Source: a virus
Virus record (IMG/VR): IMGVR_UViG_3300017971_000027
Location: 19,797-83,796 of that record
Length of the DNA: 64,000 nt
Direction: 5' to 3' (one strand)
In this document: positions 1 through 64,000 of the stretch, one piece after another
Numbering within the stretch: position 1 is the stretch's first letter
How the letters are laid out: each line of letters begins with the position of its first letter
Program-made: the position numbers and the translations under genes
Notes under the pieces: generated by a model
Databases searched by the model: none
The model's input: the letters and a program-made list of their open reading frames with translations, nothing else
What the model was told of the DNA's origin: nothing

Positions 1-727
1 AACGTACTGAGTTCCAAATATCCTGCTGGCTGATTATGTCTTCGCCAATAAATGAACGGTCATCACTCGAGACAGAAAAAACCACTATTGGCATCTGGCC
101 ATATTTATGTTCTGTTATTTCGATATTGGAAGGTTGCGCAAACCTGTGTTCTGGGCTTTCGATCATGAACGACACAATTTTACGGTCGTCGTATACGGTG
201 TAATGATCGATAGGCTCTTGGGTGATGCGACCTCGGAAAAGGGTCCCTTCTTCTATCTCAACTTTAAGTATCGCGCCTTGCATGACGCCGTCTTGGTCGT
301 AGACGAAAGCCCATCCTTGAGGGCCATAAATGTCAATGCCGATATTCTCGCCGTCAAATGAATGCACCTCGACCGAGAAACCTTCGAGCACACAGTTGAG
401 ATAATGCTCCATGTCGAGCGCACTGATTCCTGAGTCTCGAACCATCTTCATGAACTCACGGAGGGCGGTTTGGTCTGCATCTACTTTCGAGAGGGTATAC
501 TTCACGGGGTTGGTCATACAGAACCCGACATGAGAATCGACGATATACTTGATCCAGTTTGTTATTACCTTGTTTTTTGTCTCGCCGTCAGTTTTGCGGG
601 TACCGGCTTCCTCAAGGATAGCTTGGATGCCGTTGTAGTAGTCCACGCGCCCTTTTTGCACGTTACGACGGTCCTGCTTACTATCCCAAAGCTTGATTAC
701 CTCGTCTACAGTTAAATCGATACCCAT
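1..727 (-). CDS. Phage portal protein, SPP1 gp6-like (3' end runs off the window)
   Basis: Not in the ORF track. Manual translation from ATG at 727: MGIDLTVDEVIKLWDSKQDRRNVQKGRVDYYNGIQAILEEAGTRKTDGETKNKVITNWIKYIVDSHVGFCMTNPVKYTL. YYxGxQxIL...NKV..NWxKYIVD..VG...NPVKY is the SPP1-type portal N-terminal signature; lies downstream of the terminase. Confidence 0.85.
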   Translation of the reverse strand, partial: MGIDLTVDEVIKLWDSKQDRRNVQKGRVDYYNGIQAILEEAGTRKTDGETKNKVITNWIKYIVDSHVGFCMTNPVKYTLSKVDADQTALREFMKMVRDSGISALDMEHYLNCVLEGFSVEVHSFDGENIGIDIYGPQGWAFVYDQDGVMQGAILKVEIEEGTLFRGRITQEPIDHYTVYDDRKIVSFMIESPEHRFAQPSNIEITEHKYGQMPIVVFSVSSDDRSFIGEDIISQQDIWNSVR

Positions 728-730
728 TCG

Positions 731-910
731 TTAGCCTACCTTCTGACCTCTTTGTTTTTGCGATTCCTTGATGGCCGAACCTTGAAGGTGGGCCTTTTGT
801 TTTGCACGTTTGCGTGAAGACTCGTTGCCGGGAGTGTAGGTGTAACAGAATCCACTATCACCGTACTTGTACCCCGGTCGACCATTTTTTCTGCACCGTT
901 TGACTGGCAT
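731..910 (-). CDS. Small basic phage protein (MPVKRCRKNGRPGYKYGDSGFCYTY...)
   Basis: ATG at 910 preceded by GAGGTG; located between terminase and portal. Confidence 0.6.
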   Translation of the reverse strand: MPVKRCRKNGRPGYKYGDSGFCYTYTPGNESSRKRAKQKAHLQGSAIKESQKQRGQKVG

Positions 911-911
911 T

Positions 912-1277
912 TTAACACCTCGCAGCCGGAGACTGTCGCAATGAATTGCGATACAGTCTGCCATATTCGTCATATGGTCCGCGAAAACCATTGTTGATTT
1001 CGTTTTGGTACCGCCCCTTCATGCATAGATACACGTTTTTCATTCTCGGCGCGATTACCCATTGAGAACCGGCATCACGAGAAGCACGTTCCTCTTTTTC
1101 TATCTCACTTTCAATCCACTTGAACCGCTCTCTCCAGTTTAATGGTTTGAGCCATTTCCAGATTTCAGCGTCTGACATTTTATACGCTGGTTTGGTACCG
1201 GCGTCGATAGCTGCCTTGATCTTGCTCGTGTCGGCTTTGATTTCAACATTAATCTTCCCGACTATATATTCGCTCAA
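912..1277 (-). CDS. Hypothetical protein
   Basis: 121-aa ORF co-oriented within the packaging operon. Confidence 0.5.
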   Translation of the reverse strand: MSEYIVGKINVEIKADTSKIKAAIDAGTKPAYKMSDAEIWKWLKPLNWRERFKWIESEIEKEERASRDAGSQWVIAPRMKNVYLCMKGRYQNEINNGFRGPYDEYGRLYRNSLRQSPAARC

Positions 1278-1486
1278 GTCTTTTTTGTCGAATATGACTT
1301 CGCACGGGCCGAGATCTTTAACAGGACCCTCACATACCGCCTGCGCAACATTTTTTGTCGCGCCTTTCTTTGCCGGTGGCAGTTTGATTCTCGGTTCAGC
1401 TCCTGCTTTTTTCGAAGCCAGCCCGAGTATTGCACCTGCTCCGCCGAAATCTTCAGAAAATCTGCTCTGTTCATTCGCACCTACTC

Positions 1487-3055
1487 CTACGCGCCGATAT
1501 CAGTCCTGCTCATGAACCCCAGCCTCGGGTCCAGATCCCAGTCAGGGAAATACGTCAGTGCCAACGCATCGGCTTTGTCTGGTGAACGGCCTATCCGTTC
1601 TTTAATATCTTTCTTTTTCTCCATCTGAATCTTGCCAGACGAATTCGTCTCATACGCCATCTCGCATAATTCTTCGAGCAGTTCATCGTCCGGCGGTAAA
1701 CACAACGTCGCGCCAAATGCAGGGTCTAAAGCATCCCGTAATTTCCAATAACATGCTGCGCGAACATTTAAGAATTGTCGCTGTCCAGTCTCGTCAGAAA
1801 CGTGCCGTGCATGAGCGGAGAATTTAACTGGTATACAGTTCGTGATTCCTTGCTCTTCAATTCGCGCATAGACACCGGCACCTTCGCCGATAGCGTCAAT
1901 AAACCCTATCGCAGTCTTGTCACGGCCAAGAATGTTTTTCAGCTCCCCTGCATGTTTCATGTGGGGATTGCCAAGACCTCGACCGGGGATTTCGAATTCG
2001 GTCACAATATCCCCGTATCGGTGGCAATATACCGAAGAGTCTGACCCCATACCAGCGATGTCCGCACCGAGTCGAAGCGAACCGTTTGTTTCCTTCTCAT
2101 CATCTTCGTTCCAATTTGACCATCGTTTGAATGCCGCTTCGACCCAAGTGCGGGGAATGAGACAGTCTTCGGATTGGCGCGGAAATTGGCCAAGTACTTT
2201 GCCGAGCATAATATCTGAAGGTCGGTACCATTGGCCTTTATAACAGAAGTCGAATTCTGTGTCTGGTTTCGCGTCGATCTCTTTGATCTTCGTACACCAC
2301 GACGGCATAAGAAGACGTTCTTCAATCCACGTCTTATCGACCTGACCCGGAATATTATTCTCGCCCGTCAGCACGTTCGGCGCGTTCAGACAGTTCAGAG
2401 TGAATTTGGCGTAGAGGGGATCGAAGAATGATTTATAAAACCCGCCCGTTATCCGAACGGGGTTGCCTACGATCAATAGGCGGGAGTTACCGGTAAGAAG
2501 ACCCTCTATCGCCCTAAATGTATCGTCCGTTATGCCGGAGGCCTCGGACATGACTACCAGAACATTTTCGCTGTGGTATCCTGTCCATGCCTCGGCTGAT
2601 TTGTCAGCTGCTTTGAATCCTTCGAGATAATGGTTCGAACCTGAGATTTTGCCTTTTTCCGGCAATGTCAGACGTTGCGTCAGTAGCCGACCTTCCAACT
2701 CTATGCCAAGGCTGGCCAACTTTTCGTTGGCGTTGTTCCACATGCCTGCAATCTCGGTCATCATGATCGACTTAACCTGACGCAGAGTTGGAGCGGTCGA
2801 GACTACTTTAGAAGGAGAATTGAGGTACAAGAACGCCAGTGATATGGCAGCAGCAACGTAATCTTTACCTCGTGCGTGACCAGAACGGACAGTTGTGCGC
2901 CGATGATCTTTGCAACACTGCACAGAATCGACGATTTCCTGTTGTTCAGGATCAAGATTTACGTGGAGAACGTCTCGAATCCATTCATTCCAGTGACCAT
3001 CCTCGAAGTCGTTTTCGGGCGTTCCACGGTAGTATGTCTTAGATTTTATTTGCAT
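1487..3055 (-). CDS. terL: Terminase large subunit
   Basis: Walker A RSGHARGKD, Walker B variant VLVVMSEASG, coupling motif GNP, nuclease domain LGADIAGMGSD, C-terminal GRSPDKADALAL. Confidence 0.93.
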   Translation of the reverse strand: MQIKSKTYYRGTPENDFEDGHWNEWIRDVLHVNLDPEQQEIVDSVQCCKDHRRTTVRSGHARGKDYVAAAISLAFLYLNSPSKVVSTAPTLRQVKSIMMTEIAGMWNNANEKLASLGIELEGRLLTQRLTLPEKGKISGSNHYLEGFKAADKSAEAWTGYHSENVLVVMSEASGITDDTFRAIEGLLTGNSRLLIVGNPVRITGGFYKSFFDPLYAKFTLNCLNAPNVLTGENNIPGQVDKTWIEERLLMPSWCTKIKEIDAKPDTEFDFCYKGQWYRPSDIMLGKVLGQFPRQSEDCLIPRTWVEAAFKRWSNWNEDDEKETNGSLRLGADIAGMGSDSSVYCHRYGDIVTEFEIPGRGLGNPHMKHAGELKNILGRDKTAIGFIDAIGEGAGVYARIEEQGITNCIPVKFSAHARHVSDETGQRQFLNVRAACYWKLRDALDPAFGATLCLPPDDELLEELCEMAYETNSSGKIQMEKKKDIKERIGRSPDKADALALTYFPDWDLDPRLGFMSRTDIGA

Positions 3056-3069
3056 GTAGATTCTCTGGC

Positions 3070-3546
3070 CTACATGTCAATCAGTTTCTGCACGTCTTTT
3101 TCAGTAGCTTTAACGGGTGTCTCGTCATCGAGATCGAGCCAACCGACTGTCTTCTTCTCGGTCTTGTCGACCTTAATTGCGTGGGGTTCCTTTTTCCAGT
3201 CTTCACGTTTGCGCTGAAGCAGTTCCCACCAATATTTCGCGTCTTTGCCACCCGCCTTAACCTTTCGCAGTGCTTCGAGTTCAAACTCGGCACCGGCTTT
3301 CTCGACGTCGCCGTAGAAGTTGTAATGTTCTATTTCAGATGGCGACAGCTCGGCTACAAGACGTTCTCCAGACTGCACTGCTTCCCAAATCTTCTTGCCA
3401 CGATTCACGAAATGATTTATTCGTCTCGCATCTACACCTATAGCCTTTGCGCCAACAGAAGGAGTAACCCCTTGGCGAATATGGTCTATGATAAGCTTTC
3501 GCTGGTTAGGGCTAATTGACGTTCGCGGCTTTCGTGGCGTGGCCAT
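3070..3546 (-). CDS. Putative terminase small subunit
   Basis: 158 aa with an HTH-like N-terminus, immediately upstream of terL. Confidence 0.6.
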   Translation of the reverse strand: MATPRKPRTSISPNQRKLIIDHIRQGVTPSVGAKAIGVDARRINHFVNRGKKIWEAVQSGERLVAELSPSEIEHYNFYGDVEKAGAEFELEALRKVKAGGKDAKYWWELLQRKREDWKKEPHAIKVDKTEKKTVGWLDLDDETPVKATEKDVQKLIDM

Positions 3547-3762
3547 GTATGAATCCTTACAGTGTATGTGATGATTGTTAGATGTCTAACAGTCTGGTTA
3601 AAAAAAAGATAGTCGAGAGAACAGGTTGACGCTTGACATCTGAACCCTGTTATTTCCATTATGTGGTCGGCAAACACGCACCTGTTCCCTCACTAGATGA
3701 GGTATAGTCAACTATCGAGACTGTAAGGCGTTGGCTGGCGTGACTTTACGCAAAAAAGGTTG

Positions 3763-4113
3763 TCAACTTTTGTCAAGTTTTTGTCTCGCATCACGCAAGA
3801 CACGGGATACCCAAGCCTTATCGACCCCAACATCTGCTGCTATCTCCTGCTGGGTCTTGCCATCGAAAAGGTACATCAGGATGATCTGCTCTTTCTTCTT
3901 CAGGAAGGTGTCGCCCCAATCCATCGGCGGGATTGGAAGCTCGTTCTCTTCAAACACATCGATGACGTCGCCGGTGCGGTATAATAGTTCGCGCTGCGGG
4001 ACGTAGTCCTGACCGGCGTATTTCTCGGCCTCTGGACAGAGTTTCTCGCAGATATCGCGTTTTTCACACTTTTCACACAGATTTTTCATTACTTTATCAT
4101 ATCCTTGCTGCAT
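3763..4113 (-). CDS. Sigma-70 region-4 type HTH transcription regulator
   Basis: KEQIILMYLFDGKTQQEIAADVGVDKAWVSRVLRDARQKL; N-terminal CxxC...C cluster. Confidence 0.75.
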   Translation of the reverse strand: MQQGYDKVMKNLCEKCEKRDICEKLCPEAEKYAGQDYVPQRELLYRTGDVIDVFEENELPIPPMDWGDTFLKKKEQIILMYLFDGKTQQEIAADVGVDKAWVSRVLRDARQKLDKS

Positions 4114-6876
4114 TGCGGTTGAATCCGCTTGTTATACTCCTTGAGTTCACGTTCATATTGCATCCTTTCGGCTGGAGTGCGTAATCTGAGTGGCTTGGAA
4201 AGGTCTTTTGGCCGGTCTGGCTTTTCATTGAACCCAGCAAGCCACCCAGAGCTTATAACTACACATCTGCTCATGATATTACCCCTTCAAGCGTATTCTC
4301 AAGCACTTTTTTCGCATAATCGGCACATCGTGCGCACATTTTGGCGTATTTTGACCATTTTGTGCCTTTGTACCGTTCGATTGGGCCAATTTTGATGTCT
4401 AAAACCATCGTCTGCTCGTTGCCGGTGATTCTATTGCCACAAATGGCGCAATAATCGGAATAATGGTCAGAAAACTCCAAATCTGGCCGTCCAGTACGTG
4501 AAATTGGACTATTTTCGTCTATTTTCAGCCTTTTTTCGGGCTTTGTTCCGTTTTCGCTCATCTTTGAACTTTCTCCATGTACCATTGCGATCTACCTCGT
4601 ATGCGATTGACTCGTCGTGGTCTAAAAACTTCATCAAGGGCCGGTCAGTACGTTGATCGAGAGGTATTTTCGGGCTGTTTTTTGGCTTATTCCGGTGTTT
4701 TTTCGACATTATCAACCTCGCAACTCGATTTTTCATCAATCTTACCCTCCATTTGCTCGGCTAACTCGCCCATGACAAGGTCTGAGAGCATCTTCAGGGC
4801 CAGCGCATAGTGGACCGGTTCAGGCTCGATTTTACGTTTTTTGGCCTCTTCCATGACCTGCTCCAAAACCTCGCGATTCGCCGTGATCCCGATGCCCTGC
4901 TCGCTAATATCGAGGAAAAACTTCGAAATCGTGCAATATCCTTGGATCTGGTCGTCGGTACAGGCGTCCAGATTGTCGATTAGGTCTGTAAATTCACTCA
5001 TTTTCTATCCTTTCAGTCGCACAGCATCACGTAAAGGCCGTAAGCAACCAGCCCAACCAGCAGGACTATATACAATACTTCTTCGCTCATTCGTCAATCC
5101 TCAACTTTCGCCTGATTTGTCGTTGCTTGTTTTCCAGTTCAGATATTCTTTCCTCGAACATGGCGTCATTCGATTGCTGTTTTTCCCTTTCTTCAGGAGA
5201 TTGCAGCAATACCTCGAACTTACCACCCTCAACCATCTCCGCCATTATCGCGGACTTGGAATTACACGAGCCACACATCCACATAGAACTTCGCCTATTA
5301 TGATATGCGTATCCGTTAATTATTGACCCACAGTCGCAACATTTCTGATTCGTGGCGTAACTCATATCGCTACTCATCTACTTCTCCTGTTTCCTTACCA
5401 CCATCGCGCATTCCGTACACATCCATTCTTTCGTCGCGTGATCGTAATACGCATGTCCGTTCAGTTCAATACCACACTCGCAACATTCACGACGCACGGC
5501 GATGCTTAAACATTTCATTGGTTACATTTCTTTCGTTTTTTTATGAGCAGCTCATCAACCTCTTTCTTTGATAGATATTTTTTGCGCTGGCACTTTGACT
5601 TTTGTTTTTCTTCTTCAATCCACTCTTGAACACGCGCTCGACCTTCCTCTTTTTCTTCTGGCGTTGGCTCGCTCATACTCTCTATTCATCTCCAATCTTG
5701 TATGTCTGGAACACTCTCCATGAAGTCACTGCGAACGGCTTAAAACACTTCGCGCACATCACGTCAGGATCGTTCCACACATCGGTGTACCCCCACGAAC
5801 TTTGACCAATATTAAGTCTAGCCTCGTCGTCGCAGAACATATCATGTGGAGTGCCTTTTAGTTCTTGTGGAAGCGTTCTCTCCCCGCAATATGGACAGAC
5901 GATATATTTGCCACGAAGTCTCCAGCAGTTATTATAACTTTGTATGGCTGGACATTTATCACGAGTGGTTTCATAGCACTCGATACACAAATCATGCATC
6001 TGATATATTAAGTTGCCTTCGTCTGTGGCTTCTATTCTTGCTCCACATTTTTCACATTCGTTTCCCATATTCACATCCTCTGGCCCATACCATTCTACAG
6101 GTTCACAAGTATCATTATCACAATACGGACATTCTTGATTGTCCTCTTCATCAATAGCAACCGGATAACAACTTATATGCCATTGACCACATATTCTACA
6201 AACTACTTTTGCTACCAGCCACCCTTGACCGCCGTTAGGTATATCTTCACAGCTAAGGTCTTCCATTTCATTCAACCACATATTTTCTAGCAGACTTTTT
6301 GGCAACAGCAATCAACCTGCACATCAAGGGCCACGCCTCCTCTGGACACTCTGCGGTTTCTTCAGTGTAGTCCTTTGCTATATCCGCATCAACCTCTTCG
6401 AGAACGTCTAGCAAAACATTTTTCCAATCTATGTTTTCTACAGCTAACTCATTTCTCAATTTCGCGTTCACGGCTCTCTCCCTTTTTATCTGACCTCGCA
6501 ACCTATCTTCAATTGTTTCTTCCGACTTGTTCATACACATCGCTCTACACTCCATGTAGCACCAATAATAAACGGAATTGGATCTTCGAGAAACAAATTC
6601 ATTGTTTCCTCGTCAGACGCGCCTTCACTACAACCCCATAGCTGGTAGTTTGGTTCGACTTCGATTATAATTTTCATTCATCGTCCTCGTCCGGCATCGC
6701 GATTTGTTGGCTCGTAGACCGTAGCCAATCCTTATACGCAGCATCGTCAGAGCCGTCGGATTTGTACACGCTGAGAATCCCATCTTTAATCCCGCAGTCG
6801 TACTCGCCAGTAAACTGGTCCGAGACCACTTGGTTTGCGTTTTTGTCGAAATAGAATACTTCGATATATCTGTGCA

Positions 6877-7284
6877 TTAGTATCTCCCTGCCAGACTGAT
6901 CTGGCTTCCTGAATAACTCAGATACTCACGATGAATATCCATAGTTAGCGTGCTGTTTGTCGGTATCACGACTGCACCAATCTCGTCTCGCTTGAGTACA
7001 GGCACATTCTCGATCTTGAAATGCCACTCTTCGATTGGGAACCGACATATCTCCATCCCGTTCGTCACATCGCGAAGGATACATTCTGTATACCTGCTCG
7101 GAGCAACCGGAATCTCTCTAACCGGTACTACTTTCGGCTCAGCCAGCACGACTTTCTTCTCGTCCGCATCAACTATCTTCGCCTCGACCTGTGGCATCTT
7201 CTCGACCGGCCCGACACCTATTGTCTTGATCGTCGCACCGCCGATACCGAGCAGGCCGAGAAAGCCACGCCTATCAGTTTTCAT
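6877..7284 (-). CDS. Protein with a twin-arginine (Tat) signal-like N-terminus
   Basis: N-terminus MKTDRRGFLGLLGIGGA matches the RRxFL motif followed by a hydrophobic stretch; overlaps the end of the tatA-like gene. Confidence 0.65.
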   Translation of the reverse strand: MKTDRRGFLGLLGIGGATIKTIGVGPVEKMPQVEAKIVDADEKKVVLAEPKVVPVREIPVAPSRYTECILRDVTNGMEICRFPIEEWHFKIENVPVLKRDEIGAVVIPTNSTLTMDIHREYLSYSGSQISLAGRY

Positions 7285-7450
7285 CGTTGTCCTTTTTTTC
7301 CTTGTCGCGACCAGTCAACCCTCGCCTGAACTCGGTCATGCCTTTACCTAAATCGCCCATCACTCGCGGAAGTTTACCGGCACCAAAAAGTACCAGTACA
7401 ATAAACGCGATTATGACCATTTCCCACGGTCCTACTCCACCACCAATCAT
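7274..7450 (-). CDS. tatA: TatA/TatE family twin-arginine translocase subunit (58 aa)
   Basis: Below the ORF-track cutoff. Translation MIGGGVGPWEMVIIAFIVLVLFGAGKLPRVMGDLGKGMTEFRRGLTGRDKEKKDNDEN: TM helix, FGxxKLP hinge, amphipathic LGKGxxEF helix; AAGGAG RBS. Confidence 0.9.
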   Translation of the reverse strand: MIGGGVGPWEMVIIAFIVLVLFGAGKLPRVMGDLGKGMTEFRRGLTGRDKEKKDNDEN

Positions 7451-7497
7451 ATCTTTCTCCTTTCGTAAATTGGTTGCCGTTCAATTACCATAATACC

Positions 7498-7586
7498 ATT
7501 ATACCACAAATGAGGAACCTTTGTCAAGAGGTTTTGAGAAAGTTTGTGAAAACCTCTTGACAAGCAGTGTGGAGCTATGGTATAAT
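7498..7586. promoter_or_regulatory. Back-to-back divergent sigma70 promoters
   Basis: Minus strand TTGACA (7522-7527)-18 nt-TATAAT (7498-7503); plus strand TTGACA (7557-7562)-18 nt-TATAAT (7581-7586); both have TGG before the -10 box; gene orientation switches here. Confidence 0.9.
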
Positions 7587-8058
7587 GGAAGTGGTATGAA
7601 CAAGCGGGTAAATACAGAAAGGAGATGCGAAATGAATAATTACCCACCGGGAGTAACAGGTAGCGAGCCACAGATAGTAGGTGATGAAGAGTTTGAAGAA
7701 CTGTGTGAATGGATCTACAAGACGATGGCGATGTATGGTATCACAATTTGTGATATCAAGTGTTCGATAGCTGATTCGATAGGTGATGATGAAATGAACA
7801 TGGGGAAAGTGAGGTGGCAGGATGTATATTGAAAACCTCGACGAAAGGTACGAAGCCGTCCAACGTTTAGACGACGTCGAAAAGTTCATCTTCTACTTCA
7901 TGGGTAAGTCGGAATGGACGTGGCAGGAAGAATGGACCCACGGACAGCTGGCCCGAGAGAAGGAAGAGCTGGAAGCTGTTATAGAAGAATGGGACAAGGT
8001 AAACTCTTGACACCGGTGATCGGGTTCACCGCAAAAAAAATAAAAAAAGGAACGACGA

Positions 8059-10216
8059 ATGAAACTGACACAAGAGCAAGTCGACAACATAAACGAATTC
8101 TTCTTCTTCGACATGGAGCCAACGTTGGTAACTGGGACAAGAAGCGTCAACGAATTGGGTATAAAACCACTGTGCGACGCCTGCGGACAACGCGCCGATG
8201 TCGTAGTAACTCTTGATGATAATCCAGCATGGTTTGAAGAAGAGGAAGAAGAAGCCGAAGCCACCCAAACATTCATCTGCGGCACCTGCCTGCAAAACAT
8301 GATCGCGATGATCGAGAAAAAGCAAAAAGAGCCGTGCATATAAAACAGAAGCCGAAAGCAATTCCAAAACATCTGTGTAAATCATGCGCGATATGGATAG
8401 GTTGCAGGTGGGTCTCGACTCGAGATATGGAAACTGAACCTATTGCAACGAACCATCTGCTCTGCCAAGAATGTTATAGGAAACGGTTCCTAGTTTACGC
8501 GCACATGATGATGGACGACGGGTTCGGACGACCTACGATTAAACAGTGGCTCGACGGACAGGAACACGGAAACACCGATTGGCCGGTCGATTTCGATATG
8601 GACAGGCCGGTCGAACAGGAAAAAATGGAACAGCCGTATCAGGTCACGTTGGCCGGTGCGGAACTGGACACGCCGATAATGGAGATCGTGGACCGGTGGC
8701 GGTGTCTGGATGTATTTGTCGGGGAAGATAGTAAACGATATGAAAGGTGCAGAAAATGAACTACGCTGTACAGGCAATGCAGGAAAAACCTTCAGACAAG
8801 AATGCGGAACTTATAAACGAAGGTATTGTACAAATACTCTGTCCAGACATTGTGACTGCAACCACATACGGAAAACTGCTCTCTCTACCAATCGGGGAAG
8901 TACACAACGTCGTGGATAAAATCAGGGTCATCGAGTTCAGAATTATCATGGAACTCGAAAAAAACGAAGAAGGCATATGGCATGAGCCGACACAGATCGA
9001 CAGAATGATCGAAGAGGTAGAATAATGGAAGCCGTGACAGCTGACAAGAAAAAAATAACAACAGTATATTACGAAACCACGGTATACTCGTCGGGTGAAG
9101 CGTTCGAGATATTAGAGGCGCAGAATTTCGAGGGCGACAACGTAACAACAGAAGTCGCGAGCTATGCCTATGGACTACACTTGATTGTCTACGACGGCAA
9201 ACAGGTCGTGGGCCGGTTCCGTCGCTGGGTGGGAGTCGTGGTGACGCCGTGAAGATAGCCGACCACAAACACGCCTACTGCATCGAATGTCTCTCGCACA
9301 CCGGCCCGTTCATCGAGTTTGGCGACGAGTTTAGCACACACGAAATGTTCTGCTGGGACTGTATCAAAAAGGCCAACCGGATGCTGGGCGAGGATGCAGC
9401 TGATAAAGACGAGAAGCTGGCCCGAACCATCGAACAAGTCAAAAAGGCAGGCTGGGGCGAAGATCTTGAACAGGATATAATCGACATGCTGCTCGAAGGC
9501 AAAGAGCTTACAATGAAGTTCAGGGAGCTTGGGCGATGATTGAAATAGTAGGTGGCGGGTACGAATATGGCGAATGCGACTGCTGTAAGAAAAAAGTCGG
9601 CAAGGCTGTAAGGTATATGAAGTCGTTCAAAGCGTGGGCCACACCAATGTATTACATCTGCGAGGACTGTATCGTGGAACATATAATCAGCAGGATTCCA
9701 GCAAAGGAAGAGTCGTTCACAGGTGGGGAAGGTGGCCATATACAAGACTGGCACGGAAGGGAAGGTTGAGATGATCGAGATAGTCAAAGACGATACAATA
9801 CAGCGATGCGATAGCTGTGCAGGATGGTTCCGCTTGATGGCGGTGATAACCAAGTACGACGAACACTATCCAGACAGCCATAGGGACCGCCCACAGATAT
9901 GCGCCGACTGTCTGGCAGCTGGTAATAGGAAGATGCTGGCAGCGGAGATCGTGGCAAGACTGAAGGAGGGAAGCTGATGGAAGTCACAATGATACCGGAC
10001 GCGAACATGAAAACCTTCAAAGACGGCTCGCGATACCCGTACTGTGACAACTGCGAATCCAACGGGCCGGTGATAGTAATTGACCAAGAAACGGAAGACG
10101 ATAGCACGACCACGCTGATGCTATGCGCCCACTGCCTAAAGAAAGCGATGTACGCAGTCGAGGCCGAAGAGATGCGGGTCAGGGCGATACGGAGAAAGGC
10201 GAGGAAAGGCAGATGA
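8059..10216 (+). CDS. Cluster of small hypothetical proteins, several with CxxC...CxxC (zinc-ribbon-like)
   Basis: Tightly overlapping ORFs 8059-8343, 8334-8759, 8747-9025, 9025-9252, 9249-9539, 9536-9769, ~9771-9977, 9977-10216. Confidence 0.55.
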
Positions 10217-10482
10217 AGACCACAGTCGTCAACCGGCACAAGGAACAGTTCGACGTCTACATAGGCCGAGGCTCGAAGTGGGGCAACCCGTTCGTAATAG
10301 GCCGAGACGGTAACCGCGAACAGGTAATCGAAATATATCGTCAATGGATAAAAGGTCAACACAAGTTGCTGGCCGACCTGCACGAGCTGAAAGGCAAAAG
10401 ACTCGGGTGTTACTGTAAGCCGAAAGCGTGTCATGGAGATGTGTTAGTGGAGTTGGTGGAGGCCGGTTTTTCTGAAAAATAG
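10213..10482 (+). CDS. DUF4326 domain protein
   Basis: FDVYIGRGSKWGNPF...LHELKGKRLGCYCKPKACHGDVL. Confidence 0.85.
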   Translation: MKTTVVNRHKEQFDVYIGRGSKWGNPFVIGRDGNREQVIEIYRQWIKGQHKLLADLHELKGKRLGCYCKPKACHGDVLVELVEAGFSEK

Positions 10483-11064
10483 GAAAAAATAAAAATGGAC
10501 AAGCTCAAAAAACTCGAAGCTGCCTTGGTGTGGATTCGCAAAAACGCCGAGTGGATCAAACTATACGACCGAACAGCTCAACTATGTAAACAGTGTGGCC
10601 GTACACGCAATATCCCAGACGATGAACCGTGCGGAATCGAGATGAAACGAAAAGGACGGTACGGGTGCGACTTAAGCTGGCACACGCTCCACGGTAAAGG
10701 CGAAACATACATCGACGCAATACTCGACCTGTACAATAGGAAATGTCATAGCAAAAACAAGATCAAACTTCGCAGGCTGGTTAATGGCGAAGCTGAGGAG
10801 AAAGAATTGTGGCCGTAAGACACTGCTGTTGGAACTGCCATGAGTACTGGGTAATCCCGCCAGAAGGATGGAACGGCAAAACGGCTCTGGTCTGCTCCGA
10901 GGAATGTGCGGAGGAGTATAGAAATCGGGCGTGGGCCAAGAAAGTATACGCTGCACTGGACGGAGATGGTAGGAGCGATTTTTCTGAAAAATAGGAAAAA
11001 TTGTGTGACACCCAAACACCCAGAACTACACCCCCCTGTCAAGCATATACCCCGCCCTTTGCAC

Positions 11065-11181
11065 ATGTTCACTTTTCTGAACACGCACGTTTAATTTTCT
11101 GAACATCGGCCTTTTTTATGTTCACTTTTCTCAACATCGGCATGTTTAATTTTGTGAACGTATGTTTAATAATGTGAACGT
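11065..11181. repeat. Five 20-bp imperfect palindromes, consensus AYGTTYA-N6-TGAACRT
   Basis: Copies at 11065-11084, 11087-11106, 11118-11137, 11142-11161, 11162-11181. Confidence 0.85.
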
Positions 11182-11576
11182 CAACCTAGTTGCATTGCCC
11201 CGGATCCCGGCTCTCGATGCCCCGGAGAGAGCCCAAATAATGCCCCAAATAATGCCCCAAATCAGACCGGGAGAGAGCCGGGATCCGGGAGCCCCGGAGA
11301 GAGAGCCCCGGAGAGAGAGCCCAAATTTGCCCGGAGAGAGCCGATCCGATCCGGGGTATACCTTGCCCCAAATCCCGGATCGGATCGGATTATACCCCTA
11401 ATTTGCCCCATTACGCCCGGGATGGAATACCCCGGAGAGAGCCGGGATCCGGATCGGGATTTGCCCCGGCTCCGGGGCTCCCTCATAATGCCCCAAATTT
11501 GCCCGGAGAGCCCCAAATAATAAGAGCCCCGATCCATGTTACCGGATCGGGGCTCGATGCCCGGGATGGGGCTCTA

Positions 11577-12365
11577 TTAGACGGATCGTGCTATACTCTC
11601 CCGGGCTCTATTGGATCGGCTCCCATGGACCGGAATTACCATACCCCGTAGCGCGCCTATAGTCCGGAGCCGGGGGGATTCCAAATCCGGGATCGATCCC
11701 ATGAACGGTTTCACAACTCCCCTGCACAACTGACAATCTGCACACTCTCTCCCGGAGAGAGCCGGACACACAGTCTCCCATGGGAGCAAATCTGATTTTA
11801 TCAATTCCAAATCAGACCGGGGATCCGTTCGGAAGGTATTCCATCCCATGGAATGAGCCCGGGCGCATTCGTCCAAATTGTCAACACTAGCACATACCAG
11901 ATACCGGAGCCGGGGATCGGCGCTCTCCCATGAATGAGTGTACCCCGTCCACCCGATCTTTGGTCTTGCTCTATACCGGAGCAAATCCATCAAGACATTG
12001 ATCGGGAGAGCGGCGGGATCCCCATATGAGCCGATCCGGATCGGTTTGTTATTTGGAATGAGCCGGGGATCCGTGAAATCATATGAGCCCCGTTTATAAG
12101 CTCTATAAACGGATCCGGGCGCTTGGTGGGGGAGCACATAACATCCGGATCCGGATCGGAATTTACACTCCCCACACACACTCCGATCCGCTCCGGTCTT
12201 GACGGCTTGGCATGGACTCATGTCAGACCGTATGATCCAACTCTGCACCATATCCCCGGTCTTGATATTTTGGGATTTGCTCTCTAATCCGGAGAGCACA
12301 CACAGGATCTTGTTTCCATCTATTTGGGATTTGCCATTGTAAACTATCGTGCTATTCGCATTCAT
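11577..12365 (-). CDS. Cys-rich phage protein, possibly Fe-S/radical-SAM-like
   Basis: NIKTGDMVQSWII, CGECKFRSGSGCYV, IRIGSYGDPAA, WTGYTH, ASVD, C-terminal CP...CADCQLC; ATG at 12365 overlaps the upstream stop. Confidence 0.7.
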   Translation of the reverse strand: MNANSTIVYNGKSQIDGNKILCVLSGLESKSQNIKTGDMVQSWIIRSDMSPCQAVKTGADRSVCGECKFRSGSGCYVLPHQAPGSVYRAYKRGSYDFTDPRLIPNNKPIRIGSYGDPAALPINVLMDLLRYRARPKIGWTGYTHSWESADPRLRYLVCASVDNLDECARAHSMGWNTFRTDPRSDLELIKSDLLPWETVCPALSGRECADCQLCRGVVKPFMGSIPDLESPRLRTIGALRGMVIPVHGSRSNRARESIARSV

Positions 12366-12571
12366 GATTTTATCCCCTTTACGTAATCCATCCCGTATAC
12401 GGCGGGACGATGCCAATCCACCCGACACAACTCATCGATCGCCAAATCCAACTCATCAAGGGACCGTACCGCTCGAAACATCCGGACGATCCGATCCCGG
12501 TCTGATACGCTCCGGACCCGCTCCCGGGCAAATCCGATCCATCTCATAGATTCCGCAAATACTGATATCAT
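12362..12571 (-). CDS. Hypothetical protein in the GATC/CCGG-rich island
   Basis: ATGA overlaps with both neighbouring genes. Confidence 0.6.
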   Translation of the reverse strand: MISVFAESMRWIGFARERVRSVSDRDRIVRMFRAVRSLDELDLAIDELCRVDWHRPAVYGMDYVKGIKS

Positions 12572-12750
12572 GATACGGCCCCCTCATCAACTCCGATCCC
12601 GTAGTTGTCCAACAACTCATCGATCCACCCCATGAGCGCGACATATCCCGGATCGACGCTATCCCGGAGCCCTATAGACGGATCGTCCGGAGCGGATCCC
12701 TCATCTATCAACTCATCCCATCTCTCTATCAACTCATAGACTGTCAACAT
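12568..12750 (-). CDS. Small acidic hypothetical protein (MLTVYELIERWDELIDEG...)
   Basis: GGAG RBS; first gene after the promoter at 12815-12843. Confidence 0.6.
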   Translation of the reverse strand: MLTVYELIERWDELIDEGSAPDDPSIGLRDSVDPGYVALMGWIDELLDNYGIGVDEGAVS

Positions 12751-12814
12751 GGTCTCAACTCCCGGGGCTCTGCCCCTTGACGGCTCCCACCATGGGAGCC
12801 CCATTAACACCGTG

Positions 12815-12843
12815 ATCTTATCATATCCCCGGGCCCCTGTCAA
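12815..12843 (-). promoter_or_regulatory. sigma70 promoter for the island operon
   Basis: TTGACA-17 nt-TAAGAT with TG extension. Confidence 0.7.
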
Positions 12844-13198
12844 GAACAAAAATAAGTAATAAATCCGGAGCCCGATCCGGAGCCCGGGATCCCGGGGCAA
12901 ATCAGGGGCAAATCCGGGGCAAATTATGAGCCGGGGATCGGGGCTCCGGGAGAGCCGATCTGGGAGCCGGGATCCGGGAGCGGGATCGGGCTCATAATAA
13001 GACCACGCGCCTACACGTACAATTCCCATGCCATGTAGCAAAAAGTAAACATGTCTCATTAAGCGTTTAAATTCTAAACGAGACAGTCCGATTACAATTC
13101 TGTAATTTTAAACATCCGATCTGGCATGAATCTTGCGTGGGGGATATCACGCACTGAACATATGTTCAGTACCCCCTCTATATATGGGCAGATATCGC

Positions 13199-13248
<50 letters not shown>

Positions 13249-14195
13249 GCAAAATGAAACACTGGGTGAAATCACGCAGGCAAGAATCGTGCCAGACTGG
13301 CCAGAAATCGCGCAACGTCCGATAATGTACGTTATGTAACGTTATCTGGACACAAAGTGGGGTATATCACCCGATTTTGGGGCATTTCACCCAGCAAAAT
13401 CAACGCAAACGTTTGCGTGGCCTGAATTACAATTTCGAAAGTAAACGTTTGCGCCCCAACAGCCCGGCTTTGTGATGCAAAGTGCGAATAATGAGGTCGG
13501 CTCGGGTGTGTGTACATCCAGCGTACATGTGTGTGTGCGTGTGTGTCCGCGTGTGTGTCAGAAATCCTACCAAAATGTATGAATTACGAAATTGTAATCG
13601 GGAAAACTGGCCGAAAATTTGCAAAAACCCCTTATTTTCGCACTTTTTGTCAACAGAAAAATTTGCACGGAGCGCATATTCCCACCTTCCAGACCGTCTG
13701 TACATTCGATGTACATACCCTGTACACTGAGTGTACGTCATTATTGTATACGACTGTATACATTTTGTATACACTTTGCCGTAACCTGTTGATTAGCAAC
13801 AGTTAGCAGATATGTGGCAGATATAGGAACCATTGCTTTTTGAAACGACTGCTCAGATGTTTGTCTGAATCGTTCCGATCTTTTCCCTGTTCCGGTAGCT
13901 TGGATTGTGGTTACCATTTCCCGTCAGGCTTTCGAGAATCGTTTCTAACGGACGGGATTACTCTGGACGACTCTCGGGTAGGGTACCACCTTGGTCGGGC
14001 CTTAGAAGCGAAATTTGGAGGCCTCTGGTTGGTTCTGGTTGACCTTGGACTGTTGGTGATGCTGATGCTGGCTCGAAAGGCGGTAAAATTGGCGTGTAAC
14101 GGGCGAAGTGATCGTGGGGCAGGTCTTGGTATACCTTGGATATAAAAAAGGCCCCCTGAACGTTGTACTGTCCAGAGGGCCGAGCCTGATGCCGG

Positions 14196-14594
14196 TTACA
14201 GGGACTGTTGCCTTTTGATGCTGCCCATCCACCGGTTGGCGAATGTTGCGAGGTCTTTCTGAAGTTTCGGGCGGACGAGCGTTTTGCCGTTGTCGAACTG
14301 GACTGCGACTTGATACATACCGAGGCTGTCCTGCCGGTACGTCATCGGGTAGACTTCGCCGTTGAGGTCTGCCAGCAGGAACGTCATATCAGGGTCGCTC
14401 ATGAGGTCGCCGTTCTGTTCGAAGTAGTGGGTGACGCTGTAGACTTTGCCGAGGGGCGTTTGGGTCAGCAGGTGGACTGAGACCGGCATGTAGGTACCGT
14501 TGCTGTTGTCGACCTTCCGGCCTTCGCCGTACTCGGTGATACCTGCGATTAGTTTCTGGAAAGTCTTGGTTGCGGTCTTGCTCAAGCTTTTCAT
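14196..14594 (-). CDS. DUF6908-like protein
   Basis: SVTHYFEQNGDLMSDPDMTF...PMTYRQD...Q..LA.FA..W. Confidence 0.65.
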   Translation of the reverse strand: MKSLSKTATKTFQKLIAGITEYGEGRKVDNSNGTYMPVSVHLLTQTPLGKVYSVTHYFEQNGDLMSDPDMTFLLADLNGEVYPMTYRQDSLGMYQVAVQFDNGKTLVRPKLQKDLATFANRWMGSIKRQQSL

Positions 14595-17500
14595 TCTGTC
14601 TTCTCCTTGGCCGTTGTTGCGTTTGCCTGTTGATGGTAATATAGCATACTTGGCTATGATTTGTCAACCCCCTTGTCGAAGGCAAAAGAATGGCCCCCGA
14701 GTCGATGTTGAACCCGAGGGCCGAGGTTGTTCTTGATCGGCCTCGATCTGCACGTCCTCAACAGTCCATGAAAGATCGGCGTAGGTCTGCTCTTCCTGCT
14801 CGAGTTCGAGCATCTCTTTCCAGAGGTCGTTGCGGACTGCTCGGAGAGTGTTATCTTTTGTGGTGGGATCGACTTCGTTGTCGATAACCGTGTCGAGGGT
14901 TTCTGCCAGCTTGCCAATTCTTTCTGCGAGTGTCGTTGCGTCCATGATCGTGCCTCCTTAACTGCGGGTTTCGGTTACTGACTCTGACATACTATACCAC
15001 AAGTCACTACCAAAAGCCAAGAACTTTTTCGATTGAATGCCACGGCTATCCCTCGGGCTGGTCGAGTTTTGGTAGTTCGTCGATGAGCCTGTCCACCAGC
15101 TTGTCGGACGGCATGACTTCGTCAACCTGAATTTCTTGCCGGTTAGCCTTCAGGTTGCTTTCAGTCCTGTGAATTTCCCATACCGTCATGATGTTATACA
15201 TGAACTCGCAGAGCTGGTCATCTGCCATAACGGTATCTGGACTAAGGTCGTCAATGCTGATGCCATTTTCGAAAACAACCATAATGTCGGCGTCTGCATA
15301 GACCACCGCCTCGAGTATCCGGTTGTTTATTTGCTGCTTGAACGACCAGACCTGCAAAACGAGGTCGGCTACGGGAATGTTGTAATTGGTACGTTCGATT
15401 TTAGCTTCCATTGTGATTCTCCTTCGTTCGTTAGCAACTTCCTGCACAATCATACTTCAGGCCTTCGGATGAACTCGCGATTTTGCTGATTAAACTGAAC
15501 AGCCTCTCGACACGCTCATAATCGCCGTCACGAGCGTTGTCGTCATCGATACGAGCCTGAATAGCGGTAGCCGTATTCCACATCCTGTCGACAATCGTAC
15601 TGAGCTGGCTGAGTTGCTCTTGAGCATCATCCGCAGCTTTCCATAATTGGCTAATACGTTCACTTTGCGTTGCCATGATCTTACCCTCCATTAGCAGATG
15701 GCCTCGTCTCGGGTCTCTGCCCGTTTCCGATGCAGTGCATACTGCCAGACCGAATCCCAGTGCCTTTCGTTGTCCCTGAGTGCCATGTAGATTGCATCGC
15801 CCAGCTCGATGGTCTCGTTTTCCAGCATGTCGTTTATCACGTTCGTGTAGTGGGACGACTTGACAGATGCCTCTTCCATGAGCTGGTCCGGTGTCATGTG
15901 GCCCGTCTCGATGACCATGTCGAGCAGGTCGATTTCATGTTGGGTTAGTACCATCGTTCTTGTCTCCTATAGCACGTTCGAGAAACCAACTGCGACTACT
16001 TTGTACTTGCAGATGACGGTGTCTGATTTGCCCCACTTGTTCCTGACGATGTTCTTGGCGTACCTGTCGGCCTTAGCTTCGGACAGGAACGTCTTGGTAA
16101 CTTCACCATCTCTCACATCCACGTATTCGATTTCCCATCTGACTCCTAGCTCGGCCATTACTTAGCCCTCCACTTCGGTATATGCGTTCTTGCGTTTGCC
16201 AGAGTATGCGTTCATGTCCATTTCGAGGTGGTCAGCCTTACACCATACGCCGGTCGCCCGTTCGAGGTTATACACATAAGGGCGTACCATAATGCCGACC
16301 AAAAAGTGGGCCTTCATCTTGCCATCTTTCCCCTCAAAAACATCACGGGCCAGAACGATAGCGCGTCTGCCACCAAACAGCCCGTCGAGGTCTTCCTTGA
16401 TTACTACCTGTTCTCCGATGTCGTACATTGTATAGTATCCTATGTTGCCTCGCTGTTAATCCGTTCGATGTTGACCTTGACTATCTCTGGCATGTCGTAT
16501 CTCATGAACCAATGCCCCCGAGCACATGCCCGAGGGCGACCAATGCCACCCTAGCTTATGCGGGTAGCATCGACCTGAGTGTCGCCCAACTCGATCAGAA
16601 CGCTCTGACCGAGGGCTACGTCTTTGGGATTGCAGACGTAGCGGAACGCTTTAGGCAGCCGATCAATATCGACCACCTGCGGGTCGGCGACCAGTTCGCC
16701 ACCGACGAAGTAGGAAATGAGGAAAGTCTTTTTCATAATGTCCTCCTTGCTTTCGGTCGGGAGCCAATCTCCCAACCACCTAACGATACATACTATACCA
16801 CATCTCGGGCTGAAAGTCAAGGAAAAAATGACAGCCATTTCGACCAATGTTTATAGGGGTTTTGTGAGGTGACGTCCATTTCGGCCTAATATAGCTGGCT
16901 AAAATAGATCGCCACCTCGAAAAACCTGTTTCAACCTGTCCTGTCGGCCCTGTCGGAGCGGTTCTTTGTGGCAGGGGTTGGGGCGACTGCGTCGCATGGC
17001 CTCATGCCGGCTTAGTCGTCGCCACGTCCCCTGTCACGCACTTCGATCATCAGGTCTCGGCAAACTATCCTCGGGTTGCAATATTGCCAGTCAGGCCGGT
17101 TGTCCAGAGCATCGAGAAGTTTGAAATAGACTTCCCGTGCCTCGTCGAGTGTCATATAGTATTTGGTTGCAAAGGGAGAATAGATACCGCCATTAGGCCC
17201 CAGTATCTTATAGTCAAACTCGAGACTGCATACATCTGGACTCCTTTCGGTACAACCACGCCAGACATTAGCGTAATTCCCTATACCGTCAGTCATGACT
17301 AACCACTCCTTGGCTTCAGCCGGTGCAGCGATGGCGTAGTAACCGACATCTAACAGGTAACGAGCCTTCTCTGTAGCTTCCTCTTTAGTGACCAGAACAG
17401 GCTTATCACAAAAGGTTCCTGAGTCTGGTTTACTATATATAAGACTTCGTTTATGTGGCATTACGACAACCCATTTCTTCGCACTATCGGCCCACTCGAA

Positions 17501-17763
17501 TATCGTCTTGCCGGTGATGTTGAAGACCAGATTGGCGACAGTTCCCCGTGCGTCCATAAGGTCTCTTTGCGATTCGCCGAACATGCCATATGCGCTCCGA
17601 TCTATGTCATTATAGACCTTGGCAAGATCGTGTAGGTCGAAAATTTTACACCCGACGATGATAAATGTTTCGTACAGCTCGATGGAATACTTGAGCCTGT
17701 CGCTCGAGTTGACTCGTGCAAGTAATCTCTGCATTGCTTTGCTCCTTATCACTTTCGTTCCTG

Positions 17764-19191
17764 TTACCTTACCCTCGTTACCCTGTTGACCTTCGTGGTC
17801 TCTTCACCGTTATACATGTCATGCGCCTTGATGGTCAGCTTGACTCGGATAAATTCTTCTCGAGCATCGCCATCTTCGTCTGTCCATGCCGGTGCGTTGC
17901 TGGCGAACCACGTCAGCTTCTGGCCCTCTGGCGTTACCATCTTAACGAGCGTGGGGTCGCCCCATTCGCTGAAAGACCTCACAGTCGCCGTGTAAACGAC
18001 TTTTACGTCGACCTCGACCCTCTTACCCACCTCTCCGAAGAACGTGGACGCTGGGGCCGGTGAGGCGAGTTCTGAGGCTTTTCTGTCTGCACGTTTGACC
18101 GCCATAGGCACCGAGGCGATAATCCCGAGCGTCCGGTCGGTCACCATACCGGCATCGGCGCAGGTGCGGACGTTGTGCAGGTAATCGTTCGACGCATCTT
18201 TCGATATATCCGAAACCCACGCCTTGACCTTCTCGACACGCCCGTTCAATCTCGTGCGAGTTGCCTCGTCCAGAGCGTTGAATTCTTTGCCGAAGTCGAG
18301 CCACCGTTTGCCGTTCGTGACAATATCCCACGCCTCGTACTTTGTAGCCTCGATGTTCTGGAAGGCGTCACTGGCTTTGTGGTAACCTTTAGTCTCGACG
18401 AGTATGGTCGCAACCATCAGGAACCGGTCGAAGTCAACGGCGTCGATGTTGCACCCGCTGAAGTTGTAGTCCTCGAATTCAGTGAAATATCTTTCCAGAC
18501 GGAGCAGTCTGCTCGCCGAGAATACCAGCGTTTCAGGAGAATGTCCGAGGAAATCTTTAAGGCAGGTCTTGCCGACTTGCTTGTACTCGCCGGTCTGCTC
18601 GTTGAAAAGCACATAAGTGTTCGAGCGTCGACGATTATGGCCGCAGTGTTCGCAGGTGTTGTCGGCTGTCCGGTATTCGATGGGGCATTCCCTGTTGGGA
18701 ACCGTGTTAACTATGTTGCCAGCACCGCCGCCGGAAACATGGTCGATACGTGCGACGATTTCCCAACCCGCCACGACGATTGGCTCGGGGGTCGTGATGG
18801 TTACTTCACGGCATGCTATGTAGACGACTGGTATCTGATAGAACCCGCAGTCGGCTACTCTGGCCAGTTCGTCGACAACATAATCGCCAGAGGTCTGGTA
18901 GTATTCTACTTTGGTGATTTCGTCCGATACCGTGACCTGAATTTCTGGCAGTCCAAGTCGACGTGCTTTGCGGTTCAGGGTCTCGATACGATTGGCGAGG
19001 TAGGCCATACGCTCGACCGGCACCATGATAGTACGGGGCTGGTTCTGTTCATCTTCGTGGCAGTACGTGCAGATGACATCGCCGTTCTCGCCGTATTCAT
19101 AATCGAGATCGGAAATGTCTTCGTGGCACTTGCTGCATTCTACTTTTGGTTCGGCGTGGTTGCCGTTTAGGTACTGCGTGAAGTCCGTCAT
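17764..19191 (-). CDS. Conserved phage hypothetical protein with zinc fingers and an OB-fold-like C-terminus
   Basis: CEHCGHNRRRSNTYVL...QVGKTCLKDF; C-terminal G.VG.R...T...V.RV; own promoter at 19233-19262. Confidence 0.7.
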   Translation of the reverse strand: MTDFTQYLNGNHAEPKVECSKCHEDISDLDYEYGENGDVICTYCHEDEQNQPRTIMVPVERMAYLANRIETLNRKARRLGLPEIQVTVSDEITKVEYYQTSGDYVVDELARVADCGFYQIPVVYIACREVTITTPEPIVVAGWEIVARIDHVSGGGAGNIVNTVPNRECPIEYRTADNTCEHCGHNRRRSNTYVLFNEQTGEYKQVGKTCLKDFLGHSPETLVFSASRLLRLERYFTEFEDYNFSGCNIDAVDFDRFLMVATILVETKGYHKASDAFQNIEATKYEAWDIVTNGKRWLDFGKEFNALDEATRTRLNGRVEKVKAWVSDISKDASNDYLHNVRTCADAGMVTDRTLGIIASVPMAVKRADRKASELASPAPASTFFGEVGKRVEVDVKVVYTATVRSFSEWGDPTLVKMVTPEGQKLTWFASNAPAWTDEDGDAREEFIRVKLTIKAHDMYNGEETTKVNRVTRVR

Positions 19192-21363
19192 GGTCTGTCT
19201 CCGTGTTGCCTCTTCTCAACCTGTCTGTACTTAGTATACCACAAATCCACCCAGTTTGTCAAGAGGTTTGTTAATACGTTTGACGGGCATCTCAAGGCCG
19301 ACTCAAGAAGCCCCGAAATGCCCGTCGGGTTGTGGAGGTATATCATGTTAGCTTGGCGGAATATCGAGCTGATGCACTCCGTTCTGGTAACCGTCCGTAA
19401 TGACCAGTTTGCCGGTCGAGCAGTTGTACACGAGCAGACCAGCGTCACCGTCTGGGCCGTTGCCGTATGGCAGGACACCAAGTCCACGGTTACCATCGAT
19501 CTGTTCATGACAGTGACCGATCAGTCGGGCCATGCTGTAGTCCTCATCGCCTTCGCGCATCCGAGGAATTGCACCTCTGACCAACTCTATTGACCGACTC
19601 CCTGCGCCGTGCAGGTACATCTCGCACGGGGCATGTCCATACTTGCTCTCGACTCTCACTACCGCTCTGTCGCCCATTGCATGTCTCCTTATGGTTTGCC
19701 GTACATCCTATATGCACGGAAGTTTCCAGTAACCTTTGCCAGCACCGCCCAGCACATCCATACATTTTATAGCTGCATCTCTGGCGTACTCGTTCCGACC
19801 GTCAATGTTTGTGTTGGTCGCCATAGTGTCGAGCCAACATAGGCACAGTTGCGTGAACGCCTGTTGCAATGTCCGGTGCTTACCCTTCATTGCGAATGCG
19901 AAATCATCCATGTCAGGTCTGCTCGACAGATTCACGAAGTCTGCCATAACATTCGCAACATCTTTCGGGTCGCTCAGGTCGACCGATACGTTCTCATACC
20001 ATTTCTTGTCAGCCATTGTCAATTCTCCTTTCTTCAACAGACAGTTCATCTATGAACCGTTTCTGCCAGTGCGCAGATGCTTTGTTTGCCAGAAGCATAA
20101 ACTCGTCATGTGGCAACATACCCTCATCCGATAGCGTCTCTAGGATGAAACGTACCTTTGCCCTGTATGCGTTCTTGGCTGCACGTTCGACCTGTTCTCC
20201 TGTCAGCGTTTCTATCATCACACACCTTCCTTCCTACCGGCGAACAACGCCAGTTCTTCTGCTCCGACCTCGAACCGTTTGCCGGTCAGAGTGTCACGAA
20301 ATACGACTGCCTTGACCTGCCGACCGAGCTTCACGTACCCGATACGCTCGAGGTACATGTACTCGGAAAGGATTCTGTCAACCGCTCGGGCTGCTTCAAA
20401 GATGTTCAACATAGTCTGTCTCCTTATGCTTCTTTGTAACCTGTTGCCAATGGCCCACGACGACCGCACATGATGCAGTAGCCGTCTGGGTCAGTATAAG
20501 CGTCACAGTTCTTGTGCAGGTACCCTCGGATGGCCCTGTCGAAACTGAACTGGACGTATTCCCATCTGTCGGTACCGGAACCTGTGACCACGTCCGGTTC
20601 CCCGTCGACCGGTTCCAACATGCATTCAGGAACGGCCAGAAGATCCATACCGTACGAGTCGTGTCGGACAGCGATTGACCGTTCGACTGGGTACACCGGC
20701 AGACCGTTCTCTTCGGCCATGTGGAAGTGTACCATCCACTTCTCGAAATGTATGCCACCTTTGTACGGGATGGCACCCAACCGTTCAACCAGAACTGCTT
20801 TGCCTTCGTGCTGAAGTTGCATCGGAATGTCTTTATATATGCTGACCGTCTGTCCTGTTTCGAGCACTGCCATTGTCTTGGCCTCCTTGTTGTTTCCGTT
20901 ATTCCCAACCTGTCTGGCACCTAATATATCACAAACAGGTACCACTTGTCAAGGACTTTTTTCGCGCTTGTTTCAAGCAGGTTTTACAGTATGAACCAAA
21001 CACTGCCTGATGCACGTCAAGTTCCAATGGATTACACGGTACGCTCACCCAGACATGAGCGTTATACCTCTGGACGTACCCGCCACGCTCATACTTCTTA
21101 TTCTTCTCACAACCACACAGTGTAACTGTCTTGCCTGCTTCGTTCCGATAACATATGTGAGTCTTCGTGGACTCTTCGCCAATCCAGCATATGCGATATT
21201 CTGTAGCCATTGTCATTCTCCTTCTGTTGATTGCCTCACTGTGATCCTAGTATACCACATCCAGACGGAAAAGTCAAGAACTTTTTTCACTTTCATTCTA
21301 CTGGCCATTTTCAACCGTGGTTGAAAGCGTTGAAACCTAGGTTGAAACTTGCTTGTCCAGCAC

Positions 21364-21461
21364 CTATCTTATATACTATCTTATATACTATCTAATATAC
21401 TATAGTTATGTGCCAGCTAGGTGGGCCACCTGTCACACTGTCACACTGTCACACTGTCACA
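21364..21461. repeat. Tandem repeats: 3x CTATCTWATATA and 4x CTGTCACA (candidate origin)
   Basis: 21364-21399 and 21430-21461, inside a ~600-bp AT-richer gap between divergent gene blocks. Confidence 0.8.
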
Positions 21462-22256
21462 TAACTCTGAACCACCCTTAAGACTATGGCGTTGCACGAC
21501 TTACAGACGAAATTCAAAATGGTTAATTATTTACATGCAGATTTTTCATTATTCGCATTAGCTGTCAGACTTGCCTTTATCCATTGGACTTACGACTTCT
21601 GTGCCATATAGCCTAGGTCGTGGTAGGCCACCTTGTGAATAGTGAGACCAAGCTGGACTTTGTCAACTCCATACCTTAGCACCTATAGCATTATCAGCAT
21701 TATTAGTCAACCGACTTCGAAAATTTAAATAAATCCTAGCAAACTCGAACATTTCTGTTGGAACGTGCTGGGCTGGCTGGGTTTCTGACTGGCCAAAAAG
21801 CGAAGTAATAATAATGCTAACGGCCCGTTTGGCCCGTTTCTGACACCTTGGCACGGGTCTTGCTTATACATATGCATCTGATTTGAAAGGAGGTGATTCG
21901 ATGAAGCTGAAAGCAAAACTGGACAGGGAAGTTGGCAACCTCGGAGACGTTCAATATTACGTCCTGAAAGTCGAGACTGACAAAGGCGTAGAGTTCACCT
22001 TCCGTCTGTCTTGCAACGATTACAGGCCGATTGCCGAACTGGAAAACGGTTCTCTTGCACGTCTGTCACACTATGAGGCCCGTGACGCTATGGATTTGAT
22101 GGCACGTCTCATCAATAAAGAGATAGCGTGATCGGCATTTCTCGGCAAAACTGGGGTAGAATTTGAGGTCGGTCTACACGCCGATCTCATTTTACCCCTA
22201 TAAACATTGGCTAAAAAAGTTCTTGACTTTTGTCTCGAATTAGTGTATAGTATGTA

Positions 22257-23080
22257 TGCAAGGTTGGGACAGTAAGTACAGCCAAGCAGAACGGCAGTCT
22301 GGAGATTGAGGCTCCGATAAATGCGAACGGCAGGACTGCCAAGCTCATTGACAGTTGAATAAATACGAAACATGCGACAAGATTCAGATGCCATACCACT
22401 GAGTGGATTCGAGCTGAGATAGGCAATGTTTCGTTGCGCCGGTGCTGGTGTAGCCCCGTGGAGAACCATTTGGGAGATAAGCCGACATGAACGTGTCGCA
22501 AAGGCACCAGCACCGGCAGGTCGGCGCACACATAGTAAGTCGCCAGAGTAAAGCGAAAGGAGCGGGTTGATCGCCGTGTACTGGGACTGGGTGCTGGCGC
22601 AGGCGCGATGCGAAAGTCCGCGAGTAGGTCGCATATGTGTGTGTCGACCATATAAAGTTTTCGAGTGGCCGCACGAGCTGGCAGTTTCACCCCAATCTGG
22701 AAGGTCTGCGAAACAGGCCATATAGGGGAGTATCGGGAATTGATCAGTCCGACTGAGACGCTGACGAAACTAATCGGGAATTAACTCGTAGATGGCGTAT
22801 GGCGCGAGGGGTTGAGTCCTCGGGCTGTCAGTACTCGTCGAGCCACTTTTAAGCACTGGATGTCGACGTTGGTTCGAATCCAACCGTAGCGGCCGCTGGC
22901 ATAACATTAAGCCCTGTCCTACTGAAAAGGTAGTAAGGCTGTCAGCATATGAGATCACTCGGCGTAGCTCAGAGGTCAGAGCGGTTCAGTGCTTATAGAA
23001 TTTGGCTGGACGTTACCGTCTGTTGCCGAGACCCCGCTGGTAACGGCGGGAGCGGTGAAATTCCGTGGTAACGTCCGAAC
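22257..23080 (+). ncRNA. Candidate large structured ncRNA or ncRNA cluster (~800 nt)
   Basis: Follows promoter TTGACT-17-TATAGT (22223-22251); no credible + strand ORF; long helices 22438-22450/22505-22517 and 22519-22534/22634-22649; T-arm GTTGG-TTCGAAT-CCAAC near 22868-22884. Confidence 0.65.
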
Positions 23081-24388
23081 GAAATTTTCTTCTTGACAAA
23101 CGATATTGACTTGTGGTATACTAGGTTCAGAAGATAAGGAGATTGAACATGGCACTTCAAATTGAACAAGAAAGAGTCAACCGGATAGCTCGGCGGGTAC
23201 GGAAGTCTAATCTGGACTTTGTCGAGGGCCAGCTCGAAGCGATACAGCTTCTGGCTGAAAGCATCGTGCGAAATGACCCTGACCGGCAGGGTCTCGTTGC
23301 CCAGCACATTGTCAATCGGGTTGGTCGTGCGCTGAGGAATTTGGACGCAGCACGTAACGCATAAGGAGACAGATTATGTTTATGACCAAGGCTGAAGCAT
23401 GGAAATATGAAAACACGGTCACCTGCGGGTTCTGTAAAGATTGGATCGACCCGAACGAATGCGACGAGAATTCCGAGTTGCTCGATTGGATCGGCGACGA
23501 GAAGGATGCCGACTACGAACTGTGTGATCGGACTGACGAATTGCATGTGTGCTACGATTGCGCAAAAGAGTTGAAGGTCGAGATGGAAGCACGGAAGTCC
23601 AACTGGGACGAGGTGGCAGAAGGAATGGCGTGGCCCTACAAGTAAGGGTCGCGCTGTTTCTATGTGTGTGTGTGGAGGTGAACATGAACAGCGTTGTTGC
23701 TAAATGTCCATATGATGGATGTCAGAGAAAGATGGAACTGTTCTTCGATATATTCGAAGGCCAGTACGCAACGTGCGAGCATTGTGGCAAACTTTTCTGG
23801 CTCGAGTTGGAAGTCGCCATAATCAGCACATCAACACATAAGCTGAAAGGATATGAATAGCATGTACCATAAAGAACTTATCGAACAGTTGGAAGATTAC
23901 TCGTTCAGGTCGGGTTACCTGAAGTCGAGTCTGGTACTGTTGGTCAAGGCTATTGAGTCGCATCTCGATTGCAACGACACAGAACCTGATAGCTGGCTCA
24001 GACGGCAGCTCGAAAGAGAACGCAAGACCCTTGAGCTTATCGCCGAGGCTGACAAAAGGAGAATGGCATGTATTGGAAGATAATGTTACCTGCAATCGTG
24101 ATCGCGGTGTTCGTCTGCTGTATGGCATGTGTTGTGCAGTACGAGCGGAATGACATAGAACGTATCGAGAAGGCCGACAGGCTGCATATGATAGAGCCAC
24201 CTGTATTCGAACCGGCCAACACGACAGAAGTGGCCCATATGGCGAATTCGGGCGACGAGCCGGTGTACATGGTAGTACGGTATGAGGTGGCTGAGTCGGA
24301 GACGGGCTGGGAGACGGCTGCGGTCTTCGAAGTCGGCACGGGCCAGAAACTGAAGATAGAGGTTAGTGAATAGGAGAGGACAAGTGAT

Positions 24389-24610
24389 ATGCTACTCAAC
24401 CAATCACACGTCAAACAGTATGCGAAGTCGCTCAGGCCGAACCTTCGAGTCAGCTCGTCGTACATGGCTGCACTCAACGCCAAAGTTGCAGAGTTGATCG
24501 AAGCGCATGTCGGTGTTAACGGGTCGAGGAAAACTATGACCGATGCCGTGATAGATTATTGTTCGCAGGCGAAGGCATTGTCGAACGTGGACAGAAAGAA
24601 AGTCAGATAA
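24389..24610 (+). CDS. Putative bacterial-type histone-fold protein
   Basis: LLNQSHVKQYAKS...LRVSSSYMAALNAKVAELIEAHVGVNGSRKT resembles the helix1-loop-long helix2-RKT pattern of Bd0055/DUF1931-like histones. Confidence 0.55.
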   Translation: MLLNQSHVKQYAKSLRPNLRVSSSYMAALNAKVAELIEAHVGVNGSRKTMTDAVIDYCSQAKALSNVDRKKVR

Positions 24611-24722
24611 ACCTCTTGACAAACACCACCTGTTTGTGGTATAATAAATCAGAAGGTTAGAAAAGGTTGACATAGGGTCGACCTAAAATGCTCGGCAGAG
24701 TCCGAGGGTAAAGGAGCCAATC

Positions 24723-25652
24723 ATGGCCAGAAAAATCAGCGCAGCAACGAGAGCAAAGAGAGCTAAAGAATCGAAAGAAAGAGTCCGAGGCGTGATGGAC
24801 ACTATCATCTACGCTTTCGAGAACGGGACAGTAGCACCGGCATTAGCCCAGCGATGGCTCGTTCCTGCGGACGTACCGCAACGCAAATGGTCAATCCGAA
24901 ACCAGATGCTCTGTGCGCTGGCTGGTGCGACTGATGCCCGTGGCTACAAGCTATGGCGTGATATGGGCCGTGAAGTGGTTAAAGGTAAATCTATCCGACT
25001 GCTTCGTCCGAACATGGTTCCTGTCGAGGAAGTCAATCCCAATACCGGCGAACTCGAAAAGAATTATGTCATGCGTGGGTTCAGATGCTTCGCAGCGTGG
25101 GACGTTTCCAATACGACCGGTCCTGAAGAAACTCTTCCAGCATACCTTGCCGAACATAAGAAATTCGTCGAGTCCCTACCTCTGGTCGAAGTGGCACAGA
25201 AGTGGGGCATCAACGTCATTGTCGGTGGCGGGAACGATAACAGCTCGACTATGGGATGGTTCCAGCCACGTACGCAGACTATCAAGCTGAACGTGGAGAA
25301 TCTTTCGACGTGGACGCACGAGCTGATACATGCTGCCGACTACCGGCTTGGAAATCTAATCCACGACGACGAAACATGGCTGACCGAAGCAGTAGCTGAA
25401 CTGGGCGGTGCGGTTCTTCTGAGCCTGATAGGCTACAAAGATGACGCCGACCTCGGTGGGGCTATGGAGTATATCAAAAAGTACGCTACGAGCGCAGATA
25501 AAAGGTTAGGGAACGCATGCGACCTCGCCATGAAACGTGTCGAAGCTGCTATCGACCTTATTATGGACGCTGCGGGATTGAGTGTTGACCTGTCCGGTGA
25601 ATTGGAGGCTGAAGCTGCAGATGGCTCTGAGGACGAGCTGGTGGCTGCGTAA
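24723..25652 (+). CDS. ArdC-like protein (ssDNA-binding N-domain plus zincin HExxH domain)
   Basis: WSIRNQML...ARGYKLWRDMGREVVKGK; WTHELIH followed by EAVAELG; own promoter at 24616-24645. Confidence 0.75.
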   Translation: MARKISAATRAKRAKESKERVRGVMDTIIYAFENGTVAPALAQRWLVPADVPQRKWSIRNQMLCALAGATDARGYKLWRDMGREVVKGKSIRLLRPNMVPVEEVNPNTGELEKNYVMRGFRCFAAWDVSNTTGPEETLPAYLAEHKKFVESLPLVEVAQKWGINVIVGGGNDNSSTMGWFQPRTQTIKLNVENLSTWTHELIHAADYRLGNLIHDDETWLTEAVAELGGAVLLSLIGYKDDADLGGAMEYIKKYATSADKRLGNACDLAMKRVEAAIDLIMDAAGLSVDLSGELEAEAADGSEDELVAA

Positions 25653-25665
25653 GCCACTTTTATGG

Positions 25666-25705
25666 GCGGGGTAAGGTATTCTTCTCTCCGGTACCTTACC
25701 TCGCC
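25666..25705 (+). terminator. GC-rich hairpin after the ArdC-like gene
   Basis: GGCGGGGTAAGGTA...TACCTTACCTCGCC; only a short U tail. Confidence 0.5.
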
Positions 25706-27098
25706 TTAGACGGGAAATTTGGAAGTCGAATAGCGAAGGAGTACCGTGTATGTCAAAGTTCTTCTGTGAGATTGACACCGAGACAATGCCGACTTCGCCG
25801 AAAGGTCAAGCTAAAGAGATTGCCAACACGCTCAGACGAACGTCTAGGCGCATCGAAGCAATGGCTAAGGCCGTCGAAGAAAACGGCAACTGGGAAAGCA
25901 AAGAGATACCACTGTACGATAACCTAGGGAATGTAGTTGGACGAGGCGCGTTCGACTTCGCAAACATGATTCGGATATCATGGGAGAAAAGGATGAGAAT
26001 ATGATGCAAATTTTATTTACGTGCGAAATATGCAACCACACATGGGATGCCGGTGATAGGTACCTTATGTACGAAGACCTGAAGGACGACGATCGTCAGT
26101 TGTGTCCAGAGTGTGGCGGTCATGGCGACAGGAGCACGGGCGATTCTGGCGAAATGCTGAAGTATGAGTGTGACGTGTGTGGTTGTCGGTGGACTGCGCA
26201 GGAATATCAAGCCGACTGTGCTATATGTCCGACATGCGAAGAGGAAGGAAATGTGGTAGATGCTGATGTAGCTGGAGAGGATAAACACTGGGAACGTGAA
26301 GGATGGCAAGATGGATGTTGAGATTGTATTCTGGTTAAAGTCCATATCATGGTGGCTGTGTGTCTTAGCCATGTGCGACTTACATGAAACTCTGGCAAAG
26401 ATACTGAAAGGAATGAAGAATGGCGAAAAAACAGAAAGAAGCAAGACATATACACGGGTGCCGGTTGACTGCTCGGGTACAGAATGTAAAGGCTCGGATA
26501 TTCCCCGATACAGAATGCGCTGATGGACAAGCGATTATCGCCGAGCTGCAAGATATACTGGACCTAGTGGCCAAAGGCGAAAAAGAGAGACCGGCTGGAT
26601 TGGCCGACAGCAACACGATCAACTATCACGGTATCAGTGTTCGTGGCGGTCTGGCGGTCGTGAGTATACTCGACGGGAAACAACCACACTATATTCGGCG
26701 AATACCAAGAAACATCATCGATGCGAATGTAACATACCGATGCGAGTGGTGTCGTGAAAGTTGGGTGGCTTCATTTGCAGACGGCAGCGATACGTGTCCT
26801 GCGTGTGGTCGCCTGAATGCCGGTCAGGTCAAAGAAGTCGCAGACATAGGGTCAGACATAGGGACGCCGGTAGAAAAGCCGGTAGAAGCGAAAACTGATA
26901 TCCCTGAACCTGTATCTGAACCGGTACCAGCCACGGAAGTCACACTGGAAGTCACACCGGAAGCTAACACGGAAGTCGAGATGACCGTGTCGAAACCGGA
27001 AGATAAACCGAAACCGAAACGTAGAAAGCGTGGGAAAAAGCTCAAGCGTGTCCCGAGGAAAAAGGCTAACGTAGACAAACTAAAGAAGGATAAGAAAG

Positions 27099-27608
27099 AT
27101 GCGTAAATACAAAGTAACTGACTGGCTGTTCGCTATTGCGTTCATTGGCACTATATTAGCTGCGTGTTGTGGCGGGTGCCTTGAACATGTCCATGCTCAG
27201 GAGACGGTTTTGAAAACGAACGACTGGTTCGACATCACGATCACGCTTCCGAGCGAACCAGATGTCGCTGGCGTATATCTCATGTACCGACTCGAGAGTG
27301 CAGCCGACGACGACCCGTGGACGCTGGCTGGTAAAGTAGATGCTGGCCCTAACGAGTTCGTGACTGTCCGCGTGTCTGATGCAGTGTCTGGAGTGTTCCG
27401 ATGTTCATCGATTATATATGATAACGCCGGTTCCGGTAACCTGTCAGACCGAGGGCTAAGTTTGAAGCTGGTCGAGGTCGACAAGGTACCGCCGTCTGGT
27501 GCTGTGCCTGATATTAGTGTGCCGTTAAAGGGCGACGTGAATGGTGACGGTCTGGTTAATTCGTCTGATATACAGGCTGTCGTTAATGCTGTGCTGGGAA
27601 TTGCGTAA
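27099..27608 (+). CDS. Secreted protein with a C-terminal dockerin/EF-hand-like repeat
   Basis: N-terminal hydrophobic signal; C-terminal KGDVNGDGLVNSSDIQAVVNAVLG. Confidence 0.7.
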   Translation: MRKYKVTDWLFAIAFIGTILAACCGGCLEHVHAQETVLKTNDWFDITITLPSEPDVAGVYLMYRLESAADDDPWTLAGKVDAGPNEFVTVRVSDAVSGVFRCSSIIYDNAGSGNLSDRGLSLKLVEVDKVPPSGAVPDISVPLKGDVNGDGLVNSSDIQAVVNAVLGIA

Positions 27609-30057
27609 GACAGCATGGCAAGAGCATGACTGAGCGTGGAGCAAGGCGTGGAAGGAGGCGAGTGATGGGAAATTGGCATATAGAAAAAGCGATACGCTAT
27701 CTTGCTGAAGAAACAAAGTGCCTCACCGCCGCTGTGGAAGCGCAGACGGCGATGCAGAGAAAAGGGCTGGCGTTGGTGTCCGCGTCCATATTGACGGACA
27801 CCAATCACGATGGGTGTAGAACCGAAGCGTGGGAAGATATTATCGCCTTCCGCGCAGACAGCGCACCGGCGCAGGACGAACAGGAGGTGGATGATGAGTG
27901 AAAAACCACTGGAGGTAAGATGTGACGACTGTGACGCGCTAATCGAAATGGTACATGAGCACGAATCAACTTGTTGCGTCAATAAGCAAATGTGGGTTCG
28001 CCCATGTCCGGCGTGTGTCAAAAAGAGGGCGTTGGCTATGTTTATGAAGGACAAATTCAAGACTGACGAACAGGAGGCCGACGATGGCGCAGAGTGAGCG
28101 GAAGACGGAGAATACAACGCGACCAATTTGTCCACATTGTTATTCAGCGATAGAAGGAACGCTATGGCTATATGGAGCATTCAACATAGAACATTTAACG
28201 TGTGATAAGTGTGGCGAGGAGTGTTACTACACACACTCATTACCATCTGGCTACACGACGCGCAAGCTGACCGAACAGGAGGGCGGGTAGATGGCGAAGA
28301 GTGAAATAGACGTTACTGGAAAAGGAAAGAAGTGTAACGCGCTTGTCAGAACGCCACCCAAAAAGGAAGGTAGCCCACACGGGTTAGCGAAATGTGGGAA
28401 ACCGGCGACGAGACAGTATGGCGAATATTATATGCGCTGTGACGAACATAGAATTATAGGATGGGCAAGCTAATGGCGCAGAGTGAACAGAAAAGCGGGC
28501 CGCGATGGACTGACGTATGTGCGATATGCGGCGAACCTGCAACGCACTGGTGCGCCGGTTGCGATACAGAGTTCTGTTGCGAATGCGGGCAAGAACACGA
28601 AACAAAGAATCCATGTGACCATGCGAAGACCCATTCTGTTGATTCCAAAGAGGCTATCGAGGATTGGATGGACGGATGGCGACGGATGGCGGGTAGATGA
28701 GTGAGAACACAACGAACACTGAATGGCCTGTCTGCCCGTTGTGCGGGCATACTAATGATAGTTATGGATTTATTGGCCGAACCATAAACCCGGTAACGTG
28801 GCATTGTGAACGGTGTGGCAAACAATACATGGTTGAGTGTAGATATTGCTACACGACGCGCAAGCTGACCGAACAGGAGGGCGGGTAGATGAGTGATGGA
28901 TGGGCAGATTGTGAGCGATGGTGTTCCTTGCGGATAGCGCACATGAAGAAACACGAAGCATCCGACCAGCGCGACGGCGTGGTGTGTGGAGAATATATGT
29001 ATACGTGCTGTGGTGGGAACATAGTTCCGAAATGTTGTGGCGATGAAGGTGTTGGCATTTGTCATTCTTGCGCGTCGAAGCTGGAATCTGAGCGGGACGA
29101 GTTGCGAGGTCGGTTAGTTCTGGCGGTCGATAGATTTAAGAAAGCAGAGGCCGAGCGGGACGCGCTAAAATGGGTTGCGTGTAACCGTTACAAGGTCCAG
29201 CGAGACATAAGACACCCAAACGGCTACGTGGTTATAGGTGACGGGCTGACACTTGGCGTTGGTGATACGTGGAATGATGCGGTCTTGAACGGATACGGGC
29301 GGATGAAACGTGAGTCAGACCCACTCCCGATAGACGATTACGAAGAAGATCCCGGTGCATGTGGATTTGATGGGAAACACGTAGACATAACATAGGAGTG
29401 CGCAATGTATCAAGTATCACAAAAGACATACCCGCTCCCGTCGGAGGTGGATGAATGAGTGAGATTTGGTTGTGTGGCAAGGCGATAAAATGCGACCTGT
29501 GCAGAACGGACGGTAAGTGTGTTGGATGTAGAGAACTCCGCGCCGAGTTTGCCGAGTTGCGGGCGGCTAATGACGCGAGCGTGATTGGCGAATGGTATAT
29601 AGATGCCGGTTCATATGGGAATGAACCAGTATGCGTGGTAAGAGATATTGAGGGCAACGAGCTTGGGCGCAGTGATAACGTGTCAGACGCGCTTGTCGCC
29701 GCGTTCAGGGCGAAGAAAGCGCAGGAGGTGGATGAATGAAGATAATAGATAATGACGATGATTATATCGCCCATCTTGAAGAGCAAGATAAAAGACGGCG
29801 CGACCGAGTCCAAGAGCTACTCAAGGAAACACGCGAACTCCGCGCCGAGAACGAACGGTTACGCGCCGAGCGCGATGAACTCAAAGAGGCGGTGGAGTGG
29901 TGGAATACCCGTCCAGACTATCGTGTCCCCGAAATCGTGTGGAATGATGCGCCGGGCGCACAGAACTATCGCGTTGAAAACGGCGGCGATTTCGATACGT
30001 TCACAGAAGCGCTACTCGCCGCGTTCAGGGCGAAGAAAGCGCAGGAGGAAACAACCG

Positions 30058-30537
30058 ATGGATGACGTTCTGTTCAGCAGCAAGTCAGGAGAATGGGAAA
30101 CGCCACAAGAGTTGTTCGACATACTGGACGAAGAGTTCCACTTCACACTCGATGTATGTGCTTCAGCAGACAATGCCAAATGCAAGACATTCTATAACGA
30201 GAAGATAAATGGCCTCGACAAACCATACGGTGACTTCGTCTGCTGGATGAACCCGCCTTACGGTCGTGGCATAGGGGCGTGGATCGAGAAAGCCTACAAA
30301 GAAGCACAGGCCGGTGCTACGGTCGTATGTCTCGTACCAGCCAGAACAGACACACGCTGGTGGTGGGACTGGGCGACCAAGGCTCATGAGATTCGGTTTC
30401 TCAAAGGCCGGTTGAAGTTTGGTGGAGCACCGGCGTCGGCCCCATTCCCATCCGCTGTACTTGTATTCGAAAGTTGTAAATGTAGTTTTGGTCCACATAC
30501 ATCGTGGTGGAATTGGAAGGAGGATGAGTATGTATGA
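30058..30537 (+). CDS. Phage DNA N6-adenine methyltransferase
   Basis: EWETPQELF...LDVCAS..NAKC...WMNPPYG...VPARTDTRWW; start ATG at 30058. Confidence 0.9.
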   Translation: MDDVLFSSKSGEWETPQELFDILDEEFHFTLDVCASADNAKCKTFYNEKINGLDKPYGDFVCWMNPPYGRGIGAWIEKAYKEAQAGATVVCLVPARTDTRWWWDWATKAHEIRFLKGRLKFGGAPASAPFPSAVLVFESCKCSFGPHTSWWNWKEDEYV

Positions 30538-30981
30538 ATGCCCGTCATGTGAACGACAGTACGAAAGACCAGAACCAACAAAATCCAGACCACGGCCTCG
30601 GCTGTGCCTAGAATGCTACGAGAAGCGATATCTCGCGTACGTTGACATGTGTATCGAGGCCGGTGATAAAATCCCGTCTGAGTTAAAATGGGAACGGTTT
30701 GGCGCAAGAAACTCGACTACAACAACAAAGACTATAGAACGTGAAGAGGCAGAACTGGTAGGCGGTCTCTCGAAACGTCATGTTGTGGCGGCGTTGAAAG
30801 CTATGTTCTTGGAGAAACCGTCATTCGACACAATGGCACCATACAGGATCGCGTTGCCACAGTCATCTTGTGTGTCGAACGATTCTGCATCAGAGATGGT
30901 TGCTGTGCTGGACGTCTGGCCGACAGAAAGCGATCTCGGGCCGTTGGAGGACGCGCTCGAACCTGCGTAAGGCATAAGAAT

Positions 30982-31044
30982 AGCCCTGTTACAATACCTA
31001 GGTTTTTGCAATCTTCCCCTAGGTTGCGTAACAGGGCTTTCTTT
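30982..31044. terminator. Probable bidirectional terminator at the convergence of + and - blocks
   Basis: AGCCCTGTTAC..CCTAGG...CCTAGG..GTAACAGGGCT followed by TTCTTT. Confidence 0.7.
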
Positions 31045-31619
31045 ATCTCGCGTTTCCTTCGTGTCGCTGTTCCGGGGTCTGAATACATCCAAATTCATGG
31101 AGCATGTCGGCTATGTCCATCTGTCCGGGGTGCTTTTTCTTTGCCCTATACCGGTCATGCCGTGGTACCGACTGGCTCTTTTTAATAGCTGCCAGCCGTT
31201 GTTTCTGGACCCATTCCTGACACTCGCCGTGAGCTAGACCGGAATGCTCTTTATACCACGTCTTAAGTACCCAGTCGACTTCGGACTCAGGTACTCGCAC
31301 GCCTTCTGGACCACCTAGAGCAGCACCACATCGGCAAAATCGTTTTAACCATACCATCTTTTCGCCGTTCATTCGTTCAACCGTCCTTCATTTCTTATCT
31401 TGGAGTCGTATACATTTTGTTCAGCACCACCGCCAAACACAGTCTTTCTTATATGTCCACAACACATACATACCCATTCACCATACCCATCTTTAACTCG
31501 CCATACTTTTTGCGTGTCGCATTTAGGGCATTTCGGCCAGCTGACGATAACTTTAATCTCTGTTATCTTAGACTCTATTTCAGACAACAGCATCATAACT
31601 TTTGTCATATCGTTCATGG

Positions 31620-33587
31620 TCATATCGCACACGTATCCCCATCACAGAACTTCTCTTCGACCTCATGAGTGTTCAACATTGACCAGTCTATTGGCTTGAG
31701 CTTGGCTATACACTTCTCGTACTCGTTCTGGCTAATTGCTTGGAACGGTGCCTGCTCAAAAAGATGGTCTTCAAGCGGTAGAAATGAGAGGGATTTAAGA
31801 TCGGCCTCGAACATTGAAATAGCTCGGGCAATATCTTTTTTTTCTTCTGGCCTGAAGGTGATAGTGACAGACACCTGATTATCACTCCACCATCTCTGGA
31901 CTTGTGAAACAAGAGCGAGCTGTTCCCACATCGACACATCTTCTCTCGAGCGCGAGAAATACGCATCTTCTTTGATTGGGAAATAGACGACATGCGTCGA
32001 GTCTTTTGCTTTACTCTTCTCAATTCTGTACCCTGCCTTTCGTAATGGCTTAAGGAGCGGAGAATGTTTCGAAAACCGCACCGTCCTATAGTAATACTCC
32101 GCGTATGGATAGTGGATACCGAAGTTCGCGCCGGGAAGCATCGACACTGTTCCTGACGGTTTGACCGTAGTAGTCTTAATCGACCTCGGTATACACAACC
32201 AATCCGAATACATCTTATCGAGCTGTTGGATATAGTTGTACCCCTTGTCGCACCATGTCAGATACTCCCGCAGACCGAGCCTATTCACCGCCTGCACAAT
32301 TCCAGACTGCGACAGACCTATTCGCCTGTTCCGCAACATAAGAGCATTTGTTCTCTCATAGTGCGTTGGTATGAGCGTAACTGTCTTTGCGTAGAGATAT
32401 GCAAACTTTAGTGTTCGCCGGTATTCGTCAATGCTTTCGTGCCGTGCAGGAAAAGACTCGACGACGTTACACATCTCGTAAGACTCAAGGGTCTGTTCAC
32501 CGCATGGATTCGTTCCTCTTGCCTTTTCATCTCGCCAATCAGCTTCGTCAACGGTACGACCGTATTTCTGTGCGTTCTCAAGCCAGAACAATCCCGGCTC
32601 ACCGTTCTTTGACAGCATACCGACAACGCGCTCGTAGTCCATGCCAACCTCAGCCATAACCGAGTTGTTAGACGCCCACCTGTGATGCTGTAGTTCGTCG
32701 CCGTGTTTCTCAGGGTCCTTTAACGAGAGATACGCTTCATCGTCTGGAGACCCAAGAGCCAGTCCCGCCGACCGTCTAACCCCTCCGCTTACCACACACT
32801 TTCCTATCATGTTCATTATGTCGACGATATCGACAGATCTGATAGACGTGTCGATCCTGTCGCATAATATTGACTCGATATCTTCGAGTGCTTGTTTAAG
32901 TGGCCCCGGCCCCGGCGCAATCCCGCCAAACGTCTTGATCGGAGCGCCTGCCGGTCGAATCGCACTGAAGTCGAACGACTCTGGCAACCCGCCATCCCCA
33001 GCATATGCGTCCAGAAGGGTCTTAACGGCTTCTACCCAGCCTTCTTTCGAGTCTGCTATGGTCATACTACCCTTAAGCTCGATTGGACGTTGTATGGCGA
33101 TTTTGCCAGCACCTTTGGTATCAAACGCAACGCCAACACCCAGCAGAGACATGTCCATCGCGAAACAGAATGGCTCAGAGAAACCAACCTTGTCGAAATC
33201 TTCAGTAGACACGAACGCACAGTTGTTCAAAGCTGCTGAACCCCTCATATAAATATAGTCCGTTCCCATCATCCAGAGGCCACGACCGGGGGGCAGGAAC
33301 TTGAACTCGAACATAAGGTCGAACATCTCCTGTGCCGACCTTTGTGCTTTGAGCGGGTTCCACGGCAGATGGTATGTCAGACAATGGTTCCATTGAATAG
33401 TATAACATCCTTCTACTACCCTTCTTAATGTCTCATACCATTCCTCGGTCCTGTTCTCGTTCTGGATCTCGCGAGCGTAGGTGCGTTTGTATGTCACGTA
33501 CCCGAGCGGACCCCAATCTGGTTCCCGTTCTTTGTACTGTTCGATAAACGAATCGTCGAGCTGGAATTTCTGTTGTATGTTTAACAA
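31620..33587 (-). CDS. nrdJ: Class II (AdoCbl-dependent) ribonucleotide reductase, monomeric type
   Basis: PPGRGLW, ALNNCAF, GGVRRSA, GTNPCGEQ, TTVKPSGT, C-terminal CDGDTC. Confidence 0.93.
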   Translation of the reverse strand: MLNIQQKFQLDDSFIEQYKEREPDWGPLGYVTYKRTYAREIQNENRTEEWYETLRRVVEGCYTIQWNHCLTYHLPWNPLKAQRSAQEMFDLMFEFKFLPPGRGLWMMGTDYIYMRGSAALNNCAFVSTEDFDKVGFSEPFCFAMDMSLLGVGVAFDTKGAGKIAIQRPIELKGSMTIADSKEGWVEAVKTLLDAYAGDGGLPESFDFSAIRPAGAPIKTFGGIAPGPGPLKQALEDIESILCDRIDTSIRSVDIVDIMNMIGKCVVSGGVRRSAGLALGSPDDEAYLSLKDPEKHGDELQHHRWASNNSVMAEVGMDYERVVGMLSKNGEPGLFWLENAQKYGRTVDEADWRDEKARGTNPCGEQTLESYEMCNVVESFPARHESIDEYRRTLKFAYLYAKTVTLIPTHYERTNALMLRNRRIGLSQSGIVQAVNRLGLREYLTWCDKGYNYIQQLDKMYSDWLCIPRSIKTTTVKPSGTVSMLPGANFGIHYPYAEYYYRTVRFSKHSPLLKPLRKAGYRIEKSKAKDSTHVVYFPIKEDAYFSRSREDVSMWEQLALVSQVQRWWSDNQVSVTITFRPEEKKDIARAISMFEADLKSLSFLPLEDHLFEQAPFQAISQNEYEKCIAKLKPIDWSMLNTHEVEEKFCDGDTCAI

Positions 33588-33845
33588 CCGGCATCTCCTT
33601 CAACACACGCATCGTAAATTTCTTCTGGTTTGACATCTTCGTGCAACACATGTCGGCACCATTCGCGAACCTGCTTAACCGCTGCCATGTTCATTTTGAT
33701 TTTGACAGTCGGGTCGTCCACGACCGGCAATACCACCTCGACACATCTGGTCGGTATCTCGACATTACAGTCACCTCGAATCTCAGGCGACAAGACCACC
33801 TTGTACTTGCATTCATCTGTTATCGGCACACCGCATTCAACCATC

Positions 33846-34643
33846 TTATCCAAACTCCATCATGTTAGCGCAGTCTGTTTCTACGCCATTGTCCCAGTTA
33901 TATGTTTTCGCTTTGTCGGGTTTCTGCCTTTCGATTGTAGCAAAGTATTCGCGCAGACAGTTCCCACAATGTTTACACGCATGTGTATTGGCGTCTTTTC
34001 CGCAAGTATAGACGAGCGGATGGTTGCCAACAGCGTCAAGAACTACAGACCACCCGAGGTTGGTGATTGCCCAGTATTCGTTTGTTGTCCGTTTCTTTCT
34101 TTCGTAGTACGCGAGCCTCGGTATCTCTGGAATATCCTCGGCCTTGTGATACGCCATGAATGTCAGGACAACCGGTACGCCAAGACCATTGGCATAGTAG
34201 TTGACCGCTGCACTTGCTAAACTTAAGTTCCATGTGTTAACCCTGAACCGGACAAACATCAGGTTCGGAGGCACACCGTCGACCTTGTAAAAATCTTCGT
34301 TGGTCATATCGCTCGGATTGACTGTCAACACGACAGGGTCTTCGAACTCGCTCAAGTCTGGTATCGAGGTATTGTAGAACTTCCTCGGGTACCGTTTGGT
34401 CGCTTTGATCACGTCGACCTTATCGTTGTTGCTATCATTACCGTCGTTCACCCTGACCACGTATTGGTTCGCGTGGCGGCAGTTGTAAAACATCGGCATG
34501 TTTGGCAAGTTCTCATCGAGTGGTTCCAAATACGAACGGCCCGATGTAAAAAAGCAATCTGCGCACCCTATGGGACACGTACTGTCTTGCGGGATACAAC
34601 ATAGTATACCGCTGCCCTTTGTTTTTGGATTCTCGATGTACAC
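33846..34643 (-). CDS. Radical-SAM-like protein
   Basis: CPIGCADC (CxxxCxxC); C-terminal C...CxxCxxC. Confidence 0.55.
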   Translation of the reverse strand: MYIENPKTKGSGILCCIPQDSTCPIGCADCFFTSGRSYLEPLDENLPNMPMFYNCRHANQYVVRVNDGNDSNNDKVDVIKATKRYPRKFYNTSIPDLSEFEDPVVLTVNPSDMTNEDFYKVDGVPPNLMFVRFRVNTWNLSLASAAVNYYANGLGVPVVLTFMAYHKAEDIPEIPRLAYYERKKRTTNEYWAITNLGWSVVLDAVGNHPLVYTCGKDANTHACKHCGNCLREYFATIERQKPDKAKTYNWDNGVETDCANMMEFG

Positions 34644-34648
34644 TTTCC

Positions 34649-34939
34649 TTACACCTCTCGCAATTTAACACCTGTCATTTCTTTGACTCTTTGTATGCGA
34701 ATCCACCCGGTCATCGCATAGTTTATGATATCCAAATACTCCTCGGATATCTCATCGAGGTTCTCGGCGACAGTTCTCTTGAGATATGCTCCGCTGCCGT
34801 ATTCATGTTCGCCCTTCTTCAGCCTTGCCATAGACTCGGCCAGACAGTTGATCACATCGTCTGCCTGTATGTCGCTCGGCATAGACTCCATCAGTTTTTC
34901 TATCGCGTTTTTCATATCGTTATAGCCTCTTTGAACCAC
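34649..34939 (-). CDS. Possible MazG-like nucleotide pyrophosphohydrolase
   Basis: R..KG..EYG...EISEEYLDIINY. Confidence 0.4.
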   Translation of the reverse strand: MVQRGYNDMKNAIEKLMESMPSDIQADDVINCLAESMARLKKGEHEYGSGAYLKRTVAENLDEISEEYLDIINYAMTGWIRIQRVKEMTGVKLREV

Positions 34940-36489
34940 GCTGGGATGTCAGATGCACTGGACCCCATCGCCTTTATGATCTGCTTATCGAGAATATAGG
35001 TAACGCACCTGTCCTCAGCAGATCGCATTCCACGTCCTACTCCCTGTATTACGGTCTGTATCATGTTCGACCGATACCACAACTCTCCAATCTTACCACC
35101 CCCATATAGCCGGTTACTGGTTAACTTGTCGCCCAAATTTAAGAACGGTGCCTTGGCCCATATTATGAACCGGCACTTGTCTTCCTCGAGACTGACTCCG
35201 CGCTCGGTACTCGGGCTTACCAGAACGAGCGGTTGGCTTGATTCCATGAACATCTCGACTTGTGCAATCCGGTTTTGCGCATCGTGCGTTATCAGTCGGT
35301 CGCTGTGTATCCGGTCCATAATATCGTTTGCGACTCGATAACTGGTTGTGTGAATCAGTCCCTTCTCGTTCGGGTGCTTATCCATAACCTGTCGAATACC
35401 AGCAACCAGTTTGTCGATCTCTTCATCGTGCGTCTTCTTTGTCATATTCGCGCATGGCTTAAATATAACCGGTCGACGTTTCGGATCAAAATTCGACGGC
35501 ACGTACATGTAATCTATGTCGCCAACATTCAGTCCGTTCAGCTTTGCCAGAGATGGCATCGGTTCCATAGTCGCGGACATTAGCACAAACTTCAGCCCGT
35601 GTCGAAAGAAATATTGATAAGCCAACTCTTCACTGACCCACGTTGGCCTGAATAGGTAGCCACCCATTCTTTCGCGGTCGAATATCCATGTACCGTCTAC
35701 ATGTTTCTCGAACATTTCCAGCTTACCCATCAGACCATCGAGCCGTTTCTTCATCTTATTCTCGGCAGCGACTTTTTTCTGCGGGTCTTTATACCGTCTT
35801 CCGACCTCGGAGATGATGCTCGGACCTCTCTGAATAACTGCAACGCCAACTTCTTCGGCCCATTCTTTCCAACAAGCCAGCCCGTTCTTCTCGGTCGGGG
35901 TCACATATTTCGGCTCCTCGATACCGAGCGACTTGATCAGCTTGAACGGAAGCTGGAGCGAGATGAACCCGCTTAAAATCCGTTCCAGCGTATCGGATTC
36001 GTCACAGATGATAACATCTCGACCGGACATACGACCGACGTAATTACACTCAAACAGAAAGTAGTCGTAATTCAGTATACCGAGCGAGTTACCCAGCACT
36101 TTCTGTTTCGCAGTTTCATATGGACAGTAACTGAACCTGAATTCGCACGGTGTAGCTTTCGAGTGCATACACTCAGCAGCTGTTCCGAGAGGGTTCTGAA
36201 GACAAGCATAATTCGACCGGCCCCACAACTTGTCGGCTTCGGGAAAATCGTCGATGATCTGCTGTTGTAGATGTCTTGTATGGCATAGATAGAACATGTT
36301 GCCAGACATCTGACCGGTCACCATTCCTATGAGAGATTTACCGGCACCGGTAGGGGCTTCGATACAGACTATAGGCTTGTCGGACTCGAATGCGAACTCG
36401 ACTGCTTCTTGTTGGTATGGTCTGAAATCTCTGTTCCGAAACTTCGCAAATACGTTCTTATGATGTATCGGGCTTGTACTCGGATTCAT
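34912..36489 (-). CDS. DinG/XPD-family SF2 helicase
   Basis: FRPYQ, APTGAGKS, Fe-S cysteines, ICDE, MSAT, QGVGRGMRSAEDRC..YILD. Confidence 0.88.
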   Translation of the reverse strand: MNPSTSPIHHKNVFAKFRNRDFRPYQQEAVEFAFESDKPIVCIEAPTGAGKSLIGMVTGQMSGNMFYLCHTRHLQQQIIDDFPEADKLWGRSNYACLQNPLGTAAECMHSKATPCEFRFSYCPYETAKQKVLGNSLGILNYDYFLFECNYVGRMSGRDVIICDESDTLERILSGFISLQLPFKLIKSLGIEEPKYVTPTEKNGLACWKEWAEEVGVAVIQRGPSIISEVGRRYKDPQKKVAAENKMKKRLDGLMGKLEMFEKHVDGTWIFDRERMGGYLFRPTWVSEELAYQYFFRHGLKFVLMSATMEPMPSLAKLNGLNVGDIDYMYVPSNFDPKRRPVIFKPCANMTKKTHDEEIDKLVAGIRQVMDKHPNEKGLIHTTSYRVANDIMDRIHSDRLITHDAQNRIAQVEMFMESSQPLVLVSPSTERGVSLEEDKCRFIIWAKAPFLNLGDKLTSNRLYGGGKIGELWYRSNMIQTVIQGVGRGMRSAEDRCVTYILDKQIIKAMGSSASDIPAWFKEAITI

Positions 36490-38461
36490 GCACCTTTTTC
36501 CCTTTGCTATGCTCGTCGTTCCACACACTACAATCATGTTGCTCGCACACGTATAACCAGTCCGTGTACTTGCTCCGACCTTTCGGCCAGCGGTACCGAG
36601 CTACTGCCGGTTCGTCACAATCATCGGTATCCACGTTACCATCAACATGAGAGCCATAATCACATCGATGTGTTATCAGGTCCTGTCTCTCTATCTTCCT
36701 CAGTTTCTTCACGTTTCTTGCGTTCCCTCTCTTCCATCCATTGTATCCAATACGGCTCAAGACTGGCAAGCATAAACGATACAAACAACACGCCCCATGT
36801 CGGAGCCACAACCCATATCCAGTGCCAGCCTATATTGCCCGTAAGTTTCAGTATCAGAAACGCCATCTGTAACATTAAAAAGTAGGACGGCGCATTGCTA
36901 TTCGCTTCATTCATCTTCCACTCCTGTTTGCAGGTTATGGATAGACTCGTTCATCCTGTCGATAGTCTCCGATAAACGGTCCATCTTTTTCGATGGGTCG
37001 CCCTTGGTCTGTGCCATCTTTTTCTGTAGCTCGGCAGCATACTGGGCCAACTCCAACCTGCGTTCCGTCTCGCCAAGGACGGAAAGATCCCGACACGCCT
37101 TGTCAAGTTCTTTAACATCTACATTGTAATCTGATAACAGTTTCAAGAACATCCGCATACCGCATTTCAGGGCTGAGTTCCAGAACGCATTGATCGTGTG
37201 GTTGTTCCTGTTCTTCGGCGTGAACCAATCGTGCGGTGCTAGTTCAAGAACCTGATTCGCCATATCGATTGTCGTCGGGTGAATTCTTATTCGTATCTGT
37301 GAACTGTGACCGTGCTGATCGGACGTGCCGATACCCCACAGCAAATCTTTCATTAACTCTTCTCTGGTAAAATGAACATCGAATGCCGGTGGTGTTTTGC
37401 TTGTGTTTGTTTTACCCTTTTCGAGTGGCATGGACTTCTCCTTCTAACTCATTTCAATTTCTTCTGGACGCATATTAACCTCGTCCAGTGCTTCAAGAAT
37501 TTCCTCCATCACGTCCTTCATAACCGGCTCAACATCTTCTGTGTACCGTTGCGGTAAAATCCTTTCGAATTTCTCGAGCGCATTGTTTGCCAATGTTGAA
37601 TACCGGTAATATTTCTCCAGCGACGTCATCGACCGGATCAATGCCTCGCACCGAGTGAGGTCTTGATCAAAGACATTAAACTCCATCATTCGAAAGAGAA
37701 CAATCAGGCCCATGATATAAACGGTGCCATGAAACTCTTCAAAGTTATCGAAGTACCCGTCAGGAAGTTTTCTGTAAGCGTCCTTGATGGTTGCGTCGAG
37801 TTGTTTTGTGAGATGCATTCTCACATGAACGGGCCAGTCAGCGTTCCTTCTATTGTATTTTGTCTTTCGTGCTGACGGTTGCGCGAGCATCCATACCTCT
37901 TGCAGGAAATCAAAGAACCCGTCATAAGTATATGTATCTTCTTCGCTGGTCCGCAACGGTAGCGGTTTTAGCTTTTGGCCTTGTGTTCTTTTCTTAGTTT
38001 TTCGACCTCGCTTTTTACTTTTGACCCCACGTTGTCGCCCAGCGTCCACAGGCTTTTCACCCCCTGATTGTTTCCTTTCTGGCATTTCAACACACCTCTT
38101 GATATTAGCGATTTTGTTAGCGACTGCGACGAGAATGATTGTGAATCGAACATCCTATTAAAGTCAGCTCGTCCAAACGGTATCCAATCAGAGCCGGTAC
38201 CAATCATGCATTCAATGATAAACCTGACGAAAGTCTCAGCTCGAGTGATAAGTCTCCAGTCGCGACCTGTCTTCTCACTGACTGATCTCGATATCTCGAT
38301 ACTGAGCGGTTTCCATTGCGAGTGCGCGAACGCAAACGAGTTGAACCTTTTTATCTCGTCGGCAGATAGACTTCTGTTCTGGACAAGAGCAACGATAGCA
38401 TCTTTGCTCGGCAGATCGCATTTCACCTCAATCGGCTCGTCGGCTATATCAACATGCATTC

Positions 38462-39250
38462 TCATAGGTTAATCGCCTCTTGTTTCTGTATCGCGAGAGG
38501 AGCCAATACCGGACCCCAATCCTCCAATTTTCCATCGTAAACGTCGAACCAGACAAACCCGAAGTGTACCGTGCCAGAACAGAGACGTGAGCCGAAACGC
38601 GAACCTTGACCCTGTAGGGCTGGCGTTGTCATACCGAGCCATATCTTTTCACCAGCACCGTCAGGACCGCCACAGAATTGATGGTAGTGGACGTGTGACC
38701 TGATGATCACATCGGCTTTTGGAGACGCACCATGCTTCGACCATTCGTCGTTCCATATTTTCTCTCGAGCCGTGGCCGTATGTCGACCGTATGGTACCGA
38801 GCTGGACGATATTGCGTGTTTAGCGTCAAAGCAGACACCTTCGATATTGAACCATGCGTGGTCTTTACAGGCTTTTGCATTGACGTTTTGTGCTATGACG
38901 TTTTCAAAGTCTTCTTTCGTGCCGGTGTGGTATGGTGTTCCTTTGATAATACCGACATTCTTACACTCGGCGACTTCGATTGCCTCGACTGCCATCTCGC
39001 ACTGGACAAGCCGGTCAGTTGTAATCAGCTCGACACTACCGGAACGATCTCCTCGCCCGTCGATACAGTCACCGTTAACGAGCAGCGCGTTCACCGGTCG
39101 CATAGCTTTCATCTTGCGGACATAGAAGTCGTACAGCTCCGCTTGAGTATCGTTCTGTTGCCATGCCGGTGGAGTGAGACCTACTACATGACCGCAGTGA
39201 AGGTCCGAAATAACTACTACCCGTTTGTGTCTACCATTTCGCTTGTGCAT
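38462..39250 (-). CDS. Calcineurin-like metallophosphoesterase
   Basis: SDLHCG, NGDCIDG, GTPYH, RSHVH. Confidence 0.8.
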   Translation of the reverse strand: MHKRNGRHKRVVVISDLHCGHVVGLTPPAWQQNDTQAELYDFYVRKMKAMRPVNALLVNGDCIDGRGDRSGSVELITTDRLVQCEMAVEAIEVAECKNVGIIKGTPYHTGTKEDFENVIAQNVNAKACKDHAWFNIEGVCFDAKHAISSSSVPYGRHTATAREKIWNDEWSKHGASPKADVIIRSHVHYHQFCGGPDGAGEKIWLGMTTPALQGQGSRFGSRLCSGTVHFGFVWFDVYDGKLEDWGPVLAPLAIQKQEAINL

Positions 39251-39801
39251 TTATCACCTTTCAACACGTTGTATGCTTTGACCAGTCTGTCCAATGCCCA
39301 TCGTTCACACGCTTGCCGGTTCCGGTTCGCGTAGACGTGAATCCCGTTTCGAACGTTGCAGCTTACCAGAAACCCGCGTACATGTTCAGGTGTAATCCTA
39401 CCTCCGTACACCTGTGGCGCAACCAAGTCACTTTCGTTAGCTTCAATCAAAAGACCGGCAAAAAACATGGATTGTAAAATCTCTCGTTTCCTGTCGGTCT
39501 TCTTTCTCTCCTTGCCCACATAGCTTAGAAAGTCGCTTACTCTTTTTCTCTCGATACCTATCTGATTCTCGTACCCCTCGACCGTGTAATCGATAGCGGT
39601 CGGACATGTGACACACTTGATTTCGAGACCTTTGTAGAGGCCTTTCTTGAGTATAATATGATCGCCTTTCTGGAGACGATGGTCTACAAACAATGGCAAC
39701 TGCTCTCTGGAATCTATCAACAAGACAAACCCCTCTGGCAGCTTGGTGGGTTTATACTTGATTCTCGATGTTTTGATTCGTTGGTTCGATCTGGTTAACA
39801 T
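39217..39801 (-). CDS. ERCC4-domain nuclease
   Basis: IDSREQ...DY...IERKRVSD. Confidence 0.8.
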   Translation of the reverse strand: MLTRSNQRIKTSRIKYKPTKLPEGFVLLIDSREQLPLFVDHRLQKGDHIILKKGLYKGLEIKCVTCPTAIDYTVEGYENQIGIERKRVSDFLSYVGKERKKTDRKREILQSMFFAGLLIEANESDLVAPQVYGGRITPEHVRGFLVSCNVRNGIHVYANRNRQACERWALDRLVKAYNVLKGDKCTSEMVDTNG

Positions 39802-39888
39802 GCATCCTTCTTACTCACACCTTATAATGACTTGCTGGGGGCCGAACTGGCTAAGTAGTCCGACCCCCAGCATATTAGAAGCTAACGG

Positions 39889-40452
39889 TTACCCCCAATC
39901 TTCTCCGTCACCTTCACCTTCACCGGTATCGTCGTCGGCAGTATCGAACATGCCATCGACATACGGTTTGACCGTTGACGACATTGCAGGGAACACCCCG
40001 TTGTCGTTCTCGTCCTCTTTAAGGTATGTTGCAACCTTATTGTCAGGGACGCGAATTGTCAACAGACTCGCGATGCCTTCGTCAAACCAGCTATCGGCAT
40101 CGTCGTGTTCTGCAATAATCAGGTCATGCAGAGAGTTTCCATCAGCGTCTTTGATGTTAGCGACGATATTCGCGACCGCTGTTTCGTTGTTTTTTGCCCA
40201 CGCTTCGTCAGCCAGTTCATCTTTGGCGTGGTTGATGTTCCCGATAACCTTGCGACCGATGTACTGTTCGTTTTCTTCCAACTCACAGTCGCATATCTCG
40301 GCTTCGAAGTGGAACCGTCCCTGACATGCTTTCGTGTCAGCTTCGACGTATTCGAACTTCTTAAACAGGATACCGTAGTTGCCTGCGCCACCCTCGAAGC
40401 TCGCACCACCGCCACCATACTGCGCGTTCTCTTGTCCTCTTGGTAGAGCCAT
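39889..40452 (-). CDS. Putative single-stranded DNA-binding protein
   Basis: Acidic tail ending EDWG; located near the Sak4-like and Cas4-like recombination genes. Confidence 0.5.
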   Translation of the reverse strand: MALPRGQENAQYGGGGASFEGGAGNYGILFKKFEYVEADTKACQGRFHFEAEICDCELEENEQYIGRKVIGNINHAKDELADEAWAKNNETAVANIVANIKDADGNSLHDLIIAEHDDADSWFDEGIASLLTIRVPDNKVATYLKEDENDNGVFPAMSSTVKPYVDGMFDTADDDTGEGEGDGEDWG

Positions 40453-41115
40453 TTCAGATTCTCCTTCTGTGTATTCTACCTGTTACCTGTTGACCACTTG
40501 AGTTGTGACTGTCCGAGCCACTTACCCACGTCATGACTACCAAGTCACAACGATTTGCCGTGCGGACCATGACCGATGACCCGCACTTATAACATTCTTC
40601 ACGCCATATATCACCCCTTTCTGAAAAACAATGCGAACACGAGACATGGGTAAGACTATGAGGTTGATTGCTCTTCCGCTTTGTCCTTGGAGTAGCGAGA
40701 CAGGAACACGTTGATGTGTTCTACCATGCTGTCGTAACACTTTCTGCACATGTCGGGGAAGTTCTTGCTGACGTCAGCTCGGCCACCAATTCCACCCGCG
40801 AATTGAACACTGATACTCGCGTTCTGGAAGTAGTCGCCTGTACACTCTTTCCCGCACCTGTCACACCGTACTATTTCTTCTCTACTCATTCGTCCGCTCC
40901 TTAGTCTAACGCTTTGTAAATAGCCAAGCACACTAATGCAAACACGCCTAATCCCAGCACTACCAACCAAGGTATCCATATCGGCGACATCACACGCCAC
41001 CACGACCAATTCGCAACTCGACCGACTTCGCCAAGCTTCATGCCTATGAACATGATGTTCAACGCACCGAGATACCCTAACCCAGCAAAGTTGATGTTAG
41101 GTTTATTCTTCATCA

Positions 41116-41979
41116 TCACGCTCCTTTCAACTCTCCGCTCGACATCTTCAACACCGCGCTGATATCCAGCGGACCGCCCACCGGCTTCACATTACCATCT
41201 TCATCGCGCTGATGAACTCCAGCCCACTTACACGTAAACCGACCTTTGACTTTCGGGTGTTCCGAGAAGTATACCATAGGAGGAAACTTCTGGACCCTGC
41301 GTTTAATACCTTTCGCATCTTCGATCATCGTGAAGCTCTTACGAACCAGACCGATCAGGTCATACGCCTGTGGCATGTTCCGAGGATACTCCTGACCTTT
41401 AAGTAACGGTCCTGCGAAGACCTCGTCGTCCCATTTGGGATTCTCCTGCAAACCAGCCATACAGATTACAACCTTGCCGTGTTTACGAGCCAGAATCCCA
41501 AGGTTGTGGTCGAGTCGTCGCATCCAGCCGGAAAGTGCGCCGTACCCTTCGAGAGAAGTCTTCACGCGAGTTGTGATAGGTTTCTTCGAGTTAGGACTGG
41601 CTTCCGCACCTTCGTCTTCAATCTCGCGACCAAGCAGCTCGTTCATGATATAGCTGTGTGAGTCGATTATTATGCTGTTGAACCCCTCGAACTTTTCTGG
41701 CCGAGAGATACTGTGGAAGAAATCGAGCCACGTTTCCGGTTCCATGAACGCAACCTTGGTTGTATCCACACCGGACGCTATCACGTTATCGCGTACAGGC
41801 CGTTTCTCAAGACCTACATAGAGGCACGGTTTTGGGGCGGTCGCGATTGACGATGTCGTCTTGCCACCACCGGTCTCGCCGTACAGGAAGATCATCTTCC
41901 CGCCAGATTCCAAATCCTCGAATTTCTTGATCGGGACATCTTTCGCACCGTGGGCTTGTTTCTTTTTTGCTTTAGCCAT
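41116..41979 (-). CDS. AAA_24/Sak4-like ATPase (recombinase)
   Basis: FLYGETGGGKTT, IIIDS, YGAL, YDLIG. Confidence 0.8.
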   Translation of the reverse strand: MAKAKKKQAHGAKDVPIKKFEDLESGGKMIFLYGETGGGKTTSSIATAPKPCLYVGLEKRPVRDNVIASGVDTTKVAFMEPETWLDFFHSISRPEKFEGFNSIIIDSHSYIMNELLGREIEDEGAEASPNSKKPITTRVKTSLEGYGALSGWMRRLDHNLGILARKHGKVVICMAGLQENPKWDDEVFAGPLLKGQEYPRNMPQAYDLIGLVRKSFTMIEDAKGIKRRVQKFPPMVYFSEHPKVKGRFTCKWAGVHQRDEDGNVKPVGGPLDISAVLKMSSGELKGA

Positions 41980-42302
41980 TTCGCACCTTCCATTCTTGTT
42001 CCCATATGTCTCTGAGAATTCGCCTCGCCCCACCATCAACAACTTCGTGTGGACACATGTAGTTGTCAGCCATACCCGAGTCTGCTATATTATCGTACTT
42101 GACGGGTATATCACCAAGCACCTCAGATAGGAATTCCGCAACCGCTTCAGACTTCGGCCCACCACTATCATGATAATCGTCACCATACACAGCGATACAT
42201 TCGCCGTTGAGATGCACTGACACGCATAATAGGTCACACATGCATTCAGGATCTTCGTCTCTATCGTGATGATGAATTACTTTGATAGTTGGTCTTTCCA
42301 TC

Positions 42303-43307
42303 TCACACCTTCTTCCTGTATTCGTACAGCTCCTCGTTCACACCATCTCCATCACAGATTTCTAAATAGTCGCACGGGTAGTTGACGCCGTATAGTTGAC
42401 ACCCACTCCTGTTACGCACCCATTCTCCACGTCTAGCACAACCTCGTATATCTCCTGCCAGCGCAGTGTATCGGGCAACCTCAGCTTCAAGGTCAAACTC
42501 GTGCCGGTAAAACATTCGACCAAACTCAGAGCCACCTCGGTAACCGGGGAAGTAGTGTTTCGGTTTCGCGAGAATATCAGCCCTGACACGAGCCATAAAC
42601 TCTTCATGTTCTTCGTCCTTGCGTTTCCGCATCCGTGCCGGTGAACGTACAACCTGCATCGTACAGGTCTCGGCTTCTGGCCAGAGCAGGAAGTATGTCC
42701 CGATCTGGTTGTTCAGGTAGTGAACGTTGAAGAACCGGTCTGGCGACATGCTGAACTTCCGTTCGACGAAATCGCTATAGTATATTGACCGGCCATCATA
42801 GACCGCCTTTATAAACGGGCCTTCCGGTACGATTTGTTTTTCGACTTCGCATTGAGATTGATAATCACCAACACCGACATCGAGTCCGAGATGGTTCGCT
42901 GCGTCAACGACCGCCTCTACCATTGCAACAAACTTATCTGGCAGGTGCAGTTCAGCGCAGTATACCCTGTCAACTTGAAGTACGGCGTTTTCAGTCCCAT
43001 CACAGTAATCGTTACACGCTTTGTCCCATACAAGTCCCATACGCATAGCTGAAGATTTGTACTGAATCTTCTTTTTAATCCCGCAGATGTATCGCAGGTA
43101 GTATGCGTATCGGCACCGCTGCCAGACCATAGCCTGACTGTGCGACATGCGAGGGTACCGAGTTCGAGCAGCTTCGATGCATAGAAAATGAGACGGTTTC
43201 GTGCATGTGCCGATACTGCCATTCTCGTCCTTGATATAATACTTGCATGGAGTGTTTTTGCCCTTAATCCTGTCAGGGCATGTTGCCTTGTAGATGTCTG
43301 TCAGCAT
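42303..43307 (-). CDS. PD-(D/E)XK nuclease, Cas4/AddB-like
   Basis: SHSQ..WQRC.Y.YYLRY, VYD...VERK, Q..TY, C-terminal C......C.YL.IC. Confidence 0.75.
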   Translation of the reverse strand: MLTDIYKATCPDRIKGKNTPCKYYIKDENGSIGTCTKPSHFLCIEAARTRYPRMSHSQAMVWQRCRYAYYLRYICGIKKKIQYKSSAMRMGLVWDKACNDYCDGTENAVLQVDRVYCAELHLPDKFVAMVEAVVDAANHLGLDVGVGDYQSQCEVEKQIVPEGPFIKAVYDGRSIYYSDFVERKFSMSPDRFFNVHYLNNQIGTYFLLWPEAETCTMQVVRSPARMRKRKDEEHEEFMARVRADILAKPKHYFPGYRGGSEFGRMFYRHEFDLEAEVARYTALAGDIRGCARRGEWVRNRSGCQLYGVNYPCDYLEICDGDGVNEELYEYRKKV

Positions 43308-43627
43308 GCGCTCATAAGCCTATTGGCAAGTCTTTGCAGCAATCCAGCTCGCTTAAACATTGGACAACCGTTTGGGTTCGTGTTCACCTCGTCACAGAAT
43401 TCATTATGGTCGACCCAGTAACCATGTTCTGGATTCCAAATCGATTTCACGACGACCTCTTTACACTGTGGGCCGCAATAGTTGCTATAAAGAACGTGGT
43501 CGCATTCTATACAAGCGGACATATTAGGCATCCTCTAAGAAACGCAGGAAACGGCAGAACGATAGGTTTGAATTATACGTCCCACCGCTTCCTCGCGCTC
43601 CGTGGGGGCAACTTCGACCGAGTCGGC

Positions 43628-45115
43628 CTATAGTTCGACCGCTTCGATCTTCCTGACCATCTCAGCACGTTTACCTTCGGTCATGTTAGACATGAACTCG
43701 AAGATCTTTTCCGAGAAGCCAGCGATGCAGTAAGCTTTCCGTTCAGGGAACATCAGCTGACCATAACCCTGCAAGTCGAAACTATAGATTTCAGGGTCCG
43801 CATCGTATTTCTTGCAGTACTTGGCAAACGAGCTACGCGGGTTGCCACGCTCGTTGCCTATCCAGCCCTGCATGTCAGACAGGATAATCACCCTGTCGTA
43901 CTTCTTGTTCGCAACTTCGAAAATTGCGTGGAAGTTTGTGCCACCAGCTTTGAATTGCATATTTTCAGCCAAGGTCAACACGTTTGCACTCGGGTCCAGA
44001 TTACGGTATTGCGCGTAACTCTGGAACGTCATGAAATCAGCGTTGTTCGACTTGAATAGCACGGCTGCGAACATCGCACCAATCTCTGCCGGTGTAGGTG
44101 CTGGCTTGCCGTTAGGCTGCGTTCCACCACCCCACTGCATTGAACCGGACACGTCCAGCACGACAAGTGTGTCACCGTCGAATACCGGCACGTTCTCAAG
44201 TGCAATTTCAGCAGCGTTTCGGATAGCACCTTGGATCAATCTACGGTTGCCGATATTGACGATCTCGTGAGTGTTGTCCAGCGCAGTCTTGAACCGGAAA
44301 GGCAGAACAAGAGACTTTTTGATCTTCTCACGATCCATCAACTGCTCACATGCCATGCCGACACATTCTGGTGCCTGCTCGGCGATATTGCGCAGGTTCC
44401 GAAGCAACGCGAAATACCCAAGCTTACCTTCCTCAAGCAGCTCTTTCCATGACTGTTTCTTCAGCTCGTCGACCTGAGCCTTGGTCTTGCCTTCCTTACC
44501 AGCTTCAGTAAGTTTGGCTTCCCATGTTTCTGTTGACTTGAGATTGCCAGTCATCAGGTCACGGAACAGCTTTTCTTCCTTGCTGTCGCGAGGCTTTGGC
44601 CGAACGATGTTGAACAAGTCGACCATCGACAGCGCACGGTTCTCGCCACGGTATTTGCTCAACTTATATCTGTTGAACTTGTGGACCGCTTTGGCCAGAC
44701 CTTTCTTCAGACAGTTCGGGATCGGACGCTTACCGTAAGTAGCTTGGTAGTACGACATGATCTCAAGCATGTCGTCTGCACGACGAACGATCTTTTCAAT
44801 CGCACCGGCAGTCCAGTTTGCACCCTTCACGTTCTTAGCCAGTTCACCGGCCACAACGTGCGAAACCGAACGGAGACCGAACTCGTTACGGGCATAGATT
44901 GCAGCCTTCGCAGCGAACTGCTTGTCAGGCATAGTTGCAACCAGACCACGCAACCGAGCAATGCGGTCGTCGGCATTCTCGTAGAACATGTCTTTCAACA
45001 TGGACGTCAGAATCAGGCTCGCCAGTTCAAGCTTAGGCGACTCGGAATAACCAGAGCCACCGGCTAGGTTTGTCGTAGCTGTTTTATTTGTTACCTTTGT
45101 ATTGAATCGTGCCAT
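43628..45115 (-). CDS. rsr: Ro60/Rsr TROVE-domain protein with vWA domain
   Basis: TNLAGG, AIYARNEFGLRS, YKLSKY, TWE, GYFALLRNLRNI, LPFRF, MIDAS DVSGSM, GGTNF, ILSDMQ, GFSEKIF; GGAGGT RBS before ATG at 45115. Confidence 0.93.
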   Translation of the reverse strand: MARFNTKVTNKTATTNLAGGSGYSESPKLELASLILTSMLKDMFYENADDRIARLRGLVATMPDKQFAAKAAIYARNEFGLRSVSHVVAGELAKNVKGANWTAGAIEKIVRRADDMLEIMSYYQATYGKRPIPNCLKKGLAKAVHKFNRYKLSKYRGENRALSMVDLFNIVRPKPRDSKEEKLFRDLMTGNLKSTETWEAKLTEAGKEGKTKAQVDELKKQSWKELLEEGKLGYFALLRNLRNIAEQAPECVGMACEQLMDREKIKKSLVLPFRFKTALDNTHEIVNIGNRRLIQGAIRNAAEIALENVPVFDGDTLVVLDVSGSMQWGGGTQPNGKPAPTPAEIGAMFAAVLFKSNNADFMTFQSYAQYRNLDPSANVLTLAENMQFKAGGTNFHAIFEVANKKYDRVIILSDMQGWIGNERGNPRSSFAKYCKKYDADPEIYSFDLQGYGQLMFPERKAYCIAGFSEKIFEFMSNMTEGKRAEMVRKIEAVEL

Positions 45116-45140
45116 TACGCACCTCCTTGCCCATAAGGGC

Positions 45141-45219
45141 TTGAGAGAAAATCGAGTTCGGTTGACCAAGGGGTCAGCTAGTTTGGAGCTGATGAAGTAT
45201 CCGAACTCTCACTACCCAA
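45141..45219 (-). ncRNA. Y-RNA-like unit 5 (nearest Ro60)
   Basis: TTGGG-TAGTGA-GAGTTCGG-ATACTTC-(insert)-CCGAACTC-GATTTTCT-CTCAA. Confidence 0.75.
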
Positions 45220-45265
45220 AGACTGATTTCACATGTGCGAGGCTCAGTCATATAAGCCAAACAAG

Positions 45266-45400
45266 TGCGGAGAAAACAAAGAGAGTGTCTAATAGACTGA
45301 CCCGCGAAGGCCAGACGATTCGCATTTGTACGCAAATCTTGGATTCGAACCAAGTAACCCCGAAGGGTATTTCCGAAGTATCTCTCTTATCACTACCGCA
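45266..45400 (-). ncRNA. Y-RNA-like unit 4, with T-arm
   Basis: TGCGG-TAGTGA-TAAGAGAG-ATACTTC...CTTGG-TTCGAAT-CCAAG...CTCTCTTT-GTTTTCT-CCGCA. Confidence 0.8.
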
Positions 45401-45418
45401 AAAACTAAATTGTAAAAT

Positions 45419-45549
45419 AGGGAGAAAGTTTCGTTGGGTCTCTTACTACTTGTGTGTTTTCCAGTTTCACCACGACCACACTAGGCGGTCGACAGGATTC
45501 GAACCTGCAATCTCAAGTTCCTCTGAAGTATCCCAACGATCACTGCCCT
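45419..45549 (-). ncRNA. Y-RNA-like unit 3, YrlA-like circularly permuted tRNA
   Basis: AGGG-CAGTGA-TCGTTGGG-ATACTTC..ACTTG-AGATT-GCAGG TTCGAAT CCTGT-CGACCGC CTAGT GTGGTCG-TG-GTG AAACTGGAAAA CAC-A-CAAGT..CCCAACGA-AACTTTCT-CCCT. Confidence 0.85.
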
Positions 45550-45570
45550 GAAAATCGCACCACGAAAATA

Positions 45571-45694
45571 GAGGAGAAAATCGCAAAGAGTGTTTTTGTC
45601 GGGTATTTTTTACGAGTAACCCGTCTCGTTGCATCATGACGACTGGTTGCCCAGTCTTTCTCTGTCATAGAAGTAACTCTTTGCTCACTGCCTC
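45571..45694 (-). ncRNA. Y-RNA-like unit 2
   Basis: GAGG-CAGTGA-GCAAAGAG-TTACTTC-(two hairpins)-CTCTTTGC-GATTTTCT-CCTC. Confidence 0.75.
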
Positions 45695-45703
45695 AAAACA
45701 GGG

Positions 45704-45769
45704 TGGAGAGAAAAGTACCAAGGGTGTTTGCTTTTTCCGAAAGAAGTAACCCTTTAGCTCACTACTCCA
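45704..45769 (-). ncRNA. Y-RNA-like unit 1 (minimal)
   Basis: TGGAG-TAGTGA-GCTAAAGGG-TTACTTC-(short loop)-CCCTTGGT-ACTTTTCT-CTCCA. Confidence 0.75.
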
Positions 45770-45810
45770 AATTGCTTCAACAACATCCTTCCGTGAATTC
45801 CACTATAACC

Positions 45811-45840
45811 ATTATACCATAAACCAACCGCATTTGTCAA
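45811..45840 (-). promoter_or_regulatory. sigma70 promoter upstream of the Y-like array and Ro60
   Basis: TTGACA-18-TATAAT within the phage consensus AAACCTCTTGACA...TGGTATAAT. Confidence 0.85.
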
Positions 45841-45858
45841 GAGGTTTTGGGAACTTTT

Positions 45859-46140
45859 TTATCGAGTGTATGTCACGTAGCTGTCGGACTTGCCGTCAGC
45901 CCGTGGGACATTGACTGTCAGTTTGTCTATATTTGCCGAACGGTCGATATGAATTTCTTCGGTTCGGACCATGTACTCGTTACCGGCGAACCCGTCTTTG
46001 GCACTGTATATCGAATCGGTCAGCTCGAATGAACGATGCGCCATAGATAGTGACTTTTTAATCATTAGCGATGTGCCGAGAATTCCAACGGCCAAGATGG
46101 CCATAGCTACCAGCACCTCGACCAGAGTGAATCCTTTCAT
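45859..46140 (-). CDS. Type IV prepilin-like protein (PilV/minor pilin type)
   Basis: MKG-FTLVEVLVAMAILAVGILG class III signal with G-1/F+1/E+5. Confidence 0.8.
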   Translation of the reverse strand: MKGFTLVEVLVAMAILAVGILGTSLMIKKSLSMAHRSFELTDSIYSAKDGFAGNEYMVRTEEIHIDRSANIDKLTVNVPRADGKSDSYVTYTR

Positions 46141-46214
46141 GTCAGCATATCCCTGTAGAACATCTCGATTTTCATCTGCCAGATGAAACTTGTCATAATG
46201 CTGCCTCCTATATC

Positions 46215-46288
46215 TGGATGCCGTGGGAGGACTCGAACCTCCAAGTACAGGTCCAAAGCCTGTCGTGTTGCCTTTACACCACACGGCA
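46215..46288 (-). tRNA. tRNA-Gln(TTG)
   Basis: Cloverleaf; ACAGG CT TTG GA CCTGT; CCA encoded. Confidence 0.9.
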
Positions 46289-46296
46289 AATTTGTT

Positions 46297-46373
46297 TGGC
46301 GGTCATGACGGGATTCGAACCCGCGATCTCCTGCGTGACAGGCAGGCGACTTAACACACTTGTCCACACGACC
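46297..46373 (-). tRNA. tRNA-Asp(GTC)
   Basis: CCTGC CT GTC AC GCAGG; CCA. Confidence 0.9.
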
Positions 46374-46375
46374 GT

Positions 46376-46451
46376 TGGGGTGATAGACGAGACTCGAACT
46401 CGCACATACAAGGTCCACAACCTTGCGGTCTACCGTTGGCCTACTATCACC
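46376..46451 (-). tRNA. tRNA-His(GTG)
   Basis: CAAGG TT GTG GA CCTTG; G-1 and C73. Confidence 0.9.
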
Positions 46452-46499
46452 ATGCATTCTAATTATACCACAAACAACAACCTCGTGTCAAGAGGTTTT

Positions 46500-46575
46500 T
46501 GGTGCGGGAGAAGAGACTCGAACTCTCAACTCAAGCTTGGAAGGCTCACATGTTGCCAATTAACACCACTCCCGC
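46500..46575 (-). tRNA. tRNA-Gly(TCC)
   Basis: TGAGC CT TCC AA GCTTG; CCA. Confidence 0.9.
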
Positions 46576-46690
46576 AAATCGTTAGTCGGGATTGCTTACA
46601 TCCACGACTTGGTATTCTTCGCGTTCGCCGGGGTCGACCCCGATCTTCTCCGCGCCTCGGAAAACACCGGACCCTTTGGCAGTCGCGTTG

Positions 46691-47623
46691 TCACCCATCG
46701 ACCTCAGTTTCTTCGAGCGTATATCCTCGTCCACTTCCTTGTTCTTCGGAAGGGCTTTCATCGGTAGCGGTATTCCCTTTGGCATCGAATAACTCCTTGA
46801 TTATGTAGTTTGCTTGGCCTCGCGGAGACAAGAATTGGTCGTAGTAATATCGACCATACTGCTCCATTGTTTTTCTGTGCTCCTCTTCGTTGATCCAATA
46901 GCGTATCTTTTCTTCAAGGTCCGACATATCACGTTTGAAGTAATCGGCAATTGGAACACCGGGTGCTTTGCATCTTGGCTCTGGCATAAGTAAAAATCGC
47001 CCGAGAGCCAATATCTCGTTATGTCTGAACGTCCAGTCGCCCTTGTTCTCTTTCCCACCTTGCATGGCCAGACAGACCTTGCTCGCGCCAAGATAGTTCA
47101 AGTACCGGTCGCGGTTGACCAGCGTATGCTCGAACGGGTTGTTCGCGCTTATCTGCGGATTGATACTCTTCAGTCTGAGTACCTTTGATATCCCGTCCAT
47201 ACCTTCGACTATCTTACAGGCCTTTACACGGTCACAATCTTCGACCCATGCTCGGCCCATGAACGTCACGTCGATAGTCTGGTCTCGAGTTGACGGTTCG
47301 ATCTCTCCGAGTCTGCTAACCTGTCCAATCGGTCGGACTTGATCGGTAACCTCGTCAGCGAGCAGCATGATTCGGAACATCTTTGTATCATCAATATCGA
47401 AGAACTCGACCGGAGTCTTAACAAAGTCTCGAAAATCATACCACGCTGTTTCCTTCTTGCCGTCCTGTTCGACAGCGAAGTGATACGTCCCGCCGATCAG
47501 ACTGTCTTCGCGAAGCTTCGGATCATAGACAACCTCAAACCCGAGCCGCCTAAACCCTTCGGGGATATAGTCACACCATGCTTGGTAACGATACGGGCCA
47601 CTAGGCCAATACAATGTATTCAT
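46691..47623 (-). CDS. Putative GT-B glycosyltransferase (CgeB/YkvP-like C-terminal domain)
   Basis: DVTFMG, YLNYLGASKVCL..G...WTFRHNEILALG.FLL, DLEEKIRYW..E.HR..M...G..YY. Confidence 0.65.
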   Translation of the reverse strand: MNTLYWPSGPYRYQAWCDYIPEGFRRLGFEVVYDPKLREDSLIGGTYHFAVEQDGKKETAWYDFRDFVKTPVEFFDIDDTKMFRIMLLADEVTDQVRPIGQVSRLGEIEPSTRDQTIDVTFMGRAWVEDCDRVKACKIVEGMDGISKVLRLKSINPQISANNPFEHTLVNRDRYLNYLGASKVCLAMQGGKENKGDWTFRHNEILALGRFLLMPEPRCKAPGVPIADYFKRDMSDLEEKIRYWINEEEHRKTMEQYGRYYYDQFLSPRGQANYIIKELFDAKGNTATDESPSEEQGSGRGYTLEETEVDG

Positions 47624-48144
47624 GTCGCACTCCTTTTCATTGGCATCAAATCGCGATGGAATATGTTCCTGCAATTTGCCTGCACTTCATAACCATTACT
47701 TGAGTCAAACTGCCCCTGTGCCATGCCCCTAGACTTTTTCATAAACATATCATACGGTATCCGACCAACTACCCAGCCGTGCTGGTAGAGTCCGTTCTTA
47801 TCTCGATAGATCCGACAGAACACAAACCAGTGAGGGTGCTGATGTCCCAAGCTGGCAATAGCGACAGAGCCTTCCCAGTGCGATGGCGGTGTATGTGGTA
47901 CGCTTTGTGCTTTTGTCTTAATCTCTATCTTTGTGGCACCGAATGCATAATCATATCCGTGCGCACCGATATACCGAACTTCCGGTGCCACCTTCTCGAA
48001 CATCAGCTCGCCAAGCCTGCCGAGAATATTACCACCACCACCCTTGAATGACAGCTTGTTGTACGCATCTGTCCCTGCAAGAGCAGCCTCGTCGCGCATC
48101 TCTTGATTCAGATTTACCCGAATTGGACTATATCGTTTTTTCAT
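47620..48144 (-). CDS. Putative restriction-endonuclease-fold nuclease
   Basis: G.LGE..F, YDY, IEIKTK (PD-(D/E)xK-like spacing). Confidence 0.45.
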   Translation of the reverse strand: MKKRYSPIRVNLNQEMRDEAALAGTDAYNKLSFKGGGGNILGRLGELMFEKVAPEVRYIGAHGYDYAFGATKIEIKTKAQSVPHTPPSHWEGSVAIASLGHQHPHWFVFCRIYRDKNGLYQHGWVVGRIPYDMFMKKSRGMAQGQFDSSNGYEVQANCRNIFHRDLMPMKRSAT

Positions 48145-48148
48145 AATT

Positions 48149-48222
48149 TGGAGCGGATAGCGAGGATCGAACTCGCGTATTCTGGCTGGCAACCAGACAC
48201 CTTTCCACTAGGTTATATCCGC
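48149..48222 (-). tRNA. tRNA-Gly(GCC)
   Basis: TCTGG TT GCC AG CCAGA; U73 CCA. Confidence 0.88.
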
Positions 48223-48671
48223 TAAATCCTAAACGAGAAACTGCTCATTCCAATACCAGCTTCAACAAATATATCTACAGCTCTCTTACAACTCTCGAAC
48301 CATTTTCTCTTATGCCCAAAGTAAAAGTCTTCGGGCCACACAGCTCTTATAATTCCAGCGTTGGCTATAAGTACGGCACAATCTGCACACGGTGGATGGG
48401 TGATATATATCTTACATCCCTTAACTGGAATCCCGACCCTCGCTGCATTGGCTATTGCATTCGCCTCCGCATGGGCCACCCAGTAATATTTCTCGGGTCT
48501 ATTCCACCGTTCAGAAACGTCATCGTCAACTCCTCGAGGAAACCCGTTGTATCCTATCGACCTGACCTCATTGTCTGGCCCGACTATAACAGCTCCACAT
48601 TGTGTGCTGGGGTCTTTCGATTTCGTTGACACGTACCGCGCCATACCTTTGTAGAACTCGTCCCACGTCAT
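48222..48671 (-). CDS. dCMP deaminase
   Basis: SKDPSTQCGAVIV, GYNGFPRG, HAEANAI, PCADC. Confidence 0.92.
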   Translation of the reverse strand: MTWDEFYKGMARYVSTKSKDPSTQCGAVIVGPDNEVRSIGYNGFPRGVDDDVSERWNRPEKYYWVAHAEANAIANAARVGIPVKGCKIYITHPPCADCAVLIANAGIIRAVWPEDFYFGHKRKWFESCKRAVDIFVEAGIGMSSFSFRI

Positions 48672-48704
48672 TTGAAGGCGACCACCTCCCTTCCAGTTTT
48701 TGTT

Positions 48705-48782
48705 TGGTGCCAAGGGCCGGAATTGAACCGGCGACGGCGCAGATTTTCAATCTACCGCTCTACCTGACTGAGCTACCTCGGC
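48705..48782 (-). tRNA. tRNA-Phe(GAA)
   Basis: GTAGA TT GAA AA TCTGC; CCA. Confidence 0.9.
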
Positions 48783-48790
48783 GTTAATAA

Positions 48791-48876
48791 TGGTGCCAGT
48801 ACCTAGAATCGAACTAGGAAGGCCATAAGACATCTGATTTACAGTCAGACCCCGCTCCATACGGGACTACACTGGC
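48791..48876 (-). tRNA. tRNA-Tyr(GTA)
   Basis: TCTGA CT GTA AA TCAGA; long variable arm. Confidence 0.88.
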
Positions 48877-48882
48877 ATAAGT

Positions 48883-49410
48883 CTAAAGTATCTCTACCCC
48901 GAAAGATTCTTTCATTTGTTTCAAGGCCCACAAATGTGCCTCATTGTCAAACGCCATCACGTAATTTCGATCAACATAAACGTGGTAATCCCTGTTCCTC
49001 AACTCTTCCACAGTATACAAGATACAGAGGTTTGTGCATACGCCAACGACCTCGCATTCTGTCGGATTGATATCTTCGAGCGCACGTTCCATAGCGATAC
49101 TTCCGTAGAAAGCGGAGTATCTTGTTTTGGGGACCACCCAGTCGTGCTTAACTATTGCACCCTTAATCTTATCAACTACCTCTGATTCCCATGTTCCTTG
49201 AATGCAGTGAGGGGTGGAAAAGTTGAATTCCTTGTCATTCTTCTTGTGCCGGTCGCAAACGAAGATAACTCGGTCTCCGTTCATGTGATACTGCCGCACC
49301 TTTTTCTCTATGGAATCAACCAGAGCTTCCACGCCCTCACCACAATACATTGATCCGTCGGGATGACAGAACCCGTTTAACATGTCCGTTACAACTAATG
49401 CTTTTGCCAT
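48883..49410 (-). CDS. pncA: Nicotinamidase/isochorismatase-family cysteine hydrolase
   Basis: VVTDMLNGF, D.H, PHC..GTW, K..YSAF, VGVCTNLC (Asp-Lys-Cys triad). Confidence 0.8.
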   Translation of the reverse strand: MAKALVVTDMLNGFCHPDGSMYCGEGVEALVDSIEKKVRQYHMNGDRVIFVCDRHKKNDKEFNFSTPHCIQGTWESEVVDKIKGAIVKHDWVVPKTRYSAFYGSIAMERALEDINPTECEVVGVCTNLCILYTVEELRNRDYHVYVDRNYVMAFDNEAHLWALKQMKESFGVEIL

Positions 49411-49538
49411 TTCGCACCCTTTCAATTTTTAAGCTTTTCCATTGCAGCGCGGGGTTCCCGATCCCGCCTTCCACTCCACACTCTCCTAACCGGCCACTGT
49501 ACAGCCGAAACTGCCGATGGCGAAGCAACGGAACGTTC

Positions 49539-49620
49539 TGGTGCATGAGAAGGGAGTCGAACCCTTATGCCGAAGCAGACGGTTTTGAGCCGACCGTGTA
49601 TTCCATTCCACCACTCATGC
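49539..49620 (-). tRNA. tRNA-Leu(CAA)
   Basis: GTCGG CT CAA AA CCGTC; variable arm; CCA. Confidence 0.88.
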
Positions 49621-49745
49621 AAAAATTCAGCCGTGGGCTTTCGTTGAGCCACCTCCCTACTCGCCCACATAACCTCAATGCTGTCCGCTTATGGCATACG
49701 GAGTAGTCTTATATGACGCTTAGGCTGTAAAACATTCCTATTATT

Positions 49746-49822
49746 TGGTACGGGTGAGAGGATTCGAACCTCCAAAAACCTTGGGTCTAAGCCAAGTGCA
49801 TATGCCTTTCTGCTACACCCGC
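49746..49822 (-). tRNA. tRNA-Leu(TAG), short variable region
   Basis: CTTGG CT TAG AC CCAAG; CCA. Confidence 0.85.
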
Positions 49823-49929
49823 ATTTTCATCTGTTCGCGCAAATATTTCATGGTGGCCGGTACCGGCGTAGGCGACAACCCCTGCCAAAAGATACCGCAT
49901 CCGAACCAGCACCGGCTCACCTTAATTTT

Positions 49930-50004
49930 TGGTAGCGGAGATCGGAATCGAACCGACATATACTTGGTTATGAGCCAAGCGAGTTACCAGTACTCTACTC
50001 CGCG
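49930..50004 (-). tRNA. tRNA-Met(CAT), initiator-like
   Basis: CGCGGAG acceptor with C1:U72 mismatch; CTTGG CT CAT AA CCAAG. Confidence 0.85.
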
Positions 50005-50051
50005 CCACTGTTTCTATTATACCACAAACGACCGCCGATTGTCAAGAGGTT

Positions 50052-50966
50052 TTAGAGAATCATTGTCTTCCGCAACTCTTTCTCGACTAGATTCATGCCT
50101 TCGCTGTGATTATTTATCGTGCCTTCTAACTGCGCCTTATCTGTCAACTCGAGCAACCTACCGAATACCGGACTCGGTTCCAAGCCAATCGCAATTAAAT
50201 CGTACCCATCAACAAATCGCTTTTCAGGTATCGCTGGCAAATCGTTCTTATCATTCTTAAACTCGTCCCAGTACTTCTTGATGCTGTCGGCGTCATTCCG
50301 GTTTAGCATATCGTCGGCTTTCATGAACTCGACCAGCTTCTCAAAGTCGCTATGACGCATCAGCTCTTCACGCTTGCTGTGTCGCATGTTCATGAACCAC
50401 TTGATACGCATGTGGTTCTCGATGATCCATTTTACGTCTCTCTGGACAGTCTCATTGAAACCTAATCTCTCGAGAACAACACCAGCAATCTCGACGGACT
50501 TTTTTTCATGACCGGCTGTCTTCATTGCTTTGCCGGTATCATGTAACAGCGCAGCCCATCTGAGATGTTTTGGCGCACGTTGAACCACCAAACATGTATG
50601 CCGAAACACATCGCCCTCTGGATGATAGGCAGCGTTCTGGTCGACGTATTCAAGTATGTCTACCTCTGGTATCAGCTGTCCGAGCAGTCGAGTCTTCTTG
50701 AGCAGAACCAAACCTGTCGCTGGATGTTCGGACCCGAGGATGAGATTCAACTCGTCCCGGACCGCTCCCATCTCAGCGAACTTGATCTGGTGCGCGTTAG
50801 CCCGTATCGCACGGACAGCTTTGTCGCCTGTGTTGTAACCGTTCTGGACGACTTTTCGAACGTACCGTAGCATATTGATATATTCTGGATTGAATGATTC
50901 TGCCGGTTCGCCGTTACAAACCAGTGTCATGCCTTCAATCTTGAACGTCATCGTTTTGCCTTTCAT
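50052..50966 (-). CDS. HD-domain protein resembling the C-terminal part of a CCA-adding enzyme
   Basis: ERxxxEL-like segment, YHPEGDVFRHT, LRWAALLHDTGK, GHE..S, I..HM; N-terminal nucleotidyltransferase head (GG..RD, DxD) absent. Confidence 0.8.
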   Translation of the reverse strand: MKGKTMTFKIEGMTLVCNGEPAESFNPEYINMLRYVRKVVQNGYNTGDKAVRAIRANAHQIKFAEMGAVRDELNLILGSEHPATGLVLLKKTRLLGQLIPEVDILEYVDQNAAYHPEGDVFRHTCLVVQRAPKHLRWAALLHDTGKAMKTAGHEKKSVEIAGVVLERLGFNETVQRDVKWIIENHMRIKWFMNMRHSKREELMRHSDFEKLVEFMKADDMLNRNDADSIKKYWDEFKNDKNDLPAIPEKRFVDGYDLIAIGLEPSPVFGRLLELTDKAQLEGTINNHSEGMNLVEKELRKTMIL

Positions 50967-50972
50967 AATAGC

Positions 50973-51049
50973 TGGTCGGAGCGGAGGGATTTGAACCCCC
51001 GACTTTCTGGTCCCAAACCAGACGCGCTTCCAAGCTGCGCCACGCTCCG
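50973..51049 (-). tRNA. tRNA-Pro(TGG)
   Basis: TCTGG TT TGG GA CCAGA; CCA. Confidence 0.92.
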
Positions 51050-51054
51050 AAAAC

Positions 51055-51128
51055 TAGTAGGGACTTGCAGGAATCGAACCTGCACCACCCACTCTCTGTA
51101 GGGCATTCTGCCATTAAAATATCGTCCC
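51055..51128 (-). pseudogene. Degenerate tRNA-like element
   Basis: Intact T-arm and D-arm; irregular anticodon arm (CCCTAC AGAGA GTGGG); mismatched acceptor; ends ACTA. Confidence 0.6.
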
Positions 51129-51136
51129 ATAATATT

Positions 51137-51212
51137 TGGTGGAGCCAAAGGGAATCGAACCCTCAACTTCTGCCTTGCAAGGGCAGCACTCTCCCAGTTG
51201 AGCTATGGCCCC
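51137..51212 (-). tRNA. tRNA-Ala(TGC)
   Basis: G3:U70; CTGCC CT TGC AA GGCAG. Confidence 0.93.
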
Positions 51213-51217
51213 AAATC

Positions 51218-51291
51218 TGGTAGCGGTAGATAGAATCGAACTATCATTAAGCGATTATCGGTCGCTGGCTCTACCGTTGAGCTATACCGCT
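51218..51291 (-). tRNA. tRNA-Ile(GAT)
   Basis: AGCGA CC GAT AA TCGCT (C33). Confidence 0.88.
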
Positions 51292-51297
51292 AATTTC

Positions 51298-51373
51298 TGG
51301 TGACCCTGACCGGATTTGAACCGGCGATCTTCAGAGTGAAAGTCTGACGAGTTATCCGCTGCTCCACAGGGTC
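51298..51373 (-). tRNA. tRNA-Glu(TTC)
   Basis: TCAGA CT TTC AC TCTGA. Confidence 0.88.
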
Positions 51374-51383
51374 ATAAATATTT

Positions 51384-51457
51384 TGGCGGGAAGGAGAGGA
51401 GTCGAACCCCCAGTTCTGGGTCTGGAATCCAGCGTGTTTCCGTTACACTACCAACCC
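51384..51457 (-). tRNA. tRNA-Trp(CCA)
   Basis: CTGGA TT CCA GA CCCAG; G73; two U:U pairs in the acceptor stem. Confidence 0.8.
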
Positions 51458-51465
51458 GCTTACAC

Positions 51466-51543
51466 TGGCTGTGACGGCTGGGATCGAACCAGCGACCTTC
51501 TCCTTAACAGGGAGTTGCTGCTACCTAGCTGAGCTACGTCACA
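51466..51543 (-). tRNA. tRNA-Asn(GTT)
   Basis: ACTCC CT GTT AA GGAGA; U1:A72, G73. Confidence 0.85.
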
Positions 51544-51658
51544 ATAATTCTATTATAGCGATGGTGGCTAAGGCTGGGGCTTAGGCTTTAAGGCCAAGGT
51601 TTCCCTTTTGCATGTGCCGGTTCCAGCTCACATCTTACCATTTCAGAGCCACCATATC

Positions 51659-51735
51659 TGGAGCAAGCAGTCGGATTCGAACCGACGATTACCGGTTTTG
51701 CAGACCGGCGTGTTCAACCGCTTCACCATGCTTGC
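51659..51735 (-). tRNA. tRNA-Cys(GCA)
   Basis: CCGGT CT GCA AA ACCGG; U73. Confidence 0.9.
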
Positions 51736-51792
51736 TAACTCTCTTGTACCCATTATACCATAAACAGGTACCATTTGTCAAGAGGTAATTTT

Positions 51793-51868
51793 TGGAGCCG
51801 GTGACAGGAATCGAACCCGTAACCCACTGCTTACAAGGCAGTCGCTCTTCCTATTGAGCTACACCGGC
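51793..51868 (-). tRNA. tRNA-Thr(TGT)
   Basis: ACTGC CT TGT AA GCAGT. Confidence 0.92.
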
Positions 51869-51956
51869 TCAGTTTAGGTGACTTGGACGAGTGCTACCTA
51901 GTGAGCAGTTTGTATCCAAGTTTTCCGATCTCGTACCGTTTCCGGTCACCCAATTT

Positions 51957-52031
51957 TGGTGCTCCACCAAGGATTCGAACCTTGAATAGTTGCTTGTAAG
52001 GCAACCGTGATCGCCATTTCACTAGCGGAGC
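51957..52031 (-). tRNA. tRNA-Val(TAC)
   Basis: GTTGC CT TAC AA GCAAC. Confidence 0.88.
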
Positions 52032-52037
52032 ATTAAC

Positions 52038-52112
52038 TGGTAGGCATGAGAGGACTCGAACCCCCACTAATTGATCCGTAGTCAATCGTGCTGTCCATTA
52101 CACTACACGCCT
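52038..52112 (-). tRNA. tRNA-Arg(ACG)
   Basis: ATTGA CT ACG GA TCAAT. Confidence 0.85.
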
Positions 52113-52274
52113 ATTTTATCTTTGGAAACTTCTTCTCAACTCGCAACGTCTTTCCACAATACACGCACTTAAAATGCTGTATCAACACACCGCGAATTAT
52201 CTCGGTCCCACAGGCTTTCACCCAATCATGACCGAGCAACCAACATAGCCGTTTCCGTATTTTGAAAGCCACTA

Positions 52275-52874
52275 CTAGCCTCCTTCAAGTTCAGTGTTCC
52301 AGTATACTTTGTCGACAAACTGTTGCCATGCATCATGTGCTTTGACTTTGTCTGGACTCACTCTGAACAGCCACGCCGGTTTTTTTGGTTTTCTCTGCAG
52401 TTTCATTCCTGCTTCTTCTGGCGTCTTGTCAGACTTTATTGAATTACATCTCACACACGCCAGCACAATGTTGTCCCAAGTGCTTTTGCCACCACGAGAC
52501 TTTGGAACAACGTGGTCCATTGTCAGCTCGTGGCGGTCAAACTTTTTTCCGCAATACTGGCACCGGTAGTTGTCCCGTGCAAATATGTTTCGCCTACTAA
52601 ACCTGACCGCCTTGCCGAACATCTTATCGAAACCGGTTAACACAATAATAGATGGTACCGGAATTCTGTAGTTTGGCGACTTAATGAACCCGTTACCAGT
52701 TTCGCAATCCGACAGGTCTTTCCATGTCTCGAACTCGTGCAACGTGTAATCAACTGGGTTCATCGCCTTGGCCACTTCACGAAAAAGCAGCGTCAAGGCA
52801 TGTCTCGCGTTTATCACAGATATCGCGTTCCACGACTTGTTCAAAACTAATACGCTTGCGTTTTCGTAACTCAT
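52275..52874 (-). CDS. HNH endonuclease (HNH_5 type)
   Basis: VLVLN, FSRRNIFARDNYRCQYCG...TMDHVVPKSRGG...WDNIVLACVRCN..K. Confidence 0.92.
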   Translation of the reverse strand: MSYENASVLVLNKSWNAISVINARHALTLLFREVAKAMNPVDYTLHEFETWKDLSDCETGNGFIKSPNYRIPVPSIIVLTGFDKMFGKAVRFSRRNIFARDNYRCQYCGKKFDRHELTMDHVVPKSRGGKSTWDNIVLACVRCNSIKSDKTPEEAGMKLQRKPKKPAWLFRVSPDKVKAHDAWQQFVDKVYWNTELEGG

Positions 52875-52985
52875 TTGTGACTCCTTAAAACCATTTGTCG
52901 TATTTGAAAAACAATATAACAGAGACTATGACGGCGATCATGGCTAAAGTTCCAAATGTTTCAGCGTTCATAGTCTTCACCTTTA

Positions 52986-53062
52986 TGGTACCCCGACAGG
53001 GATTCCAACCCTGAGTATACGGCTTAGAAGACCGTTGCATTATGCTGTTATGCTATCGGGGC
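52986..53062 (-). tRNA. tRNA-Arg(TCT)
   Basis: ACGGT CT TCT AA GCCGT; T-loop TTGGAAT paired with a GC D-loop. Confidence 0.82.
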
Positions 53063-53361
53063 TTTGGCACAAGTGCGGGATTATCCTTAAGCACCTGTAC
53101 AATTACATTTGAGAGGTCGTCCACATTCTTTTCGCTCAACCCCATCTGGAGCAGGTTATCAATACCGTGCATAACCTCATGCCAAATATTTGTCTCTTTC
53201 AATGTTCCACTTAGGTCTTCGACCACCTCGATCAACTCTTTACTATAGGTTATTTGTCCAATCCTTCTCGTGTTAGAATCATCGAACGGTGGCGGTATAT
53301 CTTTCTTTTTTACGACCTTATATGTATACGGACCTATCTTGATCTCTTTTGGAAGTTTCAT
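53053..53361 (-). CDS. Small zincin-like (HExxH) protein, paralog A
   Basis: MKLPKEIKIG...IWHEVMHG...PKPR. Confidence 0.7.
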   Translation of the reverse strand: MKLPKEIKIGPYTYKVVKKKDIPPPFDDSNTRRIGQITYSKELIEVVEDLSGTLKETNIWHEVMHGIDNLLQMGLSEKNVDDLSNVIVQVLKDNPALVPKPR

Positions 53362-53370
53362 ATATCGCAC

Positions 53371-53682
53371 CTACCTTGGCTTTGGGGCCAACGATGGATG
53401 GTCTTTCAGTATCTGTACTATCCCGTGAGCCAGCTTGTCGGTTTTCTCTTCGCTCAACTCCATCTCTTGATCTTCTGCTATTGCATGGATCAGCTCGTGC
53501 CATAACGTCAGTTCACGGCGTGGCCCTCGTAGACTCTTTTTTATCTGAATCTTCTCGTCATCGAAATTCACATCTCCGTCGAGAGCAATCTTTTTACCAC
53601 TCTTTGTCGTGGCGAATATCTTTTCTGGAAACGATATTGTGTATGTATACGAGCCTACGACGATCTTCTTTGGTATCTTCAT
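53371..53682 (-). CDS. Small zincin-like (HExxH) protein, paralog B
   Basis: MKIPKKIVVG...LWHELIHA...PKPR. Confidence 0.7.
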   Translation of the reverse strand: MKIPKKIVVGSYTYTISFPEKIFATTKSGKKIALDGDVNFDDEKIQIKKSLRGPRRELTLWHELIHAIAEDQEMELSEEKTDKLAHGIVQILKDHPSLAPKPR

Positions 53683-53701
53683 ATCGCTTTCCTGTAAATG
53701 C

Positions 53702-53777
53702 TGGTTGGACGGATGGGACTCGAACCCACATAACAACTGGTTAAAAGCCAGCTGCTTATCCATTAAGCTACCGTCCA
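53702..53777 (-). tRNA. tRNA-Lys(TTT)
   Basis: GCTGG CT TTT AA CCAGT. Confidence 0.9.
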
Positions 53778-53787
53778 ACAAATTTTC

Positions 53788-53874
53788 TGGTACGCGAGAC
53801 TGGATTCGAACCAGCACGGCACATACGTCCAGTGGGTTTTAAGTCCACCATGTCTACCATTCCATCACTCGCGC
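53788..53874 (-). tRNA. tRNA-Leu(TAA)
   Basis: GTGGA CT TAA AA CCCAC; long variable arm. Confidence 0.88.
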
Positions 53875-53978
53875 AAAACAATGGGCGTTGGCTTGTGGCC
53901 GGAATCGAACCGTCCCTTTGTCATAAAGCCATACGACACTGTGCAAAACCATACACCAATTCCACAACGCCCAAAATC

Positions 53979-54053
53979 TGGTTGGCCCACACGGACTCGA
54001 ACCGTGAACTTCTGATTATGAGTCAGGTGCTTTGCCATTTAAGCCATAGGCCA
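53979..54053 (-). tRNA. tRNA-Met/Ile2(CAT)
   Basis: CCTGA CT CAT AA TCAGA. Confidence 0.85.
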
Positions 54054-54058
54054 ATACA

Positions 54059-54144
54059 TGGAGGTAGGTATGGGATTCGAACCCATGAGCCTTTCGACTA
54101 CCGAGTTAGCAACCCGACGCATTAAACCACTCTGCCAACCTACC
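54059..54144 (-). tRNA. tRNA-Ser(GCT)
   Basis: TCGGG TT GCT AA CTCGG; variable arm. Confidence 0.88.
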
Positions 54145-54152
54145 GTTTATTT

Positions 54153-54238
54153 TGGCGGAAGAGGAGGGACTCGAACCCCCATAGCTGTCGCTTACTGGTT
54201 TTCAAGACCAGCGGAGTAGCCAATTCTCCAACTCTTCC
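54153..54238 (-). tRNA. tRNA-Ser(TGA)
   Basis: CTGGT CT TGA AA ACCAG; variable arm; G73. Confidence 0.9.
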
Positions 54239-54351
54239 TAATCTCTTGTCCACTATTATACCACAACTCGACACCATTTGTCAAGAGGAAAAAATAAACC
54301 CCCGCTAAATCAATGTCTAACGGGGGCCTTGTATCGTATTCCGTTAGACTG

Positions 54352-54777
54352 CTACTCGGTACCGTCACCATTTGGCTCTGTGGCCACAGAAATCGCCTCA
54401 GACGCCAAGTTTTCACCATCCGTGGATGTTATCTCGGATTTAGCACTACCTATCGTTACAGCCTCAATTCCGCTCACTGTGGTCAGTGTCGTCGCTGAGT
54501 TCGCAGAAGCACCGATTGAAACAGCGGACCCAAGACCCGCACCGAGAGCTGAAAGCAAGTTTCCCAAACCAGCCGATACTGGACTGCCAATAGCACCCAT
54601 AGCTTTGAAACCTTCGGAAATCGGTTCCGAGACAGTTTCCAGCGCAGCCACGATCACATGTGATTCTGGTGCTTTATGCACACGGGTAACCTGTGTCACC
54701 CTAGGCTGATTTGTTGTCGCACATCCAACCATCAGAACGCACATTAACGCTATCGATGTTAGTGTTCGGATTTTCAT
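54352..54777 (-). CDS. Putative lipoprotein (spanin candidate)
   Basis: Lipobox-like LMVGC; follows an N-terminal-TM protein encoded at 54774-55097. Confidence 0.5.
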   Translation of the reverse strand: MKIRTLTSIALMCVLMVGCATTNQPRVTQVTRVHKAPESHVIVAALETVSEPISEGFKAMGAIGSPVSAGLGNLLSALGAGLGSAVSIGASANSATTLTTVSGIEAVTIGSAKSEITSTDGENLASEAISVATEPNGDGTE

Positions 54778-55159
54778 TTTGGAACCTTTTTCTTTGCTTT
54801 CTTTTCTATGTACTTCTCAAGTTTGACTTCATCTTTGCTTGTGACATCCACATCCTCGCGGACCTTCTTGGCTACTTTGCGGATGATTTTTGTCACACGC
54901 TCTTCGTGCGGAAAGTCGATATCGTCGCCGTCAATCTCTTTCGCGACCTCGTCCAGCACGGTCGGCAGGTATTGCTTAACTTTTTTCCGCATCGTGAACG
55001 AGAGTTTCTTATTGACAAGCCAGACTATTACAATCGGTATCGCTATACCAGCTATCCACCATATCGACGGCTCGGCAATCTTTGTCAACCATTCCATAGA
55101 TATTCTCCTTTCACTACCATTATACCATAACCGACACCAATCTGTCAAGAGGTTTTGGC

Positions 55160-55393
55160 TTATTTTTTTAGAAAGATAATCGCAGCCGTGATCATGCTCG
55201 GTATCGCACCGGCAATCGCGCCGTATATAGATACCTTAAAAGTCAAGAGGGCAATCTGCTTGTCGAGCTTTGCAATAGCGATATACATCTCTTTGATATC
55301 GTTCTCTAAGGATTCAAGGGTCAGGATTACATGTTTACCCCAGACCTTCCAACTGTTCTCGCCGTTACCATTGCTGTCATCCGGTGGAACCAT
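55160..55393 (-). CDS. Small coiled-coil protein with C-terminal TM helix (holin-like)
   Basis: Hydrophobic C-terminus; located after the tail genes. Confidence 0.4.
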   Translation of the reverse strand: MVPPDDSNGNGENSWKVWGKHVILTLESLENDIKEMYIAIAKLDKQIALLTFKVSIYGAIAGAIPSMITAAIIFLKK

Positions 55394-55862
55394 TTGGCCA
55401 TCCCCCTTCTCCCGGTATCGTTACGCCTATCAACCAAGTATCTTCTAGGAACTCGGCACCGTGAGGAATGTCAGGCCAGATAACCACACATTCAAGTGCG
55501 CCAAATTTATCTTCCCTATCGCCGTAAACGAATTTCATCTTACCGCTCACGATAATGCAATACTCGGTAATTCCTTCGTGAACGTGGCTCCCGTGTACTG
55601 TACCCTTTTTTGCGAAGTAACGTGCAACAGCATAATCGTCACTAACGTATAAGGGATAGAACGTGGCCTCACCTTCAACAACATCAACATTGAAATAAGA
55701 GATACCTTCCATGTCGATCTTCTTATTACCAACTACTGGAAGCGGAGGTCCCTCGGGAAGATTCTCGGTCATATGTCGAAGCATTTCATATTTCGTCTGT
55801 ATTTTGACAATAGAATCTTCAACCTGTTTGGCCTGTTTCCTTATTTTCCTCAACGGGTTCAT
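55377..55862 (-). CDS. Cupin-domain protein
   Basis: HxHxxxxE..IVSG...PHG. Confidence 0.7.
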   Translation of the reverse strand: MNPLRKIRKQAKQVEDSIVKIQTKYEMLRHMTENLPEGPPLPVVGNKKIDMEGISYFNVDVVEGEATFYPLYVSDDYAVARYFAKKGTVHGSHVHEGITEYCIIVSGKMKFVYGDREDKFGALECVVIWPDIPHGAEFLEDTWLIGVTIPGEGGWPNGSTG

Positions 55863-56174
55863 CTTGTCTCCTGTAAATTAAAACAACCGCACTCCGATCC
55901 AGCCTTCTTTCGACGCATCATTCTTTTGCGATACATTGCAGGCAGGATTTGAACATCTCAATACCGGAAATACAATGGTACCGTAATCTTCGTCCTCAAC
56001 CGTATCGGTAGTCCTCGGGTTGATAGCTTCTGTTACGTTGTCCCACGATATATCCTCGTCGGCTGGTATGCTCTGTATTTCTGTTCTGAGTTTCGGTATT
56101 GCTGTGGCCATACAGTTATAGTTATGGAACAGCATGTTGCGAATTGCGATTCTTCGTGCCATGTTTGTTTATCC

Positions 56175-59100
56175 TTATTTAGTTGTTATAGCTCTTGAAC
56201 CAACAGTATCCATTTCGAAGTGGGTGTCGAATTCCATTAGCCATACACTTTCTCCACAGTCGTCATTGCCACCAGAACCACGCCTGAACAAACGACACAA
56301 TAACATTGAGCTTATGCTCATACCAGTACCAGTTATCGCTGAAAAGCTTGTGATTTGATGTTTGCCCTCGTCCCCGGTTGAGACACCTTCTGTTGCATAG
56401 ATGGTTGTTGTTGCACTATCCATAGCATCTCCAATGTCGCCCCACTTGTATTCAAGCCCCCACTCAACTGTTGTCCCATCGTCGTCAGTGTCGAGAATCC
56501 AGTGGACGTGCGGAGTTATGTTGGATGCTTCTTTGTATGAGTGTGGAAGTTGGATAGTGAAGTATACTTCTTGATTTTCCCCACTATCGAATTCTAGTAA
56601 CTGGAACCCGTTGTACGTTCCCCATGACGGGTTAGATGCTGTGGGAACTTTAAGAGAGTTGACCGATACTCGCAAATCGTCCCATACCGTCGCATTCCCG
56701 ACAAACTTAAGCGTACCATCATCCTCGAATTCAGAATAGTCCGCGCCGTCAGCGTCACCGATACGACACACCTCATCATCATTTATCCGTAGCACCGGCG
56801 AGCCATCATAAGACAGGTCGAGCGTGCGGCCTGAATCAGAATTGTCGTCACAGTTTATTACAAGCGAACCATCAGCATTGATAGTGGACGATGATGTGCT
56901 GAAGGCGTCAATGTCTAGATTAATATCCCCGGCGAATTGAACGTTCCCGTTTTGCGCAAAAAACTTCTGAGCGACAGTTGCCGTGTTCGGGTCATAGATT
57001 ACAACGGCGCACGAGGCATGTGTCGAGTTCGTGAACCGGAATATGTCGAGTTGGCAGAGGTGCGTCGAGGCGCTCGGATTGAACTCATAGAACGAGCGGC
57101 ACTGGTTCGCGCCGGTGCTTCCTTGCGTCTCGATTACGCTGTTCCCGGTCGTGTCGCCGTCGAGCGTTAATCCAGTACCAAGAGTCGCGTTCCCGCCAGT
57201 GACAGTAATGTCGCCGCTAACAGTAACATTCCCAACGCTTCCGGCATCAGCTATTGTCAGCATAGCGTTGTTCGCGCTGTCTTTGATGATTGCGTTTCTA
57301 CCCGCAGTCGTTACGCGCATAATCAGGTCATTGCTACTGTCAACCTGAATGTTATACTTCTGCGCACCTCCCGAATCGTCCCAACCTACCCACGTATTGT
57401 TCGGCAACAGAAAATGTGAACCACTTTCAACGCTCCCTCCAAACGTTGTGTTCTGTGACCCGTCGAACGTTATCGCCGCGCTCCCACCCCCATCTTTTAT
57501 ATTGTTGCCCGTCACCGTGAGGTCGCCAGAAATATTCAATGCTCCGGTAGCAGAATTCAATGTCATGCGATTTGCATCACCATCATCAACATCCCGCCAA
57601 TAAAAAACCCCACCACAATCGAAATACTGATGTTGTGTTAATCCCGATTCAAGCTGAACGTATGTTGATGCCATGACTTTTGTATAAGAGCCGGAACTGT
57701 TGAGTTGTATCCTAGACGCGCTATTAATCGCGCCACCATCTACCGCGAGGTCGTTTGCTACCGTTACATCTTCGCCCGTATCGCCGCCGAGATTGATCGC
57801 GCCACTTGTTGTGATCCAGAACGCGGTATCGGAATCCATGTCATCGGTTACGGCTATACAAAACCTGTCAGATTGGGAGTTGTCTATACCGATTCTATAT
57901 ACTTGACCGCCAGTTAATTGAAAATCAACAACCGCATCGCCAGAGCTTGTTTGTTCTATATTAACGTTAGCAACACCCGCGGCATCAGCTGTTGCATATG
58001 AAGCCACAAACTCACCGCCATAACTTTGGGCTGACGAACCGATAACTCCTTTACCGCTTGTACTTGTTCCTATAACACCAGCAGAACTTGTTGAAACTCC
58101 ATGTACGGCATAACCGCTATCTGACTCACCCTTAATTCCAGTACCGGACGTGAGTGCTATCCCTTCAACACCTTCAGAAGCAGCACCACTAACCTGACCA
58201 CGTATTGCCGTACCGGTTGACGCAAGTCCAACCATCGCAACATTTGTCGATGAGGTGGTTCCAAACAGGCCTATAATTGTGTCGCCACCAGATGCACTTA
58301 GCCCTATGTTGCATAAATCTTCTACGGTACCGTCTCCACGGTCGCCAAAGAAGTGCATCTCGTTATCGCCCTGAGCGATCTCCATATGCTTATCGCTTGC
58401 AGGAGTAACCAGCAGATGGACGGAACTATGGTCTTCCATTCCTGTCACACCAGTCAAGGTCGTCCCAGTCTTGCCGGTATACGCAATCGTATCGATCGCG
58501 CTTTCACCAGACGCAGGACTCGGGTCGTGAATTCTCGCGTTACCAGAACTCGAAAAGTCAGACGTATCGGCAACGTTCAGCGTCCCGCCACCAGATGAAT
58601 GCGTGGTAGTCGTATACGTTCCTTTTGTTGATAGGTTACCAGTCAGTATCGCGCCAGATTGTAACAGCTCGGTATCAATCGTACCGGCCTGCAAATACGC
58701 AGCGTGGATGATCTTCTGCTGGAACGCTTCGTATCCGTCACCGTCATTATTAAGAATCATAATCCAGTCGCCACCACTGAACGATGGTCTGGCATTTGAA
58801 ACTTGATATCCGTTCGGTGAAGAGACGTTCCAGTAGATATATTTGTTTGTGGTGCTGGAACCAGATATAGAATAGGTCACTCCTTGATAGTGTACACTAT
58901 GTGCGTTCCAAGTCACACCACCTGACGGAGTGTCCTGCGTGATCGTTAATCCATCTTTGAATGGCACGTCGAAGTCCATGAACCCCGGCGGTAGTGCGAG
59001 CGGATTCTGCGTGTCGGTGTTGGACCACGCGCCAACTTGATACGGGTCTTTCGCACGAACTTTCGCCGTGTATGTTTCACCAACATCAAATCCAGCGACA

Positions 59101-62100
59101 GTATGTTCTACCAGCTCTCCACCGGCAATATTGCCAACGTTGTAATACTGTATACCATCGCTGTCTTCAATATATATTTCATACCCTATGATATCCGGTT
59201 CGTCAACCGCAGTCCACCGGAACGCTAACCCACCGTACACATTTTGACTGTCTTCGGTCTCTTGGGCAACTTCAAAGTTTGTCGGTGCTGCGGGTGCTGG
59301 ATTCGTCAACGTGATCGAATCATAGTTATCGGATATATTTCCGGTCGTGTCTTTCGCAACGATATGATAGGTATGTGGTCCTTTACTCGTTGGCACAGGC
59401 CATGTCCACATACCTTTATTGCCAGCCACAGTGATCGCATTATCGCCATCACGCCAGTCTGTCCATGTATCGCCACTTGCAGGGGTATCTGTTCTCAACA
59501 TGAACACGTCATGCTTTGCGATTTGTTTGTTCGTAACCGCAGACGGGTTTGTCCAATCCCAACGGAGGACCAGCTCTTTACCCTCGAAGTTCGAATATGT
59601 GTCTCGTGTCGTATGAGCTGAGTCTTCGATGATGAAAGAAACGTCTGGAGACGCTTCCGGCTGGCTCGCAACCGTTACTGAATACGCAGTCGTGTCTCCC
59701 AACGGCAACTCGGCACCGTTATGGTTTACAGATACCAGCCTTACATAAACCGTATCACCGGCACTGAACTCACCTGACAGTCCATCAATTCTGACAGACC
59801 AATCTCCACCTCTCGAAGTCCATCCATGATGGTAGTACGCTGTAAGTTCTGGTATATCTGTCGAGTCGTCAATAACCGCGATATAAGCTTTTACATGGCT
59901 GAACGGGTTGTTGTTGGTATATGACGGAATCGTGAAGTGAGCCAATACATACGGACGCCATGTTCCATCTTCGTCAAGTCGACCGCCAGACAGAACCTGA
60001 ACTCCTGTTACAGCGCGAACATCCCAGTTGCTGTCGAGGTTTGAATACTGGCGAGTCGTCACGGTTACCGCAGTGTCGTCGTACACCTCGCTGTTATATT
60101 CAGTCGCAACAATGCTGACAGACAGATCGTTGTTGCGTTTCATGCTGAGTATACGGTATGTCGCTGTGATAACGTCAGTAGAGTCCGCATACGGGTCTGG
60201 CGTATTCGCTATCGCGTATACGTCGTAATCGGTTGGTACAACCGTGAACGGACCTTCGACAGCAATCTCGTCACCGATTTCATAGGTACCGGCAGCAGCC
60301 GTAATCTTGTACTCGTTGATCGTGCCATCGTTGGTTCTGATACGAATATAGTTTTCTTCGCCAGACGCTGCTGCTGCGAGAGTTATCTCTTCGTGCAGTT
60401 TGACCCAGTAATCGCCAGAGACGTTCTGCGCAGCACTGATACGACCACTATGGTCTGCGTACTGTGGCACGTCATGGGCGAAGTAGATCACGTCTCCCGG
60501 CTGGCAAGAGATAGCGTCCGACACCGCCGAGAACTCAATGATTGTCGTGTTGTTTTTGTCGTTGTTAATGAAGAACCGGCCAGCACGAAGTGCTTGAGAT
60601 TGTCTCGTACAACTCTTCAACTCGATGGTCTTCGAGCGTACCGACTCGTCTTCATCGTCGGCTATATCCGAATCTTCGACAAGTATCGTGTCACGCCGAT
60701 ACTGGTTATCCTCGTCGTAGAACTGAATCTCGTACCGGTTAATAATATCCTTGAGCGGGGCAAACCTTTGTTTGAACGAACCTTTGACAATGTTGCCCAT
60801 CGTGAACATCTGTGTCGGAGTAACAGGACGGTCCATGACCATCTTGATCTCTTGTCCAGACCAGAACGCCCAACAGTTGAACGATGAACAAAAATCGTTT
60901 ATCACATCGAGAGCTGGCATGTATTCGTCGAGAACACGGTCGAACTGGTACCGTGCTTCAAGCGCACCGGAACTGTCGTCGGCTTGGATCTGTTCAACGG
61001 CATACGTCGATTCCAGAGCCAAATTGGTCATGTTTGTATTTGTGTCGGCGGTAATCCATTGGCCGAGACCGTAACGTTTCTTGACCAGCATATCGTGCGT
61101 ACACCAGATCGGATCTCGAGTGTATCCGGTTGTCTGGTTGCCCGATGCGTCCTCCTGTAGGATATCGCTAATACCTTCTACTTGTATGCTGAAATTCGGA
61201 GTGCCACCGCTTAGTTGTTTTTGGGCCAGTAGTCGGAACCCGATAAGCGCGGTGTACGGGTAGTTCAGATCGTCGAGGGTCACCTCTTCGAAAGATACCT
61301 GAACGGTTTGTTCAATGTCTGGATCATCGTCCTCGTTATTGAAGGCCATAATGATCTGGACAACATATTTGTCTGGCGTCAGATTCTTGATCGTGTAGTC
61401 GCGTCTTTGCGGTGCAGACTGTTTGCTCAGAACTTCTGGAGCCGTGATAACCGTCGCGCCGTCAGGGTGGTTCGAGTCTATCGCATAAGGATAACCCGAT
61501 GTGGTTGTTGGTATACCCTGTGCACCTTTACCGAGCACGAGTTCGCCGGTATATGCAAAGAAATCATCGTCGTCGCCGGTTACTTGTGTTACTATTCTGG
61601 CTGTCGCGTATGTAGTACCTTCAGGGTTGCGAAACGGACCTTCTGCATCCGTTGTTATTATGGTAGCACCAGCACTTACCGCGCCGTCAAGCGTAGTTGT
61701 TCTGTCAGACAAATCTTTGCTATCGTCAGCTTCATGATACGACCATGAGTCAGACGAAACAACAGTATCTTCATCGATGCCGTCGTGAGGCCTGTACCTG
61801 ATAAATGCATGGACAGGACCACGACCCTTTTTCGGGGTTTTATATAATCCGTTCGGCGCAGAAAACTTAACAACGATCTCTTCGACAGACGAACCGGAAG
61901 TGGTCCAGCTGTAGATCGCGCTGTCACTTACGGTAGCTGGTGAGGTCGCTGGCAAGTAAACATTCTCGAAACCTTTGATAGAAGTCTGGTCGTGCGTACC
62001 AAGTCTCACCCATACACCAATACTGTCATCTTGCTCGGTCGACGTGATTAGATTTGTGATCGACTCGCCGTTTATGAGAAGCTGGTCGCCAGAGAAGTTC

Positions 62101-62732
62101 GTCGGTTTTAACGGGCTTCCATCTGGCGTGTTTACAGTTCGACCGGCTACAGATTTTACGGGACCTTCACACAGTCCAAGAAGAACGTTCAAATAGCTCT
62201 CGTCATCCTTGGTTGTCGTGTACATGTTAAGAATCTGACCGCCGACGTTCTGTTTACCATATACAACAGGAATAGGAAGGTCAGGGTGTGAAGTAGTTTG
62301 TACGCCGTCCCAGCCATAGGTCGGAGACTTTCCACCGGCCAGCTCGGCTTCTCGTGCGTTTATAGCAGCATAAACCGACAATCCAATCACGCCGTACATA
62401 ACAGCGTTTATGGCAAGCAATCCTAGTTTCACAGCCAACGATGCAGCGGCGAAGTTTGAGATGATAGTCCCAATAGAAAACGAGATAGTCAGAGGTTCGC
62501 CGACGTTAGGACTCAGTATAAGCTCGTCGCCGGAACGCATACGGGTTACCGGCCAGAGGTCTTCCTCGATAAATCCAAGTCGACTGTGCGTGATTCTAAG
62601 AGCGTTTCCTAGAAGGTATTCTGGTATGTATTCCGACAAAAACAATCGGTCGGCTTTTTCTTCAAGGTGAATACGCCCCTCATCCTTGAACGGGTCTGGA
62701 ACGTATCGTATTGAAATCATACCTTCAGCCAT
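56175..62732 (-). CDS. Tail tip/host-specificity protein (lambda gpI+gpJ-like with FN3 and fibre extension)
   Basis: PIPVVYG, LGLCEGPV, YPYTAL, PIWC..DML...RYGLG, PGDVI, FN3 repeats, long Gly/Ser/Thr-rich beta-strand tail. Confidence 0.9.
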   Translation of the reverse strand: MAEGMISIRYVPDPFKDEGRIHLEEKADRLFLSEYIPEYLLGNALRITHSRLGFIEEDLWPVTRMRSGDELILSPNVGEPLTISFSIGTIISNFAAASLAVKLGLLAINAVMYGVIGLSVYAAINAREAELAGGKSPTYGWDGVQTTSHPDLPIPVVYGKQNVGGQILNMYTTTKDDESYLNVLLGLCEGPVKSVAGRTVNTPDGSPLKPTNFSGDQLLINGESITNLITSTEQDDSIGVWVRLGTHDQTSIKGFENVYLPATSPATVSDSAIYSWTTSGSSVEEIVVKFSAPNGLYKTPKKGRGPVHAFIRYRPHDGIDEDTVVSSDSWSYHEADDSKDLSDRTTTLDGAVSAGATIITTDAEGPFRNPEGTTYATARIVTQVTGDDDDFFAYTGELVLGKGAQGIPTTTSGYPYAIDSNHPDGATVITAPEVLSKQSAPQRRDYTIKNLTPDKYVVQIIMAFNNEDDDPDIEQTVQVSFEEVTLDDLNYPYTALIGFRLLAQKQLSGGTPNFSIQVEGISDILQEDASGNQTTGYTRDPIWCTHDMLVKKRYGLGQWITADTNTNMTNLALESTYAVEQIQADDSSGALEARYQFDRVLDEYMPALDVINDFCSSFNCWAFWSGQEIKMVMDRPVTPTQMFTMGNIVKGSFKQRFAPLKDIINRYEIQFYDEDNQYRRDTILVEDSDIADDEDESVRSKTIELKSCTRQSQALRAGRFFINNDKNNTTIIEFSAVSDAISCQPGDVIYFAHDVPQYADHSGRISAAQNVSGDYWVKLHEEITLAAAASGEENYIRIRTNDGTINEYKITAAAGTYEIGDEIAVEGPFTVVPTDYDVYAIANTPDPYADSTDVITATYRILSMKRNNDLSVSIVATEYNSEVYDDTAVTVTTRQYSNLDSNWDVRAVTGVQVLSGGRLDEDGTWRPYVLAHFTIPSYTNNNPFSHVKAYIAVIDDSTDIPELTAYYHHGWTSRGGDWSVRIDGLSGEFSAGDTVYVRLVSVNHNGAELPLGDTTAYSVTVASQPEASPDVSFIIEDSAHTTRDTYSNFEGKELVLRWDWTNPSAVTNKQIAKHDVFMLRTDTPASGDTWTDWRDGDNAITVAGNKGMWTWPVPTSKGPHTYHIVAKDTTGNISDNYDSITLTNPAPAAPTNFEVAQETEDSQNVYGGLAFRWTAVDEPDIIGYEIYIEDSDGIQYYNVGNIAGGELVEHTVAGFDVGETYTAKVRAKDPYQVGAWSNTDTQNPLALPPGFMDFDVPFKDGLTITQDTPSGGVTWNAHSVHYQGVTYSISGSSTTNKYIYWNVSSPNGYQVSNARPSFSGGDWIMILNNDGDGYEAFQQKIIHAAYLQAGTIDTELLQSGAILTGNLSTKGTYTTTTHSSGGGTLNVADTSDFSSSGNARIHDPSPASGESAIDTIAYTGKTGTTLTGVTGMEDHSSVHLLVTPASDKHMEIAQGDNEMHFFGDRGDGTVEDLCNIGLSASGGDTIIGLFGTTSSTNVAMVGLASTGTAIRGQVSGAASEGVEGIALTSGTGIKGESDSGYAVHGVSTSSAGVIGTSTSGKGVIGSSAQSYGGEFVASYATADAAGVANVNIEQTSSGDAVVDFQLTGGQVYRIGIDNSQSDRFCIAVTDDMDSDTAFWITTSGAINLGGDTGEDVTVANDLAVDGGAINSASRIQLNSSGSYTKVMASTYVQLESGLTQHQYFDCGGVFYWRDVDDGDANRMTLNSATGALNISGDLTVTGNNIKDGGGSAAITFDGSQNTTFGGSVESGSHFLLPNNTWVGWDDSGGAQKYNIQVDSSNDLIMRVTTAGRNAIIKDSANNAMLTIADAGSVGNVTVSGDITVTGGNATLGTGLTLDGDTTGNSVIETQGSTGANQCRSFYEFNPSASTHLCQLDIFRFTNSTHASCAVVIYDPNTATVAQKFFAQNGNVQFAGDINLDIDAFSTSSSTINADGSLVINCDDNSDSGRTLDLSYDGSPVLRINDDEVCRIGDADGADYSEFEDDGTLKFVGNATVWDDLRVSVNSLKVPTASNPSWGTYNGFQLLEFDSGENQEVYFTIQLPHSYKEASNITPHVHWILDTDDDGTTVEWGLEYKWGDIGDAMDSATTTIYATEGVSTGDEGKHQITSFSAITGTGMSISSMLLCRLFRRGSGGNDDCGESVWLMEFDTHFEMDTVGSRAITTK

Positions 62733-63117
62733 CTGCGTTTTCCTTTATTCTGTAGAAACCTTTTATCCGACGTGCGACAACCTGATCTGACAGCCTGCCG
62801 ATAACCACGCCGGTTTTTCTTGTCGTATGTATGAACTCGTTGCGGTTGATCAACATACCGATATGGATGCCACCTTGTACCGGATACTCGAGAACAACCA
62901 CGTCACCGGCCTGTCTGTCCGCCTCATCTATTTCGAACACGCTTTTGTGAAAGTTGAGCGCGAAGACGTTGTCGGTGTTGCCCTCGTATTCGTAATCCGG
63001 TAACGGGTGACCATTATCTTTTGCAAGCTCGCGCATCAACCCATAACAGTCCAACCCTTCGTTTTTGTCTCTGCCAAGAGGAACGAACGGTATGCCAATG
63101 TATTTTGCTGGGTCCAT
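62725..63117 (-). CDS. NlpC/P60 tail assembly protein (gpK-like)
   Basis: YIGIPF..GR...GLDCYGL...HIG...FIH. Confidence 0.88.
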   Translation of the reverse strand: MDPAKYIGIPFVPLGRDKNEGLDCYGLMRELAKDNGHPLPDYEYEGNTDNVFALNFHKSVFEIDEADRQAGDVVVLEYPVQGGIHIGMLINRNEFIHTTRKTGVVIGRLSDQVVARRIKGFYRIKENADG

Positions 63118-63830
63118 TAGATTGAGTACACGCTCCTTGACGGTACGCCGGGGAATCCCCCAAACCGTGCCTTGTTGTTATGTTCTTCGCATTGCGACAA
63201 TGTCTTGTTGCACGAGTCTCCGGTCGAACCAGACGGGTCCGCAACGAACCCACTCGGAGCTGCCCAGCCACCCGACCCATCCTCTTCCCAGCACCCCTCG
63301 AGTTTGTACCCCCACTGACAATGTCGGCGAGTGTATTTCCGTCTCGGTATTTTGATCTGGAGAACGTCGGTCTTACCGGCCAGCGTGAACGTTACTGTAG
63401 ATTCTGTCGCGACTGCCGAGTCGATGAAGTATTCGTCGATGATGTATGCGTTTGGGTCCGCGCCAGCCTGCCCGTCGATATGGTCGTAGAAGACCTGACG
63501 GATGGTGACCTTCATACCACGCAACGCATCGTTCAGGAGCAGGTACGATTGAAATGTTCGGTTGACGTTTGCAACCGTAATCGTCAGCTGTTCGATACTC
63601 CCGTCGCGCCGTTCGGATATCCCACCGTGGCTGATACCGTTTCCGTTCGGGTCGGTACCGGCAGAGTAAACAACGCCGTCGAATGTGACATCTTCATGGT
63701 ACTCGGCAATACGGACGTTCGAGATAACCTTTGTCGTCTGGTCTTCGACTTCTACGTCATAGAGCCAGATCGGTTCGTTGGTCTCGGCGTTCGCTTCCTG
63801 TACGAAATCACTGTCTAAACTTCTCGGCAT
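63117..63830 (-). CDS. Minor tail protein L-like
   Basis: C.W.Y...C...CNKTL..C...FGGFPG. Confidence 0.85.
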   Translation of the reverse strand: MPRSLDSDFVQEANAETNEPIWLYDVEVEDQTTKVISNVRIAEYHEDVTFDGVVYSAGTDPNGNGISHGGISERRDGSIEQLTITVANVNRTFQSYLLLNDALRGMKVTIRQVFYDHIDGQAGADPNAYIIDEYFIDSAVATESTVTFTLAGKTDVLQIKIPRRKYTRRHCQWGYKLEGCWEEDGSGGWAAPSGFVADPSGSTGDSCNKTLSQCEEHNNKARFGGFPGVPSRSVYSI

Positions 63831-63833
63831 TAC

Positions 63834-64000
63834 TTAACTCCCTTGATCGAGGTTCCGCATCGAGAACGATACACGCCATGTACCGCCTGAATAGGTTTCC
63901 TGCCACGAGCCAGCGACGAACCTTACGCTATATGTTAGTCCGTCAGAATCATCCGCAAAATCGAACGCTGTCAATCCACCATTGTGAGCGTTCCAGAACG
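63834..64000 (-). CDS. Minor tail protein M-like (5' end outside the window)
   Basis: Manual translation FWNAHNGGLTAFDF...TYSVRF...NLDQGS*; position upstream of gpL. Confidence 0.6.
   Translation of the reverse strand, partial: FWNAHNGGLTAFDFADDSDGLTYSVRFVAGSWQETYSGGTWRVSFSMRNLDQGS

Follow-up and report, generated by a model that had tools for sequence, protein, structure and literature searches.

A palindrome-saturated island around a DUF7227/GP88-family gene in a marine phage genome that otherwise avoids such sites

Avoidance of restriction sites by phages is usually treated as a property of the whole genome. The circular 83,673-bp assembly of a marine phage (IMG/VR record IMGVR_UViG_3300017971_000027) raises the question of how a strongly avoiding genome can hold at least 60 restriction-type sites within 1.8 kb, 2% of its length. 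The window analysed here is a stretch of 64,000 nucleotides (positions 19,797 to 83,796 of that record) and all coordinates refer to it. The island occupies 11190–13000 and contains three genes. A preliminary description, made by eye, had placed sharp boundaries at 11190 and 13050; the edges are sharp, but the right one lies at ~13000. The 123 bp shared by the two ends of the record are an assembly overlap.

Counting the sites supported the by-eye impressions and in part strengthened them. Where about ten copies of GGATCC had been reported amid a dense overlap of short words, 11 were counted, all in the island and none in the other 81.9 kb, hereafter the bulk. TCCGGA (11 copies), CCCGGG (9) and CCATGG (4) are likewise confined, with GGATCC, to positions 11202–12975. 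The degenerate site GRGCYC (G[AG]GC[CT]C) occurs 20 times in the island and not at all in the bulk. GATC reaches 23.6 per kb in the island compared to 2.75 per kb outside, and CCGG 31 per kb compared to 4. Conversely GTCGAC, TTCGAA and GGTACC, described as common elsewhere and missing here, number 44, 40 and 38 copies genome-wide with none in the island.

In the bulk, 13 kinds of 6-bp palindrome are present at zero copies where 237 are expected in total, and CCWGG is absent compared to 107 expected. This is classical restriction avoidance and among the strongest such patterns. Seven of the 13 palindromes have 38 copies between them in the island, where its base composition predicts 8, in keeping with the earlier suggestion that the restriction-site regime of the island differs from that of the remaining genome. 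For CCWGG the number expected inside the island is 5.5 with a Markov-1 model but 0.5 with Markov-2 and Markov-3 models. A palindrome enriched genome-wide, as in cyanobacterial HIP1, was rejected given that GATC and CCGG are at or under expectation in the bulk (observed/expected ratios, O/E, of 0.67 and 1.14). No match to the methyltransferase families PF01555, PF00145 or PF02086 was found in the genome.

A chimeric misassembly had been named as the artefact that might lie behind the island. As far as contigs show, it is refuted by a 50.6-kb Logan contig that crosses both edges with 0 differences, the two runs possibly being one data set, and by the central gene, which is an intact family member. 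The contig breaks only at a (TG)n run, at 13192–13256. By tetranucleotide composition no part of the window deviates more than the island (L1 distance 0.82 compared to a mean of 0.33, sd 0.08), which is also the lowest-complexity stretch (z −3 to −7). All four sub-segments of the island carry a single dinucleotide signature, with ratios of ~2 for AT, 1.2–1.6 for CC/GG and 0.17–0.75 for AC/GT. A Markov-3 model of the island predicts 12.1 GGATCC, 8.4 TCCGGA and 9.6 CCCGGG compared to 11, 11 and 9 observed. The hexamers thus occur at the rate predicted from the island's own 4-mer vocabulary, which indicates that they are by-products and not themselves selected. The island and the elements beside it are arranged as follows.

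11067–11194, no strand: palindrome array of five imperfect palindromes of ~20 bp, TGTTCA-N5-7-TGAACA type (repeat family D2).
11190–11523, no strand: left non-coding flank of the island, past the operon terminator; densest words CCGGAGAGAGCC, GGGATCC and GCCCCAAAT.
11524–11555, minus strand: predicted intrinsic-terminator-like hairpin, with a stem of 13 bp and then a T run, immediately past the DUF7227 stop codon.
11577–12365, minus strand: DUF7227/GP88-family gene, 262 aa (phrog_2554, E = 1e-53).
12362–12571, minus strand: 69-aa ORFan, pI 9.1; ATGA overlaps with both neighbours, indicating translational coupling.
12568–12750, minus strand: 60-aa ORFan, operon gene 1, pI 4.05, with 15 D+E and 2 K+R.
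12751–13000, no strand: right non-coding flank of the island, containing the promoter.
12815–12843, minus strand: predicted sigma-70-like promoter, TTGACA-17-TAAGAT with an extended −10 TG (10 of 12 consensus matches).
13060–14150, no strand: adjoining non-coding region of ~1.1 kb that lacks the island vocabulary.

The predicted promoter points leftward into the three genes. The strongly acidic 60-aa product, whose ATG has GGGAG 8 nt on its 5' side, had no true homologue among 1.84 billion representatives, and the 69-aa product matched only itself among 5.8 billion proteins. None of the three genes had a PHROG, Pfam or NCBIfam match of the T5 pre-early (A1/A2/dmp) type.

The palindrome array and the TG block previously reported as flanking the island are both real. 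The array, which includes a period-20 tandem repeat at 11142–11181, lies between the end of a rightward gene block (10994) and the island and is free of island vocabulary. On the other side, the 13060–14150 region contains (TG)23 at 13201–13247, AAACGTTTGCG palindromes, four 16-bp TGGGKnWWWTCACSCR repeats at 13138–13393 (family D12) and an AT-rich stretch (~13550–13850), and it extends as far as the upstream gene's terminator (14181–14150). Within the island, the left flank contains tandem repeats with short units (12 and 14 nt), together with hairpins whose long arms pair perfectly (11199–11215 with 11273–11289 and 11341–11355 with 11374–11388). Its single-strand DNA fold is −93 kcal/mol, z = −7.0 compared to shuffles, and its dinucleotide ratios are 0.17 for AC/GT and 2.4 for AT. 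The right flank, upstream of the promoter, has three copies of GGGGCAAAT and tandem units of the GGGATCCGGGAGC type, and it partly mirrors the left flank as inverted repeats, 11199–11213 and 12964–12978 being 100% complementary over 15 nt. Comparison with known RNA families gave sub-threshold chance matches only.

The words of the island are GATC, CCGG, GAGCC, G/C runs and AAAT, and repeats of 8–16 nt are common to the genes and the flanks. They are independent of reading frame, GATC falling in frames 0, 1 and 2 on 5, 6 and 7 occasions. Resampling of synonymous codons gave an expectation of 8.0 GATC and 4.6 CCGG compared to 18 and 20 observed, and permuting the gene's own codons gave 11.7 (P = 0.004) and 10.2 (P < 0.0003). 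Codon usage differs between island and bulk: GGA+GGG 84% compared to 32%, CGG 62% compared to 18% and GAT 81% compared to 42%. Repeated 10–12-mers are far above a Markov-3 model (for k = 12, 23 compared to 3.7 ± 2.9) and tandem units of 5–14 nt are found within the island. Some words are strand-polar, CCGGAGAG at 8:0 and GAGAGCC at 9:1. Chi-like polar words were considered and rejected, clear polarity being seen only for the CCGGAGAG type in this window and being weak in two other island-bearing phages, CRP-811 and L067.

The protein at the centre of the island has 84 homologues at up to 46% identity. It keeps 19 of 19 invariant columns of a 41-sequence alignment, including C64, C67, C75, C200, C208, C211, C214 and H247. 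Its neighbours in the Atlas are DUF7227/GP88 proteins carrying PF23872/PF17338; the window protein itself had no Pfam match at E ≤ 0.1 even though homologues have one. An 18-aa in-frame insertion (aa 222–239, window 11649–11702), built of words of the island and flank type, sits in a low-confidence, disordered loop of a structural model with a pLDDT of 89. The model gave weak radical-SAM-like matches to QueE (Z 5.0, rmsd 5.3 Å), PFL-AE (4.3) and viperin (4.2). The cysteines are spaced C-x2-C-x7-C and the canonical CxxxCxxC motif of radical-SAM enzymes is absent. A PDB profile search returned nothing, and no longer fused forms of the protein were found, which is weak evidence. The gene is very common, being present at over 600 metagenomic loci and in 151 sequenced phages, and the family has no conserved gene neighbours, indicating that it moves between contexts. 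The window phage itself has no DNA similarity to GenBank phages and no close relatives by its neighbouring proteins or its large terminase.

The preliminary description had proposed examining whether homologues of the 11577–12365 gene lie in similarly skewed DNA. This is so for the cultured roseophage CRP-811 and for a clade of metagenomic phages comprising L055, L067 and L093. In CRP-811 the DUF7227 homologue lies at the centre of a 2.5-kb GCGC/CGCG island, which contains all 8 copies of 6 palindromes missing from the rest of that genome and begins directly upstream of the small terminase gene. Its close relative CRP-821, whose flanks are 80–85% identical, has an unrelated module of normal composition at that locus. 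As the CRP-811 island is narrower than the swapped module, donor composition alone is insufficient as an explanation. The L055, L067 and L093 genes have gene-centred GCGC islands (34, 29 and 20 GCGC in ~780 nt), a load which persists over 21–30% nucleotide divergence with site conservation of 0.65–0.76 compared to a background of 0.44. The GCGC vocabulary is common to two distant gene lineages of Roseobacter-group phages, CRP-811 on one side and RpAliso with the L055 clade on the other (37–39% identity), and on these sequences it hints at a host-linked factor. In CRP-811 and the L055 clade, the bulk of the genome does not avoid the dominant words of the island.

An island around every homologue was rejected. 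The gene window is the most palindrome-enriched of its locus in only 6 of 28 loci, with none in Che12 or Ma-LMM01. At 14 of 38 homologue loci no other window deviates more than that of the gene, and the gene regions of S2B and jiawei are outliers at z of about 3. A family-wide exemption from the locally avoided palindromes was also rejected, their O/E being 0.42 in the genes compared to 0.37 in control windows. Given these two ratios, the excess of the gene over its flanks, seen in 27 of 35 loci, is due to palindromes free of avoidance.

Where the ends of a phage genome are defined, the homologues lie 0.8–6.5 kb, mostly 0.8–4 kb, from one end, as genes 2–5 of an early operon reading inward from that end. 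The homologue is the second gene from the leading end in jiawei and the third in S2B, both of them T7-like, S2B having an annotated 259-bp terminal repeat. In Che12 it is the fifth gene from the right end, and over 60 actinobacteriophages show similar positions. Gene order and textbook T7 and lambda biology lead us to infer that this is the first-injected end. In the window the large terminase gene is at 1487–3055, ~8 kb from the island.

Our best reading, held tentatively and somewhat short of an even chance, is that the island is a mobile accessory cassette of cryptically simple DNA, of the kind known as a moron, that escaped the site purge of its genome. Morons are autonomous accessory cassettes defined for lambdoid and HK97-type phages, and the island has a predicted promoter and terminator of its own and a composition unlike the surrounding genome. 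The cassette consists of the predicted sigma-70-like promoter, the three coupled genes, the terminator and the repeat-rich flanks, is probably expressed early, and encodes the acidic 60-aa ORFan product, the 69-aa ORFan product and a putative Fe-S protein of the DUF7227/GP88 family. Coding and non-coding DNA alike are assembled from a small set of 8–16-nt words. Local duplication, inversion and short-patch conversion may have spread these words while the protein was preserved by purifying selection. If the cassette came in horizontally, or is otherwise younger than the remaining genome, and is still being rewritten in its own vocabulary, then it would not have been purged of the palindromes lost from the other 82 kb. 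The load of GGATCC, TCCGGA, CCCGGG, CCATGG and GRGCYC would be an accident of that vocabulary, the sites having no function of their own. The retention of GCGC in the L055, L067 and L093 genes is better explained by selection, or by a directional process that persists, than by a passive foreign origin. The cassette reading would also be weakened if the enzymes that caused the avoidance are active in the present host, as at least 60 sites would then be lethal unless protected.

A broader interpretation, which we regard as rather unlikely, is that DUF7227/GP88 genes centre an undescribed phage feature, a palindrome-saturated island of 2–2.5 kb with a host-group vocabulary, kept because a high site density is selected or because the encoded enzyme, a putative Fe-S protein, acts in cis on neighbouring DNA, so that the sites would be functional substrates or footprints. 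If selection acts, the island would be a cis-acting array of dense short palindromes whose vocabulary is set by a host or phage factor recognising 4–6-bp palindromes, with candidate roles in methylation or sequestration control, as a platform near the terminus for packaging, ejection or end-protection proteins, or in DNA or RNA structure. The L055 clade, whose sites turn over in position while their density holds and their conservation exceeds background, points this way, as do the GCGC/CGCG vocabulary of the two roseophage lineages, the left-flank hairpin potential (z = −7), the strand-polar words and the operator-like and iteron-like arrays that adjoin the island. The CRP-811 island also begins where cos and pac sites are usually located, just upstream of the small terminase gene. 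However, there is no defined motif or spacing, the words forming an overlapping blur; the sites show no helical phasing, with no strong period near 10.5 bp; TGATCA-type elements of P1 pac are missing from the island; the genome has no match to the three main methyltransferase families; word polarity is weak in CRP-811 and L067; and most DUF7227 loci have no island. Such an array is therefore judged unlikely. If instead the enzyme acts in cis, DUF7227 would be a DNA-acting radical-SAM-like enzyme whose action, or the repair it provokes, drives nearby DNA toward recognition words. The skew is roughly gene-centred in the window, CRP-811 and L055 (island and gene midpoints ~90 to 440 bp apart) and covers coding and non-coding DNA equally, the gene window is often the most deviant of its locus, and the fold has similarities to QueE, spore photoproduct lyase and further radical-SAM enzymes, 7 cysteines being invariant. 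This is improbable given the weakness of the fold match, the lack of the canonical motif, the many homologue loci that lack an island and a vocabulary shared by orthologues just 37–39% identical. The nearest analogy, very-short-patch repair, works genome-wide, and we know of no site-creating enzyme of such a kind.

Two explanations had been put forward in the preliminary description. The island as a first-injected, pre-early terminal segment under a different restriction or methylation regime, by analogy with T5 first-step transfer, agrees with the position of the homologues near the probable first-entering end in jiawei, S2B, Che12 and the other actinobacteriophages, with the strong host-type predicted promoter preceded by 1.1 kb of repeat-rich non-coding DNA, and with the contigs of other phages, which often end within 1–1.5 kb of the gene (L003, L004 and L040). 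The analogy nevertheless runs the wrong way. First-entering DNA avoids sites in T5 and T7, and the first-step segment of T5 is without sites that the rest of its genome has, as sites in the DNA that enters first would be a liability; the island carries the sites missing elsewhere. The leading ends of S2B and jiawei hold 0 and 1 avoided palindromes compared to 9 and 14.5 expected, the terminase genes of the window phage are 8–10 kb away with other genes between, and there are no T5 pre-early homologues, the 60-aa and 69-aa genes being ORFans. A first-injected segment is thus improbable. A DNA decoy titrating host restriction enzymes or methyltransferases would account for at least 60 copies of exactly those site classes eliminated from the bulk, and the first operon gene does encode a small, very acidic protein. 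But a single cut, wherever it falls, normally kills a linear genome that has been injected, and restriction enzymes turn over; hexamer counts do not exceed those predicted from the 4-mer vocabulary, and the dominant words of CRP-811 and the L055 clade are not bulk-avoided. A decoy is thus the explanation to which we give hardly any credence.

A strongly avoiding genome with at least 60 sites in 2% of its length, and the same contrast beside the terminase of CRP-811, bears on how avoidance is read. If the sites are tolerated, then the enzymes inferred from avoidance are not currently met and avoidance profiles would be a poorer guide to present hosts. If they are protected or used, there would be a local protection or signalling mechanism tied to a common uncharacterised early phage gene. 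Either way the island tests how fast DNA-level forces can rewrite a gene while its protein stays unchanged, and for this test CRP-811 and CRP-821 offer a pair that is open to experiment.

The island read as an accessory cassette may be set beside known systems. It resembles morons in its predicted promoter and terminator, deviating composition and accessory genes of unassigned role, and in that the equivalent CRP-811 island is at a swap-prone locus (CRP-811/CRP-821). It differs in that its composition is an extreme low-complexity palindrome vocabulary (AT ratio ~2) and not simply that of another genome, and in its recurrence around one gene family with words differing by phage. Like cryptically simple DNA, Rickettsia palindromic elements and PARCELs, it uses short words in both orientations and in coding and non-coding DNA; it also has a protein that tolerates an in-frame surface-loop insertion, and it adjoins the (TG)23 microsatellite. 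Unlike these elements, which are genome-wide, it is a single 1.8-kb cassette with no recognisable unit element, and it also recodes synonymous sites of conserved residues. It shares with the T5 first-step and T7 class I early regions a host-type promoter and, through its homologues in T7-like phages and actinobacteriophages, a leading-end early location, but it concentrates sites and has no homologues of T5 A1/A2/dmp or T7 ocr.

The local GATC excess beside iteron-like repeats recalls the GATC clusters of P1 pac (Dam-regulated), oriC and P1 oriR. The island however spans 1.8 kb compared to 150–250 bp, and CCGG and GAGCC are equally enriched. A P1-type pac site was rejected, TGATCA having 0 copies in the island, TGATCA/G elements being absent and the terminase lying ~8 kb away. 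As regards an iteron origin, the repeat arrays at 11067–11194 and 13138–13393 and the AT-rich stretch adjoin the island; no initiator gene was found near it, and over 20 kb separate it from the helicase and recombinase genes. HIP1 (GCGATCGC, cyanobacterial) and the CCWGG excess are genome-wide in bacteria with cognate methyltransferases, the CCWGG excess being attributed to very-short-patch repair. The island, in contrast, is local, in a phage and without a methyltransferase of the PF01555, PF00145 or PF02086 families. It is like them in the over-representation of methylation-type cores (GATC, CCGG, GCGC) in all frames, and its vocabulary appears to follow the host group, GATC/CCGG in the window phage and GCGC/CGCG in the roseophages.

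The source contig of 83,796 bp has a 123-bp end overlap, giving a circular assembly of 83,673 bp. The tailed phage that it represents has genes for a large terminase, a J-type tail fibre, a B12-dependent ribonucleotide reductase and a helicase. The preliminary description reported, by eye, an island at 11190-13050 with a restriction-site signature opposite to that of its surroundings. Exact counts over the whole genome bore this out and made it sharper: all copies of GGATCC (11/11), TCCGGA (11/11), CCCGGG (9/9) and CCATGG (4/4) lie within 11202-12975, and GRGCYC has 20 of its 20 copies in the island and 0 in the bulk, the other 81.9 kb. The density of GATC is 23.6/kb in the island versus 2.75/kb outside, and that of CCGG 31/kb versus 4/kb. 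GTCGAC, TTCGAA and GGTACC, thought to be missing from the island, do have 0 copies there and are common in the rest of the genome. The island is the top tetranucleotide outlier of the window (L1 0.82 vs 0.33 ± 0.08) and its lowest-complexity DNA (z −3 to −7). A chimeric join, raised earlier as a possible artefact, was excluded at contig level since a Logan contig of 50.6 kb is continuous over both edges with 0 differences; it ends only in a (TG)23 run and derives from two public runs, possibly one data set and perhaps not independent.

Thirteen 6-bp palindromes, for which 237 copies would be expected together, have 0 in the bulk; of all 64 such palindromes about 26 are strongly depleted there, and CCWGG has 0 copies in the whole genome versus 107 expected. 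The bulk restriction-avoidance pattern is among the clearest imaginable. CCGG is not avoided in the bulk, where RCCGGY accounts for 58% of copies. In the island this form is missing (0/58 CCGG copies) and most copies are YCCGGR, which the bulk almost lacks. Profile searches of the genome found no DNA methyltransferase genes of the N6/N4, C5 or D12 families (PF01555, PF00145, PF02086). The island hexamers were observed 11, 11 and 9 times against Markov-3 expectations of 12.1, 8.4 and 9.6, and are therefore by-products of an unpurged 4-mer vocabulary rather than the enriched unit.

The island encloses a short operon with the following features.

12843-12815, minus strand: predicted sigma-70-like promoter, TTGACA-17-TAAGAT with extended −10 (consensus match)
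first gene after the promoter, minus strand: very acidic 60-aa ORFan, pI 4.05, with a GGGAG ribosome-binding site
second gene, minus strand: 69-aa ORFan
third gene, 11577-12365, minus strand: 262-aa gene of the DUF7227/GP88 family
11555-11524, minus strand: predicted terminator with a 13-bp stem (consensus match)

ATGA overlaps couple each gene to the next. The island vocabulary extends 330 bp past the terminator and ~150 bp upstream of the promoter, and these flanks contain both tandem repeats (units of 5-14 nt) and inverted repeats that are long and perfect. The fold of the left flank has z = −7.

The 262-aa protein matches phrog_2554 (E = 1e-53) and has 84 near-length homologues with up to 46% identity; the family occurs in at least 600 metagenome loci and 151 sequenced phages. 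Every family-invariant residue in the alignment is kept, seven cysteines included, and by this measure the gene is a real, conserved family member. The structure model, a confident one (pLDDT 89), gave weak matches to radical-SAM partial barrels, QueE with Z 5.0 and most of the next dozen also being radical-SAM enzymes, though the cysteine spacing is non-canonical for that class. Its protein-atlas neighbours carry DUF7227 or GP88, and no paper mentioning the family was found in the literature.

A DNA-level force acts over the whole cassette. All four sub-segments of the island have one dinucleotide signature in common (AT ~2, AC/GT 0.17-0.75), which to our knowledge occurs in no ordinary genome, and cassette codon usage is sharply unlike that of 14 reference genes of the same phage. 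The 262-aa gene contains 18 GATC and 20 CCGG, versus 8.0 and 4.6 expected from the protein and phage codon usage and versus 11.7 (P = 0.004) and 10.2 (P < 0.0003) after permuting its own synonymous codons. Island words occupy all three frames and touch 19% of conserved, 27% of variable and 38% of inserted codons. Repeats of 10-12-nt words are far above Markov-3 expectation and are common to genes and flanks (k = 12: 23 vs 3.7 ± 2.9). An 18-aa insertion found only in this phage's DUF7227 protein lies in a disordered loop and is written in flank-type words, its DNA being an inverted near-copy of a flank segment. The pattern is that of cryptically simple DNA, probably formed by local duplication, inversion and short-patch conversion and filtered by protein function.

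Skewed DNA around homologues, suggested earlier as a check, was clearly found at some loci; most homologue loci examined have no comparable island. In a metagenomic clade of three loci (L055, L067 and L093; 70-79% nucleotide identity) GCGC/CGCG words saturate the gene and its surrounding ~2 kb, GCGC numbering 34, 29 and 20 respectively in ~780 nt versus ~5 expected, and the sites show conservation above background plus turnover. In the cultured roseophage CRP-811 a GCGC/CGCG island with sharp edges covers 2.5 kb (L1 0.73 vs 0.33; PV211010.1, 32450 through the origin to 2400, loci L099/L100). It starts directly upstream of the small terminase gene, has the homologue at its centre and holds 8/8 copies of six palindromes absent from the other 30 kb (P ~1e-9). 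The paper describing CRP-811 makes no mention of palindromes or termini. Its relative CRP-821, with flanks 80-85% identical, carries at this locus an unrelated module of normal composition, and the island region is therefore exchangeable. The gene of Ruegeria phage RpAliso is 68-74% identical to those of the L055 clade and has a milder GCGC excess. The CRP-811 gene is only 37-39% identical to these genes and has the vocabulary in common with them, which points to a host-linked factor or convergence. A general exemption of homologue genes from locally avoided palindromes was not borne out over the family.

The reading rated highest, and held tentatively, takes the island for a mobile early cassette, self-contained and made of cryptically simple DNA, that escaped the bulk site purge. 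A young or foreign cassette, continually rewritten in its own vocabulary, would escape the purge that shaped the bulk, so that the opposite restriction signature would be a by-product. Four points fit this poorly: the L055 clade has retained its site density, in roseophages the vocabulary seems tied to the host, the island of CRP-811 covers less than the swapped module, and carrying 60 or more sites would be costly to a phage that currently meets the corresponding enzymes. Because of these points three rivals are kept alive. A selected cis-acting array is unlikely; no helical phasing or fixed spacing of the island sites, the mark of a classical binding-site array, was found. A cis footprint of the encoded enzyme is very doubtful.

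The third rival, a genuinely terminal, first-injected segment as proposed in the preliminary description, is improbable, though that proposal gained partial support. In linear records with defined ends the homologue lies close to one end: it is the second gene from the early end of the T7-like Mycobacterium phage jiawei, the third in Caulobacter phage S2B (annotated 259-bp terminal repeat), and the fifth from the right end in Che12. Dozens of mycobacteriophages of clusters A and M and Gordonia phages have the homologue 1.2-3.6 kb away from their right end. Lambda-type DNA enters the cell starting with its right end, T7 DNA with its left. We infer that the end near the homologue enters first, and with this entry end the family is a typical leading-end early gene. 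In S2B and jiawei the leading end stands out only moderately in composition (z ~3) and shows no exemption from avoided sites. The terminase genes of the present phage lie 8-10 kb from the island. The other early proposal, a DNA decoy for restriction enzymes or methylases, is the least likely reading, and a remote one.

Outside the island, at 11067-11194, five imperfect palindromes TGTTCA-N5-7-TGAACA of ~20 bp each occupy 130 bp of ordinary composition between two convergent transcription units, and resemble the operators of a DNA-binding dimer. Small rightward genes at 8700-10994 converge on the island operon; several have paired CxxC motifs, one matching zf-FCS weakly, and a DUF4326 protein is also present. 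On the other side lies 1.1 kb of non-coding DNA of ordinary composition. Here a perfect (TG)23 microsatellite (13201-13247), 200 bp from the island, breaks Logan assemblies; its constituent AC/GT and CA/TG steps are depleted in the island. At 13138-13393, next to an AT-rich segment, a 16-bp motif (TGGGKnWWWTCACSCR) occurs four times and the palindrome AAACGTTTGCG twice; this may be an origin or regulatory hub. A second TG-rich 31-mer (13528-13558) matches very abundant short metagenome contigs.

Several further observations were made at related loci. A 47.6-kb viral contig (L004) starts, at 1-170, with a CCATGG-rich (CATGGG)n-type array 1 kb upstream of a DUF7227 homologue, again a simple-sequence tract next to the family at which an assembly stops. 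HNH endonuclease genes stand beside the homologue within ~1.5 kb of the contig ends at two loci (L003, ~700-1340; L040, ~7140-7470), which agrees with a location close to a genome end of the cos type. CRP-821 has DNA cytosine methyltransferase genes at PV211011.1 7224-8983, where CRP-811 has PD-(D/E)XK nuclease-like genes. In L055 a ~100-bp module (…CCCCTACTCCGCCGGTGTCCGCCCGCGTTTCCTGACCTC…AATAAAAATTTC) lies upstream of several genes (at 5398-5500, at 7249-7360 and in additional copies). Both L067 and another locus, L088, conserve this module, which probably serves as a promoter or regulatory element specific to the phage.

What the first reader, a model, noticed from the sequence alone, without database searches (positions are those of the whole stretch)
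22257..23080. About 800 nt of highly structured non-coding sequence behind its own promoter
Seen: after TTGACT-17-TATAGT there is no credible ORF until the next promoter at 23093. Nested helices include GGCAGTC/GACTGCC, CGAAACAT/ATGTTTCG, a perfect 13-bp helix (22438-22450/22505-22517), a 16-bp helix with G:U pairs (22519-22534/22634-22649), GTGGCCGC/GCGGCCGC enclosing a T-arm, a D-arm-like GCTC-AGAGGTCA-GAGC near 22966, and GGACGTTACC/GGTAACGTCC. The G:U pairs favour the + strand. Established: phages carry giant ncRNAs such as GOLLD and ROOL. I cannot assign a class, so it may be new.
Basis: partly seen in the sequence, partly recalled or inferred. Interest (0 to 1): 0.75.

Follow-up and report, generated by a model that had tools for sequence, protein, structure and literature searches.

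The report
Large phage RNA with tRNA mimic
An uncultured marine phage has an about 835-base stretch behind its own promoter that does not look protein-coding, folds into a chain of stem-closed domains, and contains a back-to-front tRNA look-alike of the kind that partners the Ro60 protein this phage also encodes; no relatives were found, so its function is still untested.

Summary
The promoter (22223-22251) and the next one (23093) are there. No ORF on either strand has gene-like codon usage. No Rfam family matches, even at E<=10.

Structure beyond chance is moderate. The whole-region z is -3.6 to -5.6, against -2.2 to +2.8 for seven coding controls. Composition-corrected 400-nt windows are unremarkable.

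The 3' quarter can be named. 22850-22995 is a circularly permuted tRNA with the YrlA topology. Put back in normal tRNA order, ARAGORN calls it a tRNA at default settings.

The phage encodes a true Ro60 (TROVE plus vWA) 21 kb away. Five Y-like RNAs sharing one "handle" sit upstream of that gene. The big RNA's ends resemble the clamp stem and U-rich tail of one of those units, but it lacks the 5' handle motifs.

Best reading: one early non-coding transcript, intact or processed, that belongs to the phage's Ro60/Y-RNA toolkit.

No homologue turned up in viral, metagenome or genome collections, and no RNA run holds the stretch. Covariation and expression are therefore untested. First readers of this scan had already noted the tRNA mimic and this locus on this same genome.

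The parts
22223..22251 (+). Sigma-70-type promoter TTGACT-17-TATAGT. The inferred start is near 22258.
   Evidence: 10 of 12 matches. Its -35 region repeats that of the next promoter (family D3). The start site is inferred.
22263..22283 (+). 5' end. GTTGGGAC can pair with 23073-80. It is followed by AGTAAGT and by ACAGCC, which can pair with 22823-28.
   Evidence: MFE. GTTGGGAYA occurs in the window only here and in Y-like unit 3. The pairing is not dominant in the ensemble.
22293..22340 (+). Domain A: a small three-way junction closed by GGCAGTCT/GGACTGCC.
   Evidence: z -2.8. Pair probability 0.38.
22364..22435 (+). Domain B: closed by a 9-bp stem, ACGAAACAT/ATGTTTCGT.
   Evidence: z -2.5.
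22438..22517 (+). Domain C: a 14-bp closing helix (13 Watson-Crick pairs plus a G:U) around two hairpins.
   Evidence: Pair probability 1.00. z -5.8.
22519..22649 (+). Domain D: a 16-bp closing helix with two G:U pairs around a multi-branch interior. AGTAAGT follows the 5' strand.
   Evidence: Pair probability 0.99. z -3.1. The G:U pairs would be C-A mismatches on the - strand (sequence).
22650..22836 (+). Middle stretch with no excess fold of its own. It holds the hairpin 22703-19, two copies of ATCGGGAATT (22732, 22773) and GTGGCCGC (22665).
   Evidence: z +0.2. (repeat D5)..
22837..23011 (+). Domain E: a circularly permuted tRNA mimic (YrlA topology). Long clamp stem 22837-61 / 22984-23011, variable loop 22862-67, T-arm 22868-84, acceptor 3' strand 22885-91, 66-nt insert 22892-22957 with hairpin 22895-22946, acceptor 5' strand 22958-64, U8 and A9, D-arm 22967-82, G26.
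   Evidence: Rearranged to tRNA order with an artificial loop, ARAGORN calls it a tRNA at default threshold; 3 of 200 shuffles pass at the lax setting. The tRNA tertiary positions U8, A14, G15:C48, G18, G19, U54 and A58 are all present (sequence).
23007..23077 (+). Domain F: a cloverleaf-shaped four-way junction (11-bp closing stem plus three hairpins, one with a GTAA loop).
   Evidence: Pair probability 0.92-1.00. z -5.0.
23073..23095 (+). 3' end: GTCCGAAC, then GAAA, then TTTTCTTC. This matches the inner-stem-plus-U-rich-tail layout of the Ro60-linked Y-like RNAs and is a possible terminator tract. The next promoter begins at 23093.
   Evidence: An 18-mer from unit 3 matches only here at up to 3 mismatches (expected 0.03). 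Other phages have the same 3' layout. No terminator was called by the simple scan.

Best explanation
The stretch is a dedicated early transcription unit (promoter 22223-51, start near 22258, end near the U-run at 23085-95) that makes a non-coding RNA of about 835 nt.

The RNA folds into a chain of stem-closed domains (A-F). Domain E is a tRNA written in rotated order: T-arm first, then a closed, enlarged acceptor arm, then the D-arm, all clamped by a 12-bp stem where the anticodon arm would be. It can therefore show the tRNA elbow to tRNA-binding proteins without having an anticodon or a CCA end. This is the design of YrlA, the Y RNA that ties bacterial Ro60 to PNPase.

The phage encodes Ro60 and five Y-like RNAs, and the ends of the big RNA resemble the clamp and U-rich tail of one of them. 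I therefore infer that the RNA, intact or cut into domains, works in the same Ro60 particle as a scaffold, tether or decoy during early infection.

Shown here: promoter, non-coding character, helices, the tRNA-mimic anatomy, the Ro60 gene and the Y-like array. Inferred: transcription, the RNA's ends, Ro60 binding and any role.
For: - Promoter and cassette layout.
- All ORFs in the stretch score -0.04 to -0.17, against +0.15 to +0.33 for real genes. The - strand ORF has no relative among 1.84 billion representatives.
- GC is 0.54-0.56, against 0.46-0.47 in the flanks, and GC skew is positive as in + strand genes.
- The + strand fold is 49 kcal/mol better than the - strand. z is -3.6 to -5.6, beyond seven coding controls.
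- Domains C, D and F have pair probabilities of 0.92 or more and z of -3 to -6.
- Domain E passes ARAGORN as a tRNA once put in tRNA order.
- Ro60 with TROVE and vWA_Ro60 domains lies at 43628-45169.
- Five handle-bearing Y-like units lie upstream of it, and one gives a weak Rfam YrlA hit.
- End similarity to unit 3. The same 3' layout occurs in handle RNAs of other phages.
- The only CGGCCG in a genome that avoids that word (1 seen, 17.7 expected) lies in domain E.
Against: - No homologue was found anywhere, so there is no covariation.
- There are no RNA data.
- Composition-corrected fold energy is ordinary.
- Long-range pairs change when 15 nt are added at the 3' end.
- The locus is 21 kb from Ro60 and on the other strand, unlike nearly all YrlA genes (PMC4201824).
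- The Ro-binding motif GNCGAAN0-1G is absent.
- The strict 5' handle, AGTGA-N-TACTTC, is absent.
- Rfam YrlA does not match domain E.
- In an unbiased local alignment, the similarity to the Y-like array is within the shuffle range, apart from the T-arm, which ties the best of 200 shuffles. The end similarity was noticed post hoc.
Confidence: 0.45

Rival explanations
1. A stand-alone large structured RNA of a new class, comparable in size and setting to GOLLD or ROOL and unrelated to Ro60. The tRNA-like domain would serve only as a folding module or a processing signal.
For: The size and multi-domain fold; the phage setting with many tRNAs; no match to any Rfam family; distance from Ro60 and missing Ro motifs; very stable domains C, D and F that resemble nothing known.
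Against: No second example exists, so it is a "class" of one. The tRNA mimic and the handle-like tail point to the Y-RNA system carried by the same phage.
Confidence: 0.2
2. A polycistronic precursor. The transcript is cut into several small RNAs (domains A-F), and only domain E is a Y-type RNA.
For: The domains are each closed by their own stem and separated by 1-25 nt. The Ro60-linked array shows that this phage makes tandem small RNAs from one promoter. The middle 187 nt has no fold excess.
Against: Only one U-rich tail and one handle-like clamp serve the whole stretch, whereas each of the five array units has its own. Domains B, C and D abut with 1-3 nt linkers, leaving no room for the linkers seen in the array.
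Confidence: 0.2
3. No functional RNA. The stretch is a decaying remnant of tRNA or Y-RNA genes, or acquired DNA, between two cassettes, and its helices reflect G-rich composition.
For: Composition-corrected fold energy is ordinary. Shuffles reach 16-bp stems with G:U. There is no conservation evidence. The acceptor mimic has 2 mismatches in 7 pairs.
Against: The stretch has a strong dedicated promoter. Every invariant tRNA core position in domain E is intact. Fold excess exceeds all controls at full length. A phage that packs genes tightly keeps 835 nt free of coding signal.
Confidence: 0.12
4. A protein gene on the - strand (216 aa, 22071-22721).
For: The open frame exists, and a public pipeline called it as a gene.
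Against: Its codon score is -0.14. It has no ribosome-binding site or promoter, and it runs through the + strand promoter and into the + strand gene 21883-22131. It has no Pfam or PHROG hit and no relative among 1.84 billion representatives. GC skew is of the wrong sign.
Confidence: 0.03

Closest known systems
YrlA (Y RNA-like A; Rfam RF02553; Chen et al. 2014, PMC4201824; Wang et al. 2018, 10.1101/312249)
   Same: Domain E has the same order: clamp stem, variable loop, T-arm, closed acceptor-like arm, D-arm, clamp stem. It keeps the tRNA tertiary positions. The genome encodes Ro60.
   Different: - Embedded in an 835-nt transcript rather than being a free RNA of about 100-150 nt.
- The acceptor-like arm carries a 66-nt insert.
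- The clamp is 12 bp or more.
- No GNCGAAN0-1G motif.
- 21 kb from Ro60 and on the opposite strand.
- No Rfam hit at E<=10.
The phage's own five Y-like units upstream of Ro60, and the same "handle" RNAs in other phages
   Same: The 3' layout is shared: stem strand, 2-4 nt, then TTTTCT. The stem word GTTGGGA is shared with unit 3. A tRNA mimic sits inside, as in units 3 and 4.
   Different: It lacks YAGTGA before the stem and WTACTTC after it; only AGTAAGTAC follows the stem. It is six to eleven times longer than a unit.
Yrl1 and Yrl2 of Thermus phage phiLo with phage Ro60 (PMC12135203)
   Same: Phage-encoded Ro60 with phage-encoded partner RNAs. That paper proposes hijacking of host PNPase.
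   Different: Those RNAs are small stem-bulge-stem RNAs next to the Ro60 gene. This one is large and distant from it.
GOLLD and ROOL large RNAs (Rfam)
   Same: Size range; occurrence in phages or prophages rich in tRNA genes (from my own knowledge).
   Different: No match to either model at E<=10, and no shared motif seen.
Permuted tRNA genes (Cyanidioschyzon merolae) and two-piece tmRNA
   Same: The 3' half of the tRNA fold is encoded before the 5' half.
   Different: There is no anticodon loop, no CCA (CCG follows the discriminator) and no tag reading frame. ARAGORN finds no tmRNA.

Membership tests
YrlA / bacterial Y RNA (RF02553) | Match to the Rfam covariance model at or near its gathering score (69 bits) | tested here: not met
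   No hit at E<=10 over 22100-23200. Unit 3 beside Ro60 scores only 17.1 bits.
YrlA / bacterial Y RNA (RF02553) | tRNA-like domain in the order T-arm, closed acceptor-like stem-loop, D-arm, held by a stem formed from the flanks | tested here: met
   In tRNA order it is accepted by ARAGORN at default threshold.
YrlA / bacterial Y RNA (RF02553) | GNCGAAN0-1G motif near the 5' end (likely Ro60 site; PMC4201824) | tested here: not met
   None in 22201-23100. The nearest is GTCGAG at 22837.
YrlA / bacterial Y RNA (RF02553) | Encoded within about 4 kb of Ro60 on the same strand (PMC4201824) | tested here: not met
   Ro60 is at 43628-45169 on the - strand, 21 kb away.
YrlA / bacterial Y RNA (RF02553) | Bound by Ro60 | not testable with these tools
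   Needs EMSA or a pull-down with the phage Ro60.
Phage "handle" Y-like RNAs (undescribed family, five units at 45138-45772) | 5' half: YAGTGAK, then a 7-9-nt stem strand, then WTACTTC | tested here: not met
   The strict motif occurs five times in the genome, all in the array.
Phage "handle" Y-like RNAs (undescribed family, five units at 45138-45772) | 3' half: stem strand, then 2-4 nt, then TTTTCTY | tested here: met
   23073-23092. The same layout occurs in other phages.
GOLLD, ROOL, tmRNA, RNase P RNA, group I and II introns, 6S | Match to the Rfam model | tested here: not met
   (E<=10). ARAGORN finds no tmRNA.
Functional tRNA | Contiguous cloverleaf with an anticodon loop and a 3' CCA or a site for it | tested here: not met
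   Not called by ARAGORN or Rfam in place. The halves are permuted, a 12-bp stem replaces the anticodon arm, and CCG follows the discriminator.

The most novel reading that the evidence does not exclude
The whole 835 nt is one stable RNA clamped by a Y-type stem and tail: a giant Y RNA. It would be bound by the phage Ro60 and would carry a tRNA mimic plus at least five further domains that recruit or trap host RNA-handling proteins early in infection. It would be several times larger than any Y RNA described, and a new class of large phage RNA.
Probability: 0.12. Interest if true: 0.8.

Novelty: new variant of a known kind. Interest (0 to 1): 0.55.

Why it matters
Y RNAs are known as small tethers of about 70-200 nt for Ro60, and how phages use them is barely explored. 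A promoter-driven RNA four to eight times that size would be new on two counts. It would extend the idea of what a Ro60 partner RNA can be, and it would add a candidate to the short list of very large structured phage RNAs, such as GOLLD and ROOL, whose functions are still unknown.

It would also give a concrete test object. The phage supplies the protein, five small partner RNAs and one large RNA, all of which can be made in vitro. As it stands it is a single example without conservation or expression data.

Tried and rejected
**Rfam.** Gathering and E<=10 scans found nothing in the stretch.

**Searches for homologues, all negative.**
- blastn against 50,697 phage records.
- Close relatives of the 475-aa neighbour and of the large terminase in IMG/VR.
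- ArdC-like neighbour: the best non-self hits are about 44% identical generic ArdC proteins, several from bacterial records.
- 475-aa neighbour by tblastn: at most 29% identity, in unrelated phages.
- Three phages sharing Ro60 at 49-50% identity are unrelated low-GC phages with no match to the RNA.
- A T-loop to D-arm pattern found only tRNA pairs or unrelated mimics: IMG/VR 72 loci, JGI metagenomes 2 loci, GTDB genomes 0.
- The D-arm plus clamp 20-mer hit only a true tRNA-Thr.
- Fifteen phages carrying handle RNAs: no blastn match and no terminase kinship. The same holds for L040.
- Near-identical records may be hidden by the tools, as their outputs state.

**Tools and data that gave nothing.**
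- Sequencing runs: no RNA holder is listed. Two DNA runs hold the stretch with no differences, so there are no natural variants. Short low-identity pieces in X3 and X4 are chance.
- The protein atlas on the downstream 71-aa protein gave only a generic helical hairpin.

**Ideas rejected.**
- Motif enrichments (RCGAAA six times, AGTAAG three times) are post hoc and do not survive correction for the number of possible words.
- Two-piece tmRNA, a split decoding tRNA, a retron RNA and a leader of the downstream genes were considered and rejected on anatomy: no CCA, tag frame or anticodon; no reverse transcriptase seen; and the downstream genes have their own promoter.

Full report
**Setting.** The window is bases 19797-83796 of an 83,796-bp IMG/VR virus record with direct terminal repeats. 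The phage encodes a tape-measure protein, portal, major head protein and large terminase, and 26 tRNAs at 46215-54238 on the - strand. It also encodes ribonucleotide reductase, a helicase and a CCA-enzyme-like protein. Two DNA runs, from sediment and seawater, hold the stretch identically. I found no close relative of the phage through four genes.

**Check of the observation.**
- The + strand folds to -312.5 kcal/mol and the - strand to -263.8. The 16-bp helix has two G:U pairs that would be C-A mismatches on the other strand.
- Against dinucleotide shuffles the full stretch has z = -5.6 (20 shuffles) or -3.6 (12 shuffles). Seven coding stretches of the same length from the same phage gave -2.2 to +2.8.
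- Two cautions apply. With G:U allowed, shuffles of this G-rich sequence reach 16-bp stems, and only the sum of the three longest helices beats all 100 shuffles. Also, 400-nt windows regressed on base composition are unremarkable, although that test does not flag the tRNA array either, so it has little power.
- By pair probability the solid elements are 22438-51/22504-17, 22519-34/22634-49, 22703-08/22714-19, 23007-17/23067-77 and 23033-39/23044-50. The long-range pairs change when 15 nt are added at the 3' end.
- Domain z-scores, with boundaries chosen on the helices and therefore optimistic: C -5.8, F -5.0, D -3.1, A -2.8, B -2.5, E -2.3, middle stretch +0.2.

**Coding or not.** A codon-usage log-odds trained on 18 long genes of this phage gives +0.15 to +0.33 for those genes. 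It gives +0.32 for the small upstream gene 21883-22131 and +0.09 to +0.34 for the small downstream genes. Every ORF inside the stretch scores -0.04 to -0.17, including a 216-aa ORF on the - strand. That ORF has no Pfam or PHROG hit and matches only itself among 1.84 billion representatives. GC is 0.54-0.56 inside, against 0.46-0.47 beside it, and GC skew has the sign of + strand transcription. No promoter-like or terminator-like site was found between 22251 and 23093. The layout is promoter, 835 nt, U-run, next promoter.

**What can be named.**
- Read 5' to 3', the element is: a 12-bp stem strand (22850-61), a 6-nt variable loop ending in C (22862-67), a canonical T-arm (22868-84), seven bases in the place of the acceptor 3' strand (22885-91), and a 66-nt insert with its own hairpin (22895-22946).
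- It continues with seven bases in the place of the acceptor 5' strand (22958-64, pairing 5 of 7), U8 and A9, a canonical D-arm (22967-82), G26 and the other strand of the 12-bp stem (22984-95).
- U8, A14, G15 with C48, G18, G19, U54 and A58 are all present.
- When the two halves are put in tRNA order and an arbitrary 7-nt loop closes five pairs of the clamp, ARAGORN calls a tRNA at its default threshold. Shuffled halves pass 3 times in 200 at a laxer setting.
- This is the YrlA topology described by Chen et al. 2014 (PMC4201824).
- The D-arm and the next bases are identical over 23 nt to a tRNA-Thr in another viral contig, which hints at the ancestry.

**Context that bears on it.** The phage has a Ro60 gene with TROVE and vWA_Ro60 domains at 43628-45169 on the - strand.
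- Between a consensus promoter near 45840 and that gene lie five tandem units. Each is built as: outer stem, YAGTGAK, inner stem, WTACTTC, insert, inner stem, 2-4 nt, TTTTCTY, outer stem. The stems differ in sequence yet pair in every unit.
- Units 3 and 4 contain T-arms, and unit 3 gives a weak Rfam YrlA hit of 17.1 bits.
- The strict 5' motif occurs only in these five places in the genome.
- The same handle with a T-arm occurs in 15 other viral contigs. In about ten of the 18 units found there, the 3' side reads stem, 2-3 nt, TTTTCT.

**Ends of the big RNA.**
- The 5' end, GTTGGGAC (22263-70), can pair with GTCCGAAC (23073-80), which is followed by GAAA and TTTTCTTC.
- Unit 3 has GTTGGGA in its inner stem and CCCAACG, AAA, CTTTCTCC at its 3' side.
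- The 9-mer GTTGGGAYA occurs only at these two places in the window.
- The 18-mer of unit 3 matches only 23075-92 at up to three mismatches, with 0.03 expected by chance.
- I noticed the similarity first and tested it afterwards. An unbiased local alignment of the two regions gives scores within the shuffle range, apart from the T-arm, which ties the best of 200 shuffles. The argument therefore rests on position: both matches sit at the cognate ends.
- The 5' motifs YAGTGA and WTACTTC are missing; AGTAAGTAC follows the stem instead.
- The end pairing competes with the last four pairs of the F stem and is not dominant in the predicted ensemble.

**Explanation and rivals.** I commit to a dedicated early non-coding RNA that carries a YrlA-type tRNA mimic and belongs to the phage's Ro60/Y-RNA system, acting intact or after processing (confidence 0.45).
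- In bacteria, Y RNA tethers Ro60 to PNPase. A phage Ro60 with its own small RNAs forms such a complex with host PNPase in vitro (PMC4201824; PMC12135203). A tether, scaffold or decoy role is the inference by analogy.
- Against a Ro60 link: the distance and strand relative to Ro60, no GNCGAAN0-1G motif, no 5' handle, and no Rfam hit.
- Rivals: an unrelated new large RNA (0.20), a precursor of several small RNAs (0.20), a non-functional remnant (0.12), and a - strand protein (0.03).

**What could not be done.** No RNA run holds the stretch.

**Verdict.** This is a real, promoter-driven, non-coding, multi-domain locus. One quarter of it is a recognisable tRNA mimic of the Y-RNA kind; the rest is unexplained, and there is only this one example. 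I rate it a new variant of a known kind, with moderate interest.

Noticed in passing
window 45138-45845 (- strand): Five tandem Y-like RNA units with a shared handle lie between a consensus promoter and the Ro60 start. Their inner and outer stems covary between units. Units 3 and 4 hold T-arms, and unit 3 is a YrlA-type mimic (Rfam 17.1 bits). First readers had already noted this (e1-6072949, e1-6072950).
   Followed up: partly
L094-L108 (15 IMG/VR contigs of 7-395 kb): The same handle (AGTGAK, stem, WTACTTC, then a T-arm within 20-50 nt) occurs in 15 other viral contigs. In about ten of the 18 units found there, the 3' side is stem, 2-3 nt, TTTTCT. None of these phages shares the terminase or the big RNA.
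   Followed up: partly
window 22889-22896: The genome's only CGGCCG (1 seen, 17.7 expected) and its only GCGGCCGC lie in domain E. Several other GC-rich 6-bp palindromes are absent or nearly so: GAGCTC 0, GGCGCC 0, GCCGGC 1, CTGCAG 2.
   Followed up: partly
window 21883-22200: A small + strand gene (about 76-82 aa, codon score +0.32, no family hit) ends before a hairpin GAGGTCGG/CCGATCTC (22165-22188) followed by ATTTT. This completes a promoter-gene-hairpin cassette just upstream of the RNA's promoter.
   Followed up: no
L040:9140-9330 (IMGVR_UViG_2974521131_000001, 83,724 bp): In an unrelated phage without a TROVE gene, a sequence that looks like a tmRNA 3' end (…CAGCTCCACCA; not checked with ARAGORN or Rfam) is followed directly by a T-arm, a 71-nt insert and a canonical D-arm. 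This is another permuted tRNA mimic with a long insert.
   Followed up: no
window 51059-51128 (- strand): A tRNA-like element scores 29.7 bits in Rfam, just over the threshold, but ARAGORN does not call it. It has a good T-arm (GCAGG TTCGATT CCTGC).
   Followed up: no
window 22732-22741 and 22773-22782: An exact 10-nt direct repeat, ATCGGGAATT. Either copy can pair with AGTTTTCGA at 22656-64, so alternative pairings are possible.
   Followed up: no
window 22071-22721 (- strand): This non-coding-looking 216-aa ORF is on record as a predicted protein in a public collection (P0124, which matches only itself). It is probably a false gene call over the RNA.
   Followed up: yes

What the first reader, a model, noticed from the sequence alone, without database searches (positions are those of the whole stretch)
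43628..45840. Phage Ro60 preceded by a five-unit array of Y-like RNAs with a shared scaffold and variable inserts
Seen: between a consensus promoter (45811-45840) and the Ro60/TROVE gene lie five units (minus strand) with the layout outer stem-YAGTGA-8/9-nt inner stem-WTACTTC-variable insert-inner stem'-(N)TTTCT-outer stem'. The inner stems differ in sequence but keep their pairing: GAGTTCGG/CCGAACTC, TAAGAGAG/CTCTCTTT, TCGTTGGG/CCCAACGA, GCAAAGAG/CTCTTTGC, GCTAAAGGG/CCCTTGGT. Inserts range from under 20 to about 90 nt. Established: Ro60/Rsr binds Y RNAs encoded next to its gene, and the Y RNA can tether effectors such as PNPase. The usual bacterial Ro-binding motif GNCGAAN0-1G is not in these units. 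Inference: a distinct Y-RNA class in which one Ro60 loads five RNAs with different effector or decoy domains.
Basis: partly seen in the sequence, partly recalled or inferred. Interest (0 to 1): 0.92.

Follow-up and report, generated by a model that had tools for sequence, protein, structure and literature searches.

The report
Five Y-RNA genes before phage Ro60
An 84-kb uncultured marine phage carries five small RNA genes in a row in front of its Ro60 gene, all with one conserved "handle" but different inner parts; they are a divergent, multi-copy form of the known Ro60 partner (Y) RNAs, and the same handle sits beside Ro60 genes in many other phages and bacteria.

Summary
Five units lie on the minus strand at 45769-45141, between a perfect sigma-70 promoter and a full-length Ro60 (TROVE + vWA) gene. 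No other copy exists in the 83.8-kb genome.

The units are real structured RNAs. The same handle precedes Ro60 genes about 41-52% identical in roughly 150 phage, metagenome and bacterial loci. Both stems covary strongly there, and every covariance-model hit is on the Ro60 strand. In whole bacterial genomes, 4 of 5 hits lie less than 1 kb upstream of Ro60.

The "distinct class" reading is only partly right. The layout is that of published YrlA/YrlB:
- a 5' motif (YAGUGA here, YRGCGA in relatives), which I read as a variant of GNCGAA;
- a stem;
- the published YUAY (here W-UAC-UUC);
- a permuted tRNA-like domain in unit 3, plus a T arm in unit 4.

Rfam YrlA matches the relatives below threshold (33-50 bits; cut-off 69).

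What is new is the extended handle, a covariation-supported bulged helix with a pyrimidine mismatch, and arrays of 2-6 units with swappable cargo. Ro60 binding, RNA processing and cargo function are inferred, not shown. This scan has already noted TACTTC-handle arrays beside Ro60 in at least 21 other genomes. Verdict: a new variant of a known kind.

The parts
45811..45840 (-). Sigma-70-type promoter TTGACA-18-(TG)TATAAT; the predicted start lies about 35 nt before unit 1
   Evidence: 12 of 12 matches, extended -10; sequence. A promoter of the same form precedes the tRNA block at 46491-46462.
45704..45769 (-). Unit W1: minimal Y RNA with handle UGGAG/UAGUGA/9-nt inner stem/UUACUUC, an 18-nt apical part with UUC..GAA and ..AACA, then ACUUUUCU/CUCCA
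   Evidence: R1 covariance model 58.3 bits, E=1e-13; fold; aligned with 36 short units of relatives
45571..45695 (-). Unit W2: handle with CAGUGA and UUACUUC, and a 79-nt cargo of two or three hairpins with no tRNA features
   Evidence: R1 47.7 bits, E=1e-10; fold z=-2.8
45419..45549 (-). Unit W3: handle (CAGUGA, AUACUUC) carrying a circularly permuted tRNA-like domain. It has a 5-bp ACUUG/CAAGU stem, a T arm with GGUUCGAAUCC, an acceptor-like hairpin and a degenerate D arm (YrlA topology).
   Evidence: Full-length but weak Rfam YrlA match, 17.1 bits, E=1.3; aligns with 30 tRNA-like units of relatives
45266..45400 (-). Unit W4: handle (UAGUGA, AUACUUC) with a CCC-UUCG-GGG hairpin, a T-arm-like hairpin CUUGG-UUCGAAU-CCAAG and two further hairpins; no D arm
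   Evidence: Fold z=-3.3; alignment; pattern-based unit finder
45141..45219 (-). Unit W5: handle (UAGUGA, AUACUUC) with a 32-nt cargo holding one 6-bp hairpin; it ends 25 nt before the Ro60 start codon
   Evidence: R1 38.8 bits, E=3e-8; fold
43628..45128 (-). Shine-Dalgarno AAGGAGG (45128-45122) and the Ro60 gene (ATG 45115 to stop 43628; 495 aa; TROVE + Ro60-type vWA). There is no terminator between unit 5 and the gene.
   Evidence: The closest solved structure is Thermus phage phiLo Ro60 (9KOP/9L5Y), E=1.8e-26 over residues 11-482.

Best explanation
The region is a phage Ro60/Y-RNA cassette: one promoter, five Y-RNA genes, then the Ro60 gene.

Each RNA has a constant handle and a variable cargo. 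The handle has these parts:
- a 5-7-bp terminal stem;
- a bulged pyrimidine;
- a short helix made of YAGUGA opposite UUUUCU (R-Y pair, G-C pair, pyrimidine-pyrimidine mismatch, G.U, A-U);
- a 3-nt bulge on the 3' strand;
- an 8-bp stem;
- the box W-UAC-UUC.

Shown here by computation:
- the handle is conserved, with covariation, in many relatives;
- it travels with Ro60 on the same strand;
- it has the element order of YrlA/YrlB.

Inferred:
- The promoter makes one precursor. With no terminator in this phage, that precursor also carries the Ro60 mRNA.
- Host RNases (RNase E, P or Z plus 3' exonucleases) cut the A/U-rich spacers back to the terminal stems.
- Phage Ro60 binds the bulged helix of each handle, as Ro60 does on animal, Deinococcus, Salmonella and phiLo Y RNAs.
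- The cargo of each RNA (a permuted tRNA mimic in W3, a T arm in W4, small hairpins in W1, W2 and W5) then brings a different partner to the Ro60 ring. Candidates are host PNPase or other exoribonucleases, or tRNA-recognising enzymes.
- The outcome would be re-aimed RNA decay or surveillance during infection. This phage also brings 27 tRNA genes.
For: Five units, with chance excluded. Handle structure: in 37 short units, 91.2% of cells are paired against 64.3% in shuffles, the covariation score is 0.74 against 0.23, and 15 of 19 pairs change on both sides. An independent set of 72 distinct sequences not used for the model gives 91.6% against 61.9% and 0.77 against 0.21. There the R2-Y8 pair is AU in 55 and GC in 17, with no one-sided change. 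The mismatch position is U.U in 39, C.U in 18, C.A in 8 and U-A in 5 of 73, and never C-G. RNAalifold on 32 tRNA-like units including W3 and W4 predicts 25 pairs, 23 of them with compensatory changes. Link to Ro60: the pattern finder places 169 units upstream of Ro60, 4 inside and 2 downstream, and only 2 on the opposite strand in 542 kb. All 82 R1 hits in 80 bacterial/MAG loci are on the Ro60 strand. In five whole genomes (37 Mb), 4 of 5 hits lie within 1 kb upstream of Ro60. R1 hits only these units in the 64-kb window. YrlA kinship: Rfam YrlA scores 33-50 bits with E down to 1.9e-8 in relatives. The published YrlA features GNCGAA... and YUAY come in the same order. The protein is a full-length Ro60 closest to phiLo Ro60, which binds two upstream Y-like RNAs and host PNPase in vitro (PMC12135203).
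Against: There is no expression or processing data: no RNA run holds this sequence. Ro60 binding was not tested. Rfam's YrlA gathering score is not reached, and only W3 gives even a weak match. The literal GNCGAAN0-1G motif is absent. The metazoan Y_RNA model gives no hit at E<=10. The downstream neighbours are DNA-metabolism genes, not the RtcB/RtcA RNA-repair partners seen in enterobacteria. Cargo partners are guesses.
Confidence: 0.85

Rival explanations
1. The five handles act mainly in cis, as a structured 5' leader of the Ro60 mRNA. Ro60 would bind its own leader and autoregulate its translation or stability, and stable trans-acting RNAs would not be released.
For: In this phage no terminator separates unit 5 from the Ro60 start, which is 25 nt away with the SD in between. 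About 21 of 35 distinct relatives likewise lack a detectable terminator.
Against: About 14 of 35 relatives do have a hairpin plus T-run between the array and Ro60, so there the RNAs form their own transcription unit. A few units lie downstream of Ro60 (L021, L114, L171) or far from any Ro60 (G005:C24). Known Y RNAs next to Ro60 are stable trans-acting RNAs (PMC4201824).
Confidence: 0.08
2. The units are decayed or rearranged tRNA genes at the end of the phage's large tRNA block. They would be leftovers with no function of their own.
For: 27 tRNA genes lie just upstream on the same strand. W3 and W4 hold perfect T loops. In relatives a true tRNA sits between units (L001), and GenBank annotates two units of phage csAssE-Sib as tRNAs.
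Against: The shared part is not tRNA-like. It is conserved with compensatory changes across Ro60 genes only about 41-52% identical, and in whole genomes it sits next to Ro60. W1, W2 and W5 have no tRNA features.
Confidence: 0.02
3. The handle is bound by a factor other than Ro60, such as a host or another phage protein, and its position next to Ro60 reflects only a shared RNA-metabolism operon.
For: No binding data exist. The invariant box UACUUC has no assigned partner. One orphan unit lies beside heat-shock genes without Ro60.
Against: The only gene constantly next to the handle, across phages of very different type and bacterial chromosomes, is Ro60. The YRGYGA helix stands where the Ro-contacted GGUCCGA/GNCGAA motif stands in known Y RNAs.
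Confidence: 0.05

Closest known systems
YrlA / YrlB, bacterial and phage Y RNAs bound by Rsr (Ro60) (Rfam RF02553; Chen et al. 2014, PMC4201824; Wang et al. 2018, bioRxiv 10.1101/312249)
   Same: Encoded within 1 kb of Ro60 on the same strand. The element order matches: 5' purine-rich motif ending in YGA, stem, YUAY, then a permuted T arm / acceptor-like hairpin / D arm in at least one RNA of the locus. The other RNAs keep only the motif and stem, like YrlB. Rfam YrlA gives significant sub-threshold matches in relatives.
   Different: The motif is YAGUGA/YRGCGA rather than GNCGAAN0-1G. YUAY is extended to a near-invariant W-UAC-UUC box. An extra terminal stem is present. The motif strand is demonstrably paired, with a pyrimidine mismatch. 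Loci hold 2-6 units (five here) instead of one or two. Cargo is far more varied. Rfam's gathering score is not reached (17 bits here, 33-50 bits in relatives, cut-off 69).
Thermus phage phiLo Ro60 with Yrl1 and Yrl2 (PMC12135203; PDB 9KOP, 9L5Y)
   Same: A phage-encoded Ro60 with Y-like RNAs directly upstream. It is the closest solved structure to this Ro60 (E=1.8e-26). Binding to the RNAs and to host PNPase was shown in vitro there.
   Different: phiLo has two RNAs, defined by a CGAA motif in a large internal bulge. Here there are five, with no CGAA in the handle. I did not compare the phiLo RNA sequences.
Animal Y RNAs with Ro60 (Xenopus Ro60-Y RNA structure, Stein et al. 2005, as cited in PMC4201824 and PMC12135203)
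   Same: The terminal stem is formed by the 5' and 3' ends. [quoted passage not shown]
   Different: No detectable sequence or model similarity (no Rfam Y_RNA hit). Here a mismatch takes the place of the bulged C, by my reading. The cargo is tRNA-like. Animal Y RNA genes are separate Pol III genes, not an operon with Ro60.

Membership tests
YrlA (Rfam RF02553) | Score at or above Rfam's gathering threshold (69 bits) | tested here: not met
   No hit at gathering in the window. W3 scores 17.1 bits, E=1.3. Relatives score 33-50 bits with E down to 1.9e-8.
YrlA/YrlB as defined by Chen et al. 2014 | Encoded within 4 kb of a Ro60 ortholog on the same strand | tested here: met
   All five units lie 25-650 nt upstream of Ro60 on the same strand. 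The same holds in relatives and in whole genomes.
YrlA/YrlB as defined by Chen et al. 2014 | GNCGAAN0-1G motif near the 5' end | tested here: not met
   Absent from the array. YAGUGA occupies that position. Relatives have YRGCGA, GGCGAA or GGCGUAG there, so I read it as a variant. That positional equivalence is my inference.
YrlA/YrlB as defined by Chen et al. 2014 | Conserved YUAY after the 5' stem strand | tested here: met
   UUAC in W1 and W2, AUAC in W3-W5. Among 138 distinct units: UUAC 112, AUAC 20, CUAC 6.
YrlA (tRNA-like subclass) | Permuted tRNA-like domain in the order T arm, acceptor-like stem-loop, D arm | tested here: met
   Met for W3, though its D arm is degenerate. Partly met for W4, which has the T arm only. 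Not met for W1, W2 and W5, which are therefore YrlB-like.
Y RNA (functional class) | Stable small RNA bound by Ro60 in vivo | not testable with these tools
   No RNA run holds the sequence, and there are no binding data.
Ro60 / Rsr protein | TROVE (HEAT-repeat ring) plus vWA domain, full length | tested here: met
   Pfam TROVE E=2.7e-17 and vWA_Ro60 E=1.2e-4, 22.4 bits, below its 27.7-bit cut-off. Matches phiLo Ro60 over residues 11-482.

The most novel reading that the evidence does not exclude
The handle is a general display platform. Ro60 clamps a covariation-proven bulged helix, the bacterial and phage counterpart of the animal Y-RNA Ro site. Phages then multiply and swap the cargo: permuted tRNAs, whole unpermuted tRNAs as in phage csAssE-Sib, bare T arms, and 200-330-nt domains in a 635-kb phage. 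The result would be a set of Ro60 particles that each capture a different host factor. One example would be decoying tRNA-cutting defence nucleases or tRNA enzymes while the phage's own 27 tRNAs work. The invariant UACUUC box would be a second, still unknown, binding site common to all particles.
Probability: 0.25. Interest if true: 0.7.

Novelty: new variant of a known kind. Interest (0 to 1): 0.5.

Why it matters
Ro60 with Y RNAs is one of the few RNA-protein particles shared by animals, bacteria and phages. How the RNA directs the protein is known for only one case, PNPase in Deinococcus and Salmonella.

This locus and its roughly 150 relatives add three things:
- The 5' Ro motif of bacterial-type Y RNAs is base-paired in a bulged helix, as shown by covariation. 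Chen et al. 2014 left this point open.
- They define an extended, near-invariant handle that current Rfam models miss at threshold. Many phage and Bacteroidota Y RNAs therefore go unannotated, and some are annotated as tRNAs.
- Arrays of 2-6 RNAs with different cargo on one handle are the normal state in this Ro60 clade.

Cultured phages with the same arrays make the cargo question directly testable. These include the Xanthomonas/Xylella phages of the Usme group and Brevundimonas phage Gurke.

Tried and rejected
- DNA search of GenBank phages with the whole region found nothing. Only protein-level relatives exist.
- Sequencing runs: only two DNA metagenome holders, which are possible sources of this DNA, and no RNA holder listed. 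No expression evidence could be obtained.
- With filters off, R1 loses the long-cargo units because of the model's window limit. W3 and W4 therefore rest on the pattern finder, the alignment with relatives and RNAalifold, not on R1.
- The supplementary YrlA alignments of Chen et al. 2014 are not held, and the 2020 Annual Review is not held. I could not check whether UACUUC is already visible in their phage sequences.
- A sixth Y RNA downstream of Ro60 was considered. Window 43525-43632 has a long hairpin (z=-3.8) and a literal GGUCGAAG. It is absent from 36 relatives and overlaps the next gene's ribosome-binding site, so I left it as unexplained.
- I read about the resemblance of such handles to Dictyostelium Class I RNAs, raised in earlier notes of this scan. 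I could not test it for this handle, and there is no Rfam hit. It is not used.
- I looked for RNA-repair neighbours (RtcB/RtcA type) and found none. The downstream genes look like a PD-(D/E)XK nuclease (weak, E=0.0046, below the Pfam cut-off) and an AAA_24 ATPase.
Full report
**What is there.** The window is part of a complete 83,796-bp virus record with direct terminal repeats. On the minus strand, a perfect extended sigma-70 promoter (TTGACA-18-TG-TATAAT, 45840-45811) is followed by five units:
- W1, 45769-45704
- W2, 45695-45571
- W3, 45549-45419
- W4, 45400-45266
- W5, 45219-45141

After them come AAGGAGG and the ATG (45115) of a 495-aa protein ending at 43628. Pfam calls it TROVE (E=2.7e-17) with a Ro60-type vWA domain, the latter at 22.4 bits, below its 27.7-bit cut-off. 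Its closest solved structure is the Ro60 of Thermus phage phiLo, E=1.8e-26 over residues 11-482.

The core pattern AGTGA-N7-10-TACTTC occurs five times. About 0.08 matches are expected by chance, and there is no other copy in the genome. Two stems need minor qualification: W1 has a bulged A and G.U pairs, and W4 has 7 bp plus a U.U. GNCGAAN0-1G is truly absent.

**Are they real RNAs?** Single folds recover the outer and inner stems but are only modestly better than shuffles. The case therefore rests on comparison with relatives.
- Ro60 relatives at 41-52% identity were fetched from IMG/VR, metagenomes, GenBank phages and bacterial genomes and MAGs.
- Upstream of nearly all of them lie units of the same layout.
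- A pattern finder gives 138 distinct units. 169 instances are upstream of Ro60, 4 inside and 2 downstream, and only 2 lie on the opposite strand in 542 kb.
- On 37 short units (alignment A2), the proposed 19-pair structure has 91.2% of cells paired against 64.3% in shuffles. The covariation score is 0.74 against 0.23, and 0.13-0.21 when partners are slid.
- Model R1, built from A2, finds W1, W2 and W5 in the window (E=1e-13 to 3e-8) and nothing else in 64 kb.
- On 80 bacterial/MAG loci not used to build the model, R1 gives 82 hits at E<=1e-3, all on the Ro60 strand. Their alignment (72 distinct sequences) shows 91.6% pairing and covariation 0.77 against 0.21.
- In five whole bacterial genomes (37 Mb), 4 of the 5 hits lie less than 1 kb upstream of Ro60. 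The fifth is an orphan unit behind three tRNA genes, near HSP20 and GroEL.
- W3 and W4 have long cargo and escape R1. They align with 30 tRNA-like units of relatives, for which RNAalifold predicts 25 pairs, 23 with compensatory changes.

**Anatomy of the handle.** From 5' to 3':
- a terminal stem of 5-7 bp;
- a bulged pyrimidine (U 108, C 21, A 9 of 138);
- R2-Y8 (A-U in 55, G-C in 17, with no one-sided change in the independent set);
- G3-C7;
- a non-Watson-Crick position Y4:Y6 (U.U 39, C.U 18, C.A 8, U-A 5 of 73; never C-G);
- G5.U (A-U in some);
- an invariant A6-U;
- a 3-nt bulge on the 3' strand;
- an 8-bp stem that covaries at 7-8 positions;
- the box W-UAC-UUC, whose positions 2-7 are invariant or nearly so.

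In short units the UUC can pair with a conserved GAA, giving UUC-N5-12-GAAA..ACA. In tRNA-like units it starts a hairpin that corresponds to the 'V' stem-loop of YrlA. This last point is my reading and is not supported by covariation, because the box does not vary.

**What it is.** Chen et al. 2014 define YrlA by four features:
- location next to Ro60 on the same strand;
- a 5' GNCGAAN0-1G motif, likened to the GGUCCGA that Xenopus Ro60 contacts;
- a conserved YUAY;
- T, acceptor-like and D stem-loops in permuted order.

They note that at least one RNA per species has the tRNA-like domain, and that YrlB shares only the motif. The present units have the same order of parts. W3 has the full permuted domain (weak full-length Rfam YrlA match). 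W4 has a T arm. W1, W2 and W5 are YrlB-like.

Relatives carry YRGCGA at the position of YAGUGA. TAGCGA is the commonest form (43 of 138), TGGCGA occurs 15 times, Brevundimonas phage Gurke has UGGCGUAG, and Xylella phage Usme has UGGUGA/UGGUGUA. Rfam YrlA hits the tRNA-like units of relatives at 33-50 bits, with E down to 1.9e-8, below the 69-bit cut-off.

I therefore file the five RNAs as divergent YrlA/YrlB-type Y RNAs, not as a separate class. Equating YAGUGA with GNCGA(A) is an inference from position and from intermediate forms.

**What is new relative to the papers I could read.**
- The motif strand is paired, as proved by the A-U/G-C switch at R2-Y8, and it contains a conserved mismatch and an opposite 3-nt bulge. 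[quoted passage not shown]
- YUAY is part of a longer, near-invariant box.
- Arrays are the rule. Among 49 distinct loci with enough upstream sequence, the pattern finder counts 1 unit in 3, 2 in 18, 3 in 21, 4 in 4, 5 in 1 and 6 in 1. These are lower bounds. The window's five is therefore at the upper end but not unique.
- Cargo is very diverse: 53 of 138 units have a T loop. Other cargo types are listed under things noticed below.

I found no paper describing such arrays. Published phage cases have one or two RNAs.

Earlier notes of this scan report TACTTC-handle arrays beside true Ro60 genes in at least 21 other genomes, with up to ten units, and reach the same classification. Other notes report different handles beside Ro60-like DUF2828 proteins. 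I did not re-test those loci.

**How it probably works.**
- Shown: the promoter match; the absence of a terminator between W5 and Ro60 in this phage, whereas about 14 of 35 relatives have one; A/U-rich spacers of 8-46 nt; and the conserved handle.
- Inferred: one precursor is cut by host RNases and trimmed to the terminal stems. Ro60 binds each handle. The cargo recruits different partners.
- By analogy, the partners could be PNPase, as shown for Deinococcus, Salmonella and phiLo, or tRNA-recognising enzymes, since YrlA is modified by TruB and DusA and cut by RNase P.
- The locus ends a block of 27 tRNA genes. Downstream genes are DNA-metabolism genes. A role in RNA turnover or tRNA-centred conflict is reasonable but untested.

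**Rivals.**
- A purely cis-acting autoregulatory leader (0.08).
- Binding by another protein (0.05).
- tRNA debris (0.02).

**Limits.** No RNA data exist for this phage. Nothing here shows binding. Part of the unit census uses a pattern filter that presupposes the motif, although the R1-based independent set does not. Many "bacterial" loci are MAG contigs and could be phage DNA. Two cultured Neolewinella genomes and several chromosome-sized contigs do carry the Ro60 clade.

**Verdict.** This is a new variant of a known kind, of moderate interest.

Noticed in passing
L089 (phage csAssE-Sib, OR575929.1) 1941-2356: The tRNA-Tyr and tRNA-Lys annotated in GenBank, and also called by ARAGORN, lie inside two handle units (2083-2209, 2229-2356) just upstream of that phage's Ro60. 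Here the cargo is a whole, unpermuted tRNA-like body without CCA. These 'tRNAs' may be Y-RNA cargo, or tRNAs released from a Y scaffold.
   Followed up: partly
L004 2576-2856 (LR745206.1, 635-kb uncultured phage); also L014, L037, L039: These handle units carry a conserved 205-232-nt cargo shared among the four loci, with no Rfam match at E<=1. It is a large unknown structured domain mounted on a Y-RNA handle.
   Followed up: no
window 43525-43632 (minus): Directly after the Ro60 stop lies a long hairpin of about 24 bp (fold z=-3.8), preceded by a literal GGUCGAAG and closed by UAGGC/GCCUA. It overlaps the ribosome-binding site of the next ORF. It is not present behind Ro60 in 36 relatives, most of which have a plain terminator there.
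   Followed up: partly
window 22780-23060 (plus strand): A second YrlA-type permuted tRNA mimic (T arm GGTTCGAATCC before D arm GTAGCTCAGAGGTCAGAGC) lies 22 kb away on the other strand, inside a long non-coding stretch. It has no YAGYGA or UACUUC handle and is not hit by R1. Another finding of this scan already covers it.
   Followed up: partly
L090 1760-2400 (Xylella phage Usme) and L092 1780-2380 (Brevundimonas phage Gurke): These cultured phages have unannotated arrays of 4-5 handle units upstream of Ro60. The handles are variants (UGGUGA/UGGUGUA...UUUGUUCC and UGGCGUAG...) and the boxes include UUACUUC, CUACUUC, AUACUUC and UUCUUC. They are good experimental entry points.
   Followed up: partly
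L173 2890-2970 (G005:C24:71393-71470): An orphan short handle unit (R1 53 bits) directly follows three tRNA genes in a Saprospiraceae MAG. It lies near HSP20 and GroEL genes, far from that genome's Ro60.
   Followed up: partly
L001 2519-2593: A tRNA-Glu(UUC) gene sits between two Y units of the array. This suggests that the array is processed by the tRNA-processing machinery.
   Followed up: no
window 46462-46491 (minus): A second promoter of identical form (TTGACA-18-TG-TATAAT, 12 of 12) lies inside the tRNA block, next to tRNA genes at 46503-46575 and 46379-46450. The tRNA block and the Y/Ro60 cassette seem to use the same promoter class.
   Followed up: no
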